64,000 bases of DNA from positions 37,820,001-37,884,000 of the forward strand of contig CM022665.1 of NCBI GenBank assembly GCA_012295275.1, written 5' to 3'. A program made the position numbers and the translations under genes. Below the pieces are notes generated by a model, which made no database searches, had not been told where the DNA came from, and worked only from the letters and a program-made list of their open reading frames with translations. Positions 1 through 64,000 of the stretch are shown here, one piece after another (positions within the stretch are counted from its first letter, which is position 1; each line of letters begins with the position of its first letter). This DNA comes from Chrysomallon squamiferum (lineage: Eukaryota > Animalia > Mollusca).

Positions 1-23
1 TTTTATTTATATTTTTTGTTTAG

Positions 24-3000
24 GTTATCGATGGACGGATGCCCAGTTAATTGAAATGGCTCCTTCAGTTGTTTGGAAAATCATTTCAGCCTGTAATGCA
101 GATGCTGAATGGGGTAACATTATTTTGAGTACCTTAGAAATATAGATAACAACTTGAATGAAGTGTTGAAATAATTATTTTAAAATGCAAAGTTAAACTC
201 AAAGGAAAACATTGTATTGTTTTTAAACCTTTTTTTATCTAACTGCTGATATATCTACTTTTGTAATAAAAAGATTACAAATTGAATTATAAATAAAATA
301 AACATTTATTGTAAATATTTCAGGGCTAAAGTTGATGGTTAACAGAATTAATAAGAAAGTACTTTTTTTATATTTATTATTATTATTTATTTATTATTTT
401 TATTTTTATTTTTTGTTAATAGGAAGGGTTTGGGCTCAACAACCAAATGGAGAACTCTATGCATTTTCGAAATCCACCAATCAGGGAAACTGGGTGTCTC
501 CTTCACCATTGTTTCTGAGTCTGCATGCTGGACCTACTGCTGTGTGGGGTTTGGATGATACAGGGAAAGTCTTAGTAAGGGCTGGAATGGGACCTTACTG
601 CCCTTTGGGAGCTAGCTGGTCAGAACTGGATCTCTCGCAGTTAGGTAATGTGTTCACATTAGGAAAGTTTTAATATGCTAGTTCCAGTAATAATTCTCTT
701 GGAGTTCACATCTGATCATGACACACAGTTTTCAGGCATATTTTATTAGTCTAGGCATAACGTATAGGTCTGTGATTAGTATGTTACATTTCATTAGACA
801 AAAGTTTATTTAGTATTACTAATAGTTTTACATTTTTTTCAGTTCTGTATGAGTACCTTGATGTGACCTCTATACTTTTGGTCAGACCAAAATGTTTGTT
901 TATATTTTCATGTACCAGTATATATTTAAGTAACTATGTTAATGTACATGTTTGTATTATCACTTCTACTTTTCATATATTTTTTGTAATTATTATCATA
1001 GATAGGCAGTAGGTTTTATTGTTATTATATTATAATTTTTATATAAAGTCATAAAAACTATGTATTTTACACATACACACACTTTATATATAATGATACT
1101 CACACAAACACCAATTGTGTAATTATAGTGATCACCTTTTTACAGGTGATGTTCAGCTCATGTACATCAGCTGTAATGCAATGTATGTGTGGGCAGCGGA
1201 CTGTAATGGTCAAGTCTATCAGAGAATAGGAGCCAAAGCTCCTCAGGACCAACAACTTAGTCCAGCTTGGCTTCCAATAGATTCATTTTCAGATATTGTG
1301 TTCACTAAGGTTGTGATTGGGCCACTAGACTGGATGGTAATTTTGCTTGAGAAATAAAATTATAACTGTTGAAATGAATATCATGGTGACTGTTGAAGCA
1401 AAGATAAATGGAACAATTTGAATGTTGATTCCGAAAAGTGTAATGTTAAAATGAATTAAGATGGAATTAGAATAATGTACATATTATATTATATTATATC
1501 ATGTTTATTTTTTTATTTTTCATGTAAGTATTAGTTGTTCCACTTACAAGAAATAATTTTCATTTTAATTGTCTATATTTACTTAAAAGGTATTGCCAGT
1601 ATGATGACATTGGTTAACAGATTGACAGGTTTTTATTTTATTTTATCTTTTTCTCAGTATTATTCTATAAATTTAATATAAAACAACAGTAGCAGTTGTC
1701 CCTTACTGATTAAGAATGGTTTTAACTTCTGTTCATGAATATTTTTTTATTACTACAGTGTGTTTATATTTGTTCAGGTCTGGGCTGTTGATAATCGAAG
1801 GCTAGCCTATGTCAGAGCTGGAATCACAGAGGAAATGCCAATAGGTAAAGAGTGGCTCCATGTCCCAGGTAACAGCAAATTTCTCTGTTTCTGTGAAGTA
1901 AAAAAACAGTTCCAAAAATACAGATTAACTGAAGACTTAAAAAAATAAATTAATTAATTAAATGAAAACATATTTTATTAATCAGACATTTTATATATAA
2001 AAATATAGCAAAATGCTTAGGTATAATTCAAAGAAAGAAAGAAAAAAGAAATACTAATAATACAAAATGAATTTAAAAAAAAAGTCTTAAGAGACCAAAT
2101 ACAGAAAATATTTAATATAAAAATTTTTCCAGGAACACAAGTAACAGAACTAGCACTCAGTAAGACTGGTGTTTGGGCTCTTAATCTAAATGGAGAAATT
2201 TTGTTTCGATATGGAATCAGCTTGGACAATATTTGTGGAGATTACTGGAAAAAACTTCCAGGAGTCTTTTCTCATTTGTCAGGTAAAAAGAACTTATTAA
2301 CTATCTGCATTATAGGTGACATAATCAAGCCTAAATCTTTTATTTTCTTTGAAAATGCATTTCTCTGGAATGGATATCCAAAATGATCTTATATTTATTT
2401 TCTTTTTTTCTTTTTTCTTCTATTTTTTATCTTTTAAATTCTGAAGAAATTATCTGGAACTAACAGATATTAATAAGATATTTATGGATATTTTTTACTT
2501 CCTAATTTTATGTATTATTTTTAAATTAAATATTCATGATGTTTTGTTTTTTTCTAAAGTGTAATATCTCTATAAGTTAATTTCATTTTCCACTTGTGTA
2601 AACTTTGCAAATCAATGTTAAAATAGTAAACAGAAGTTATCCTGTTTTGAAAAAAATACATAAACATTCATCATTAGGTTAACTAAATTTGATGCAATAT
2701 TAATAACTTTATTTTTGTTAATGTAATACAAGCATTATCCAGCAGGGAGGGTCAGAAAAAAGTATAAACTATAATTATCTTATATTTTTTTATTATCTTG
2801 CATTATTTTGATCATTATTATTATTTAGTAGTTTAAAAATACTGTTTATTATTTTTATATATAAATAAATGAAGAAACATGTTAGCCTTTTCTGCCTCAC
2901 ATAAAGAAATTTAGCATTGTTGTTTATTATCTTCATTTAATAATGAAAAATTACACTCATTTCTATGTAATATACACTGGTTGTTTCCATTACTTTCCTT

Positions 3001-3234
3001 AGATGTATTATAAATTATATTTTACAGTAATCACTTAAGATACATTATAAAATTTAATTTATTCATGTTTATTTTACAGTTTCCTCTTCTGACGATCTCT
3101 GGGCTCTTACTTTGGAAGGACATTTACAGCACTGTCACATGAAGTACATCCTTCGACGACAGCTATCTTCAGATCAGTCTTTATTGCGTACCATGTCATC
3201 TGGTAGTGAAGAAGGAGAATGGGAACTGGTTTAA
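24..3234 (+). CDS. TECPR2: Tectonin beta-propeller repeat-containing protein 2, 3' part (last 6 exons; 5' part lies upstream of the window)
   Basis: Phase-consistent GT-AG exons at 24-113, 423-644, 1146-1336, 1778-1868, 2133-2282 and 3080-3234. They encode tectonin/TECPR blades (VWGLDDTGKVLVRAG, VWAADCNGQVYQRIG, VWAVDNRRLAYVRAGITEEMPIGKEW, VWALNLNGEILFRYGI...GDYWKKLPG). The protein ends SEEGEWELV*, matching the C-terminal acidic W-x-x-I/V LIR of TECPR2. Confidence 0.9.
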
Positions 3235-3938
3235 AAAGCAAAATATAATTTTTTCATTTCCAAAATTTTTTTTATAAATCAATGGAATAAAATTTCTTCA
3301 TTTTGGATAATAACTGAAACTAAAACAAATTTTTTTTTTTTTTAAATTTTAGTAGGTCTTTTCATTTCAGTTAGTCCATTGGATGGAACCCGACTGATTC
3401 TGATTTTGATATAAATTGGTATATATGTTTGTTCTTGTCTCTTACCCCAAAATATCAAATGTTTCCAAACAACCTTCTATTTTATTGGGTGATTTGACAG
3501 GCAATAACCCTTGAAGGGTTTTCATTTATGGTGTTGGTATTTAAAAACATAAAAACACATTGTTTTTGTGTTCATGTACATATAAAAATTGTTATAACTA
3601 AGATACAGAGACTGTGTTAGTACTATCTAATAGTATAAAAATATATCAGCAAATGTGCTATTGTCTATTTTTATAAGGACATTGGTAAATAGTTTGAATA
3701 TTCCAAATGATTCCAAGATGGTAACATCAGTTAACAGTAGATGGGTATCAGAAAAGTGAGTGTCAGATAAGAAAACAAAAGTATTACTATTTTTTTTTTT
3801 TTTTTGATTCAATTCTGAAATTTGTTTATGGAGTTAGTAAGAAATATTATCAGTGGTGTAACTATTCATGTCTTTCACAGAGTATATGTTACAATGTCTT
3901 GTCATATACTACATCAATATATCTATGTGTGTATATAA

Positions 3939-3939
<1 letters not shown>

Positions 3940-3972
<33 letters not shown>
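3940..3972. repeat. (GT)n microsatellite
   Basis: Perfect GT dinucleotide run. Confidence 0.95.
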
Positions 3973-3974
<2 letters not shown>

Positions 3975-5012
3975 CCATTACTCTGATGTGATAATCAGAG
4001 GATTAAAATAATTGGTTAATAAAACCCCTTGACATCATCTTTTTTTAATTATACAGAGATAATTACAGGTTTTTATTTAGTTGCTTGTTTTTAAGCACAA
4101 TAAAACTATTATTATAAATTGTTGTTTTTCATGGGGTTTGTTATTTTTGTTTTTCCAAATAATTTTTTGCACATTGTTATTGGTTAAAATGAATAAAGTA
4201 CTCAACTTTACTTGTACAAAAAAAAAATGAAATATTCTGGCTTCTACATGTACATATATTTGTTGTAGTTTATTTTGTTGTTTCTTACTTGTAAAATTGT
4301 TTCATATATATATATGGCATGGTTTCAGATACTGTAAACCTTTGACGTTATTATTTATTGGCTTTCACATTGTGTTAATTGTTAATAGTTGTTATCATTT
4401 TTTGGTGGGTTTTTGTGTTTGTTTTTATTGTTGCAAGACTTAAGCTGTACTTACAAATTTTTACTTGAAAATTGATCACGGTACTATGGCAGAATAACTG
4501 GATCTATTTTAATACTTCAGCATATTACAGCTTTTGAGGTATTTATTGTTTCAGAAATCATTCAAGTTGTAACTGATACAATAACGTTAATGTTTAGTAA
4601 TTAAAATTGGTTACTGTCAATATATCAGAATAAAGGAGTAATACTTATCTAGTTATCTCTGAACACTGGCTTATTCAGGTTAGGGCAGCAGATAGTGGCC
4701 TCTCAATAACATTACACACACATACATAGACAGATTTTCAGTTCAAACGAGAGTTACTTATGCAAATTAGGTTTATATCTTTCTCCCCTCACAAAAGAAA
4801 TCCTATATACAATGGTTTCTGATAATTCAGCCCTTCCAAAAACAAATTAAAAAATATTTTTAAAATATAAACTTTCATTTTGTACAGTTATATGAACTTA
4901 TGATTATATTCATTATTGTTAAACAAAATTTAAATTCAACATCATAATTATCATCAGTGTAATGAGAATTAAAAACATATTGCAGCAAATTTTAATTGTC
5001 AATGCCCTTAAA

Positions 5013-5279
5013 CAATGGCATGCATGGGGTGGGTGGGGGGGGCTGAGGGTGCAGTGGCCCCAGGCATCAAATCAGAGAAAAGAACTTAATAAAACTGGTT
5101 GATTTACATTTAAATCAAATAAAGTGTTTATTTTATGTTTCATCTGTGTTTACTTGTTCAAAATATCTTCCTTTTTCATAATATTTCTCAGTACTAAGCC
5201 TTATACTTGTGTCTTTGGGTCATACAATCAACAATTAAGGAGTTGGCCCCGGGCATCACCAGACCTCTGCACACCACTG
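5013..5279. mobile_element. hAT-type MITE, family A, copy 1
   Basis: Imperfect TIRs CAATGGCATGCA / TGCACACCACTG. Exact 8-bp TSD CCCTTAAA at 5005-5012 and 5280-5287. Body closely matches 11482-11712. Confidence 0.85.
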
Positions 5280-6089
5280 CCCTTAAATAAGAGCATAAAT
5301 CACCTTTGTTAAACAATTATTTGTTAGTTACTTAAATTTTTATCTCTGTCTTAATAACTGAAGGAATATGGTCACAGATAACAACTGAGGTTGACTACCA
5401 CTATGAAAAAGTATTTTAAAATATTTATACGTTCAAAACTGTCTCACTGTTTATTTTTATGTATTTATTTATTTAATGGTTATTGTAATTTCAGTACAGA
5501 ATATACCATGTAATGTATGCAACTGATGCATATTTATATAACAAAATATAAAAGTAAACTAATGAGTCAAAAGACAGAATTTTGCCTGAGGTAATTTATG
5601 GTGTTTTAACATAAATTGTTTTGACATTTGTCAAATTATTTTGCCTTTTTGTAGGCTAATGTATGGTTACAAGGCTTATTATTTCTGTAAATACATTATA
5701 CAAAATAAAGATGATTACAGTATGGTTAATAACCATATCTCACTGTGAACCTGAATTTATTTAAGCTTTACAAAACCTAAAAACATAATTCTTGTGAATT
5801 ATTATTATTGTTATTTGTTAAAGTAATTTAATTTTTAAATCTGCAGAAAATTGTTATGTAAACTAATCGTAAAATCTGATAATTTAAATTACTGTAATAT
5901 TAAATAAATTATTTTGTGAATAAAAATGATTAATGGAAGGAAATTTGTTCATATCTTTTTTTTTTTTTTTGAAGTGATATAATAATTATATACTGACATT
6001 GACTCCAGGAGAATATTGGACCTTTGAAAAGCTTGAGTTTTAGCACAAATACAGGAATATAAAATATTGTTGGGCATAAATGACTAGAA

Positions 6090-6436
6090 CAGTTGTTCTC
6101 AAAGGATGTGCCCGGAGACGTACTTAGCTGTGCCCCATGAAATTCTAGGATCTAGGTAGATATTTGCGGTGACAAAAAAATTGATTATGTTAAGAGTGGA
6201 AAGATATCCAGTAAGAAATAGCCGGTTGCCTGGAATAAGATTTTATACACGTTGTAAACTCATTCAAAACAAGTTCTGGCTGATGAGCAAGTGCGTATGC
6301 TCAAAGCTGCGCAGTAGTGTATTGTATGATAGGTGAGCAAGTGTGATAAACAGCCAAAGTTTTCTTGTGACACATATTCCTATCACTGTCACAGTCACTA
6401 CCCATCTAAAACTTTAATACTTTATGGAATTTTAGC
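6090..6436 (+). mobile_element. Truncated left arm of hAT (Charlie-like) non-autonomous element, family B
   Basis: Begins with TIR CAGTTGTTCTCAAA and is colinear with 15841-16178 and 58442-58760, then breaks off. Preceded by GACTAGAA. Confidence 0.85.
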
Positions 6437-6469
6437 TTTATAACTTTAGTTTTATTTATTTTTTTAATC

Positions 6470-7163
6470 ATTATTATTATTATTATTTTTTTTTTTTTAA
6501 CTTTTAAAATCTTTAGAATAATAATATTTTACTATCAAATAAATAAACGTAACTTAAAAATGATATGAAATAAGCACCTTTATATACGAGAAAGGCTAAG
6601 AAAAAAAATAATAAATGTCAAATTGTTACCAGTAACATATATATAACCCTTCAAATAGAAAAATAAATAAATAAATAAATAATATCTTGCTTTAAATTTT
6701 GGTAATGATTTGAAAATTACTTGTAAACTGGGATTGCATGCAAAATAAATGTCACAGTTATAAATATATTTCTAAAAAATTACAAAAATATTAAAAATAA
6801 TAATAATAATAATAATAATAATATATAATATATATTATTGTAAATTATTTTTGGTGCTAAAAATAATAAAGTTTTAAAACATTGTGAAATTTTTAAATGA
6901 TGACACTCTTTAAACTTCTGTACTTTATGAAAACATCTACTATTACCTATTCTTTGGCCCAAATACTAGAATAACAGAAAAACTTATTTTAAAAGCTCTA
7001 CATACTATTAATAAGTTCAAAGCAGTGAAATGAAAATGTTAAAATCTGCAACTTTATTATAAAAACTATAAGTTTACACCTAGAAAAAAACATCTAGAAA
7101 TATTTTAATGATTTCAACGGTGAAGGATTTGTTAGGTTCAATGCTTTCGGCCGACTTTTCCTT
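6470..7163 (+). repeat. ~700-bp direct duplication, copy 1 (copy 2 at ~12355-13064)
   Basis: Near-identical text from TTAACTTTTAAA through CCGACTTTTCCTT in both places. Confidence 0.9.
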
Positions 7164-7735
7164 CAATTCTGAATACAACAGTGTCATTGTTTTGTTATTT
7201 ATTTCTGCACTGTACTTTGTGGGTAATGGTGTCTGTGTGTCTGAGAGATTTTACAAATGTACTCAAATCTGTTATTAAATTCCCTTCCAGTTTATGTTAA
7301 GCTGCTAATCGGCATAATGTGCATACTGACCCAATCACTGCGTCATTGCTCGATCGTTCATTTATACCTCTGTTTGTGCGTGCGTGTGTGGGAAATGCTG
7401 CTCTTTGGGATTATTTAAAGTGGTATAAAGTTTTGCAAAATGCATTATAGAATTATGAAGATGTCTGAAGATGAAATAAGCCTCTTTATTCAGTAAAATA
7501 AAATAAACTGATGCTCAAATGCACACGGGATTTAAGAAACTGATATGCACTGTGCAAATACAGTTTTCTGTTTATTTATTTAAAACCTATTTTGTTTTGG
7601 GACGTATGATTCGAACCATCTTGAAATGTAGTTCGCCAGTCTTGAACCCTCCCTAACTACGAGCTTGCAAATTATTTAAATTATTACATTCATATAGTCC
7701 ATAATAATAAAATAGAAAAATAAATAAATATTTAA

Positions 7736-7812
7736 GAAATTCTGGTTTACTGTTATAATATTCGTGAGAATTAAAACGCATTAAATAAGTTAGCAAATAC
7801 TCTCAATTAGTT
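7736..7812 (+). repeat. ~75-bp direct repeat (other copy ~15246-15320)
   Basis: AATTCTGGTTTACTGTTATAATATTCGTGA...GCAAATACTCTCAATTAGTT occurs at both sites. Confidence 0.85.
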
Positions 7813-9487
7813 CCATGCTCATTTCACCAATGTAGAAATAATTTGATAGTGATATATATATATATATATATATATGTTTTTTTTTTTTTTTTTTTATTAT
7901 TTATTTATTAGATATTAATGGCGCGAGAAAATGCTTCGAGAATACTCAGGTTTTTCATTCTTAATGTTTTTCAGTCACTCGTCTTAATACACTAGTGGTC
8001 GATACCGAAGGAAAAATATTTTGTTTTCAAAAATCAAAATGCAGAAAATAGAAAAATAATGCTATTTTCAGTTGGCGCATTCACAATGGAGAATTCTTCA
8101 AACCACTTAGAGTAAATGAAAAACGATTTAAAAGGAAAAATATCAGTGTCTATTATCTGGCTTCAATGATTATATTAACTTACAGTCCAGGTTTTGTTTA
8201 CAGTTGTTTATGAACGAGTGTTGGTGCACGTGTGTGGAAAATACGTTTATCTTTTGTTGTGTAGTATTACTGTTATTATCATTAACACCGTCACCACTAG
8301 GACTAGTTCTGCTGCTAAGACGACTACTACTGCTACTTATAATACTAATACTTCTAAATGCAGCTACTGTTAGGATAACACAGGCGACTGCAGGAACTTT
8401 TTCAACTGAGGTTCAGAATCGGTGCTCTTCAGGGCACTGTTGTGCTGTTTTCCTTTTTAGCCAATAACCAATGAAAACCGCAAATTGTTTTCCATGTTTA
8501 GGAGACGGTGCATTTCAACAATCTTTTGTTGCTAATTGATTAAAGTCTGTAATGAAATGGCAACCAGGTTTAACCTGTTATAAAATCAACAAAAACATCA
8601 ACAATTCTACATTTGTATTGTTTTAAACGTATGTGTAACCGTTATGTCCTCATCTAATTTCCATTCCTTTTCATTTTGTGGCATTTCTTTTTTTACAGTT
8701 ATTCAATGTTACTTTACAAAAGTAAATAAATACAAACAAATCAAAGAAATAAAGAAATAAACAATCAATCAAACAAATAAAAGCAAATATAAAGATACAT
8801 ACATGCACACATACGTATGTACGTACATATAATTCATTTATAAATGTTCAGTATATAAATATTTAATAAGAATAATATATAAATAAATAATAATAATAAA
8901 GGATTTAAAAGAACATTTATTGCAGACGAACTTCATATCAAGGATTACAAAACATTCTTACATTGACTAAAGGTTAAGGTACGGCTTTTTATCGGCACAA
9001 ATGAAAATATCAGTTTCTTAGATGATTAGTTACAGAGGCTAGTACTCACAAAAGAGTTCTGACAAAGCAGGTAATTTGTAATGTTAGTTTTTGTGGGGGT
9101 TTTTCATCGAGTATTAACCACAACTCTATTTGTTTTCTTTCTTTTTCTTTTTTCTTTCTTTCTTTTTTTTTTTTTTTTCTTTTAATTTTTTTTTTAAATA
9201 TATATATATATAAGAAACACTTTTCTAAGTGAACTGTATGTCCATGTCCGCGAGTTGATGGATAATCATAATGAAATAGTTTCAAAATAGATCCCTCCGC
9301 CCCAGATCTCTCTCTCTCTCTCTGTTTTCTTTTCTTTTCATTTTTTTTTTTTTTTTTTTGTTGTTGTTTTTTTTTACTGTAAATGATTCACATAAAAGTT
9401 TTGATTCAATAACGTTGAGGAAAGACGGCGATTTTTATTATTATTTTTTTTGGTTTGTTTTGTTCCTTCTTTCTTTCTTTCTTCATT

Positions 9488-9488
<1 letters not shown>

Positions 9489-9548
<60 letters not shown>
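9489..9548. repeat. (GT)n(GA)n compound microsatellite
   Basis: Directly visible. Confidence 0.95.
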
Positions 9549-9554
<6 letters not shown>

Positions 9555-11087
9555 TGTTTTGCACTTATACAGGAAGTTTATACGATTTTCGTGTTTACTG
9601 GTCGAAAGACTTCCTCGTAATAATAACGTAATTTTTCGTCTGCTTTCGTAAATTCTGCCAATGGCTGCAGGCTTAGGTAAATATGATCAGTAACACTTCA
9701 GCAAATATCCCTCATAGTTATTCGATTAGAATGATTTTAACATTTCATTCCTTCATGACTTACAATTTAAAACATTCATTTCTAGCGATAACAGCTTCAG
9801 TAAGAGTCCGTTTCTCTCATTTTATCTGTGTACCTTTTTCCGTCATTTTCTCCGTTTAAAATATTAAACACACACATTAAAAGACGCACGCACACGCATC
9901 CTTTTTTTCTGCTGTTGAGTATTTTTTCTAGCGTTGAGTAATATAAGTGTAATTTGTAATTGTTTACGGGCTAAGCACTCAGTACAAATGCAACGCACTC
10001 TGCTGTATTCTACGTAAAGAAAAGTTTTATTATTCATTAAAGTAGAACTTTTCCCTTAAGATTTTCTTGTTTTGATTGCAATTGTTTGTTTGTGTGTATT
10101 TGTAAAAATAGTGTCTGTATTACTACCTATCCAGGAATAAATAATGAAAGTTACACTCAACAGAATAACACCACATTTTCAGAAATTCTGGACCAGACCC
10201 TAGCAAATACTTTCAATGTGGAAAGTGATTTTTCAATTTCTTATAAGCTAGTGACCTGTTTAGATATAATGTGCCAATTTTGTCTTCTTTCTGCCTGCTA
10301 GACTTTCACGTGAAACCGAATATTCCCGACAGTAACCTAATTAGGTAATTCTGGCTTTGAAGGTAATAATACATTTTCAGCGACTTGCTTTTCTCCTGCG
10401 GCCTATGGCAAAGACATTCAAAAATCCATCTTTCCGTTGACGCAAAATGAATTATGATGTAACTTCAGCAGAAGGCTTTCCTCTCCTTTCTTTCAGAACA
10501 CTGTATTATGGTCTTGAAAACGTTGTTCGTTAGTTTTAATACAGCAAGAATGCAGCAGGTCGTTTACGATGAACACTTCAGGTCGGTGTTTCCTAACATG
10601 AGGCACACGACCCAAATGAGGACAATTTAATTATGACGTATTAAGAACAAAAAATTTCTGAACTCGCTGATGTCGATGGCCAAGAAATCCTGAAAGGCAG
10701 AACAAACAATTAAATTCAGTTCCACTTGTTTTATGAAATAATTATGCTAATGAATAAGTTTTCCGAACTTGGTAGGCTGTTATGCCAAAGGGGGTATGAA
10801 TATCGTGGAGGGGGTAAGTAGACCAAGGCCCCTCATGCTTTAAGTAAATCTGGCTACTTTCCGATTTACAAGACTTTATTTTGTTGTGGCTTCTAACAAA
10901 TATCAAACACCATCGTCTTATAAGTTACTGAATACTACACATCGTCTACTGCAGAGAATGTTTATTAATGATTGTTGAAAATGAATGTTTGCGTAACAAA
11001 ACACAACATATTTACACATTTTAACGTTAACGGCTAACGGTTATTATCTGTCAGTCGTTTATCTTTTTCTTTTATAATGAAGAAAAC

Positions 11088-11278
11088 AGGAAAGCGGCAA
11101 CACCATCCACGGGTTACTCTGATCAGTTAGCAGCGAGGAATCTTTTCTCTGTGTGTTACCACAGAGATAAAAGACTTGCCACAGCCTTTTGCAAACCATT
11201 GTAATGGAGCAGTGGTTGTAATGGAACATAGCCTAAAAGGGACCGGTGTGAAAGCTTGATCTCGTCATCTATCACACT
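11088..11278. mobile_element. Degenerate SINE fragment with Deu/Nin-type central domain
   Basis: GGGTTACTCT..TTAGCAGCGAGGAATCTTTT..CCACAG..CCACAGCCTTT..GGAGCAGTGGTTG resembles the recalled Deu/Nin SINE core common in gastropods. A more decayed copy lies at ~35865-35955. Confidence 0.55.
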
Positions 11279-11317
11279 GAATATCGATCTTATAATCACT
11301 GAGAAATATTCCGGGTC

Positions 11318-11721
11318 CAGGAGGCGGATTCAGGAGGATTTCCCAGTCGCACAAACACCCTCCCAAGCAATAAATAAATAAATAAATAAATAAACAAACA
11401 AACAAGTAAGTAAGTAAATAAATAATAATAATAATAATAATTATAATAACAAGTAATGATAAAAACAACTGATGTCCACAGCAGTGGTGTGTAGAAGGGG
11501 GCCGAAGGGGCGGTGGCCCCAGGCACCCAGATGAGAGGGGGCATCCAATCAGAGAAAAGAATTTAAAAGCTTGGTTGATTTATATTTAAATCGAATAAAG
11601 TGTTTATTTTATGTTTCATCTGTGTTTATATATTCAAAATACCTGCCTTATACTTGAGATTTTAGGGCATAGAGTCAAGGAGATGGCATCACCAGACCTC
11701 TGCACGCCATTGTTCCACAGG

Positions 11722-11756
<35 letters not shown>

Positions 11757-12069
11757 TCGCTTCCCCTCCTGTAGTTGCACAAGTGACACTGAAGTTGATG
11801 TGCGTACAGTCCTTGTTGCATTCGTTTTGAAACTGAGGACAACGTATGACGACATTGCAGGCGCACATGCTGCTCAGTGTGAACGAAGGCAAGTGACGGT
11901 ATTAAGTAGCACTGATGTACGCATCAGTTTGAAACAGTTCACAACAAACACTCACTCACTCAGTCTCACTCTGTCTCATGTATCCTGTAAAATTGATAAT
12001 TTCAAATTATAAACGTTTACATATTGTTTTGGAAATCCCCTCCTTACCTAAAGTTTAATCCGCCCCTTG
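11318..12069. mobile_element. Putative DNA-transposon MITE hosting a nested family A MITE
   Basis: Imperfect inverted termini CAGGAGGCGGATT / AATCCGCCCCTTG. GGGTC occurs at both junctions, but the TSD length is ambiguous. Confidence 0.45.
11482..11712. mobile_element. hAT-type MITE, family A, copy 2
   Basis: TIRs CAGTGGTGTGTA / TGCACGCCATTG. TSD GTCCACAG / TTCCACAG (7/8 match). Homologous to 5013-5279. Confidence 0.85.
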
Positions 12070-12354
12070 GGTCTATTATGCAAGAGTGCAAACTTGATTG
12101 TACGAGTTTAATTCATATTACGAAGTAAAAAATCAATTCCCACGTATATCTAGATCTTTTAAAATGGTTAAGATTCTGAAGACTCATTCTTTCTTGGCTT
12201 TTTCCATTCATTGCTTAAACTTGTACGGTTTTTGTCAAGGCAAACGAGTTAAAATTATAGGTCTTGAGAAAATATATTAAATGTTTTAAAATAATAATAA
12301 CACGAACACTTACTACTATGACAGTTTTAATTACTTTATTTTTATTTTTCGTTT

Positions 12355-12683
12355 TGTTATTATTATTATTATTATTTTAACTTTTAAATATTTAGAATAA
12401 TAATATTTTATTAACAAATAAATAAACATAACTTAAAAATGATATGAAATAAGCACCTTTATATATGAGAAAGGTTAAGAAAAAACAAAAATGTCAAATT
12501 GGTACCAGTAACATATATATAACCCTTCAAATAGAAAAATATATAAATAAATAAATAATATCTTGCTTTAAATTTTGGTAATGATTTGAAAATTACTTGT
12601 AAATTGGGATTGCATGTAAAATAAATGTCATAGTTATAAATATATTTTTTAAAAATTACCAAAAAAAAAAAAAAAAAAAAAAA

Positions 12684-12723
<40 letters not shown>

Positions 12724-13064
12724 TATAATTTATATTATTGTAAATTATTTTTGGTGCTAAAAATAATAAAGTTTTAAAACATTGTAGAAATTTTTTAAAT
12801 GATGACACTCTTTAAACTTCTGTACTTTATGAAAACATCTACTATTACCTATTCTTTGGCCCAAATACTAGAATAACAGAAAAACTTATTTTAAAAGCTC
12901 TACATACTTGAAATAAGTTCAAAGCAGTGAAATGAAAATGTTAAAATCTGCAACTTTATTATAAAAAGTACAAGTTTACACCTAGAAAAACCATGAAGAA
13001 ATATTTTAATGACTTCTACGGTCAAGGATTTGTTAGGTTCAGTACTTTCAGCCGACTTTTCCTT
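12355..13064 (+). repeat. ~700-bp direct duplication, copy 2
   Basis: Matches 6470-7163, with an expanded A/AAT tract. Confidence 0.9.
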
Positions 13065-14297
13065 AATAAAATAAAATAAATAAATAAATAAAATATAACA
13101 GAAGAAAAAACATCCCCACCCCAAAAACACAAAACAATATTGCATTTTGTTTCTTTCTCTTTTCTTAAAAACCGATTTCAATATCGCTTTCTGACAATAC
13201 AACATCAACGGCATTTGTATTATTTTGCCACTCCTCGGCTACCAATGTCTCAACAGATTCCTCAGATTCAGTATCGTCATCCTCCTCATCATGGACTTTC
13301 CTGCCTGGCCAGGAGGGCAACGCACGCCAGCATCGCCGCAGTATTTGCGCGTCCTTCTCCACTGCAGAATAAAAAGATTAATGCAGTGTATATCACACCT
13401 TTTCAAATTAACGTGCAATAATCTGATTACTTTCAGAAGGTATCAGATTTACCATGTGAAGGATAGCATGCCGAATGTAGCGAGGGTTTGCCGAGCTGTA
13501 TTCGCCAGATAAATCTGATATCTTAACACAGTAACCAGTTATCTCTTTTATCCTGCGATCTTAAATGATACCAAAACTAGACGAAACTGACCGTTTCATT
13601 TATTAACTCGCCGCTTTTAAAATGAAATACCATTTGTAAAGATGTAAAGGCATCAGTTAAACACTAATGAAGTAACCTTTAAAAATAAACACACTTAAAT
13701 AATAAGTAATTTATCGAAATAAATGTAGGTCGGTACCAAAAAGCCCAGTGCCCGAAGATAAAAAAAACTTTATTTTATCATCATATCTTGTCACCATTTA
13801 TAGTGATTGTTGGATAAAATTGTTTATATCTACAGAATTTATTTATTAATTAATGAAAATAACTCTGAAAAATAAATAGCGCCAAATTCTAAAGATGTCG
13901 CTTAAGAGGAAATAAAAATTTGAGTATATAATTGCTTACATAAATAAATATAAATAAACAACTAAAGTTAAGTCGACTTTTGTTACAGAAATAATGAAAT
14001 TAACTGTTTTATGACAAATATTAAAGAGAACTCATTTTCTTTTCATTACTATTTAATGCATCAGTTTTTATTTTATATATATAAATAATATGATTAGTAG
14101 AAAATAGAAAATATCGATATTTACGGTTAATTGCAATGAAGAGACCGAAAAGTACCAAGATGGTCAAGGTGAAATCCTGACAGCCTGAGAAAATAAAAAA
14201 ATAATAATAAAAATAATAAATTAAATAAATAATAAAGTAAAATAAATACGTCAAAAATAAAGTAAAATAAAATTTTAAAAAGTATTTGATATAAATG

Positions 14298-14423
<126 letters not shown>

Positions 14424-15840
14424 GTGTACATACCACTCAATATTTGGAAGGTATTCATATTATACATATAATGTGTTGGTATAATACTTCAGACGTGTTC
14501 AGTGAGTGCTATGAAAGATAATAAATATTAATATTAATTGCTAGATAGAATAACAAACAAAGTATCCTGAAATAAACATTTATTATTATAGTTATAAATG
14601 TACTACATATTTGTTTTGTCACACGTTTTTGTGTTTGATGTTGCAAATAGATATTGTTGTCAAAGTACATAACACATGTATACATAACTTGCTTATTCGT
14701 TTTACCTCCAAGTACATTTTATAATATTAAATAAGAGTATGTTATTAAAATGTTAAAACTGTTTATCATTGACTGATTATTCCCACGCCATAAGAAATTA
14801 AAAGAATTAAAATAAAAAATTAAAATCATCAATTAAGATATATTAAAATATAATAATTAAATCAAAAGCTAGAAAAAAAAAAATCAAAAACAGTAATCGA
14901 TACTACAACTTGTACTTACCTTTTATAATAAAAAACTAAATATAAAAAGAAGAGTAAAATTTTAATTGTAAGATAAATAATAATAATAAATATGCGTGTA
15001 AACTTAGAAAAAAGCTACTATACTTAGAAAAACTACAAGAAATTGGAGCAGATCAAAATGAAGCCAATTGCCAATTTTTGTTAATAAGAGACTGACGTAT
15101 GTTGACATAGCAACGGCGAAAGGTGACGGAGACGGGCGGGAATAAACAACTTTTCGAAAATGTGTGGCGTTATTTTTACTGTTTTATTTTCATTTTATTC
15201 CATTATTATATTATTTATATATTATTATATATATAATATTTAACGGAATTCTGGTTTACTGTTATAATATTCGTGAAAATTAAAATGCATTAAATAAGTT
15301 AGCAAATACTCTCAATTAGTTGAGATACATGTACATGCATATAATCTCGAAATAAAATAATAATAAAATAACTATAAACAAAGAAAAAAAAATCAGAAAT
15401 GCTTAACTAAATGCAATGGAATATTGAAATAATTTATATCATTCTCGATGGCGAAATATAATCCAACATAAATCACAACATTTGTGACAATAGGGACATT
15501 TGTAAATGCTCATTAATAACCGGATTTTTACTTCGTTTTACAATCGTTTCTTCACAATAAGTATAATACTGTTTACATTGTTCATATTGTTCTTTTTGTT
15601 CTTGCCCATAATCATTAAGATCGTATGATGATTAATAATGTCAAAAAAAAAAATAAAAAATAAATTAATTAAAAAAAAAAAATAAGAGAAAAAAAAAAAA
15701 AAAAAAAAATTTCATAATGGTAATGACAGCAGAAGTTTTAAAATGATCATGCGTTTTCACTGAACCATAGACTTAGGGCCACGTGACAATGATGGAACTT
15801 AATACAGCAGAGTCGGCGGAGACTCAGCGTCTGTCTACTG

Positions 15841-17078
15841 CAGTGGTTCTCAGCGGGTGCGCCCGGAGACGTATTTAGCTGTGCCCCACGAAATTCTAGG
15901 ATCTAGGTAGATATTTGCGATGATAAAAAAATTGATTATATTAAGAGCGGAAAGATATCCAGTAAGAAATAGCTGGTTACCCGGAAGAAAATGTTATACA
16001 CGTTGTAAACTCGTGATGAGCTGATCAGCTAGCGCGGCTGCTGAAGGCTGCACAGTAGTTTACCAGTGACAGTATGAGTGATAGGGTGATAAATAGCCAA
16101 AGTTTTCTTGTGACACATATTCCTATCACTGTCACAGTCACTACCATCTAAAACTTTAAAACTTTATGGAATTTTAGCCTATTATAGTGTTACATTTGTT
16201 AAAAGCAAACGATTGATAAAAGTTTTCCCTCACTGCAGAATGCACACCATTAAAAATATAGCCTTTGAACAGTTTTTTGACATTTTAACAGTCCATTGCT
16301 TTGTATTTCATATTATAATATTTTTGAAGAAATTGCCAAGACAGGCTCATACTTCTCATCAGCACGAAATAGATGATGAATAAAGGTATATACTCACACA
16401 AAGGCAGTAACTCTAAATATATCAGTGAACATCTCTCACACAAGGGCGGTAACTCTAAATATACCGGTGAACATCTCTCACACAAGGGCGGTAACTCTAA
16501 ATATACCTGTGAACATCTCTCACAGAAAGGCGGTACTCTAAATAAATCAGTGAACATCTCACACAAGGGCGGTAACTCTAAATATATCAGTGAACATCTC
16601 TCACACAAGGGCGGTAACTCTAAATATATCAGTGAACATCTCTCATACAAGGGCGGTAACTATAAATATACCGGTGAACATCTCTCACACAAGGGCGGTA
16701 ACTCTAAATATACCGGTGAACATCTCTCACATAAGGGCGGTAACTCTAAATATATCAGTGAACATCTCTCACACAAGGGCGATAACTCTAAATATATCAG
16801 TGAACATCTCTCACAGAAGAAAAACAAACGGTACAGATTCCAGACGAGAACCGTCCATACACGAAATGATGAAGAATCTGACATAAGTATAGACAACGAG
16901 GATAGACAACCTCAGCAGCCTGCTCCACAACCGATTCAGCCGCAATATCCGTCTTTCAGTTATTTCTGTATTTTTTTGCATTTTGTATCATAGTTCTTAG
17001 CATTTTGTGTGTAGTGTGCCCGTAGTTTTTTGTAAGGATTCGAGTGTTCCCCGACTTCAAAAAGTTTGAGAACCACTG
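15841..17078 (+). mobile_element. hAT (Charlie-like) non-autonomous element, family B, full length, with internal 42-bp minisatellite
   Basis: TIRs CAGTGGTTCTCA / TGAGAACCACTG. Colinear with 58442-59283. Right flank GACTAGAA fits the Charlie-type NNCTAGAN target preference. No transposase motifs seen. Confidence 0.9.
16392..16815. repeat. 42-bp minisatellite, about 10 copies
   Basis: Unit AAGGGCGGTAACTCTAAATATATCAGTGAACATCTCTCACAC repeated head-to-tail with no spacers. Confidence 0.95.
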
Positions 17079-18484
17079 GACTAGAATTTCAGCCCCCAAA
17101 GCTGGTTATAATAATAAATTGCATAAACTACATCAAAACAAAAAGGGGGAACAAAAAATAGAAAACACTGATTAGTTCAGTCAAAATGTAGTGTAACCAT
17201 TCCATTTTGTTCAACTGTTGATTAAATTGGTTTCCCAATCTAACCACTAATGATAATAAAAATAATTGCAGACGCATATACCCCAACATATATTATAAAT
17301 GTATGTCGATCGAATAGGTTTAAAAGGTGGAGATAACTCTAAATTTAAAATTAAAAAATAAAAATAAAAATGGAATCGTCCAGGAAGGTACACCCATATA
17401 AGTATTATAGAAATCATTTAAAATTATTAAGGAATACTTCTGCCTATAAATGTCCACAGCCGATTTTAAAAAACTATGCCATTTCCAGATTGTTATATAT
17501 TTAACCATATCGAATTTGAACCCAATCAGTTCTTATAAATTATGTTCAGTTCAGGACCTTCATAAGTCATGTTTTTATTTTAATTCAATTTAATACTTAA
17601 TTACTACGACCTTGCGATTACCCCTTTTTATGTTTGTCAAAAGACATGGCATTTTTAATGCTTAGTACTCGTACTCTATACCAGTTGCAGGTGGACAGTC
17701 GCTTTCACTGTACAAGTTCTTTAAAATAAATTTAAAAAAAAAAAAAAAAAAAATACAAAAAAGCAGCATTAAAATGTGTTAGTTAATTTTCCATATAATT
17801 CCTTATAACCTGTTTAAACGTTTTATACCTAGTCACTATGGTTACGGTACTAATTAATAATGAATTATTTTTTTTTTTTAGAACTGGATGTATGCTACTT
17901 TTTGATTACAGTTTTTTATTTGACATCCTTAAGATTCAGTCAAGGAATTACACACCTGAACGTATTGTTAAATAAGTACAATATTAATCAACTGAAAATT
18001 ATTCACATTTTACAGATCCAGAATAGTGCAACTTTGAATCTGCAAGTTAGCTGTCATACTTGTAATGATAATGTTTTTTCTTTGCTGTTGAAAAACACAT
18101 TCTTAATAAATGTATTCAAATTAAGCCAACACCTGTTTGTAAAATACCTTTCTTATAGTAAATGTTTTCTTCTCCCCCCCAATTAGATCATCAGGACAAC
18201 TGCTAATATGCATCTTCAATTATTTTATGTATGCTTTAATCTCAGAACATTTACTATTCATTAGAAAATGTTTGCTTGATAGTGATCATAGTCAAAATAT
18301 TTTACCATGATAAAATTTCTCATTAATGGGTGCTTGTTTATTTTTATTTGTTTATTTATTTATTATTTATTTATTTTTTATTTTTTTATTGCATAAATTA
18401 ATAAGTATCTGTCAATTGATGAATTTGATTCCCATTTGTTAAAGCAATGTAACAGAACATTTTAAACTTTTTTATTTATTTTAG

Positions 18485-21400
18485 AATTCTGATGATACAG
18501 AAGAATACTGGACAACATCATCAGTAAAAAAAGCATCACGGCGGAACATTTTTGATGATGATGTACGATGCTATTTCAGAATAATTTTATTGTTACAGTA
18601 ATACTCCTAATCACGTTCCATTTATTATTTTTAATTAATTCTATTTAATTCTATTTAATTCTGTTTAATTCTATTTAATTTAATTTAATTTTATTTTAAT
18701 ATTAATATTTTTGTTTTGCTTATTTTTATTTTATGTTTTTATTCAAAAGTGTTAATTTTTTATTTATTCATTTATTTTTTAGGTGTAATTTTTAAAATAC
18801 ATTTTGTTAGTGTATGTTGCTCATTACCTGATGATAAAAGTTTGTCTAGAAGAAAATTTTGAACATTAAATTATGTCTCTTTACTTGATTTTAAAAAAGA
18901 AAATAATGTAATTTTATTATTTATTTGTTTGTATAGCAATTTGTTTGGTTTAATTTTGTTAGTATCATGTTTTAAATAGTTTAATTATTTTATTTTATTT
19001 AGGTCAGCTTTGAAGATGCTAAACGTAACATTTTGGCCAACCCAGTGGGTGAAGACGATGAAGATGATCTTGAAGTTGTTAACTGGGATGACACTCCAGT
19101 TGTCAAATACAGTTAGTGCATTTAATAGACTATCAAAGTATGTCGTAAAAATAAGTATATTTAATTTTAACAAACTATTCGGATAGAATGTATTATTATA
19201 TAAAGTGAATTTGTACATTTTAATTTATAATATTTTTCATTTTTTTAAATCAGTTGTTACTAAGATAATTTCATTTCAGCATTACCTGATTGATAATCTT
19301 TTTTATTTTGTGTATTAAATAAAAGTAATTGCATATCACTTTCAGAAATGTGTATTGTTAACTACATCATTAAAACATTTAATTTTTTTTAGATACCAAA
19401 ACCTCTTCACAGAAACCTGCCCCTCCTGACCTCTCTGACCTTGCCATTCCTTTCACCTCCCCTGCATCCAGAGCACAGTCCATCACCGGATTTCAAACCC
19501 CAGATTATATGAGCCATAACCGTTCACAAAGTTTAGGTAAAATAGGTAAGAGCTGACAGCTATTAAAATATTCAGCACTGTAACACTGCATCAGAGAAAA
19601 TTATCCAAATTTAAAAAATTTGGTATTTAACAAATTTTATCTTTAAAAAAGGAGGAAAAAAAAAAAAAAAAAAAAAAAAAAATGGAACAAACAAGAAGAA
19701 AGAAACGTTGTTTAAACTGTTTACAGGATGTTCCAAAAAAACAGGTAATTATTTAATAATGCTAGTGATACTGTCAGAAAAAGTAAGTAAACAAGTAAAT
19801 ATATGTACAGAGTTATTACACCATATACCAGAGCATGAATTATATCAGCACGAAAATCATAAAGTATCTTATTTCTTTTTTGTAATTTCTTTTTCACTGA
19901 ATATTTCCAATAAAAGTTCATCATTACTTTTGGCTAGAAATAGGTCCATTTTGAGAATCCTCTGCACTGCTATTTTTGTATGTTTTCACTTTTTAAAAAT
20001 TTATTTAGGAAACAAGTCAACAATAGGAGACAGTTTTTCTCATACACCAATACATAAAGGATTCAGTGATCCTAGCATTGAAGATGGTAAGATACATTTT
20101 TTTTTAAAAAGAAAGAAAAAAAGAAGATTAGATCAAATATAAATTTTTGGGTGATTTGGGAATATGTATTTTTTGAGGGCTTTTAAAAAGTAATTATAAA
20201 TTAATTAATGTTGGTGAGGCTAACATAAATGGATTTTTGTTAGTAGGGTTATATTTCATTTTATTCTATTTTCATTAAATATTTAAATGACATTGAGGAT
20301 GCCACATTAATATTAAAAATTTGAGAAGAAGAAAAAATTACTCCTGTGATATTGTATATATGCGATTGTTTTTTTTTTTCCTTTGTTTATTTAAAAGTTA
20401 CCAGTAAAGTAGCTTTTTTAAAATATAATTTAAATTGCATTATATTAATATCAAAAGAAGCAGAAAGTAAAGAGATATTTATTATCTGCTACAGATTGAA
20501 TTTAAAATTATTTTTGTAGTCGTTGGACCTTTTTCTGAAAAGACAATTACTCAACGAGACATTGAGAAAATGCAAAATGAGATACAGTATCTTCGCAGAA
20601 CAGTCAAGGTAAAGAGATTTTAAAAAAAAAATGTTTTTTTTTTTTGTTTTTTTTTCAATTTTCTCTGAAACTCTTGCTACTATTTTGCTCACATATATAT
20701 ATTTTTTCAAATTTTCAAATAATATTAATTTTTAATATAATATTTTAATAATCATTTGTTTAGTGCTACTATTTCAAATTACTTTTGGCTGTGACTTTGT
20801 TATTTTTGGTTGCTGTTTTTTAAGAATATTATGAGCAAATACTAACTATGTTACAAATTAGATTTCAGGAAAAACGATATAATTATGTTAACAAATTTTT
20901 TCCTTTAAAGAGTTTCAAGCGAGGTCACCAAGAAAAAATTCCTGTTGAAGATACAATTCAGAGAATGGTCAGAGGAGAGGTCACTGATTTCTGTTCTCAA
21001 ATTTTATAAAAAGCATTAATATGATGAACGTTTAGGAATAATTTATTATGTATTTTTGAGAATATTCTTAAAATTATTATTATTTTTTTTTTTTTTGGAC
21101 ACATTTTTCATGCAATATTTCAGTAACTTGATTAATATAATTTATTTTAATTCATAAATAATGTTATTGTTAATTCAGACTTTTAGAAATAATGAAATGA
21201 CTTGGCATGTTTGTATTTCTTATTCAGGCATATACATTTGAAGTCTACAGATCAAAAGATGACAAATTGGCTTTGTTGGATAAAGCTATAGAATATCATG
21301 ATGGAAATACCATTATAGCAGTAAATATTTTTTATCACTGATTTGTTTAAATAATAACTAGGTTTGTACATGAATTAATATGACTTCAGATTTGTTTTAT

Positions 21401-24400
21401 AATATAAATTATTTATGAATAATGTTTTTTGATACTACTATATTTGCCAGCTAAATTTAATATTTAATAGTCTAAAATATATAGTTAGTGATAAATAATT
21501 ATAGACATAAAATTTATCCGTTTTTCATTTTTTGCTTTTTTTGGATTTTGATTATTATTATTATTATGGGAAAATGTATTTCATTCTTGAAAGTTGTATG
21601 TCAGTGTCTGATGAATAGTTTCATAATTCAGTTGGGGACTTTTTGTTTTGTATTTTGCAGGCAACATTATTTCTAAAGAATACTGTAAAGTCAACCATAT
21701 TTAACTTGGAGTTGACTCGCAGGCCAGTAGCAGTTAGTCATTACTTGTCCTACCTACGAAATCACTTCAATTATGTGGAACTGTCCAATGTTTTAGGGTA
21801 TGTATATATTATCAAATTATGTGGCTTTCGTTAATATGTCACTTTAATTGTTATGGTAAAGTGATTTTGGATATTTTATTAAAATTGTGTAAATACATTA
21901 TTTCTGTATGATTATTTGAGATAACTTTATTATTATTTTTTTTTAAATTCTGTTTATTTTTTAAAAATTTTCAGACTTTTGGGTAGAAATGAAGAGGCAG
22001 CTGTGAGTGTGTATCTGATTATTCTTTTTAAAAAAAGCTATTCGAAGTACTTCAATAATTAATTATAGTCATTTTTGTTAAAATAACAATAGATAGGTAT
22101 TTAGAACTTTTAATCAAATCTATGTGTATTTACATATCTACAGATAGCATTAATTTTTCATTTTACATCTGTATTCAGAAAATTCCATTTGATCAATATG
22201 TTCTTTGATCCTTTTTTTAAAATGATGATTATATTTTTATATAATGAGAAATTAACATTTTTCAGAAATATGTTTAGATATGTGTAGTTTTAGACTTGCC
22301 TCCACCTGGTATTAAGTTTAAAGAAAGAAAACAAAATATTTGAAGTTCAGTTACTTGGTATTATTTTAGATGCTGAGCTATAAGACATCTTCATCTTCCA
22401 AAGATCCCACACTTAAACTGTCAGCTTTGAAGAGTTGTCACAGGTAATATTGTAAATGTTTTAAACATTGCTTTGTTAGAGCTTGTTTTAACTATATATT
22501 TATATGGGACAAATACTAATTATCTGTAGCAACCACCTTCTTTTATAAACTATAAAATAAAATCATGTCACTGTTATATATAAGATTTTGTTGTCTTTCT
22601 CATTCACAGAAAAACAATAAGGTAACATCAGTTTAAAAAGTATTGTTTTGTGGGGTTTTTTAAAATATCTTCTTAGAATGAATCTTCATAGTCATGGTTA
22701 ATGGTGTTTGTATTTGTTGATTATAGTAGAAACTTAACATTGATCTTGGCATTGGAATCAATATTTCTTTTTAAAAATGATTTGTGCTTAACTTGTCTGA
22801 TTTAATCATGAATGTGAAAAACAGAATCAGTGTAGTGCAGGTTTCTAACTTGATTTTTTTTTAGTCAGGGCACATTTTAGCACAGATGCCTCATTAACAC
22901 ATGAAGCAAGTCTAGTTCAGCAGCACATTAGTCTTCTAGAAAGACAAAAACCAATTGAGGTATTTTTTTAAATTTTAATCATATACAGCTCAGTTACTCA
23001 GATATCCTTATTTTATATTCTTAATTTGATATATGTGCAGATATAAATAACTTTCTTTTTGTTTGCATTATTATTATTATTATTTTTTTTTTATCAGTTT
23101 ATAATTTCTGCTTTATTATTAATTTGTTTAATACTACTTTTATTTTGGACTACACAATTAACTATACTCTCATTTGATGTTAATATAACTGGTCAAAATT
23201 ATTTCTATGATTTTACAAATAAACATAACACATAATTTTATACTTGTATTTATACATATCAGTTGCTGGATTGTCCTCAGATTAACAGATTTACAGTTTT
23301 TAAACTATTAATAGGTTTGTCAAAGAGAAATAATGGACTTGTTATTTTGCTTTCTTTCTTTGGTTTAGTCTCTTGAGTCTTAACTCATAATTTTAACCAA
23401 CATAAGTTAATATTAAAAGTTAAAAGTTAATATTAAAAAAATCATAACAAAGATAATATTTGTTTACCATTTCATTTATTTCCAGGAAGAAGATGCAAGG
23501 TTGGAAGCAGAAGGCAAGACTCAAGTTTTCAAAGACATTCCAAGAAAATCCTCTTTAATAAATATGTCTGTGATTACAACATTATACTACTGCTGTCTTT
23601 ATCATTATGAAGCAGGGGAAGTGAGTGTCATGTATGATTATATTCCTACACTAAAATACATATAGATATATAGATGGAAAGATAGATATTTATTTATGAT
23701 TCTTTGAATAGTGACTTAAATAATTTAATAATGTTATTGCTTAATTATGTAGCTCCTTCTTTTATGCATCAGCAATGTTTATTAAACATTTTTAATAGGT
23801 TTCTTTAATCTTTGTTTATTAAGTTTGCCATATAATAATTCATTGATTGGACTCATGTATTTAACACTTTATATCTTCTGTCTTTCAGAATTCTTTATCA
23901 AGTCCAGTTGCTCTTCAGAAAGCTCATCAGGTAATGTTTTTTTAATAAGAAAAATAATAATATTTATATAATAAATAATAATAATGCATTAATAATTATA
24001 AATTAAATACCATTTCAAAGAATGCTTGTTAAAATAATTTTCCCGTTAGAAATGACTAGATATTTTTCCTTGACCTCAAATTTTGTATTAGATTTAAATT
24101 ATAATTTGTAGAATTAAGACTATTTTAATTTTTAAAAAAAAGTAATAAATAATTGTTACTTCCATTTAGACATCAGTATTTCTATAAAAACAACTTTTAA
24201 GTGGTGGAGTCAGATTCAGTCCAGGTGAAACTAAATTATATTAATACAGACTGTGTCTAAATGTCAAAAACATTTATTTATTGAATGGGAAATAAAATAT
24301 AATTTGTTTTTTTTCAGTTGTCAGACAAGCAATATTTGTGGATTGCCATAGCAGCAAGAGGTCGTATGCACAGATGGAAAGATATTGAAACATTACTCAC

Positions 24401-26033
24401 AGCTAAAGTAAGAAATAAATATTTAAAACAATCTTAATTTATTATGTTATGGATCCTATTTGTATTTTTTTCGTATAAATAATAAATTCTTGGTTTAGAA
24501 AAAAAGAAAAAATAGGAAATGTAAAAAGGAAACATTTTTTTTTATTATTATTAACATTATCCCCATTTGTTAACACAAAAAAAAATCCAAAAATTTCTCT
24601 TATGTCATTATTATTTTTAAATGAATACATTTTTAGAATTTTTATCACTGTGTGTTATTTATTTTATAATTATAATAATATAGGGCTGGTTTGGTGGAAC
24701 AAAAATGAAAGCTGTGATAGGTTTTGACAAAGTATGTGAAATTCTACACAAAGTCAACTCACCACCTGATGTAAGCAGAATGCTTATTTTAATTTACACA
24801 TAACTTGAATCATTTTACTGTTTTTGTTTTTATTGTTAATTATTGTTACTTGTGCAGGTATCATAAGCAAGTTGTTGTTGTTACCATTATTATTTATTTA
24901 TATTTTTTATTTTTATTTTTATTAATTATCATATTTTCAAATGATTATTGTTAGTATTTCAGCTTACAGTTACTTGATAAATATGCAAATGATTTAATTT
25001 TAAATTGTATTGTCCGTTTGAATATAGATTTTTTTTTTACAGATACTAGCAAAGTACCTGGCATTAATAGATGATAATGAAAGAAGACTTGTAGTTGCCA
25101 AAAAAATTAACTGTCCAAAAGGAATTATTGAGGTTTGTAAAATATATTTATTTTTTAACTCCATTTTTCCTTTGTTTTTTTTGTATTGTTTATCTAAAAC
25201 AATCCCTGATAGACTGAGCATAGTTCACGATTTCAGTGTTATTTTAACATTTCTATATTCAAAATGATATAAAAAAAGGTAATAAAATGGCAGGCTATGT
25301 GTATTTCATCTGATTTATATTGTCAAACTTTATTATTAGCAAAGGCTGGTGTCTGTGAATAAATATATGGACATACATGAAATTTATTTAGGTTATTTAT
25401 TCATATTGCTACAGGTATGTAGCAGTGTCAAAAATCAATCAGTTGTGGATTTTTTTGTTTTCATTGATAATTTTCAAATGGTAGTGATATACATTATAAA
25501 TATTGTATTGGGTTTTATTTTTATGCTTTTGTTTTTTCATTCAAAGTCATATATTGCCTTAAAAGACAGAAGTGAACTGGAAGCTTATGCTTCCAAGCTA
25601 CCATCAAGATCTCAGGAAAGTCTTTATGCATCAGATGTCCTCCGAAGTTCAGTGAGTAATTTTAAGTTTACATTTTATTAACTTTAATAACTATAAACAT
25701 TCTTTAGATAGCTGTTTTTTGCGATTTTTGTTATAATACACAGACAGATAGACACACCACACACACACTCACAATTATTTGGCATTAAATATTATATTTG
25801 AAATATTCTTTACTTTCTTTCCAAAAAAAAACAACAGATGGCAATAATTTTGGGTTATTGTTGAAATTTAAAAACAAAATTCTTAATTTCTTATTTCTTC
25901 TTCTTATTATTTTGTTATTTATATTTTTATTTTTTTGTTATTATTTAAATAATAATACATTTCATTGCTGTATTACTTACTTCAATTAAATTAATTTATT
26001 TATTTACTTTTACAGACAATCAAATGGAAATAA
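18485..26033 (+). CDS. VIPAS39: VPS33B-interacting protein / spermatogenesis-defective protein 39 homolog (VIPAR); start-codon exon not resolved
   Basis: Phase-consistent exons: 18485-18562, 19003-19111, 19393-19536/19545, 20009-20086, 20520-20608, 20911-20979, 21228-21320, 21661-21797, 21975-22002, 22370-22443, 22869-22959, 23486-23620, 23889-23930, 24318-24407, 24684-24770, 25043-25132, 25547-25651, 26016-26033. Peptides EEYWTTS, YRSKDDKLALLDKAIEYHDGNTIIA, LLERQKPIE, PRKSSLINMSVITTLYYCCLYHYE, GWFGGTKMKAVIGFDKV and terminal IKWK* follow the recalled human VIPAS39 in order. Confidence 0.93.
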
Positions 26034-28296
26034 ATACACAAAATGGTACAGTTACTGAGAGCATTTTGTGATAGGTTCAGCTTTAATTACACATAACAGA
26101 AGATGCAGCATAAACAAGATAGTGTTAAAACTGTTAAATATATGAGATTCTTCGTGTAAGATAGAACATTACTTTACTTTGTGTCATGATTTTGACTCTC
26201 AGCAGCAAACCACATAATCAAGTCTTTCCTGCATGGAAGTTCAGAAGACGACGAATATAACAGAGGCCTTGTTGAAAGTAATATATATGTGTATGTATAT
26301 ATATATATATATATATATATTACTTTCAACAAGGTCTCTCTTGTATATATGCATATTGATATTGTATGCATCCTAAATTTGATCAAACTGATTTCAGCAT
26401 ATAATTATCCCAGTGTGTGAGGTTGAAAGCAGATGTAAAATACAGGTCCTTATACTGAGAAATATTTATCTACCTGAAATTTATGTATTGTTTCTGAAAG
26501 AATGAGAACTAATTAATTGTGAATGTATGAGGCATTTATGACAAAAATAAAAACTGGCGAGGAAAACATATATCTAATCACACCAAGACAACATGATTTA
26601 ACAGGTTATGTATGAATGAGTGAAAGTATGCAGATATACTGAGGCTATTAACAAAACAAAACAAAAAAGATATTAAAAGCATTTGCCAAATCTTGCTGTC
26701 TCTAGTGTTAATGTAACAAGATTCCCATCATATTATCATATAATTATATAATTATTATTATTATTTATTTACTTATTGGAAAGAGATGTTTTATTTTTTA
26801 TTTTGCAGCTCTGAAATTTAAGACACATAGATTAAAACTGAAATTAAAGAAGATGCAACATGTTATTAATTCATATTGAATAGTAACTTCAGATAATATA
26901 TTACAAAGACTGGGTGAATGTGATTGTAGCAGCTACAGTCATGGAAATTCAAATTCCAAGTTTGTTTTGGGATATGTAATGTTGTGATGTTCTAAGTGCA
27001 ATTACAATTAGGCATATTACTTTGTTGGGTTTTTTTTAATGTTTTTTTTTACCATTCCAGAACATAATCAACTACTTGGATTTCTACTGCTCAGAAGTCA
27101 TTGTACGTTTGATTTTAATTTTTTTGTTTGTTTATAAGCATTAAATAATTTTGAACACTACATAAAATGTTTTGTTTTTATTTTGAATAACAGCATTTAA
27201 ACTGTTCCTCAGAAACTTTCACCTGGAAAGTAGCACCCCATCTGTACCAAATCCTGGATCTCATTCAGAAAATAATAAATGCTAAATACTGGTACTGTCA
27301 GTTGTTTTATTATCCACTGAATTTTGTACATAGTAAAATCTAGCATTTAAAAAGTATCAAAATATAAATATGTTGTAGTTGAAAATATAAAAAAGATTAA
27401 CAAAGAAAATATGTAGATTATGGAATGTTAGAAAAATAACTTCATAAAGATGTTTGTACTTATTTGATACCTATGCAAAAACATTACAATGTATGAGTCA
27501 TTCAAGTAGAAAACAGCATCTTTTGTCTACACTTCTTAAAGATTTGGACACCATGACTTAAAAAATGGACATTTGTTAAAATAATCAGTGTACACTAATA
27601 TTCCACAATATTGTTTCTAGGACATTTTTTTATGGTGAATTAATTTGACCAGCAATTTATACCTAAGAGCCAATTCTATAATGTGAAATGGAAATACTAA
27701 AATTAGTTAGTTTGATGTTTTTAGTTGTTAACTAAAAAACAAAAGAATACATGCAGGAATTCAGCTGATTTTTTTTAGGTTATTTTTTTGTGTCAAGCTT
27801 ATTTTAGGCATCCAACAATTTTAAATGGATAATGACACTTTTCATTCAGTGAAGTGTCTTTTAAAAGGTGAAATTACAAAAACAAAACTAAATATTTCCA
27901 AAAAAATTATTTTCTTCTTAAAGGACTGTTTTTTAATTAACACATTTTGAACTAAAGTTGGAAATCAAAATGAAAATTGCTTTAATATCCTGTATTATGA
28001 TTATTATTATTTTTTTGTAATAGATTAATTATACTGTTATTTAATTGCTGAGTGAAATCTCTTTGAAATATATTTTAACTTGTGTATTAATTATCTTCTA
28101 GCATATTCTTTTGAGAAAAAGTTTGCAACTTAATTACACTCTAACTCGGATAGTTCTAGTACAGACAGGATGACTACATTTCACTAAAAATTAAATTAAC
28201 CCTTTCTTAATTTGTAAAATTTATACTGATTATGAAAGAAAATATATTTTATATTTTTAGTTTTTTTTGGGTTTTTTTACTGCAATAAATAAATGT

Positions 28297-28457
28297 TTAT
28301 AGTTGAGATTTGGCTAGTAAAGTATCCGCTTCATTGTGAGACATTTCATTCATCTCCATCAGAATCTTGATCAGAATTTCTGGTAGCAAAACTTTCATGA
28401 TGTAGTCAAGATACTATAATAAAATGGAAAAAAAAAATTATCTCTATTTATAAACTT

Positions 28458-28511
<54 letters not shown>

Positions 28512-29268
28512 AATAATAGTAATAATAATAAAATTTCTAAACCAACGTGTCATCAAAATATAAAGTGAAATAATAACTGTATTATCTATGTTTAAAAAGT
28601 CTATTCACATCCATTGGATTATTTCAGAGTTGAAATGAAATTTTATCCTGTAAGCTAATTCGTCAATTCTTTCAAATTTTATTTGTAAAAAGGAATGTGA
28701 TCTGGAACTATTTCACTTTCTAACTGTATTTTAGGTTAATTGTAACAATATTATTTTTAATACAATGGATAGTCATAATTATTTATACACTACTCCTCCA
28801 GATTATATTGTAAGTTCATAGGCAAATGTTCTTAAAAGCTTTTCACAGTGTTTCTATTATTGCAGTATAAATAATAATCTGAAAATCTATACTTTATGGT
28901 GTTTCTTGCAAAATATGGACATGAGTGTTTCCATGACAACATCTTGTTGCTCTTCAGTAAATAATCCAAAATGAACAGAATAATTCAGGTTGGCTGAAAC
29001 AAAATTATCCAGTGGAAATTAATTTGCAGAAAACTTCAATAGCCATAATAACTTGAAATGAAACAACATACAGTATTAAGAAACTGTATGAAGACTTGAA
29101 TATTTGGATGTAAATCTGACTAAACTGCAAATTATAAAAATAGTTTTTTTCTTTTTTGTTGTTGTTTTTTTCTTCAGATATATCAAAGGAAATGAGTATC
29201 ATAGGTTTAATTTCAATTACAAGAAATATAATCCTTTGTTTACATTCAATGGCTCTGTAGATGTCCAT

Positions 29269-29344
<76 letters not shown>

Positions 29345-32300
29345 CTAGTGAAAATAAAAATATATTAAACAAAGAAAAGAAAGGTGTATACTAATTATTC
29401 ATATGTCGAAGTGTAAGAAGACTTTTTTTTATTTATAAAGAAATTATTAATTAAAAAAAATCATTAAAAACGACCTCTGGAACTTCCACCCTTCTTGTAT
29501 TCCTGATGTCTCCAACAAGACACCTGATAAAATAGACATTAAAATGTAATAAAATCTTCAGATAACAATGGTAATAGTCGTTATCAAAAAAAAAAAAAAA
29601 AATGAATTTAAATTTATTTATTTTACAGAACAACTCATTGAACATTTGATTTATTAATGATAAAAAAATAGATGAAAATTTCATAGAATATTTTCTATGG
29701 GTAAATTATACAACTCCATTTATAATTTACTGAACAATACAAGAAAAATTATTATTTCTACTGAAGTATAATTATTATTCTTATATTATCTAATTATATA
29801 AATATGAAAATGAACTATGTGTAATATACCTGTCCATTAAAGAGCGTTCTTAGGTATGGTTCGTAACTCAAAACAAGTCTTTCAAGATGTGCATTTTCTA
29901 TGTTTTCCACACTCCTAAAACAAAATTAATATAAAAAAAAAAAAATTAAATGTTAATATTAAACAATACATCAAAAAACCTATTAAATATGTTATATGGA
30001 ATGCATAACCATTTTCAACCTGTATTCACAAAAACTGAACGGAAATCAATCTACAGAGATATTTAAACCTTTGGACATAACAATAAAGGTACTGTGGCCT
30101 TAATATTTATTGGGTATCCAAGAACTTTTAAGTGATCACACCTTCAGAACTGAAATTAATCCAACAATATTGTTTTCAATTTAGCTGGATTTTGCAGAAG
30201 AAATGGAAGAATCTATATACATTTAAATAAAAGGACTGACTAAGTGTACAGTTAGCATGAACAAAATATCTATACTTGACATAAAAACATACTGAATACT
30301 TACTTTATTTGTTTAAGATTTTTAATTAGTTCGGTGAAATTAAAATCTGTCCCCAAACTAGAATTTGCTGCATTAACATCTGAGTCATTATTTACAGAAA
30401 TTTTGTGTTCTACTGTACTTATGAATGGACCACAACTCTCTTTCAACTGATCGCATTCAACATGAGTTTGGTCAATTTCTGGAAGTTCATCCACTTCATT
30501 TGACGGTTCAGGTACAGGACAAATCTCTGTCAGCCTTTTCTTCCAGCGATCACATTTTTTGAAAAATATTTCTGGTAACTTTTCATCATCCTCTTCTGAA
30601 ATTACATTCTGCTCATCATTTAAAGTGGAACTGTTATAGCAACAGTCTAGTGATTTCTTTATCTCTTTAAATTCTGATATGTCTGGCAAACTTTGAGGTT
30701 CCTGGAAATAGTTTGCATCAGTGTGTTTTTTTTTCTTCGGAACATTTTTCTGGTGACCCTGGAAAACATGGAATTTTTTTTCTTAGACTTTTCTTCTGAC
30801 CAGTTCATACCACTCTTTTCTGTCCAACAAATTCCTGCAGTTTTGAAAAACATGGAATGCTGAGACTTTTTTTACATCACTAGATGCTTTTGTTCTTCTT
30901 TAAAGAACTGTTATAGCAGTTTTCATCTCTTTAAATTCTGAACCGGCTTTTCCTGGAAATAGTTTGCATCAGTGTGTTTTTAACATTTTCTTGACAAGAA
31001 TCTTTTGTTCTTTCGACTCTGAACTTAAAAACATCTGTCTGCTTTTTTCATCACTAGACCTTCTGACCAGTTCATAGATATCCGTCTTGACAAGAATCTG
31101 ACTCTGAACTTTTATTCTCTAAATGCAGTTTTGTTGTTTTTTTTTAGAAAACATTGTGATTGTAGGTTCTGAGCTACTTGAAGTACCTGCAGAATTGTCA
31201 GAAATGCCCTTATCTTGTTCTGTAGTATTTAAAGTGGAACTGTTATAGCAACAGTCTAGTGATTTCTTTATCTCTTTAAATTCTGATATGTCTGGCAAAC
31301 TTTGAGGTTCCTGGAAATAGTTTGCATCAGTGTGTTTTTTAACATTTTCTGGTGACCCTGGAATGTAATTTTTGTTCTTTCGGACTCTACCACCTTTTGC
31401 CAACATACCTGCTGAAAAACATGGAATGTTAGACTTTTTTTCATCACTAGACTTTTCTTCTGACCAGTTCATAGAACCGCTTTGTCCGTCTTGACAAGAA
31501 TCTGACTCTGAACTTAAAACATCTGTCTGCTTGCTCCCACAATATATCTGACTTTTATTCTCTAAGTGCAGTTTTGTTGTTTTTTTAGAAAACATTGTGA
31601 TTGTAGGTTCTGAGCTACTTGAAGTACCTGCAGAATTGTCAGAAATGCCCTTATCTTGTTCTGTAGTATTTAAAGTGGAACTGTTATAGCAACAGTCTAG
31701 TGATTTCTTTATCTCTTTAAATTCTGATATGTCTGGCAAACTTTGAGGTTCCTGGAAATAGTTTGCATCAGTGTGTTTTTTAACATTTTCTGGTGACCCT
31801 GGAATGTAATTTTTGTTCTTTCGGACTCTACCACCTTTTGCCAACATACCTGCTGAAAAACATGGAATGTTAGACTTTTTTTCATCACTAGACTTTTCTT
31901 CTGACCAGTTCATAGAACCGCTTTGTCCGTCTTGACAAGAATCTGACTCTGAACTTAAAACATCTGTCTGCTTGCTCCCACAATATATCTGACTTTTATT
32001 CTCTAAGTGCAGTTTTGTTGTTTTTTTAGAAAACATTGTGATTGTAGGTTCTGAGCTACTTGAAGTACCTGCAGAATTGTTAGAAATGCCCTTATCTTGT
32101 TCTGTAGTATTTAATTCTGTGTGGATACCATCTGAAAAATCATGTCTATTTGGAGAGAAAAAGCCCCACCTACTTTCTGCACTGCTTGAATGACCTTTGT
32201 CTTCATCTGATACCGATGTTTCTGAATTACAATATTCAGTCCGATATTCATTTTTAGGACTTCTGGAACGGGAAAAGCACTTTTCTTCTGTTTTAGTAAC

Positions 32301-35300
32301 ATCTGATTTGGCTTCATTTAATGCGTTCATTTTGAGAACAGTAAACTGTTGATTCTGACTTTCAGAATAATCTGACTGCATTGAATAGTCATGCTCAGTG
32401 TTACAAACATTCAGTTTTTTATCCAGTGTTTGCTGAATTGGCTTACAATGTTCCCCATTAGATTTTGACACAGTTGGTCCCATTTTTCTCTTTTTAGTTT
32501 TGGATAGTTTAGGTCCACTCTTTTTTATTCTAAAAATTAAAAATATTAATAATAATCCATTAACATTTTTAAGTGTCTTTTTTAAATAAATACTATGCTA
32601 ACTGAAATAAAATTCCTCCTTAATGATTCTAAAATCTGAATTTTCACAAAACAAAACTTTACAATAATTAATGGTATTTGTTTCATAATAATGAATTTTA
32701 ATTTTTTTTTTGGGGGGGGTACGTTAAACATGTAATTACATTGCAAAATATTTTAACTGACTATAACTCAGTGGTATGCAGATTTGAATGAATATTTATC
32801 ATATTTTAATACAAACAAAACATTTGTTACCAATATGGCTGCATACAAGGAGAAAAAGGTATGTGCTTACAATACTTATAAATAGCATACATGCTTTTAA
32901 GTGTTCTTTTCCGTTTGGTACTTAAAGAATCTTCTGGTGCTGAAGTCGATGTACTTTCTATTGCTAAAGACTCTGTGGCTGCAGCAGCTTCATTACTGTT
33001 AAAACTTGATGTAGAAGGAAGATTAGGATCAGGAATATTAGGTGAAGTCTGCACAGGTGCCTTCTGGAAGTAATTACTAATGCTGACCCTCTGACTCTGC
33101 TGTGGCAGTAACTGCAAAAACAGCACCACCATTTAAATAAATACATAAAATATTACAGGAAATACAAATAATTCCTGAAAAGTTCAGAAAATTGCTGAAC
33201 TGAAAGTAATGTGGCTGAGTTGGTGACTGTCCAAGGAAAACCTAGACATCCACAGAGCCAATTAAGTGTCCATAGAAAGAGCAAACTGTAATATTAAGGG
33301 CATGCTTGTTTGCTGATTAGGCGATAACAGTGTAACTGAAATGACTTTTGCACCCAAATTTGCTCAGTTTTGGAGCAAATGTTCATAGTGTTTTGTAAGT
33401 GAAATTAAAAGACAGTGTTTAGATCTGTGTATGTGGATTTATTCAACCACATAAGTGCCACTGTGTTCACCTTTCAGGATGTGTATGCATGTGATATATT
33501 CCAGTCATATGTGAAATTTAATCTTGTGCTCAATGTGCACCTATTGAAAAACATTACAAACTATTGTTCCAATCCAGAATATATATATATATTTAATTTA
33601 ACACTGAATAAATGAATGCATTATCTTCACCTCAGTATTTATCAATATTTACTGGGCATCAAACATAAACATTTTGTGTAATGATTCTTTCTGAGAGAAA
33701 ATAAATAAGCAGTTATAAATGATTTTTTTTTATACACTGATTTTCAGTTATATATATATTACCTGGTTCATGTTTTGCTGTGATAAACTCTCCAGTGGGT
33801 AAGTGTAAACAACCAGTTTCTCACTGTGAAGAGTCAGGTTTCTGTACCTTGGTGTAGCTAAAACAAACAAAATAATAAAAAAATTATATATTAAAATATT
33901 CTAGAAAATCACTAATCTCAAATGCTGTTCTTTCAAATGTTGAAATACTGAAAAAATAATTTTTATTTTTTTAATGTTATCTTACATTTGATTATTTTAG
34001 AATGATTGATATCTAAACTCTCTCTTTGTAGTTAATCCTTTAAAATATATCTTTGGTGATACAAAGAAATGTTGTACAAATATATTATGTATATTTCAAA
34101 ATTATGTTTCATTAGCTTTTTGCCATTCTTTGTTAATTAGTAATGAAGTATAATAGTTAAAGAGTACACTTAAAAAATATCTGGGTGCTACCATTTTTTT
34201 TTGGTTGCAATATCATCATATACAGGGAAGAGAGATTTGCTCTAGTTTATTTCAGTCATGTCAGAAGAGATACAGTCGGTCTGTCTGGTACATAGTCATA
34301 TTACAATTCCAGTTGTGAAAGTGAAAAACAGTGACATTTATGTGCTTTGTAAAAGTATTATTTTGTCATAATTTGTTATTAATGATAGGCTGCTCAAGCC
34401 AAATAAACTAATACATTTTGAGTCCAAATAGAGACACTAAAACACCTTTATCATGGCATTATCAACAGCTGATAATTCATGTTTCTGATTTGTTTGCCCC
34501 TAAAATATGTATGCACTTGAATTTTTATGTATTTAAGTAACTGTCTAAAAGAATGCAATAAAATTACTTTCAGTATCATCACTAAAACTTTCAAAAATGT
34601 TAGTATCAGTTATTACAAGTATGAATTGTTATTTCAGAACAGTGAACCCTTAATTTGTTTGTTTACCATTTCCTTCATTGGAACTGTGTTTTTGAGACAA
34701 ATTAGATGGAAGTAAACAAAATTGATTGTCTTCTTTTTGCTTGAAAGAATAGCCAATACGAACCGTACTGCCTACAAAATAAATAAAATTAAAACATAAG
34801 TAAAATTTTTTTAAAAATCCATCCATGGAAAGTGATAAAAAAAAATTTCATCATTGCACGATCAATTTTACTCATAATGTCAGAAGAATCAACATCTATA
34901 AAATGTACCTTAATGTTGGGCAATGAAATTTATAAAGCAACAAATTCTATTCCTGAAAAAGGTATTTTTTATAGCATTATTACAGTCCCAGTGATACATA
35001 TCAAAGTTTATAACAAATGACTTTAACGATCAATGCATTCAATCAGTTTTCTTTTTCAAAAAAAGTAAAAATAAAAATAATAACAATAAATAAATCAAAT
35101 CAAATCAAGTTTAAAAAAAAAAAAAAATCTATTTAAATTTACCAGTTCTACTTTTTAGTTTACAACAGTTACATGAAACTTTTTATTTATTTATATATTT
35201 TTTCATTTTGGTGCATTCTTTTTAATGATTTGGTTTCCACAGATAATTTATTTATTGTTATTATTATTACTTATTTATTTATTTTATGCTTCTTTACATA

Positions 35301-36091
35301 AATCATTTTGTACTAAACTGCATTTTTATTTCAGAAGACAGCCATTCTACACACCTGTTAGTATTTCGCAGCTCGAACATTTTGCTGCATTTGAATCTTT
35401 GTTTTGTAGCGAAACTCGTTCTTGAATAACACCTTTCAGTAACTTTAAAATTTCCTATAAAATGCCAAAAGTCTTACTATTAGTATTACCCAACAAAAAA
35501 ACATGTCCATTGTCTCTACAGACAAATTATGGTACATATCTGAAATATTAGCACAAAAACTATATTATTTATTTTCATGGGTAAAAATATTTAGTTCTGA
35601 TATTTCTATCATTAATTGTCATATATTTTATGTGACATCAACTATATTACAATAGAGAAGAAATATGTATACATAACAGAAGTAATTTATGATCACATTA
35701 ATAATTAGGATTAACTGTTGTTTTAACAGCTTATTAGTTTCCTGTATAAACAACAAATATTTAACAACAAGTTTACTGAAACAGCTGGAGGGAAGATCAA
35801 CTCTTTCCAATGACATAAGAGGAAACCATAACTTCATTCGTTATTCATTATGCATTAGCTGCATTGGATTTTTCATATGCACCCTCCCACAGAAAAGAAT
35901 ACATGTATATTGATAAATGAGTCTTAGGCGACTGGCTGGAAAGGGAAAACGGCCTACTGTCAGGCTTGTGGTGTAATATGTGAGCCAGTAGCTATTACCT
36001 GGACATGCCTATCTTGAAACCATGATGTTGATGATGCGGATGGAACTTCAATGGGGTGAATTTCTACTTGTAACGCTCTCCATCTTGACAC
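28297..36091 (-). CDS. SLX4IP: SLX4-interacting protein homolog with internal tandem repeat and extra C-terminal domain; first exon unresolved; frameshifted in the assembly at ~30720-31145
   Basis: Minus-strand exons: 36091-35999 (ALQVEIHPIEVPSASSTSWFQD), 35454-35355 (EILKLLKGVIQERV), 34771-34667, 33857-33763 (LHSEKLVV), 33111-32891 (ISNYF...KRKRTLKS), 32529-30304, 29914-29830, 29523-29475, 28993-28893, 28413-28297. The N-terminal blocks parallel recalled human SLX4IP (AVLVDLH..TSWF, EVCLLLKETIDSRV, VSDYF, RRNALKEIVK). The gene sits head-to-head with MKKS, as in human. Confidence 0.8.
30620..32113 (-). repeat. Exonic 441-bp (147-aa) tandem repeat: two near-perfect copies plus a garbled segment
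   Basis: CTGAGCTACTTGAAGTACCTGCAG occurs at 31169, 31610 and 32051 (period 441). 30720-31140 is a deleted mosaic of the same unit. Confidence 0.95.
33390..33575. repeat. Dispersed repeat, related in inverted orientation to ~50755-50910
   Basis: Shared blocks GTATGTGGATTTATTCAAC, CAGTCATATGTGAAA, GTGCTCAA and GAAAAACATTACAAA, reverse-complemented in the ACP7 intron. Confidence 0.65.
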
Positions 36092-36280
36092 CTGAAACAA
36101 TTCTTACTCTTAAATCAAATGTCAAGTACAAATGAGTATGAAATATTTCTAATGATGGGGTTTAATAGATAAAATTTTAATCAGTCAATTTATAACTTAA
36201 TGATTGTTTGAAATTAATATTATACCAAGTGCTGTGATCTAATTTGGGAAAGTAAAAAAACGCATCGGTTTAAAATCTAT

Positions 36281-36372
36281 TATTTTTTTCAAATTTTTGT
36301 CGTTGCATTGCGTCAACAGAAATCCGTTATTTTTTTCAAATTTGTGTCGTTGCACTTCGTCAACAGAAATCC
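36281..36372. repeat. Two-copy ~48-bp tandem duplication
   Basis: TTTTTTCAAATTT.TGTCGTTGCA....GTCAACAGAAATCC occurs twice. Confidence 0.85.
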
Positions 36373-36449
36373 AATTTTGAATGGATATAAACAATAGTGA
36401 ATGATGTTTTACATGACTAGATGATAGAAATATTAAATTCAATTGTTTA

Positions 36450-37100
36450 AATAGCACATTCACAAACCCTGACATATAACGTTTTTACAATTTTCTTTTT
36501 TGGCATATTTGAACTGTTTTAACGTCCCGCTTTATAAGAATGAGTTATCTCCCTTAATAGATAGAGGGAGTGAAAATTGTTTATTTGCAACTGAAGAAAC
36601 ATTTATCAAATACGCAAATATTTTTAAAATTTACTGGCTTGTTTGTTTAATAAATAAACCTTTAATAAAAAGTGTAGTTTAAAAAAAATTGTTGTTGTTC
36701 AAATAGTAGTTTTAAACTATTTGCTGTTTTTAAAAACGACTGATAAAGGTAAATCCTATTCCACTCATGAAAAAATGAATAACACTTTTGTAAAATATCC
36801 GACCAATCACGTTTGTAGCTACAGCTGCAAGTACGGTACAAGGTTATATTTCATCAACTGAATAACAAGTGCTGTTAGAGGTCTCCGACCAAAAAGTATT
36901 TTGCATAGAGTGTTTGGTGTAAGTAAATTTAATTCGTAAAGATGAATTCATAACATTGTGATGCAGAAAGTCAGGTCTAAAGGCTAGTAAGTAGTAATAA
37001 ACTGAATAAACATATGATCATGATATTACAACTTACAGTGGCAGCAATTACGTGATCACGGTGATGTATAGTCGACTTACTGATAATCCTATATTGATGA
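36450..37100. promoter_or_regulatory. Putative bidirectional promoter region for SLX4IP (-) and the uMKKS/MKKS unit (+)
   Basis: Lies between divergent genes and is locally richer in CpG. CCAAT at ~36803. Plus-strand GTAAGT donors at ~36919 and ~36986 are candidates for the end of a non-coding first exon. Position is inferred only. Confidence 0.4.
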
Positions 37101-39970
37101 CAATAAATTAAAACGTTTGCATTAATTTAAGTATATTATTGTCAGTCTGCATGAAGTATAGTAATATCATAATGCTTAATGATTATGATTTAGAACTAGA
37201 ATATAATAAGTTCATAAAACTCAATGATAATAAGGTCATGACTCAAGTCACTCATGGTTACAGATATTCAGAAAGTATAGAATTAAAGTATTTATTTATT
37301 TATTTATTTAACAGCAATGATAAAAATTAGTGAAGCAATTTAATTTTTGAATATTTGAGAAATATGTTGGTTTATGTTCTTGGCAAGTCATGAATGTTTT
37401 AACCTTCTGATTTACAGTTACTATAGACTAGGTTACGTAGGTACTCCATAGTGATTTTCTGTTGGCGAAAACCACGATTGACTCCTAACTACAACTGTAG
37501 ATCTTTTTATTCTGATTCCACTGGGGAAGAAAACTAAAAGAAATAAAAAGAAAAGAAAAAAACTGAAGTTATCAGTGAAATAATTTCAAAGTTATATTTT
37601 TAAAGTATTTAATTTTTTGGTGCTGTTTTCAACAATTCAGGGCCCATTCTGATGCAAGATTCACTCTGACAAAGCTTATTTCATAATATGTTATACTATG
37701 TGTTACAAATATGCATTCAAATTTATTATTATTATTTTTTTTTATTTTTTGTACCTCTTCAAAATACATTTCCACTGATATATGAAGCCTAGGGCTGGTA
37801 AAAATTATTCATTTTCGCTAGGCCATTCACAATGTAAAAAAGTCAAATCTTTTAAAATTCACAACACTGCTTTTACTTGTACTACAAATGTAGCTTTTAT
37901 ACTGTAATAGGGCTGGCTTTTCAGTCTGTCAAAACTTGTACAATGTCAGTAATGTAATCAAACTGTACCATCACAAAATAATAAACAGTTTGGATTTCAG
38001 GCATTGTTAACCTGGTATTAGTTTAACTTAAACTCCAATCCACTATACATTTACTAGAAATTCATAAATCCAAAACAAAAGAATAAGTCATATAAAGATT
38101 TAAGATCTTTTATTTTATAAACTAAAAGTTAAAGAAAAACTAATTTTATATTTGAAACAAAAAGAATACAGTGTTAAAAACTTAACTGTTTGTTTTCAGT
38201 AGTCAGGAATTATTTTATACTGCTAGTATTATGAATATATTTTCAAAGTGAAAGTTCACAGATCCCACAATGTTTATCACTGATTGAACAGACAAATGAA
38301 CCACATTTCATCAGATTTTGACACAAGAATTAACAGATTAACAGTGTTTCATCAGACTTTACAATTCTTTTTTCATTGACTTCTTGTCAAACTTTGACAA
38401 CTTTCTGTTTGATGAACAGGTTTGTGTGGTGACTTCTAATCAGATTCTGACAATTGTCTGTTCTATGACATCTTGACAGACTCTGATGAAGAAATATATA
38501 CAAAAACCAAATGAAATATGTTTTGAAGTGTACACTATTGTGAAGAAAAGGTGTGTTCACCTCCCTTAAACATAAAGACCATTGTCTTCATATAATATGT
38601 CAAGAATTAACTGACAACTTGTTTATTACAACAACAAAAAAAGAAGAAAAAAAAACTACACAGCTGGACCAAGCCCTGTTTTGTAAAGCCAAAGGTCACT
38701 GATAAATTTTTTTTTTAGTTCTCATGAAAATACAATCTTGTTTTCAGAGTTTGGTGTCATCTAGCTGATACCCAGATTAATATCTGCAGAATCACATGAT
38801 GAAAACAAGTTGTTTGCACACTAATTAAACATAGTTTCATTTCAGTACTAATTGGAGTAAAAAGATGAAATACATTAGAAAATGTGAAATGTTAATCATT
38901 TGGAGAGGGGGGTCAACATTTTTTTCTCTGACAAGTTGCAGTTTTCGTAAGCATTATTGGTTGTAAAGGCTATATTAGTATATAATAATAAAGATGACTT
39001 GTACCATTTCCTCATGAGAGCATGGCTAAAAAAATGTCAAATGTAACATGTGACTCAATAAGGAAATTTGTCCTGAGTTATTATTTATTGTACATGTACT
39101 ACATGTAGTAAATTTTGAAGACTGTTTCATACATAATAAGCTTAAAGTTAAATTTCCAATATTTATTTGCAAGGCAGTGCCACAACAGCAGAAAAAATCA
39201 AATAAAAAGCTAAATGCAACTGAATAAATGATCATAAATGATAAGACTGTTTTTAGATCACAATATCCATTCAAAAACTAAAGTCACAAGACTGGATTTT
39301 TCACTTTTTGGGCCATCAGAATACACTGCTAAAACATTTCACAGATTTTGCGCAGATAGCCTCCAGTTATTGCTAACATTGTACCAAGAAGTAATGTAGA
39401 AGATTTATTAACCAGTCACACAATGTGTACATAACTGACTCCAGTATCATTTCATCCCATTTTTAATCACTGAAAAGAATTATCATTTTGATGAAACAAA
39501 GACATCAAACTGTTTGGCTGAATTTGTTTATAGGATGAAAGGTTGAAGAATTAACCCTGTGATTGTAAACAAAGTCATTTTTTCTACACACAGTCATAGA
39601 TTCTTAACAAACTGCGATTAAACACTTTCACAATACAAGGTAACATTCATGCAACAGACAGAAAGATATGACTTCAGATATTTCATTTATGCAGTATTAA
39701 TTGAGATAGTACCTCAAACAGAAGAGAAAAAAATCAAATGTTCCAAAGTCAGTAAAAACAGTTCAATATAATATGGCAAACCAAAAATACAGTTAATTGT
39801 TTCATGATTAGGTAGAGTGAAACAATTTCACATCAGATAACTTAACTAGATGTTTAAATGATGACATAGTTAGTCTTCCTTCCTAAATATTTAAATGTGA
39901 CTGTGCAGTCAGTAGTATATTGTATTTAAAATGTTTTTATTTAATTTTTGCAGATTGTTATGAGCTCAAA

Positions 39971-40159
39971 ATGAATGCTTTTCAATCTTTGTGGAGTCGC
40001 TATAAAGTTCTGATTGTTATGATTCCATCCATGGTTTTAATCCATTATGGATGGCTTCAGTTACAGTATCATCCTCCTGTTGAAGATGCACCATCAAAAC
40101 CTGTTAAATTGTTTGGCATAACATTCAAGACAGCAGAGGAACCAGCATCTAAGAACTAA
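39971..40159 (+). CDS. 62-aa microprotein, uMKKS1-like (upstream ORF of MKKS)
   Basis: MNAFQSLWSRYKVLIVMIPSMVLIHYGWLQLQYHPP... aligns with recalled human uMKKS1 MSLRNLWRDYKVLVVMVPLVGLIHLGWYRIKSSP (LW..YKVL.VM.P...LIH.GW). Acceptor TTTTTGCAG ends at 39953, A at -3, donor GTAAGT at 40198. Confidence 0.85.
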   Translation: MNAFQSLWSRYKVLIVMIPSMVLIHYGWLQLQYHPPVEDAPSKPVKLFGITFKTAEEPASKN

Positions 40160-40556
40160 CTTAAATTTTAACCTTTTTGTAAATATTTGAAATAATTGTA
40201 AGTATTTGTATTTAAATGTTTAGAATATGATGTTAAAACATGTTAAAAAGTGAAACTGGTATTTAAAAAAGCAATATGTAAATATGTATTTATAAATCAT
40301 AAATGCCAGTATTATTGAATGTTTGTAACCTGCAATAGATTAAGATAATTTATATAGAATTTAATATTATCACCCCCATCCAAACAAAATAAAATATATA
40401 TATATTGTTTAGTAACAATCACTTAAATTTCAGATTATCAAAATTTAAAGTTACTTTTTGTTTACATTGTTAAATGTTGTTGCACATTTTATATATCTGT
40501 TCTGTTGGATTGTTATGATTCTGATTTTTTTTTTTTTTTTTTTTTTTTTAGAAAAA

Positions 40557-40745
40557 ATGTTTAGGAAAATAAAGTTTATCTATCAGCAATCAGCAGCATG
40601 GGTATTCCACAATAAATTGGCAGGATTTGTGGGGATTTTTACAGCAGTGTATTTGGCTACCATTCCTTTCAATCGTCCAAAATTGGAATTGTCGGCAGAG
40701 AGAGCAGAACTTATTAAAAAAGCCAGAGATAAAATAAAAGACTGA
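40557..40745 (+). CDS. 62-aa microprotein, uMKKS2-like (second upstream ORF of MKKS)
   Basis: MFRKIKFIYQQSAAWVFHNKLAGFVGIFTAVYLATIPFNRPKLELSAERAELIKKARDKIKD has a basic N-terminus, one hydrophobic helix and a charged tail. AWVFHN...GIFTAVYLAT parallels recalled human uMKKS2 SWIRKN...ISFIGVHLGT. It has its own poly-T/AG acceptor at 40551 and the same position as uMKKS2 between uMKKS1 and MKKS. Confidence 0.7.
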   Translation: MFRKIKFIYQQSAAWVFHNKLAGFVGIFTAVYLATIPFNRPKLELSAERAELIKKARDKIKD

Positions 40746-40995
40746 AATTTCTAGTATATTTGCTTATTAAGGTTATATAAATTTTGTTTATTTAGAGAAT
40801 ATATTTTATTAGTATCATAAATTAAAATGAACATAAAGATTAATAATATTTAATATTTGTTCTTCAGATGTTTTAAGTGTAATGCTGTTGCATTAAATTA
40901 ATAACAGTATTACAAAAACTTTACCAGTATTTCTTTGCTTTTTGACTTTTATGACATTTTGACTTTTAATGTTGTTTTTGCAGTTTTAACCAGAA

Positions 40996-43690
40996 ATGTC
41001 ACGTCTTTTATCACAAAATATCAGAGGACCAAGCAAACTTCATTTGTGTCACCTGGATGATGCTAAAACACGGGCCTGTCTGATTCAGTTTGGTAATCTC
41101 ATAGGTTCATGTCGAGGTCCCAATGGAAAGGTCAAAATGATCCAAAACAAAGTGGGTGGCCATTTGACCCTTACATCATCATCATCCAGGCTTTTGGCAT
41201 CCATGTCGTTTACTCATCCAATTCTGCAAATAATAGTTGGTAGCACACAAAATCATTTAGCAAATTATAAAGATGGTGGACTGCTGGTGTGTCATTTTTG
41301 TCTTCTTTTGTTAGAGAGTTCTATTGTACAGACTTGGAATCGGCATCTTGTTGTTGAAGTGTATGAGAAATGTTTGGCAAAGATTGAAGAATATTTGAGT
41401 TCTTCAGACTGCACTTGTCAGTTTGACATAAGTTTTTCAAGCATTGAGGAGATGATGTCATTCTTGCATTGCATGCTGATGTCGAAACCATTGTGTTGTT
41501 TAAATGGTAGCAGACTTGATCATTTATCTAAGACAATTCTAAAATCATTTTTAAATTCAGTTCCAGAGAATACAGACAGAACATTTTTTTCTGACAGGAT
41601 GTATATTCAGTGCATTTCGAACTGTGATGTGCTTGACACCAGATCTGAGAAAGGGATTTTGATGTCTTGTCCTGAGTTGTCTTCTGTTTTTGAACAGAAT
41701 GTTGAACTGAAGAAATGTGTCAATGTAGCAGGGTTTTCAAGAACCAAAGTAGTTTTGGTGAATGTCTCTATGTCTGGAGATGCAGAAGAGTTGATGAATG
41801 TCAAATATGAAGCTGATACAGATAATAACATGGAGGAATTTTTGTTGAGTGCGATGCTGAAAATGTGTGGCAGGTTAGTGGAATGTGGTGTTGGAATGGT
41901 ATTGTCACAGAAGGTTATGCATCCCCAAATAAAGCTGTTTCTAAAACTTAAAGGTGTTTTCTTTATAGACAGGATTGGAGCACATATGATGCCCTATCTT
42001 AGGGACCTCACAGGTTTGTTTTACTTGTTCATTATTAACATTGATTAAATTATTAAAACTTTTAAAAGTTGTTTTGTACTGTTACCTTAAAATGTACATC
42101 AGTAATGGCTGTATGAAATCTCTGACTGAAATATAAACACAACAAAAACACTTTAATGCAAATAGTTTTGAATTATATATATAATTATGTTGCTTCTGTT
42201 TGTTTTTTTTTTTTTTTTTTTTTTTAAATGAAATTGATACAGCATATGAATTATACAGCATTTTTTAAAAACAATGTTCATTTTAAAATATTTATTCAGA
42301 CCTGAAATTTGAAAAAGTGAAATTTCATCTTACTCTTTAAATACTGTTGTATTTTAACAGGTGCAACTCCCATTAGTTCTGCATTAATCTCAGATTTTGT
42401 ATCATCCTCATTTGGCTGGTTGGATGATGCTGTTCACTGTGTGATCAATGAAAAAAGTTACGTTCATCTTAGAAATACAGACAGTCCTGTTGTGTCTCTT
42501 ATTCTGTGCAGTCCATTGGAAGAAGTTTGTAGCGAGCTTCAGGTACATTAATTTGTAGTGGTCAAATACTAATTATAGTAATCAATAATTTATGTGTATG
42601 TTTTTAAAACTATTAAGCACTTTTACCTATGATGACTTTATAATAATTAAAATTATGAGAAATAATTAGATGTCCTAATTAAAATACATTAATATTGTTT
42701 TTCCATGTGATCTTAGCAGTATTATTTTTGCTGTGCTAATTAATATATTATTATTATTATATGTTGGTTTGTCCTTTCTGTTCTTAAAGGTACTTAGAGA
42801 TTATTTATCTATAAATTTTTAATAAACTTCTGTTTCCAGTGTTTGTGCTCATCATCTTTGATGACTTTAAAGAGGCTTGTTAACAACAGTTCAGTTTTGT
42901 GTGGAGGAGGATGTTGGCAGAGTCACCTTGCAGCTTTCTTACGATCCCAGGTACAATTGACAGATATTATTTATGAAATAAATACACAAAATATCTCTAC
43001 TTTTTCAAATAACTTTAGTGTGGGCTTTTTCCTGTCAGAATGTTTTGATCTTAAATTACGTTTCTCAATTAACATTTAATGTTATGTCTGAGAGATCATA
43101 TTTTATTTTATTGCTTTAGAATTTATTTCTTGATACTGCATAATCTCAAATGAAGTAAAACAATTTCAAGACTATTTTTATGCTAATGCACCAAACAATG
43201 CATTTGTGTTGGGTTTTTCTTGCATGGATTCAGAAAAAATACATTTCACTTTTTATTTCTTCAGAAAGATGACATCTCAAAAGAAATGGATGTTCCAGAA
43301 CTACAGGTTTCAGAAATTGTTGAAAATTTTGCCAGATGCTTGGAGAAATCTGCTACAAGTCTAACCCAGGATCAGAAAATACACAAGTTGGATAATAATT
43401 ATCACCATCTATGGAAGACATCTCATGGTGGGACATTGGAAAGCAGAAGAAATGTTCTTACGTGTTCCTGTGGTCTCTTGTCAACTGACCAGTCTGATGA
43501 CCTCAAATATTTGGGCCATGCCACTTCTGAAAAGTCTGACTGCAACTCAAAGCTTTTGTCCAGCCTAAATGTAGAAAAAAGTCCACAAATTTTAGACTGT
43601 CTGGCTACTGTAATGAGTGCTTTACAAACAGCTGTTTATACATCAAACAGCATTTTAATGACACATCAGTTTATTCAGGATCAAAGTTAA
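40996..43690 (+). CDS. MKKS: McKusick-Kaufman/Bardet-Biedl syndrome 6 chaperonin-like protein
   Basis: Exons 40996-42013, 42361-42542, 42840-42950 and 43265-43690. MSRL start, GPNGKVKMIQNKVGGHLTLTSSSSRLL..THPILQII..QNH, SQKVMHPQIK..FIDRIG, LCGGGCWQSHLAAFLR and CSCGL match the MKKS group II chaperonin-like family. The layout of one large plus three small coding exons is as in vertebrates. Confidence 0.95.
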
Positions 43691-46600
43691 TCTCTGCCTT
43701 CAGAATGTAATTTAGACATTTGAAAAATTATAAAACAACCTCCCCACACAAAAAAACCAGCAAATTAACAATACTGTCCATATTGTTGGAATTGAGTGCA
43801 CTGTATGTTTTATAAACAAAATTTAGTTGAAGTGAATTTATATATTTGCATTAAAATTTGAAAATATTCTAGACATGAAAGGTAATTAGCATCTACTTCA
43901 ATTAAAATCAGTTTACAGTTTTGATAAATAAACTAATCAGAATATGTGGTTTAAACTGTGTAAATTGTTTTCATCATAAATGTAATTATTCAAAACAATT
44001 TTCATATTTTTCAAAGGGACATTTAACACTTTTGTCCATAACTGCAAGATTTGTGGGGTTTTTTTTGTTGTTCTTCTTCTGTTCAAGCAGTTTATAATAA
44101 TTATAATATTTGGAATTTAAAATTTAAAAGCACATAAAGATGTATTTAGTTTGGATGAATGCAAGTTTGTGAAACAATCGAATTGGTAAATTGTATATTT
44201 AAGAACCATTTACAACATGTTTTTGCCTGAATGGATAATTTTTGCTTTCCTTATGCCATTTTGATACTTAATGCTTTAATATTTAAATATTTTATCATTT
44301 TTATGTTCATTTATATCTATTTTGAAACACGATTTGGTTCTTAATATATATTAAGAAAGGCACTGCCTCTTGTTCAAAAGGGGAAACTGTTACAAATGTC
44401 ACTTCTTTTCAGCATATTTTAAAAATACATTTAACACTTAAATTCACTTTAATAATTGCTAACCACTGCTGGTATGAAATGAAATTTTAGTGTTTGTGTC
44501 ATCGGTGTGTATTAAAGCTGAGTATTTCTTCTGCTTCGGTTTTTGTTTTGTTGTTGTTAAAATGATTATTACAAAAATCAGTATTCAAAATAAGTTATTA
44601 ACACAATATACATACTAACATGTGTTGCTATTCCTAAATAACTGCATGCAGAAAAACAAATATTGCATTAAGTAACTGGTTTACTTTCATCCAAAGGAAT
44701 AATCCCATAGGATGAAAACAATATAATTTCAAGGATAAAATAAGAGTGAAAAAAGTACACAAATCGGGTAAATTTAAGGAATTGTGAATTCATTGTTTTA
44801 TTTTGTCAAAAAGAAAAAGCAGCTGCATACAATGTATTTGAAATGCATTATGGCACAACTAGAAATGAAAGATTTGAAATACATTGTAAATATAAAATGC
44901 TGTGGAGATGAAACATATTTCAGAACATGAAATTTAGTACAGGTCAACCATCACTAATCCGGCACAAATTCTGACTACTCATTTCAAATTTCCTCAGTTA
45001 CCTCACTAAACTATCTTTAAAGGAGCTTCTTGCTGCATGAATATTGTTGTTATCATTTTATTTTTCCATTTATTGTTACAGTCTGTTAATCCTAACCATG
45101 GTTTCAATGAATAAAGGAAGTGCTTCTCGTATAAAGAAGAACCACCACACATTGTCTGTAAAAGATAAACTTGTATAAAAAAACTAAAAAAACTTGACAG
45201 TGGTATCAAAAGTAGGACAAAGTGACGAGTTGTTCAAATACATTTATTTGGATCTAACCACTCTGGCATCCTGCAGATCCCAAATGGTGCTGGATAAATG
45301 ATGGAAGACCTGTACTTTTAAAAATTATAATGAAAATTCTTAAAAATATATATGATGTGAGACAAAAGTGAACAAGTAAATATTACTTATAAAACCTACA
45401 TACACGTCTGAAACATATACTGAAATAGTTAAATACCCTTCAGATTATCTGAACAAAATTTATATCCATTAAGAAAAGCCAAACACCACAATTGTTTACA
45501 CACAGATGACCATCACCAGGAAAGGTTGGGTTTTATTTTTTTATTTTCTTTCATAAACATAAACCTTAAGATTGTCTTTTTCTATAGCATCAACCACAAT
45601 ATTTCATACATATACCGGGATAAATTTCAGTTCACATATCATAGATACTGTGTATCACACTATATTGCACAGATGGTTTCAGTTTCCATACCATACCCCA
45701 GGTCACAATTCCTGCAACCCAAAGATTAGTTTTCAGTTAATAAAAAATATATTGTATACATTTTTAATTTGCATAGCAAACCATGTAACATTTATAAACA
45801 ATTTATGTAACAAAACAGAGTTAAGTTTAAAATTGCATATCAAACCATGTAAGTGTTTTGTACATGCTAGACCATGTAACAATATTTTGACACAAAGTTT
45901 CAATTCAAATAATAAACCATAAGACAAAATCATAATGGCTGCCTGCTGTATGTATTCCAAAAAGGATAATCTAACTCTTGCACAAGAGTACAGGCTTCAA
46001 AGAATACCTTTTCAAATCAAATTAGTCAAAAGCATTAATTAAGCTTTTTAAGCATAAAATTAAAATAAAGCACTAAATAAAAGATTTCAGAACGAATGTT
46101 AGTATAACAAGTAATTAAGTACATGATTTATGCCAAGTAATTAACTGGCCATTTACTGGCAATGAAATTTCAATTTATTTTCTTATTATGCAAAAAACTA
46201 AACACAGTTCAAAAACGTATTATTATTTTAAAATTTGTTTGTTTAACAGTTTCTTCCATTATTTTTTTTTTTTATGACCAATCATAAGTAACAACAAGAC
46301 TTACAATAACTATGCAAAAGCATTCACAATTTTTCACAATAAAGGTATAATTTAAAATGACAGAACTGCTTAATAAACCAGTTATTCTCCATTTCAAGCA
46401 TCTAATAATACTAAATATGTGTTACTCAATGTAATAAAATTCAAACATGCTGGATGAATGTTTTGGAATGGTTCGTTTCTACAACTTGTAAGTACTTGTA
46501 AAAAAATATAAAACTTAAAAATATATATAAATGTTAACATTACATACATCACTCACATTTCACACAAGAACAACTAGATATAAAAATCTGGATAAATTTG

Positions 46601-46754
46601 ACACCTGAAACCTGTAAAAATATTCTCTATCAAGCAAAATCATAGTGAATTGCAATTATAAATAAAATTCATTTTAATTAATTCATCAACACTGTTCAGC
46701 TATTAAAAATATATTATGGATTTTTAAGCAGGTTTCCATTCTTGGAAGAAAGGA

Positions 46755-49700
46755 TCAATATGGTCCATGCTTGTTTTTAATTAGGTTGAACTGATCAACT
46801 ACCAAGCCAGACTGAAAAAAAGAGAGAAAAACAAAGACATAATTGTAAGTATAATTGTTTTTTTATTGTCATCAACTTCAGTATCATAGAATAATCTGTT
46901 ATAAATTTCGGCGAAAAACAAGAGAGATAATCATTTAGGTTTGACAAATATTAATAATTAAATTTGTTTAACTCTATCACTATACAAAATAAATATTCAT
47001 GAAAACATGCTTCTCATTCTCCCAACATGTTTTGTTATTCCTGATACAAAATCAGTTAATTTTAATATTATATGAAATTTAACTGATAAACTTTTCAATT
47101 TACTGTAATGAATGAGGAGTACTTATTGTATTATCAATACACTGGAAGCTGTGAGATCCATCAAATAATATGAAATAAAAAAAACTAAACACTTTTTGCT
47201 AGAAAGAAAAATAATTTCAGTGTAGGAAATCTATTTTTCTGCCTGTCTTATACAGACATTAAATTTAAACCGATGATTTAAAATTTTATTTTAGCTTTAT
47301 CATCACATTAATGTCATTATATCTATGGCTATATCTATATTGAGGCAAACACGGCAAATGCTCATACCGAAATTGACTTTTTTTTTTTTTATACAAACAT
47401 TTAATTTAAAAAATATAAAATATAAATGGCTAGAATCGAGGATTTTGCCTCATTTCAAAAAGAGTCAAGTTACAGTCATGATTAATATTATTTTTATTAT
47501 ACCTTGTCATCTGAAACTTGCTGTATTGTAATGTGTGTGCTGTTGTGAATCTTCAGTCTTGTGTATCCATAATCATCATTTCTGAATGCTGACCACGGTG
47601 GTCGATATTTCCTGAATCCATCATGTCTTTCTTTACAGCCCTGAATAAATAAGTAACAGTACTGAGAAGACTGAAATGTATTTGATAAAGGCATACTAAT
47701 CTATAACTTGGAATGATTCTGCATTGATTTTAATTATCATTTATGTTAAAAAAACACCAGATTATTATGGTGAAGATAACTTGTTAGTATATTAACAGAA
47801 ATTTTCAAACAGAACTATATATATGTTTACTGTACTTTGTACAGCATGATAAATAACTGAAAACAGCACAATATCCATTACAAATTGACCATCTTGACTA
47901 AACTATCCAAAGAAATTTATAAGATAATAAGAACATTTAAAATGACCCCAGAGGATGATTCAATCCAAATACATCACTGATGAGATATTTTTAAGTTCTA
48001 AATCACGTATTTTAAAGACATTAACTTACTGCTGATCCAGTGATGATGTGAACAGGTGCTGTTGGATTGGTGTAAGGTTCATTGTAACTGCCATTATACA
48101 CCTGAGAAATTAAAAATTACAACAGAGAAATTCATCACATTATGTAATTATAGCAACATGAAGGACAACATGAGTCAATAACCTTAACATGTAAGACTAA
48201 TTTTTACCTCTAAAATGAATGGATACATATGCAAATGTAAATTTATAAGTCTTATTTGAAAAGGTATTCACATTTAATGAACTGTAAATGAATTCTAATT
48301 TGGATAACTCATATTTTCACAAGCCAAATAACAAAATGTTAATATTATAAATAATAACTAATCTTTTCTTTCTAATTTATTTATTTTTTATTTATTTAAA
48401 TATTATCTTCTAAAAGAAGTAAAGCAAGTGTCTTTCACCTGAAATATATATTAATACAAACAAAATTCCTACATAATTGGTTTCAACATTTTAAAAATAA
48501 GTATAAAAATAATCAATTTGGCTAGGTTACAGTAACAAATCTAACCAACCTTCCAGTCATAAACAGGCCACAGTCTTTCATAAGAATGTTCGTGGGCCCA
48601 AAATGCCAGATCTACGCCATATCGCTGAAACAGCCTCTCAATACAGAGCCAATGGAAGAACGGAACTCCACACCTGACTAGACTCTCATAGCGCGTGCAG
48701 TCATCAGTGTCATTGTTAGAACAGTACATTGGTCGATGACCAAACACAATGATCCAAGGATGTCTGGCTCGGAATTCAGGTTGTGAAACAAGCTAGGAAA
48801 GTATAAGAATATTATATTATTTGTGCATTTAAATCAAACAAAGAAAAGTTATCCAACTCTGACACTTGAATCATTCTATCCATAAAATACACTAACAAAG
48901 GCAAAAATTTTAATTATTATTATTATTCAAATGAGACACACATCTATGGGTTATTTTTTTTAACCCCTTTATTAACTGAATGAATATTTATTCTTAACAA
49001 CTTTATCATGAATATGATTTATTACATTTTGTCCCATGCCTCTTCATAGTGACTTATCTAAAATCATAATTATTTTTTCCATAATGACCTTTCAGAAGAG
49101 GCTAAGGTATGTTTTCCTTTGTAACAAGTTTTTAATGTTTATTCTTTGAATGTAAATTTTTTTACTCATTGATGTCATAATATATGCTGACTTTCAAATG
49201 CTGTTCCAGCCATGTGAACTGTCTGTAAACTTGCTCAACTCCAAACTGAAGGAAGAAGTAGTATTCTGTTGATATGGATATGAAGTGAGCAGGGCCCATG
49301 TCAAAACTGACAAAAAAAAAATACTTCTTAAACAACAAATTAACAGTAATTTAGCATTTTAACTTTAGGTCATAAAAACAAGAGAAAAAAGACAGTCTTT
49401 GTGCCTTTTTATGAATTTCTTATTTTATTTTTATTTTGCTATCATCAAACATTGACTAAACAAATTATATTTAGATTGTATGTTTTTATAGACTCAGGTA
49501 TAGTTCAAATTAAATGTTCTACCTGTAATACATATTTGTACTGTCTTCATCTCCTGGCATTGTGAATCGATTCTTGTAATTAGAAAAATTGCTGAAAAGA
49601 TAAAAATTTGATGACACACCACGATAAAAAAAATAGACCAGTCAGCAACTGGGTTTCAGATAAATCCAAGAAAACATGAAATCTAAATTTACATTAAATG

Positions 49701-51246
49701 ATTATAAAAGCAATTTCATTATAATTTCTCTTTCACAGAAAATGTTTTAACTGTAGTTTTAAAATCATCAGTCAAACCTGAAATGACTTTTTGAGAACAC
49801 TTTCATGTAAATAAAAGATTATTCATAAAAACATTATTATGAGATATACAGAGTTCGTACATCTTGGGCTTTCAAAATTTCCATAACTTTTCCAAAACTT
49901 TCCATAGCCCACAAATCTAAATTTCCAAAACCATTTCCAAGGAAACTCAGTTAAAACAAAGTGTTTTCATTTAGTTTTTAGACATGTTTGTCAGAGTTAA
50001 AACTTTTACCTTGACTAAACTGCATGATATAGATGTAGAATTAAAAGTAATAAAAAAAATTAATGTAATTTACTTTGGCTTTAATAAAATGCAGTTTTAT
50101 TTTTGGAGCTGACATGTCTGTGATGATATGTAAGGCAGATTGCCAGAAATATGAATACAGAAGTATTGCTTCACAAAAAATTTTCGTGTTCCTTTCTTCT
50201 TATTTAATTAATAACCCATACCGTTAAAATGCCCCAAATCCTACTTCTTATGAGTTTGTGGTCTGAATTATCAGTTGGACTTCTCTCTCAGTTTTATTGT
50301 TACACAATTTATGACCTCAATTTCAAGGGCTTTTTGGCTATCACAGTCTTCCTGAACTATTAGTTTTAGTCAAACAATTTTCGTTGGCTATGCTATAATG
50401 GCACCTCACTCGTGATGACAGCTTGACTTAATCTTTTAGGATCAGGCTAAAATGGAACCACTACCAAAACAGAACCATTTTCTTTGGCTATGCTATAATG
50501 ACACCTCATTATATTTGCTAAAATGGGGTGTTGTGTTGAGGCTAAATACTGGTGAAACAAACCAGTTTTTAATACATTATATTTACGTCAAGGGCATAAT
50601 TTTCCATAGCCAAGGTAACAAAACCTGATTTTCCCAAAACATTTAAGGTCCTGGAAAAAAAATGGTGATGAATTTCCAGAACCTTCCAAGACACATACAA
50701 ACACTGGATTATTGCAATAGCAGCTGTGTGATACCAATGTTCACATGCAAATGTTGTCCTGGAACAAACATTTGTAATGTTTTTCAGTAGCTGGCATTTG
50801 AGCACATGATATTGTTTTACATGTGACTGAAACATATGACATTTGTTGAATAAATCTACATACAAATATCTAATTGTCTATGAATTTTACTTTAAAAATG
50901 CTATGTACTTTTGTTCCAACCCAATAATTATATTTATATCAAATCCTGAATACTGTGATGTAGATACACAACATGATCAATACATGCAAAACACTCACTA
51001 AGTAGCTTCATGGTTCCCAGGACATGTCATGTAAGGCACATGAGCTGCAACTGATTGTATCTTCTGCATAAATTCATCACCAACAGTACCATTTTGCTGC
51101 AACAGCAATATGTATATCTCCCAAAACATTTTACTTTTTTATTAAAAAAAATAATAATAAAAAAATAATAAATAAACAAAATAAAATAAAACTGCAACTA
51201 AATTAAAAGTAATACTAAAGTGATAAGATGTTTAAAAAGTTTTTAT

Positions 51247-51280
<34 letters not shown>

Positions 51281-53625
51281 TATACTAAAGTTATAAGATG
51301 CTTAAAAAGTTTTTAATATATATATATATATATATTAAAAACTTTTTAAGCATCTTATCACTTTAGTATTATTTTAATTTTGTTGCACTCTCATTCTTTT
51401 TTCTTTTTCTTTTTTGATAAATGCACATATACATTTTAGTTAAACATGTATTCTTTTCTTATGCAGTATAATCCATTTTAATATTTGTACTATTTAACAA
51501 ATTGTTATGCACTTATAAGTATCAGTTTATGAATCATTTTAAGAAGTAAACAAAAATATATATATATACATATATATATATAATCACTTACCACATACAT
51601 ATCGTAAGCAAAATCACCTATAAAACAGAAACCAAATTTTATTTTGTCATTTAAATAGATTGTATGGTAGAAATTGTGTGTGTGTGTGTGTGTGTGTGTC
51701 CTTGTGTGTATGCATGATGTATGCACTTCAAAATAGAAAGTGTAATGAATTAATTCTAAACATTGGATACTACTTAGTTTATTACTTAAATAATTTAGAA
51801 ATGATCACATAACCTTTTTCAAATCCTTCTCCATCACACAGGATAATGACAGCAAATATATTAGAATCTATTTATGGAATGATTTATTTCACATACTATA
51901 ACAGTTTACTACTGATCACTATGCATTTACTGAATCAATGAACGATTCACTTGCTACTTAAATACAGTTTTTATCAATACTGTAGCTATCTTATAGTCAA
52001 ACTTACCAACATGAATGATGGCATCATACATGTCAATTTCCTTCTTCAGTCTTGGAAGTGACTGAGCATTGGCATTTCCTAGGTCCCCATACAAAGCTAT
52101 AGATGGGCTCCAATCTTTGTCAGCTGGTTTTGCCTTAAACCAGAACATTTCACTCCACCCAGAGATGCTTCCACAAACATAGTCTGGAATAAAAGAGAAA
52201 AATTAAATAAATGATGATAATAATGAAAAGAATGAAGTGAAAAAAATAAAAAATAAAACTTAAAATTAAAAAAAAAAGATAATAACAATAATAATAATGC
52301 AGTGATATAAAATAAAATGTACATTATTAATGTTTGTATCTGTTCATGTATTTTACTACTAGATGCAAGAAATTATTTCTGAGGAAAGAAATTTACTGTC
52401 ATTTATATTTTTTCAATACCTATGCAAAGTGTTTGTTAAAAAGAAATACATTTCAAATAAATTTATATCCTTAAAAATAACAGTTTGGCAAAAGTATTAC
52501 TTTTAAATATAATTATGCTGCTTTTGCAATATGTTCATTTACATGAATCAAAAATAAAAATAAAAAACTAAAAATGCATGAAGATAATATTAAATTTTGT
52601 TTAATGTTGATACTGTGATTTATTATCTATTTCATCAGAAAAAAAACAACTAAAAAACTAATATGAAACTTTGCAATGAAAACAGTTTAATTTAGTTTTA
52701 AGCTTATTCACTGAAATAATTAAAAAAATAATAATAATAATAAAAAAATACCATTTGATCACTCATTGCTTAAAAACAGGTTTTGATGAAGTAATATAAT
52801 TCTAAATTTTATTTAAATCTACAATTTAATAATAGTTGCAAACTCTAAGATGAAAAAAGAAAATTTAATTCACTTACAATACTTTTGTCTGGGTTTAAGA
52901 TTTTTCAGTGTCACTCGATGAATGTACTGTGTGTGATGAAGTTTTCCCCCATCAACAAACTTTGTGCTGTATCCCGTAGCTGTCAAGTCAAGAGATTTTG
53001 GATCAAGTCCATACTTAACAACAGAATCAGCAGACACATTTTGTGTACTCCAAGTTACTACAATATCGATGTCATTACCTAAAAAAAAAATTAAATTTTT
53101 TTTTTTTTAAATTTAATTTAAAAAAAAACAAAACAAATAAATAATAATAAAAAAATATATTCAAAATATAAATAAATAATTCTGTGTACTTCAATTCACC
53201 ACAGTATCAGTGTCACTACATAATAAAATTAATATTTATTAAAAAAAAAAAAATGTTTTCGAAGTCACTATAAATTATGTCACTATTTGTATTAAAACAA
53301 TCATGACAGTGTTGACACTAGCCACTGATGTAATTAAATTATAATATTGTAATTAATAATACTTTTGTAAGAATGTACGTAGCAAAGGGAAAATGAATTA
53401 GTGCGTAAATTTTAAATAATTATATTATTTATATTTCCGCATTACCAAAAAATCATAAATATATTTATAAATAAAGTCTCTACATTTCCTCTCTTTAAAG
53501 AAACATAAATCAGCATAATACGTACGTCCATACGACAAGTGCACTTGTTCAGGTTTCGATAAATAAATACCGTGAACCTGTAGTATTGAGAAAACAAGAA
53601 ATACGATGATCACATTACGCTCCAT
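46755..53625 (-). CDS. ACP7: Acid phosphatase type 7 (purple acid phosphatase, secreted)
   Basis: Exons 53625-53526, 53078-52878, 52183-52007, 51617-51592, 51096-50999, 49591-49523, 49306-49192, 48792-48550, 48101-48030, 47640-47503, 46811-46755. Signal peptide, PEQVHLSY, YIHRVTL, and metal motifs GDLG, GDFAYD, GNHE, VFGHRPMY, WAHEHSYER, plus PVHIITGSAGC. Confidence 0.95.
49849..50706. mobile_element. Old putative hAT-type MITE in ACP7 intron
   Basis: Imperfect inverted termini CAGAGTTCGTACATCTTGG / CCAAGACACATACAAACACTG with TTTCCA-rich subterminal motifs. TSD not preserved. Confidence 0.4.
51193..51387. repeat. AT-rich palindrome with (TA)n centre and duplicated arm
   Basis: TGCAAC..AATACTAAAGTGATAAGATGTTTAAAAAGTTTTTA pairs with TAAAAACTTTTTAAGCATCTTATCACTTTAGTATT..GTTGCA. 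Confidence 0.9.
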
Positions 53626-54221
53626 CCTGTATACAAAGCTGATCACGTACGCCAGCACTTTTATTTACTTCCATGTTATTTAAAACCGGAATTTATCGAA
53701 GAGTATCGGAATGTTTAAACCAATCAGGATCCTTGAATATTGTTCGGAAAGCAACGACATTAGCCGACCTCTCTCGATTGTTCAAAAGTAAAATGACCAG
53801 CTGTCCGAGTATAAATAAAAATAAAGAATTCGATTTTATTCACTGTGATATTCGACCTGTTTATTTATTTTCAGGTTTTCACATAAACAGGGTAAATATA
53901 ATGAATAGCAAAAACATCAGTGATCAATGTTAGATTATTATTTTTTGGAAATCATATGTGAATGAAAATTGATAGTACTTTTAGAAATACAAATCACTAT
54001 TAACTGGAATTAATTATCACTTCTTTAAAAGTACATTTAAAAGACAACAACAATAACCTCCCCCCAACATTTAAAACAAATAATAATAATAAATAAAATC
54101 CACAAAACTATGTATTAAACGTATAGAAAAAAATAACAATAAAACCGTTGTCTTTATTTTATTTATTTATTTATTTTTAAATATCATGTTTTTCTTTTTC
54201 TTTATATCTTGATTTTTTAAA

Positions 54222-54279
<58 letters not shown>

Positions 54280-54378
54280 TGGTCTTGGTCCAAATGATGA
54301 TGATAATATTAATAATAACAGTAATAACTAAAAAGAATCGCGATCATTCCATTTTACGCGGTAGCTTAATTACATTAA

Positions 54379-54532
54379 AATACTATTAAGAACTGATCGT
54401 ATTTAAAAAAGTGTGTGCCGATGTTGATAAACTAATTACTATACAACTTTTTTTTAATACTATTAAGAACTGATCGTATTTAAAAATAGTGTGTGCCGAT
54501 GTTGGTAAACTAATTACTATACAACTTTTTTT
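54379..54532. repeat. Two-copy 77-bp tandem duplication
   Basis: TACTATTAAGAACTGATCGTATTTAAAA... occurs at 54381 and 54458. Confidence 0.9.
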
Positions 54533-57214
54533 GTTGTTGTTCTGGAGTTTACACCCTAAATCCGAAGCAGACAATGACAATGACTTTATTTTCATAAACT
54601 TGGATTATAGTACAGAGAAGAATGCATTACAGGTATATAATAACAAAATTAAATGCACATCCGGATTATACAGGGTTTTGTTCATAATAGATTAACGATA
54701 GTTGGACGGAAATTTGAAATGATGCCAGTTTACACAGAAATCCGGATTAACTAAAGAGCGGTTTTCAAACAGTCCACTGTATACGTGTTTTCAGTCATGT
54801 CTTATATTTTTTTCATTCTTTAAATCTTTTAATCCCATTTTCAACAAATTATTCAACATGTTTTGTTTTTTTTTTTTTAACCTGCTGTATTTTTCTAGCA
54901 GTAACACCTATATGAGTCGACAATTTAATATTTATCAAACGATATGGTGGAATGCAGTCAAATCCATTGTTAACTGTCAAGAGATACTGCGTCACGTTCT
55001 GGCTCTTCGAGAAATATTGCGACGCAGTACAATAACAATAATAAAAACAATAACAATATAATACCATTGTAATGTCAAATCAATAAAGTATATATTTGAA
55101 TTTCATCTGTTGAAAACCGAATCATATATTCATATACATGTATATTATCTATAAAACGGTTAATCACGGTGCGTAGTAAACTTTATGAACTGTTTACATC
55201 CGTCAGCAGTCACACTCATGTGATACACAATCCATATTGTTTTGTTTGTATAAATACATACAGTGTTGACATATGTTCATCAGTTATTGCTAGCTGCTAT
55301 GTTACTCAACATTTTCGATTTATTCAACAGATGGATGTCTTCAGACCAATATTTGGATAATAAAATCGCAATTATTTTTATCAAATAAATTTCATGATGT
55401 CATTCTTTTTACAATAAATTTAAAAATAGCCTGTGCTGGAAAGGATAGTTTCATTCATTCTTAATTTATTAAATTATGGTTTTATTTATAATATTTTTTT
55501 TTAATAATTTGTTGTTGTTTTTTTTGGGGTATTCGTTTGGGAAGTAGTCTGTTTTTAATAAGCTAAAAAAGTGTCGACCACATTTATTTGGGAAAATTAT
55601 GTAGCTATTACTGAAACATTTGGGGAATATATTATTCCAAAATTTTTTTTTTTTTTTTTTTTAAATAATATATATATTTAATTATCACTGGGTGTAATGC
55701 GTACTCGAGAACATTGTCTGTTGTTGATAGGACACGTGACATTTGCAGTGGAGTGCGCTTCAAAATGAGCGAGGTAGGTGATTATTTTCTCCAATTGTGG
55801 CCCTAAATCAATAAATCTTGAACAAATATTATCACCTACTTCAAGTTCAGTCTATTAGTGTCTTACAGCATTTTTCAAAAATCTAATCAGTTTAAAGAAC
55901 GGCACACGAGAATCATAGTTTTCTGCAAACTGCAGTGTTAGATTATTTAGTTTAATTATTAATGCATTTAATATTAAATACAAATTTGTATGTACATATT
56001 AACGAGAATAATTAGTATATATGCTTGTAAAATGTTGTGCTTGTCAATTTCGTAATTTTTATGATAGGATCCAAAAACATCGGTTCCATCTCAGTCAATG
56101 CGGTGTTGGGGGGGGGGTTGATTTAAAGGGTGTACGAAGTGTTTTTGACTTCGTGTATTTTCATTTATTTATTTTTATTTTTTATTATTTTTTTAAAAAA
56201 TGGTTTATTTTATTTTATTTTTTATTTTATTATTTTATTTTATTTATTTATTTTTATTTTTATTTTTATTTTTTTTTGGTATACGGAGTGTTGCTGACCA
56301 ATCTATTGTTCTTTGAGAACATACGACAAAAGTAACTGATTTAATCGACTGGTTTAATGCAGTTTACACAAAGGACCTCTATGACCATTTCATAATATTT
56401 ACAAAATGTTAAATAATGGTCGTATTTTTTCTTTTTTCTTTTCTTTTCAGGCTTCATAATGCACAATGTATCAGTGTTATTATTGCATAGAGAAACAAGA
56501 TACCTTCCACGATATTTTGAAGCCACTAACCAGAAGCATTATATTAAACAGTTATCAATAAGGAAACAACATCTGTGTGAAATATCCGGCAAGGTGACAT
56601 ATCAAATCATTCACTTCCCCAAAATCAAAGAAAAGACACTACAGTCACCTTTAGATACTATCCCTGTAATTCCACATCAGTTATTTCGGAGAACAAGGCA
56701 ACAATCATCAAACACAAATCAATAAAACACATGCACGTACTCAGACTGATCAACTATGTGTATTTGTTGACATTAAACTCCTTTCTAAGGAGATAGAACC
56801 TTTAAAACAAATACATGCACAAATACCCACTTGGGAACACTTGGAATGAGATCTTAACGATATCGTTTTAATGAATCGAAGATTCCGTCACATATTAGAG
56901 AAGGAATAGATCTGTTGTAGATGAAATACTAATAATCACCATCATGAAATTGTGTATAAACTTTTATTGTGTTTTAAGACTAACACTGTCATATATTTCA
57001 GACAAGTTAGAAATAGCTCTAAACGAGTTTTAAAAAAAGCTCTACAAGTGGTTTCTTTTAAGTAACAGGGGAAGAAGACTAAGTTTTTGCAAGATGACAA
57101 CACCATTTCTATATGCCAAAACAATAATATAATAGTAATAATAAACAAATAAATGAAACACTATGATCTGAAAGACATATTTATTTCTCAAAGATATAAC
57201 GTTACACCCGTTTA

Positions 57215-57753
57215 TTTTGACATGGGTGGACATATATTTTGATGTTTTGAAATTACAGACTGCCATTTGAATTTCCGATCTGATGGACATGTTGTTTTTT
57301 AAACAACATACAGTTTTGCAAAAGGGATCCTGGCATGGAAATGTATTGTTTCCAGTGCACTGTTTAACACGTCTTTCCGAATTACAATATTTATTGAAAG
57401 ATTTTTTGCATACTTTGCACACGTAGAGCTGCAGTGTTATATGAGTTGTCAGTTGCACCTGGATAAAGTCACGCCGGCGATATTCTTTGTTACAGATATT
57501 GCAGGTTAACTGGTATTTTTGGAATCAGTTTTATAATGTAGTTTCAGACGTCACCTGAATTTACACTTGCCACAACATTCTTTACACTTGAAGTTGTGGA
57601 CACTAACTATATGACTTCTCATTTGTTCCGCTGTTTCTAACGTTTCTTTAAGAGGCGGAGGCTTTAAAGGGATCAATGTAGAAAATACCGGAGGCTCTGA
57701 TTCTTCCAGGAAACTCCCCAGAAGTCCATCTGTCTTTCATATATCCATGTCAT
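57215..57753 (-). pseudogene. Decayed C2H2 zinc-finger ORF
   Basis: Manual translation gives FKCKECCGKCKFR*RLKLHYK, then a frameshift, then LTCNICNKEYRRRDFIQVQLTTH, YVCKVCKKSFNKYCNSERRVKQC and FPCQDPFCK. It shows an in-frame stop, a frameshift and lost His ligands. Confidence 0.6.
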
Positions 57754-58441
57754 CTGTAATATAAAATAAAACTTTGTTACTGTGTGAATGAAGCCTATTT
57801 AGAATCGGACAAGTCTGTATAAAAGTTAAATAAAATTAATTATAAAATTTTGATTGGCAGAATAGCATTTACTGGGCTGAAGATAGTGCTTGCATATAAT
57901 TATATAATATAACGTTATTTTACAAAAGAAAACTTACTTTAAACTGATAGAGCACGAACAAAATAAAACGTTGATAAACACTCCGTACATAGAAAATGAT
58001 GATGATCAGCAAAACTCGGCACACAGCAAAATTTTCACTTTTCAGCAGTAACAAACTTGCAAGTGTCGGCTTAACGTTAATATGCTTGCATGTAAACATA
58101 CCAAACTGTGTAGTCGTTTGTAAAGGTATTTCAGCTAACTCTCTATGTACTATTTAAGAAAATAATTTTTGAATTAATTTATTGGTAACGACTTTTTCGT
58201 AAAAGTAACCGTCATCAATTTCACTTAATTATCAACAGGCCGTACACAGTTCTTGCTGTATATTATAAATTGCTAGTTTGTAAGCATGAAGTAGATATGA
58301 GTATTATTTGAGAAATCAATTAATTTCAAACTTAAAATAACAAAAAACGTCACCTGCCGGAAGACTGAAAACAAACTCCTTCGCTGTAAATGTCACGTGA
58401 TTGATCACCAACAGTCGATGTCCTCGAGTACGTATTACACC

Positions 58442-59283
58442 CAGTGGTTCTCAAAGGGTGTGCCCCACGAAATTCTAGGATCAAGGTAGATATTTGTGAT
58501 GATAAAAAATTGATTATGTTAAGAGCGGAAAGATATCCAGTAAGAAATAGCCGGTTATACACGTTGTAAACTCGTTCGAAACGAATTTTGGCTGATGAGC
58601 AAGCGCGGCTACTCAAGGCTGCGCAGTAGTTCACCAGTGACAGTATGAATGATTGGGTGTGCAAATGTGATAAATAGCCAAAGTTTTCTTGTGGCACATA
58701 TTCCTATGACTGTCACAGTCACTACCCATCTAAAACTTTAATACTTTATGGAATTTTAGCGTTACATTATAGTTTTACATTTGTTAAAAGCAAACGATTG
58801 ATAAAATATTCCCTCACTGCACAATATATCAGTGAACATCTCTCACACAAGGGCGATAAATAAATTTATCAGTGAACATCTCTCACAAAAGGGCGGTAAC
58901 TCTAAATATATCAGTGAACATATCTCACATAAGGGCGGTAACTTTAAATATAACTGAACATCTCTCACACAAGGGCGATAACTCTAAATATACCGGTGAA
59001 CATCTCTCACACAAGGGCGGTAACTCTAAATATATCGGTGAACATCTCTCAGAGAAGAAAAACAAACGATGCTGATTCCAGACGAGAACCGATTATACGC
59101 GAAATGATGAAGAATCTGACATAGATGTAGACAATGAGTATAGACAACCTCGGCAGCCTGTTCCGCAACCGATTCAGCTGCAATATTTCAGTTATTTCTG
59201 GGTGTTTTTTTTACATTTTGCATCACATTTCTTAGCATTTTGTGTGTAGTGTGCCCCGACTTCAAAAAGTTTGAGGACCACTG
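58442..59283 (+). mobile_element. hAT (Charlie-like) non-autonomous element, family B, second full copy
   Basis: TIRs CAGTGGTTCTCAAA / TTTGAGGACCACTG. Colinear with 15841-17078, with a shorter 42-bp array (~58822-59051, about 5 units). Confidence 0.9.
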
Positions 59284-60112
59284 TATTAAGCACAAGGCGT
59301 TATTGACTTTTTGTGTCCACGCTTTTTCTTATTTTTTTTTTGCTTTTATTTTTAAAATGCTAGTAAACATCACATTGTTCTGCCTGCCCATACTAAATTC
59401 TGGGTGACAGAAAAACAAAAATAGTGTGGAGAATTATAAAATCCATATCATTTATTATGTCAGTTTTAAAAATAGTTATGATTTGAATGCGTTATGTTAC
59501 AGAAATTTGGGGAACGGCCTCATAAATTATATATCATTCAGTAAAACATATAAAAATGTTTCATTACATTTTTAATATTAAATGTCATTTAGGTGTCTAA
59601 CATTATTGCTGTTGTAAAAATTACGACAGAAGAAATCGCTGCCTCTTTTCCAAGGGCCATACATGACAGTAAGTAGTACAGCACCATTCACAAGAGCGTA
59701 AAATTGCCACCATTTCATAAATATTAAAAATAAACGTGTGACTTTTCTCATGTATGTTTTTATGATTCCGTGATCTGTTGAGGATATAGGAATGGATGTT
59801 TCTATTTATGTATGTACGCATATATTAAGGAAGAATCCGACCACTCACTGGGCTTGTGTACTACTGCAGAATTAACAGTCATTAAATAAACAAATAAGAA
59901 TGTCTGTAAAATAATTACTTCCTGCCCACATATTATTAACTAACATTTTTATTAATATGCATATCAGATATATATAAACTCAAAAAAAACAAATTCAACA
60001 ATACAATAAAATACAAATCAAATAATATTATTTGATTTTTTTTTCTTCTCTGTATTAAAAGTATTACAACTGGAAACAAGGAACAGCAATATCAAAGATT
60101 AACATAATCTTT

Positions 60113-62638
60113 TTATTCCGACATCGTTTCTTTCGAAGGCACCTTTAATTTTAAAGTCAATTTTGACTTCTTCACTGCACTGTCTGACCCACTACTCTCA
60201 CCACTGGGAGAATATATATGTAATGGAGTCAAATTCATTCTACTGCCCCTGTTCTCCTCAGGGTCAGACTTATCGAATTCAAATGGATCAAAATCTTTGG
60301 GACTTCTTCCAGAATGCTTATGCTTATGTTTTGCCTTTAAGTCCTTATGCTTATCTATAGATTTATCCCATATTTTCTCTTTACTTCCTGAGGTCTTGTC
60401 CTGTGCCATCTGAAGCTTTATACGAGGCTGCAGTTTGATTTTCAACTTGATTCCTTCAGCTGGATCAGCTATGGTGCTGGTTATGTCAGCCACTGCAGGT
60501 GTTTCAGTTTCCAATTCTGCTTCTTTCTCAGGAACTTTTTCTTTGCTATCTGCAGGTAGATGTAATACCCTAGCATGCCTAGGTTTGAATTCACTGTCAC
60601 TGTCACTGTCTTCACGGTAAAAACCTTCTTGACGAGACAGCCTCCGACGTCTCATAATTGTCTCTTCACCCAGTTTTCTCTGCTCTTCGTAACGTCGTTT
60701 TTGTTGTTCCTGCTCAAGCCTCTGTCTCTCTTCCTCCTCCTTGCGAATTCTTTCTGCTTCCAGTCTTTCAAGTTCTGCTAGACGCTTCTGTCTTTCTTGC
60801 TCCTCTGAAAAAAAAAAATCAAAATGTTAAATATTATGAAAATTAACAGTTCTTACATAATAAAACATGGTATGTTTTTATAAAATAAATATTATCTTTT
60901 AATATATATATATATTAATGTCTAATTGTAATTAAGAATAAAATACAGTAAACCATCAATGCTTTTTAATAATCATAGTATTCTCATATGAATTACTGGA
61001 GAATGGATTGTTTAACGTATTAAATTTTCCAACAGGAATTTATAATTCTGAAAGATGATATCAAATAAATATAAATATTCATGATTACAAAAGTTAATGG
61101 CTAATTCACCTAGAAATACTCTTTGTTGCTCTTTGATCAGTCTCTGCTGTTCTTCTTCTAGCAGTCTTGCTTGTTCTTCGTCTTCCCAGTTCTGTGCTCT
61201 GCCCTCTTCATCCAAGATATTCTCCTCTTTATCATCCTCCTCTTCTTCTGGATCATATTCATAATCTCCTTCAACATCATCATCATCATCTTGTTCTATA
61301 TCATCCTCTTCACTCAGTTCTTGATCAGACTGCAGTGCTTTAAGTTTCCTTTGTTCCTCTCTTGCTCGTTTTTCTGCTGCCTTTTTTTCCTGTTTAGCTA
61401 GTCTCTTTTGCTCTAGTGCTGCCTTTCTCCTCTCTTCTTCAGCTTTTCTCTTTTCTTCAGCCATCTTTCTGCGCTGCTCCTGCTTTCGAAGATGCTCCTC
61501 CTTCTTTCTACGATGTTCTTCAATTTTCCTTTGCATTATTTCTTCTTGCTGCCGTCTCAGCTTTTCTTCCATTTCTCTTCTTTTTCTTTCTTCCTCTTTT
61601 CGTTTCATTTCTTCTTCTTGTCTCCTGATTTGTTCTAGCCTCTCCTGTTCCTGTCTCAGTTTTTCCTGTCTTTCTCTTTCTCTTCTTTCTTTTTCTTCCC
61701 TTTCCCTTCTTTCCTCATCCAATTTCTGTTGGATCCTGACCTGCTCCATAAAATCTTCAAGCAGCTGCTCTCCAGACTTTGAACCATCAGGATCAGAGAT
61801 GCCAAAGGTTTCTTTTTTTTTCAAAGGTTTGAACACTCGAGACACATCCATAATTGGTAATTTCAATGACAAACTGTCTCCAAAATGTTCATAAAGTTCC
61901 TGGTAGAAATTGCGTTGGCATTTTCCAATAAGTTCTAACTGATCTTCTAGGATAGCAGCACTGTTTATTTGATCACTTTCTAACAAAACATCAACAAATT
62001 CCTCACTTGGCACAAACTGTGACTTGAAGTTTTCAATTCTTCCTTTGACTAACAGTTCTGCTGCCAGCTATTTAAAAAATAAAAAACTGAAGTAGTATAT
62101 CATAGAAGACTTTGATTAGAGAAAAAGAAAAAGAAAAAAGATCAGAATTCTGAAGTTTTGCTAAATGAAAACAAATAAAGAAAACTGAAAACACAAATCT
62201 GAAACAAAAATATGAAATTTATCATTCAAAATGAGAAACTCCCCCCAGAAATGACCTACAAATACCCAAGTTCATCATTTAAGGTATTTTATGCTATTTT
62301 TTTCAAAAAGTCACTGCCACATTAAAATTTGTTTAACTGATACACCTAATTTTTATTTGTCATTTTCCACTTGACAATCATTTTGAAATAAATAAAACAT
62401 TAACAAGGACAAGGTATTAGCTTTCAAAATATATTTTTGGATTTCAAATGAAGTTAAAACTAATGAGAATAATTTTTAAAAAAAATGTGTTTGTGTGTAA
62501 TAAACTTACAAGCAAGGCTCCATGTACTTTGTAGGCATCTGCTTTTGCCACAGAATTTGGTAATGAATTGTCTTCCATGACAGAATTCAAACGTGGAATA
62601 ATGACTGATAGATGTGGGACTATTACATCTTCTACAAC
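60113..62638 (-). CDS. TAF6L: TAF6-like SAGA subunit, 3' part (upstream exons beyond the window) with long charged C-terminal extension
   Basis: Exons 62638-62510 (VVEDVIVPHLSVIIPRLNSVMEDNSLPNSVAKADAYKVHGALL), 62067-61110 (LAAELL...FYQELYEHFGDSL) and 60804-60113. These match recalled TAF6L (VERVLYPHLS..LQAVLDDYSVSNAQVKADGHKVYGAIL; YRELYAFFGDSL). Confidence 0.85.
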
Positions 62639-64000
62639 CTAAAAAGTAAAAAGTTATCCCAATTTATATCTTCAGTGAAAGATGTTATATATTTATAAAA
62701 AAATAAATAAAAATAAAAATAAAAATATCAGAAGATTATAAGGAGCTAAATAAATTAAGAAAACATTATAATGAAACACATATAGCAATGTAGAAATCTT
62801 AAAAGACACATTTAGCTTCACATCTCAGCAAATGTATTACCTTATATTTCAGAAAGAAGGAGAAATATATATTAGACAGAACCTCATAACTGCCTCTTTG
62901 CCAGACTTGTTTTATATCGTATTTTTGTTTTCTGTGTAGTGAATTATATAATATTCACAAAACCCTTATTTTTATTTGCCCATTTAAAGCAGAATGTCTG
63001 TTACATTTTATTTTATTATATTACGGTAATACTTAATTAGCTATCTTGTATAATCATGTTTATAATTTATATTTTTACATTTCTTAAATGTTTACCTAAT
63101 TAATGTCAGAAAATGGGGTAAAAAACACAAAAACAAAATAACAGAGCATATGCAGACATACATATATAATTAGGGGAAGTTCCATTATTTAATAAACTAA
63201 GAAACACTGGGGTTTAACAAAACCAAAATGACATTAAAGTTGCAAAGTAAATTCAGAAAGGCTGTCTGCAGAGGTGTTTACTGAACACCCATGTGATGGT
63301 TATATAAGTAGTCAGCACGCGTTTTGAACGAGATCTCTTTGATCAGTGCCCTTCTTGTGACACGTTGTCCGAGGACTGTCTGCACAAGACAAAGGACCAC
63401 TCAGGCAGTGGCTATTATGTTTTAATGTTTTTTGTATGTAACATACATGTTGAGTGATTGAAGATAGCTAAATCTATTACTGTTGGATTCTTATTGTGTT
63501 ATTCTGTGGTATATACTTGCGCTTAAAACTAGGATAACGTATGCTAATAATTAAAAGATTAGTTAGAAAGTTAAAGTAACCAACTTGGCTTAATTAGTTT
63601 AGTATTATCTATCAAAGCTATTTGCTTTTATAGTGTATTGTCGAATTGTACGATTTAACTATATGTTACCTTTGAGGGTTAATGTATGTAAAAAAAAAAA
63701 ATATATATATATTTTTTTATATATATATATAAAACAATTATCCATATTGAATTCTTGTTTGTGTTATTATTCTTTAGTGGATACAGAAAAGTCATTTAGT
63801 AGTTTAAGCTGTCTCAGATTATTAACACCTTGTCACTTGAAGCTATTAAAGTCTGGTACCTTTTAGACATGACAAGCCAAATTTCAGGTATTAGACTAGT
63901 CATCACGACAATCGGGACAATGAAAACAGTAAACAAAATAAATAAAAAATCCCCACCTTTCAGTCTTTCAATAATTTTAATGTTAATAATTATTTGAATT

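What the first reader, a model, noticed from the sequence alone, without database searches (positions are those of the whole stretch)
39954..43690. Invertebrate uMKKS1-uMKKS2-MKKS polycistronic unit encoding two microproteins
Seen: two 62-codon ORFs (39971-40159, 40557-40745), each with A at -3 and one hydrophobic helix, lie in tandem immediately before the MKKS start at 40996. Known: the human MKKS leader encodes the uORF microproteins uMKKS1 and uMKKS2, reported as mitochondrial and as repressing MKKS translation, with alternative polyadenylation giving uORF-only mRNAs. ORF1 shares LW..YKVL.VM.P...LIH.GW with recalled uMKKS1; ORF2 matches uMKKS2 weakly but in position and layout. Inference: these are ancient, selected membrane microproteins in an operon-like arrangement with a ciliary chaperonin that predates the protostome-deuterostome split. 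Standard annotation would likely miss them.
Basis: partly seen in the sequence, partly recalled or inferred. Interest (0 to 1): 0.92.

Follow-up and report, generated by a model that had tools for sequence, protein, structure and literature searches.

The report
Snail MKKS message carries two microproteins
In this animal, likely a snail, spliced RNA joins two tiny genes to the front of the cilia-chaperone gene MKKS; the first is a clear relative of a human mitochondrial microprotein and the second likely matches its human partner, so this likely three-protein message probably predates the split between molluscs and vertebrates.

Summary
Real and mostly as described. Both 62-codon ORFs exist. 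ORF1 belongs to the human uMKKS1/LOC128706665 family: a vertebrate-only HMM scores it 54 bits against at most 4.3 for the window's other 514 ORFs, and Drosophila members exist. RNA contigs from 3 runs of one study splice the ORF1 exon to the ORF2 exon to MKKS; the one DNA-like run does not. MKKS is an intact 578-aa CDS, 70% identical to a Gigantopelta aegis protein. So each ORF has its own exon, and they lie 43 and 38 nt apart on the modelled mRNA. ORF2 looks coding (119 of 20,000 shuffles) and sits where uMKKS2 sits, but no tool showed sequence homology. Translation, mitochondrial location, repression of MKKS and uORF-only mRNAs are inferred from human work. A functional 'operon' link to MKKS is unsupported. 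Ten paper searches found no invertebrate report, but one key figure and supplement were unreadable. This scan noted the layout before on other DNA (4 notes). Verdict: new member of a known locus, extended to protostomes.

The parts
36829..36918 (+). candidate non-coding first exon (tentative; start estimated)
   Evidence: RNA contigs hold 274/335/324 letters before 40552 while exon 2 is 244 nt, so 30-91 nt come from further upstream. A GTAAGT donor at 36919 follows a CCAAT box at 36803, with no ATG in the 95 nt before it; 6 other donor-like sites scored.
39954..40197 (+). exon 2 (244 nt) holding the mini-uORF and ORF1
   Evidence: Acceptor CAG and donor GTAAGT. Its last 30 nt (40168-40197) are the loose end joined to 40552 in 3 of 3 RNA runs laid; the 5' boundary is inferred from the acceptor.
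39960..39974 (+). 4-codon uORF whose stop overlaps the ORF1 start (ATGA), G at -3
   Evidence: sequence; role inferred
39971..40159 (+). ORF1, 62 aa, uMKKS1 / LOC128706665 / micro-MKKS63 family microprotein; predicted short N-terminal helix, then one membrane helix (about residues 12-33) ending in the family's invariant H-x-x-W
40198..40551 (+). intron 2 (354 nt, GT-AG)
   Evidence: loose end at 40552 equals 40168-40197; splice sites
40552..40771 (+). exon 3 (220 nt), almost filled by ORF2
   Evidence: covered by one RNA contig in each of 3 runs
40557..40745 (+). ORF2, 62 aa, predicted single-pass membrane microprotein with a basic, acid-free N-terminus; likely positional counterpart of uMKKS2
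   Evidence: coding signal; no listed difference among 4 runs across it; no homologue found
40772..40983 (+). intron 3 (212 nt, GT-AG) between ORF2 and MKKS
   Evidence: joint skipping 212 nt in 3 of 3 RNA runs, absent in run X5
40996..43690 (+). MKKS/BBS6 chaperonin-like CDS, 578 aa in 4 coding exons (40996-42013, 42361-42542, 42840-42950, 43265-43690)
   Evidence: Pfam Cpn60_TCP1; best hits named MKKS-like; spliced model 70% identical over 580 columns to G. aegis P0001. First junction seen in RNA, the last two inferred from GT-AG and the homologue.
43691..44530 (+). likely 3' UTR ending after ATTAAA at 44511

Best explanation
This is a spliced locus in which an exon for a uMKKS1-family microprotein and an exon for a second small ORF are joined in front of an intact MKKS gene, likely forming one three-protein mRNA inherited from the last common ancestor of molluscs and vertebrates. 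Shown: the exon chain, the ORF1 family and the intact MKKS CDS. Inferred mechanism: ribosomes scan from the cap and are shared out by leaky scanning and reinitiation. The first AUG on the known exons opens a 4-codon uORF whose stop overlaps the ORF1 start, so ribosomes that use it would bypass ORF1 and restart downstream, while those that skip it make ORF1. ORF2 starts 43 nt after the ORF1 stop and MKKS 38 nt after the ORF2 stop. MKKS is the 11th AUG from exon 2, so it would be made in small amounts and ORF1 in the largest. Both small stops lie within 55 nt of the next junction (38, 26 nt), the layout proposed to keep polycistronic mRNAs safe from nonsense-mediated decay. The microproteins would be single-pass mitochondrial membrane proteins that support respiration (most likely complex IV assembly or stability for ORF1), working independently of the chaperonin; the linkage likely persists through a shared promoter plus translational damping of MKKS, not a shared pathway.
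For: Exon chain: (3 of 3 RNA runs laid, one contig each, GT-AG joint absent from X5). ORF1 family: vertebrate-only HMM of 29 rows, 54 bits, next 4.3; BLASTP E 7e-14 to 1e-9 against 7 of 7 named LOC128706665 homologues tested; Atlas 0.94 to the LOC128706665 cluster, 0.95 to an arthropod cluster; 102 hits. Same exon logic in human: uMKKS1 and uMKKS2 are each one genomic block, 6.7 kb apart on chr20 but about 17 nt apart on the transcript (PMC10032668 supplement rows); in a fish contig the ORF also follows an acceptor-like site by about 18 nt. ORF2 coding signal. AUG map. Human function: mitochondrial location of both uORF products (PMC7066179 passage), repression of MKKS (PMC11837024; PMC7530721), respiration defect on knockout and dominance over MKKS protein (PMC13577902), predicted link to complex IV (10.1101/2024.10.01.615885). 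Lower Atlas neighbours of ORF1 (0.82-0.83, leads only) include small mitochondrial membrane proteins such as UQCC5, UQCC6 and SMIM20.
Against: The RNA evidence is short-read contigs from one study: it shows each junction, not a single molecule, and only the last 30 nt of the ORF1 exon were seen directly. ORF2 has no tool-detected homologue; its by-eye match to human uMKKS2 scores about 23 by hand (BLOSUM62), not significant; its coding-model score is exceeded by 3 of 76 control windows. No translation or localisation data exist for this animal. The only related locus retrieved (fish, 1,490 nt) ends before uMKKS2 or MKKS, so ancestry rests on two lineages here. [quoted passage not shown] Earlier scan notes claim other invertebrates pair uMKKS1 with another gene (untested).
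Confidence: 0.72

Rival explanations
1. Bicistronic only: ORF1 is the true uMKKS1 orthologue, but ORF2 is a lineage-specific or non-coding uORF that merely sits where uMKKS2 sits.
For: No homologue of ORF2 in Pfam, PDB or the Atlas (recognition 2044, below the 2300 mark); 62 aa against 50 aa in human; hydrophobic ORFs are common in this AT-rich window; a stop-free 62-codon frame arises in 1,050 of 20,000 shuffles.
Against: ORF2 fills 189 of 220 nt of its own exon, starts 5 nt after the acceptor with A at -3, has coding-like GC (0.36 vs 0.20; first position highest) and its own frame scores best; by eye W, N, L, F, V, L, T, R fall in register with human uMKKS2 without gaps.
Confidence: 0.18
2. 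Separate messages: the microproteins are made mainly from short, early-polyadenylated RNAs and MKKS from its own isoform; the three-ORF chain is a minor or assembled form.
For: Human isoforms that lack MKKS exist (3 of 7, PMC13577902). AATAAA/ATTAAA occur at 40388, 40821 and 40892. Contigs drop rare forms and give no molecule-level proof.
Against: Each run gave a single contig through the chain, with no other joint or loose end at the MKKS acceptor. Such hexamers occur at 4.4 per kb in non-coding DNA here, so they are chance-level.
Confidence: 0.07
3. The peptides matter only as ribosome-stalling regulators of MKKS translation, not as mitochondrial proteins.
For: The human MKKS uORF represses a reporter partly in a sequence-dependent way (PMC7530721).
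Against: Conservation centres on the N-terminal membrane helix, not the C-terminus; the human peptide is abundant, mitochondrial and needed for respiration (PMC13577902); the family persists in Drosophila, which from memory lacks MKKS.
Confidence: 0.03

Closest known systems
Human MKKS polycistronic locus: uMKKS1 (63 aa, Q9HB66, LOC128706665, micro-MKKS63), uMKKS2 (50 aa, V9GZ13), uMKKS0, MKKS/BBS6 (PMC11837024, PMC13577902 passages; Akimoto 2013 not held, seen only through reviews)
   Same: Order microprotein 1, microprotein 2, MKKS; ORF1 homologous to uMKKS1; an intron between the two small ORFs; each small ORF in one exon; a further tiny uORF in front.
   Different: Likely gastropod, whereas the review read calls the peptides conserved across mammals. 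A 212-nt intron separates ORF2 from MKKS (human: same exon, recalled). ORF2 is 62 aa with no significant match. No uORF-only RNA seen. The 4-codon uORF overlaps the ORF1 start; none lies in the fish exon.
Drosophila sloth1-sloth2 (SMIM4/UQCC5 and C12orf73/UQCC6) bicistronic mRNA (PMC9681215, passages)
   Same: Two single-pass microproteins on one ancient message; leaky scanning supported there by reporter tests; mitochondrial respiratory-chain role there.
   Different: No sequence match shown (UQCC5/UQCC6 clusters only 0.82-0.83); no third, large cytosolic ORF; jawed vertebrates split that pair but kept the MKKS chain.
Other mitochondrial uORF microproteins with an unrelated main ORF (MIEF1 uORF, SLC35A4 uORF; PMC7530721, PMC7066179 passages)
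   Same: uORF product is a stable protein and also damps the main ORF.
   Different: One uORF protein each; unrelated sequences.

Membership tests
uMKKS1 / LOC128706665 | Significant sequence homology to named members | tested here: met
   54 bits, E=3e-16; 7 of 7 named homologues tested
uMKKS1 / LOC128706665 | About 60-70 aa, YKV-like N-terminus, one membrane helix with H-x-x-W | tested here: met
   H..W in 105 of 105 and YKV in 99 of 105 stored members of 90 aa or less; model helix 12-33, mean pLDDT 72
uMKKS1 / LOC128706665 | Lies in an exon spliced upstream of MKKS | tested here: met
   contig level, 3 runs of one study
uMKKS1 / LOC128706665 | Translated, mitochondrial, represses MKKS translation | not testable with these tools
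   human data only
uMKKS1 / LOC128706665 | Alternative polyadenylation gives uORF-only mRNAs | tested here: inconclusive
   hexamers present at chance density; contigs drop rare forms
uMKKS2 (V9GZ13) | Position between uMKKS1 and MKKS, at the start of the next exon | tested here: met
   human coordinates
uMKKS2 (V9GZ13) | Significant sequence homology | tested here: inconclusive
   No uMKKS2 sequence was available to the tools; Pfam, PDB, Atlas blank; by eye 8 of 28 ungapped identities to the sequence, hand score about 23, not significant
uMKKS2 (V9GZ13) | Small single-pass protein under coding constraint | tested here: inconclusive
   coding-like composition and ORF length; no orthologue for dN/dS
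uMKKS2 (V9GZ13) | Translated and mitochondrial | not testable with these tools
   basic, acid-free N-terminus fits but proves nothing
MKKS/BBS6 | Group II chaperonin-like domain, about 570-590 aa, closest to MKKS-named proteins | tested here: met
   names are automatic annotations, no vertebrate MKKS was aligned
MKKS/BBS6 | Degenerate ATP-binding motif | tested here: met
   KDGGLL stands where CCT subunits carry GDGTT (CCT motif recalled; lack of the motif in BBS6 per PMC10356136 passage)
MKKS/BBS6 | Acts with BBS10, BBS12 and CCT in BBSome assembly | not testable with these tools
   PMC10356136 passages

The most novel reading that the evidence does not exclude
The MKKS locus is one of the oldest polycistronic mRNAs still intact in humans: a bilaterian-age unit in which two small mitochondrial membrane proteins, possibly ancient tandem paralogues, ride ahead of a ciliary chaperonin behind a promoter shared head-to-head with SLX4IP, with a start-overlapping mini-uORF and decay-proof junction spacing dividing ribosomes among three ORFs; uMKKS1 is a pan-bilaterian respiratory-chain factor whose fly member makes its function genetically testable.
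Probability: 0.35. Interest if true: 0.75.

Novelty: new member of a known kind. Interest (0 to 1): 0.55.

Why it matters
The human microprotein is the main product of a disease locus and affects respiration (PMC13577902), yet has no known mechanism and was described as mammalian. A mollusc orthologue on the same spliced chain would date the peptide and its linkage to MKKS to the bilaterian ancestor, mark the invariant residues to mutate (H25, W28), and point to Drosophila members for genetics. It is also a rare case of an animal polycistronic mRNA kept since the mollusc-vertebrate split. It extends a known locus; it is not a new kind of system.

Tried and rejected
Single-sequence word search with ORF1 found nothing; the full HMMER search then found 9 hits, of which 1 (P0010, a repeat protein) was dropped as spurious. 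Pfam: 0 of 9 family members hit. PDB by sequence and Foldseek on the ORF1 model: no match. ORF1-ORF2 paralogy: no BLASTP alignment, hhalign 0.1%, ORF2 no better than its shuffles against three family HMMs; rejected at the level of this species. ORF1+ORF2 complex prediction: no answer, score 0.02, alignment not used; no evidence either way. Metagenome scan: 71 stretches, 1 locus, a short fish contig. Family tree of 23 rows, 67 columns: vertebrate and non-vertebrate-like rows separate, 12 of 20 inner branches open; too short to order events. The five single-base differences in MKKS among runs (4 silent, 1 C>Y) are too few for selection tests. SLX4IP identity of the upstream minus-strand gene: single exons gave no meaningful Pfam or PDB hit; the paper search on its pairing with MKKS listed nothing relevant. 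No own genome is held. Absence of RNA cover in intron 3 is not used as evidence against short isoforms. A paper stating that Drosophila lacks MKKS was not found in clear form.
Full report
Observation. Two ATG-initiated 62-codon ORFs lie at 39971-40159 and 40557-40745, ahead of a chaperonin-like ORF starting at 40996. Both starts have A at -3. One hydrophobic stretch each is real but unremarkable: 33 of 102 similar-sized window ORFs are as hydrophobic.

The main gene and the organism. The long ORF hits Pfam Cpn60_TCP1; 8 homologues were found, and of the 5 with names those naming a function say MKKS-like. Four coding exons with GT-AG ends give an intact 578-aa protein, 70% identical over 580 columns to Gigantopelta aegis, 39% to Patella, 33% to Pinctada (one search used wrong boundaries and is superseded). 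The animal is therefore likely a gastropod.

RNA. Five runs hold the stretch, 4 on record as RNA, in 2 studies; 4 were laid on 40550-42195. Each of the 3 RNA runs laid (one study) gave one contig covering the ORF2 exon, skipping a 212-nt GT-AG intron and continuing through the first MKKS exon into the next. Upstream of 40552 the loose letters equal window 40168-40197, the end of the ORF1 exon. The contigs hold 274, 335 and 324 letters before 40552, enough for the whole 244-nt ORF1 exon plus 30-91 nt of an earlier exon; two contig lengths would end near an ATTAAA at 44511. Run X5 is colinear with the genome, and its three indels fall in introns.

ORF1. A search of 1.84 billion representatives gave 9 hits, 8 credible. 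A profile of these reached 102 proteins, including 'LOC128706665 homolog' entries of alligator, frogs, a bird and a mustelid, fish 'PNAS-117' entries and two Drosophila proteins. To limit circularity an HMM of 29 named vertebrate rows was run on all 515 window ORFs of 20 aa or more: ORF1 scored 54.2 bits, the next 4.3. Pairwise E-values to 7 named homologues are 7e-14 to 1e-9. The Atlas independently ranks an arthropod cluster (0.95) and two chordate clusters (0.94, one named LOC128706665) first. H25 and W28 are invariant in 40 rows. Membership is met on sequence, shape and position.

ORF2. It fills 189 of its exon's 220 nt; 119 of 20,000 shuffles give such an ATG-ORF (1,050 a stop-free frame); its own frame scores 1.1 against -5.8 and -11.2, above 73 of 76 control windows; GC is 0.36 against 0.20 in the introns. 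No homologue was found, and it does not match the ORF1 family. By eye against human uMKKS2 8 of 28 ungapped columns are identical; the hand score of about 23 is not significant. Position agrees: human uMKKS1 and uMKKS2 are single blocks 6.7 kb apart on the chromosome but adjacent on the transcript (PMC10032668 supplement rows). I put orthology at about 0.7.

Mechanism (inferred). On the modelled mRNA there are 10 AUGs from exon 2 to the MKKS start. The first opens a 4-codon uORF whose stop overlaps the ORF1 AUG; one inside ORF1 (40047) has a strong context and a 24-codon frame. Leaky scanning would give mostly ORF1, the mini-uORF route and reinitiation would feed ORF2 and, weakly, MKKS. This fits human findings: the uORFs repress MKKS (PMC11837024, PMC7530721, passages), and the microprotein far outweighs MKKS protein, localises to mitochondria and is needed for full respiration (PMC13577902, passages). 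The stops lie 38 and 26 nt before the next junctions, inside the 55-nt rule that PMC3951408 (passages) proposes for polycistronic mRNAs; whether mollusc decay follows that rule is unknown. A complex IV link is a computational prediction for the human protein; outer-membrane proximity data argue otherwise. Nothing ties the peptides to chaperonin function; human expression is decoupled (r=0.15).

What is known. Akimoto 2013 is not held. Searches listed no paper that I saw reporting an invertebrate uMKKS or an invertebrate three-ORF MKKS mRNA. PMC7530721 gives the taxonomic range of the MKKS uORF in a figure and a supplement that I could not see; these may already list Lophotrochozoa. Four earlier notes of this scan describe the same layout in other genomes; they are unchecked and not counted as support.

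Verdict. Observation confirmed; interpretation partly supported. It works like, and for ORF1 is a member of, the human MKKS polycistronic locus. New member of a known kind with a likely much older origin than described; interest 0.55.

Noticed in passing
window 33763-33857, 35355-35454, about 35993-36085, minus strand (further exons towards 32830): Short coding-like exons of a gene lying head-to-head with the MKKS unit resemble, from memory, the N-terminal exons of SLX4IP, the human head-to-head neighbour of MKKS (recalled). Single exons gave no meaningful Pfam or PDB hit. If true, the synteny block is larger than the finding.
   Followed up: partly
window 39960-39974: 4-codon uORF whose stop overlaps the ORF1 start; none lies before the ATG in the fish exon of L001.
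   Followed up: partly
P0091, P0102: Drosophila members of the uMKKS1 family, annotated as uncharacterised; by eye the fly protein shares 11 of 27 columns (one gap) with human uMKKS2, hinting that uMKKS1 and uMKKS2 are old paralogues. The snail ORF2 does not match the family profile.
   Followed up: partly
window 30303-32597, minus strand: Two long open frames (159 and 491 aa), partly inside a 441-nt tandem repeat at 31103-32114 (99% identical copies); no Pfam family above its cut-off. May be the large last exon of the upstream gene or an assembly duplication.
   Followed up: no
window 16393-16815 and 58823-59051: The same 42-nt tandem repeat unit occurs at two distant places, likely a mobile minisatellite.
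   Followed up: no
window 36280-36372: 47-nt direct repeat with the highest local CpG count, in the likely shared promoter region.
   Followed up: no
window 60116-62067, minus strand: Long open frames (237 and 351 aa) with charged coiled-coil-like sequence; a further gene, not examined.
   Followed up: no
P0061: A clownfish member of the uMKKS1 family is labelled 'Small integral membrane protein 26' in UniRef, likely a mis-annotation.
   Followed up: no

What the first reader, a model, noticed from the sequence alone, without database searches (positions are those of the whole stretch)
39940..40998. Each of the three cistrons has its own splice acceptor just before its ATG
Seen: pyrimidine-tract AG acceptors at 39953, 40551 and 40983 lie 17, 5 and 12 nt before the ATGs of ORF1, ORF2 and MKKS. 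Candidate donors follow the stops (GTAAGT 40198; AG|GTTATA 40772), and ATTAAA signals at ~40821 and ~40892 lie between ORF2 and MKKS. As recalled, human uMKKS2 shares an exon with MKKS. Inference: here one leader exon could be spliced alternatively to make any of the three ORFs first, so splicing plus polyadenylation would resolve the operon into differently translatable mRNAs.
Basis: partly seen in the sequence, partly recalled or inferred. Interest (0 to 1): 0.7.

Follow-up and report, generated by a model that had tools for sequence, protein, structure and literature searches.

The report
Three-protein MKKS mRNA, exon per gene
In this probable snail, two tiny membrane-protein genes and the cilia chaperone gene MKKS each begin in their own exon, but RNA assemblies show these exons joined one after another, likely into one shared message much as in humans, with no sign so far that splicing separates the three genes.

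Summary
The three acceptors, two donors and two ATTAAA are at the stated places. RNA contigs from 4 of 4 runs (one study) use donors 40198 and 40772 and acceptors 40551 and 40983, always in series: ORF1 exon, ORF2 exon, MKKS exon, one unbroken contig per run. No leader-to-40552 or leader-to-40984 join, no ORF2 skipping and no contig over the ATTAAA stretch was seen, but contigs drop minor isoforms. Use of acceptor 39953 and the leader's identity were not seen directly. Two ATTAAA in that intron are at chance level (84 of 167 matched tiles). ORF1 is uMKKS1-like, ORF3 is MKKS; ORF2 is uMKKS2-like only by position and weak likeness. Spliced spacers are 43 and 38 nt, so an intron in them must end near an ATG; both junctions lie under 55 nt behind a stop. 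Best reading: constitutive splicing to a tricistronic mRNA, downstream cistrons likely reached by leaky scanning or reinitiation. A second animal's locus has the same predicted introns. The human polycistronic locus is published, and this scan found the invertebrate tricistron before on other DNA. Regulated skipping or intronic polyadenylation stays open but unsupported.

The parts
36811..36992 (+). Candidate non-coding leader exon region, donors GTAAGT at 36919 and 36987 (another donor-like site at 36749); untested
   Evidence: Sequence. Contigs have 80-108 nt upstream of 39954; that would start at 36811-36839 with donor 36919 (no ATG) or 36879-36907 with donor 36987 (2 ATGs). Not distinguished from an unspliced extension upstream of 39954.
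39934..39953 (+). Predicted acceptor before ORF1 (13 of 16 pyrimidines, CAG)
   Evidence: use not seen directly
39960..39974 (+). 4-codon upstream ORF whose stop overlaps the ORF1 ATG
   Evidence: translation not shown
39971..40159 (+). ORF1, 62 aa, uMKKS1-like single-pass membrane microprotein
   Evidence: Atlas feature hits 0.94-0.95, 203-213 of 256 features shared, one cluster named LOC128706665 homolog; 9 relatives at E<=1e-3, one of them a repeat artefact; 14 of 22 identities by eye with the human 63-aa sequence printed in PMC12313729
40198..40551 (+). Intron between ORF1 and ORF2 (354 nt); donor 38 nt after the ORF1 stop, acceptor 5 nt before the ORF2 ATG
   Evidence: Join 40197|40552 in 4 of 4 RNA runs (table 7); distances
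40557..40745 (+). ORF2, 62 aa, one hydrophobic segment and basic tail; probable uMKKS2 counterpart
   Evidence: Covered by RNA contigs. No Pfam, homologue or Atlas hit of 0.9 or more. Small ORFs at the same position in L001 and L002, without significant pairwise likeness. 8 of 26 ungapped identities by eye with the human 50-aa sequence, no E-value
40772..40983 (+). Intron between ORF2 and MKKS (212 nt); donor 26 nt after the ORF2 stop, acceptor 12 nt before the MKKS ATG
   Evidence: Join 40771|40984, GT..AG, in 4 of 4 RNA runs; depth 0 inside
40821..40897 (+). Two intronic ATTAAA hexamers (40821, 40892); candidate polyA signals, no use shown
   Evidence: Chance-level count. 40821 has a T/GT-rich downstream stretch in the top ~10% of 334 such hexamers, but so do hexamers in MKKS coding introns
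40984..42013 (+). First MKKS/BBS6 exon, ATG at 40996
   Evidence: Pfam Cpn60_TCP1 E=1.2e-31; 71% identity to a Gigantopelta aegis protein named MKKS-like; RNA cover and join to 42361
42361..44530 (+). Further MKKS exons 42361-42542, 42840-42950, 43265 onward (stop 43690) and 3' UTR with ATTAAA at 44511
   Evidence: Model gives an open 578-aa frame; contig lengths in 3 of 4 runs imply an end at 44504-44522 under this model, the fourth at 43882. Only the first of these joins was seen in RNA

Best explanation
The three acceptors mark ordinary introns, two of them shown to be spliced to the donor just upstream, so the main product is likely one tricistronic mRNA (uMKKS1-like ORF1, ORF2, MKKS) whose downstream cistrons are probably reached by leaky scanning or reinitiation rather than freed by alternative splicing. 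Shown: joins 40197|40552, 40771|40984 and 42013|42361 on one contig per run. Inferred: the contig stands for single molecules; a leader exon is spliced to 39954. The acceptors lie close to the ATGs because the introns sit in very short spacers (43 and 38 nt after splicing); each junction is under 55 nt behind a stop, a layout predicted to escape nonsense-mediated decay if all three ORFs are translated. By analogy with human, the two small ORFs would be mitochondrial membrane microproteins that also hold MKKS output down.
For:: 4 of 4 RNA runs give exactly one contig (mean word depth 25.5-49.7), unbroken across both spacers, with one partner only at 40552 and at 40984, and nothing on 40772-40983; contig lengths of 3 of 4 runs fit a full-length message ending at the ATTAAA at 44511. 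L002, an intron-free MKKS contig from another animal, carries an ORF1 relative (hhalign probability 92.5, E=5e-7), a second small ORF and MKKS with spacers of 58 and 31 nt; the 40983 tract (12 of 16) is as strong as those of the three MKKS coding introns (10, 10, 14); stop-to-junction 38 and 26 nt. PMC3951408 (passages) describes this decay-immune layout for human polycistronic transcripts and lists MKKS. Reviews (passages) report a long human transcript with uORFs plus MKKS and repression of MKKS by the uORFs.
Against: Only assembled contigs from one study were available; they drop minor isoforms and contigs under 150 nt, and cannot show that all three ORFs lie on one molecule. The 39953 acceptor and leader were outside the stretch laid. 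MKKS sits behind 10 ATGs in the serial mRNA against 0 in a leader-to-40984 isoform, so even rare skipping could matter. Both introns falling in spacers has a chance of about 0.03 under random placement (post hoc), and the same predicted layout is kept in L001. Translation of any ORF was not tested.
Confidence: 0.65

Rival explanations
1. One reading: a leader exon is also spliced directly to 40552 or 40984 as a regulated, functionally important route, giving ORF2-first or MKKS-first mRNAs (for instance in ciliated cells).
For: Each cistron begins in its own exon with a good acceptor; skipping both small exons would leave 12 nt and no ATG between 40984 and the MKKS start. The layout is predicted in L001 too (acceptors 18 and 7 nt before the ATGs), and L004 has an acceptor-like tract abutting its MKKS ATG.
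Against: No such join and no break of the contig at either acceptor in 4 of 4 runs. Conserved intron position is the default here: the first MKKS coding intron is also at the same place in L001. In human the reported alternative isoforms drop MKKS and keep the microprotein, the opposite direction (PMC13577902, section 10).
Confidence: 0.18
2. Intronic polyadenylation: the 40772 donor competes with a polyA site at 40821 or 40892, giving a short ORF1+ORF2 mRNA beside the long one, the counterpart of the human short isoform. Can coexist with the best explanation.
For: Human MKKS makes a short uORF-only transcript by alternative polyadenylation (review passages). Donor 40772 departs from consensus at +3, +5 and +6 (AAG|GTTATA). 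40821 has a T/GT-rich downstream stretch like that of 44511. In L001 the spliced and unspliced readings end the ORF2-like frame in the same way.
Against: Hexamer count at chance level; depth 0 over 40815-40973 in 4 of 4 runs (a short 3' tip could have been pruned); no AATAAA or ATTAAA in the matching L001 intron; the donor's consensus match (6 of 9) equals that of the 42951 coding-intron donor.
Confidence: 0.3
3. The contig is an assembly merge of two overlapping transcript types (ORF1+ORF2, and ORF2+MKKS from an internal start), with no three-cistron molecule.
For: Short-read contigs cannot phase three exons (tool note).
Against: Needs an unseen 3' end and an unseen internal start; the same three-ORF order appears on L002 from another animal.
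Confidence: 0.06
4. A true operon resolved by spliced-leader trans-splicing at the three acceptors.
For: An acceptor shortly before each ATG is the operon signature in nematodes (established knowledge; PMC7986045 abstract in listing).
Against: Both downstream acceptors are joined in cis to donors of this locus in 4 of 4 runs. I recall no established spliced-leader system in molluscs; PMC7986045 does not mention molluscs at all, so it neither supports nor excludes one.
Confidence: 0.02

Closest known systems
Human MKKS (BBS6) polycistronic locus with uMKKS1 (63 aa, Q9HB66, micro-MKKS63) and uMKKS2 (50 aa, V9GZ13); Akimoto et al. 2013 as reported in PMC11837024 and PMC12573267 (the original was not held)
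   Same: Order small ORF, small ORF, MKKS on one spliced transcript; ORF1 clearly related to uMKKS1; a further tiny upstream ORF (human uMKKS0 is reported; here 39960-39974, likeness not tested).
   Different: Here ORF2 and MKKS are separated by a spliced 212-nt intron, leaving a 38-nt spacer; in human uMKKS2 and the MKKS start share an exon with the polyA sites between them (recalled, not checked). The human short, MKKS-less isoforms were not seen here. ORF2 likeness to uMKKS2 is weak.
Decay-immune human polycistronic transcripts such as SNURF-SNRPN (PMC3951408)
   Same: Upstream ORF stops less than 55 nt before the next exon junction (SNURF 45 nt; here 38 and 26 nt), and all other junctions lie in coding sequence.
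   Different: Three cistrons; whether junction-dependent decay works the same way in molluscs was not tested.
Nematode-type operons resolved by spliced-leader trans-splicing
   Same: An acceptor shortly before each downstream ATG.
   Different: Acceptors are used in cis with local donors and the cistrons stay together.

Membership tests
MKKS polycistronic locus (uMKKS1-uMKKS2-MKKS) | Main ORF is an MKKS/BBS6 chaperonin-like protein | tested here: met
   Pfam Cpn60_TCP1; 8 hits, best 71% to a protein named MKKS-like; 578-aa open model
MKKS polycistronic locus (uMKKS1-uMKKS2-MKKS) | First upstream ORF is a uMKKS1 homologue | tested here: met
   Atlas 0.94 to LOC128706665 homolog cluster; relatives and alignment; by-eye match to sequence
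MKKS polycistronic locus (uMKKS1-uMKKS2-MKKS) | Second upstream ORF is a uMKKS2 homologue | tested here: inconclusive
   No database hit; position, size and hydrophobic segment fit; pairwise E not significant
MKKS polycistronic locus (uMKKS1-uMKKS2-MKKS) | The three ORFs lie on one spliced transcript | tested here: met
   Serial joins on one contig in 4 of 4 runs; contig-level only, single molecules not seen
MKKS polycistronic locus (uMKKS1-uMKKS2-MKKS) | Short uORF-only isoform by alternative polyadenylation | tested here: inconclusive
   No contig over the hexamers, count at chance; contigs cannot exclude it
MKKS polycistronic locus (uMKKS1-uMKKS2-MKKS) | Microproteins translated, mitochondrial, and repressing MKKS translation | not testable with these tools
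   Needs ribosome profiling, proteomics or reporters
Polycistronic locus resolved by alternative cis-splicing | Each cistron has its own usable acceptor | tested here: met
   40551 and 40983 used; 39953 predicted only
Polycistronic locus resolved by alternative cis-splicing | One donor is joined to more than one of these acceptors | tested here: not met
   One partner per acceptor in 4 of 4 runs; holds for major isoforms in these samples only
Spliced-leader operon | Downstream cistrons receive a foreign leader at their acceptor | tested here: not met
   Letters before 40552 and 40984 are the upstream exons of this locus; 39954 not seen

The most novel reading that the evidence does not exclude
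The exon-per-cistron layout is a conserved switch in molluscs: the ORF2-MKKS intron decides, by splicing, skipping or intronic polyadenylation, whether a cell makes only the mitochondrial microproteins, all three proteins, or an MKKS-first mRNA free of ten upstream ATGs, and such rare isoforms supply most MKKS in ciliated cells.
Probability: 0.2. Interest if true: 0.65.

Novelty: new variant of a known kind. Interest (0 to 1): 0.35.

Why it matters
It fixes the exon structure of an invertebrate MKKS tricistron with RNA evidence and shows that the main message keeps all three cistrons, so translation of second and third ORFs over ~40-nt spacers is the question to test. If rare skipping or intronic polyadenylation were shown, it would give a clean natural example of an animal polycistronic gene choosing its cistron by RNA processing and could explain how a ciliopathy chaperonin is made from behind repressive microprotein ORFs. 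On present evidence the splice layout is mostly ordinary gene structure in a locus type already known from human.

Tried and rejected
PolyA-signal enrichment in the ORF2-MKKS intron: chance level; downstream elements do not single out 40821 from hexamers in coding introns. Second AG at 40993, 2 nt before the MKKS ATG: not used in the contigs. Share of sampled words in RNA runs (0.63-0.65) as a test of the 39953 acceptor: models predict 0.647 against 0.672, too close to tell. Homologue searches for ORF1 and ORF2 by shared words: nothing. ORF2 in Pfam and Atlas: nothing reliable. P0002 is a tandem-repeat hit and P0009 has a long extra N-terminal part; both were left out of alignment A1 (7 of 9 hits used). 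A locus scan with the ORF1 alignment could not run for lack of a conserved stretch. No whole genome is held. Of 4 MKKS loci fetched, L003 shows no small ORFs of this kind upstream and L004 has only 75 nt upstream. Lack of cover on 40772-40983 counts only because the contigs join across it. Akimoto 2013 was not held; the supplement of PMC7530721, which may give the taxonomic range of the MKKS uORF, could not be read. Ten paper searches listed no paper on the exon layout or isoforms of an invertebrate MKKS tricistron; most subscription papers are not covered.
Full report
Observation. Acceptor AGs end at 39953, 40551 and 40983, with 17, 5 and 12 nt to the ATGs at 39971, 40557 and 40996. Donor-like sites stand at 40198 (ATT|GTAAGT) and 40772 (AAG|GTTATA), and ATTAAA at 40821 and 40892. 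Of 2551 ATGs on both strands of the window, 71 have a YAG with at least 12 of 16 pyrimidines within 20 nt upstream; three of three is about 2e-5 with a threshold chosen afterwards. The polyA hexamers are not special: 84 of 167 GC-matched 212-nt tiles and 22% of 2000 shuffles of this intron hold two or more, and the three MKKS coding introns hold 2, 3 and 1.

The genes. ORF3 is MKKS/BBS6: Pfam Cpn60_TCP1, 8 homologues, all 5 named ones molluscan, best 71% to Gigantopelta aegis; so the window is probably from a gastropod. A four-exon model gives 578 aa without internal stops. ORF1 (62 aa) is uMKKS1-like: Atlas feature scores 0.94-0.95 with 203-213 shared features, including a cluster named LOC128706665 homolog, 9 HMMER hits of which 8 are small look-alikes and one a repeat artefact, and 14 of 22 identities by eye with the human 63-aa peptide printed in PMC12313729 (passage). 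ORF2 (62 aa from 40557) has no hit in Pfam, the word search or the Atlas. It has one hydrophobic segment and 8 of 26 ungapped identities by eye with the human 50-aa peptide; the assignment rests mainly on position.

RNA evidence. Five runs hold the region, four on record as RNA, all four from one study and kept only as assembled contigs. Laid on 40550-42130, each of the 4 RNA runs gave exactly one contig (depth 25.5, 49.7, 49.6, 38.9). Each joins 40771|40984 with GT..AG ends; each has, before 40552, the last 30 letters of the ORF1 exon (join 40197|40552); each continues after the MKKS donor into the 42361 exon. No contig lies on 40815-40973, and there is no second partner at 40552 or 40984. 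The contigs have 324-352 nt before 40552, that is 80-108 nt more than the 244-nt ORF1 exon; this fits a leader exon, but the letters were not shown, so use of acceptor 39953 and the leader's place (donors 36749, 36919, 36987, or an unspliced extension) remain open. Under the exon model the contigs of 3 of 4 runs end at 44504-44522, at the ATTAAA at 44511; the fourth ends at 43882. Limits: the assembler discards words seen once, simplifies the graph and drops contigs under 150 nt (bioRxiv 10.1101/2024.07.30.605881, passages). A skip join or short 3' end that survived would have broken the contig (inference), so such isoforms are not major in these samples, but minor or tissue-specific ones are not excluded and I could not calibrate the threshold. 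No DNA run was laid as control; the window itself holds the skipped letters.

Why acceptors sit near ATGs. After splicing the spacers are 43 nt (38+5) and 38 nt (26+12). An intron anywhere in such a spacer ends within 20 nt of the ATG about half the time. What needs explaining is that introns lie in the spacers at all: about 0.03 under random placement in the 476 nt before the MKKS ATG (post hoc). Both junctions are under 55 nt behind a stop, the decay-immune layout described for human polycistronic transcripts, MKKS among the predicted ones (PMC3951408, passages); that explains why such introns are tolerated, not why they arose. Inheritance from once separate genes with an intron just before the start is a plausible origin (inference).

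Related loci. A scan of metagenome contigs with an MKKS alignment gave 4 loci. L002 is intron-free across MKKS and carries an ORF1 relative (hhalign probability 92.5, E=5e-7), a 63-aa hydrophobic ORF and MKKS, spacers 58 and 31 nt: a second tricistronic message. L001 is genomic and shows a predicted acceptor 18 nt before an 87-aa hydrophobic ORF, a donor at its end and the best acceptor 7 nt before the MKKS ATG; the contig ends before ORF1 could be seen; its intron has no AATAAA or ATTAAA; its first MKKS coding intron is at the same place as here. So the exon-per-cistron layout is probably shared with another animal at 35% MKKS identity, but so are ordinary intron positions. L004 has an acceptor-like site abutting the MKKS ATG and too little upstream DNA; L003 shows no such small ORFs. 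The three ORF2 candidates are not significantly alike to the window's ORF2; L001 and L002 give E=0.006 pairwise.

Mechanism. Shown: serial cis-splicing at 40198-40551 and 40772-40983. Inferred: one tricistronic mRNA of about 3.1 kb as main product; ORF1 first after a 4-codon overlapping ORF at 39960; ORF2 and MKKS reached by leaky scanning or reinitiation, all three starts having A at -3; MKKS lies behind 10 ATGs and is likely poorly translated, as reported for human (reviews PMC11837024 and PMC12573267, passages; PMC7530721, passages; PMC13577902, passages and sections 10-11). In human the reported alternative isoforms remove MKKS (3 of 7 annotated isoforms encode only the 63-aa protein), the reverse of an MKKS-first isoform.

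Known and new. The polycistronic MKKS locus is published for mammals (also PMC6886504, PMC4568590, PMC10908861, PMC8448870: passages). This scan's earlier AI notes report the invertebrate tricistron in at least three other genomes; they are leads, not support. Two look-ups for notes on splicing or polyadenylation of it found none, and ten paper searches listed nothing on the invertebrate exon layout. The new detail is the RNA-confirmed intron between ORF2 and MKKS, where human has, as I recall, continuous exon. Verdict: observation confirmed, interpretation partly supported; new variant of a known kind; interest 0.35.

Noticed in passing
window 39960-39974: A 4-codon ORF whose TGA overlaps the ORF1 ATG; it is the first ATG after the 39953 acceptor.
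   Followed up: partly
L001 500-760: The predicted donor falls inside the last codon of the ORF2-like frame, and spliced and unspliced readings end the protein identically; the best acceptor is an AAG 7 nt before the MKKS ATG. Prediction only.
   Followed up: partly
L004 40-78: An acceptor-like T tract and TAG directly abut the ATG of a distant MKKS-like gene.
   Followed up: no
window 31119-32597 (minus strand): A long Ser/Lys-rich open frame with a near-perfect tandem repeat of several hundred bases and decayed copies at 30300-31100; probably an exon of a gene divergent from the MKKS unit.
   Followed up: no
window 36800-36812: CCAAT and CACGT motifs just upstream of the candidate leader exon; may be part of a promoter, possibly bidirectional.
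   Followed up: no
L003 3700-4780 (minus strand): Pieces that look like a protein phosphatase 1 catalytic subunit (recalled likeness) lie head to head with an MKKS-like gene that has no evident small ORFs upstream.
   Followed up: no
window 41106, 41109, 41181, 41885: Single-letter differences between RNA contigs and the window in MKKS exon 1; likely alleles, no matched DNA laid.
   Followed up: no
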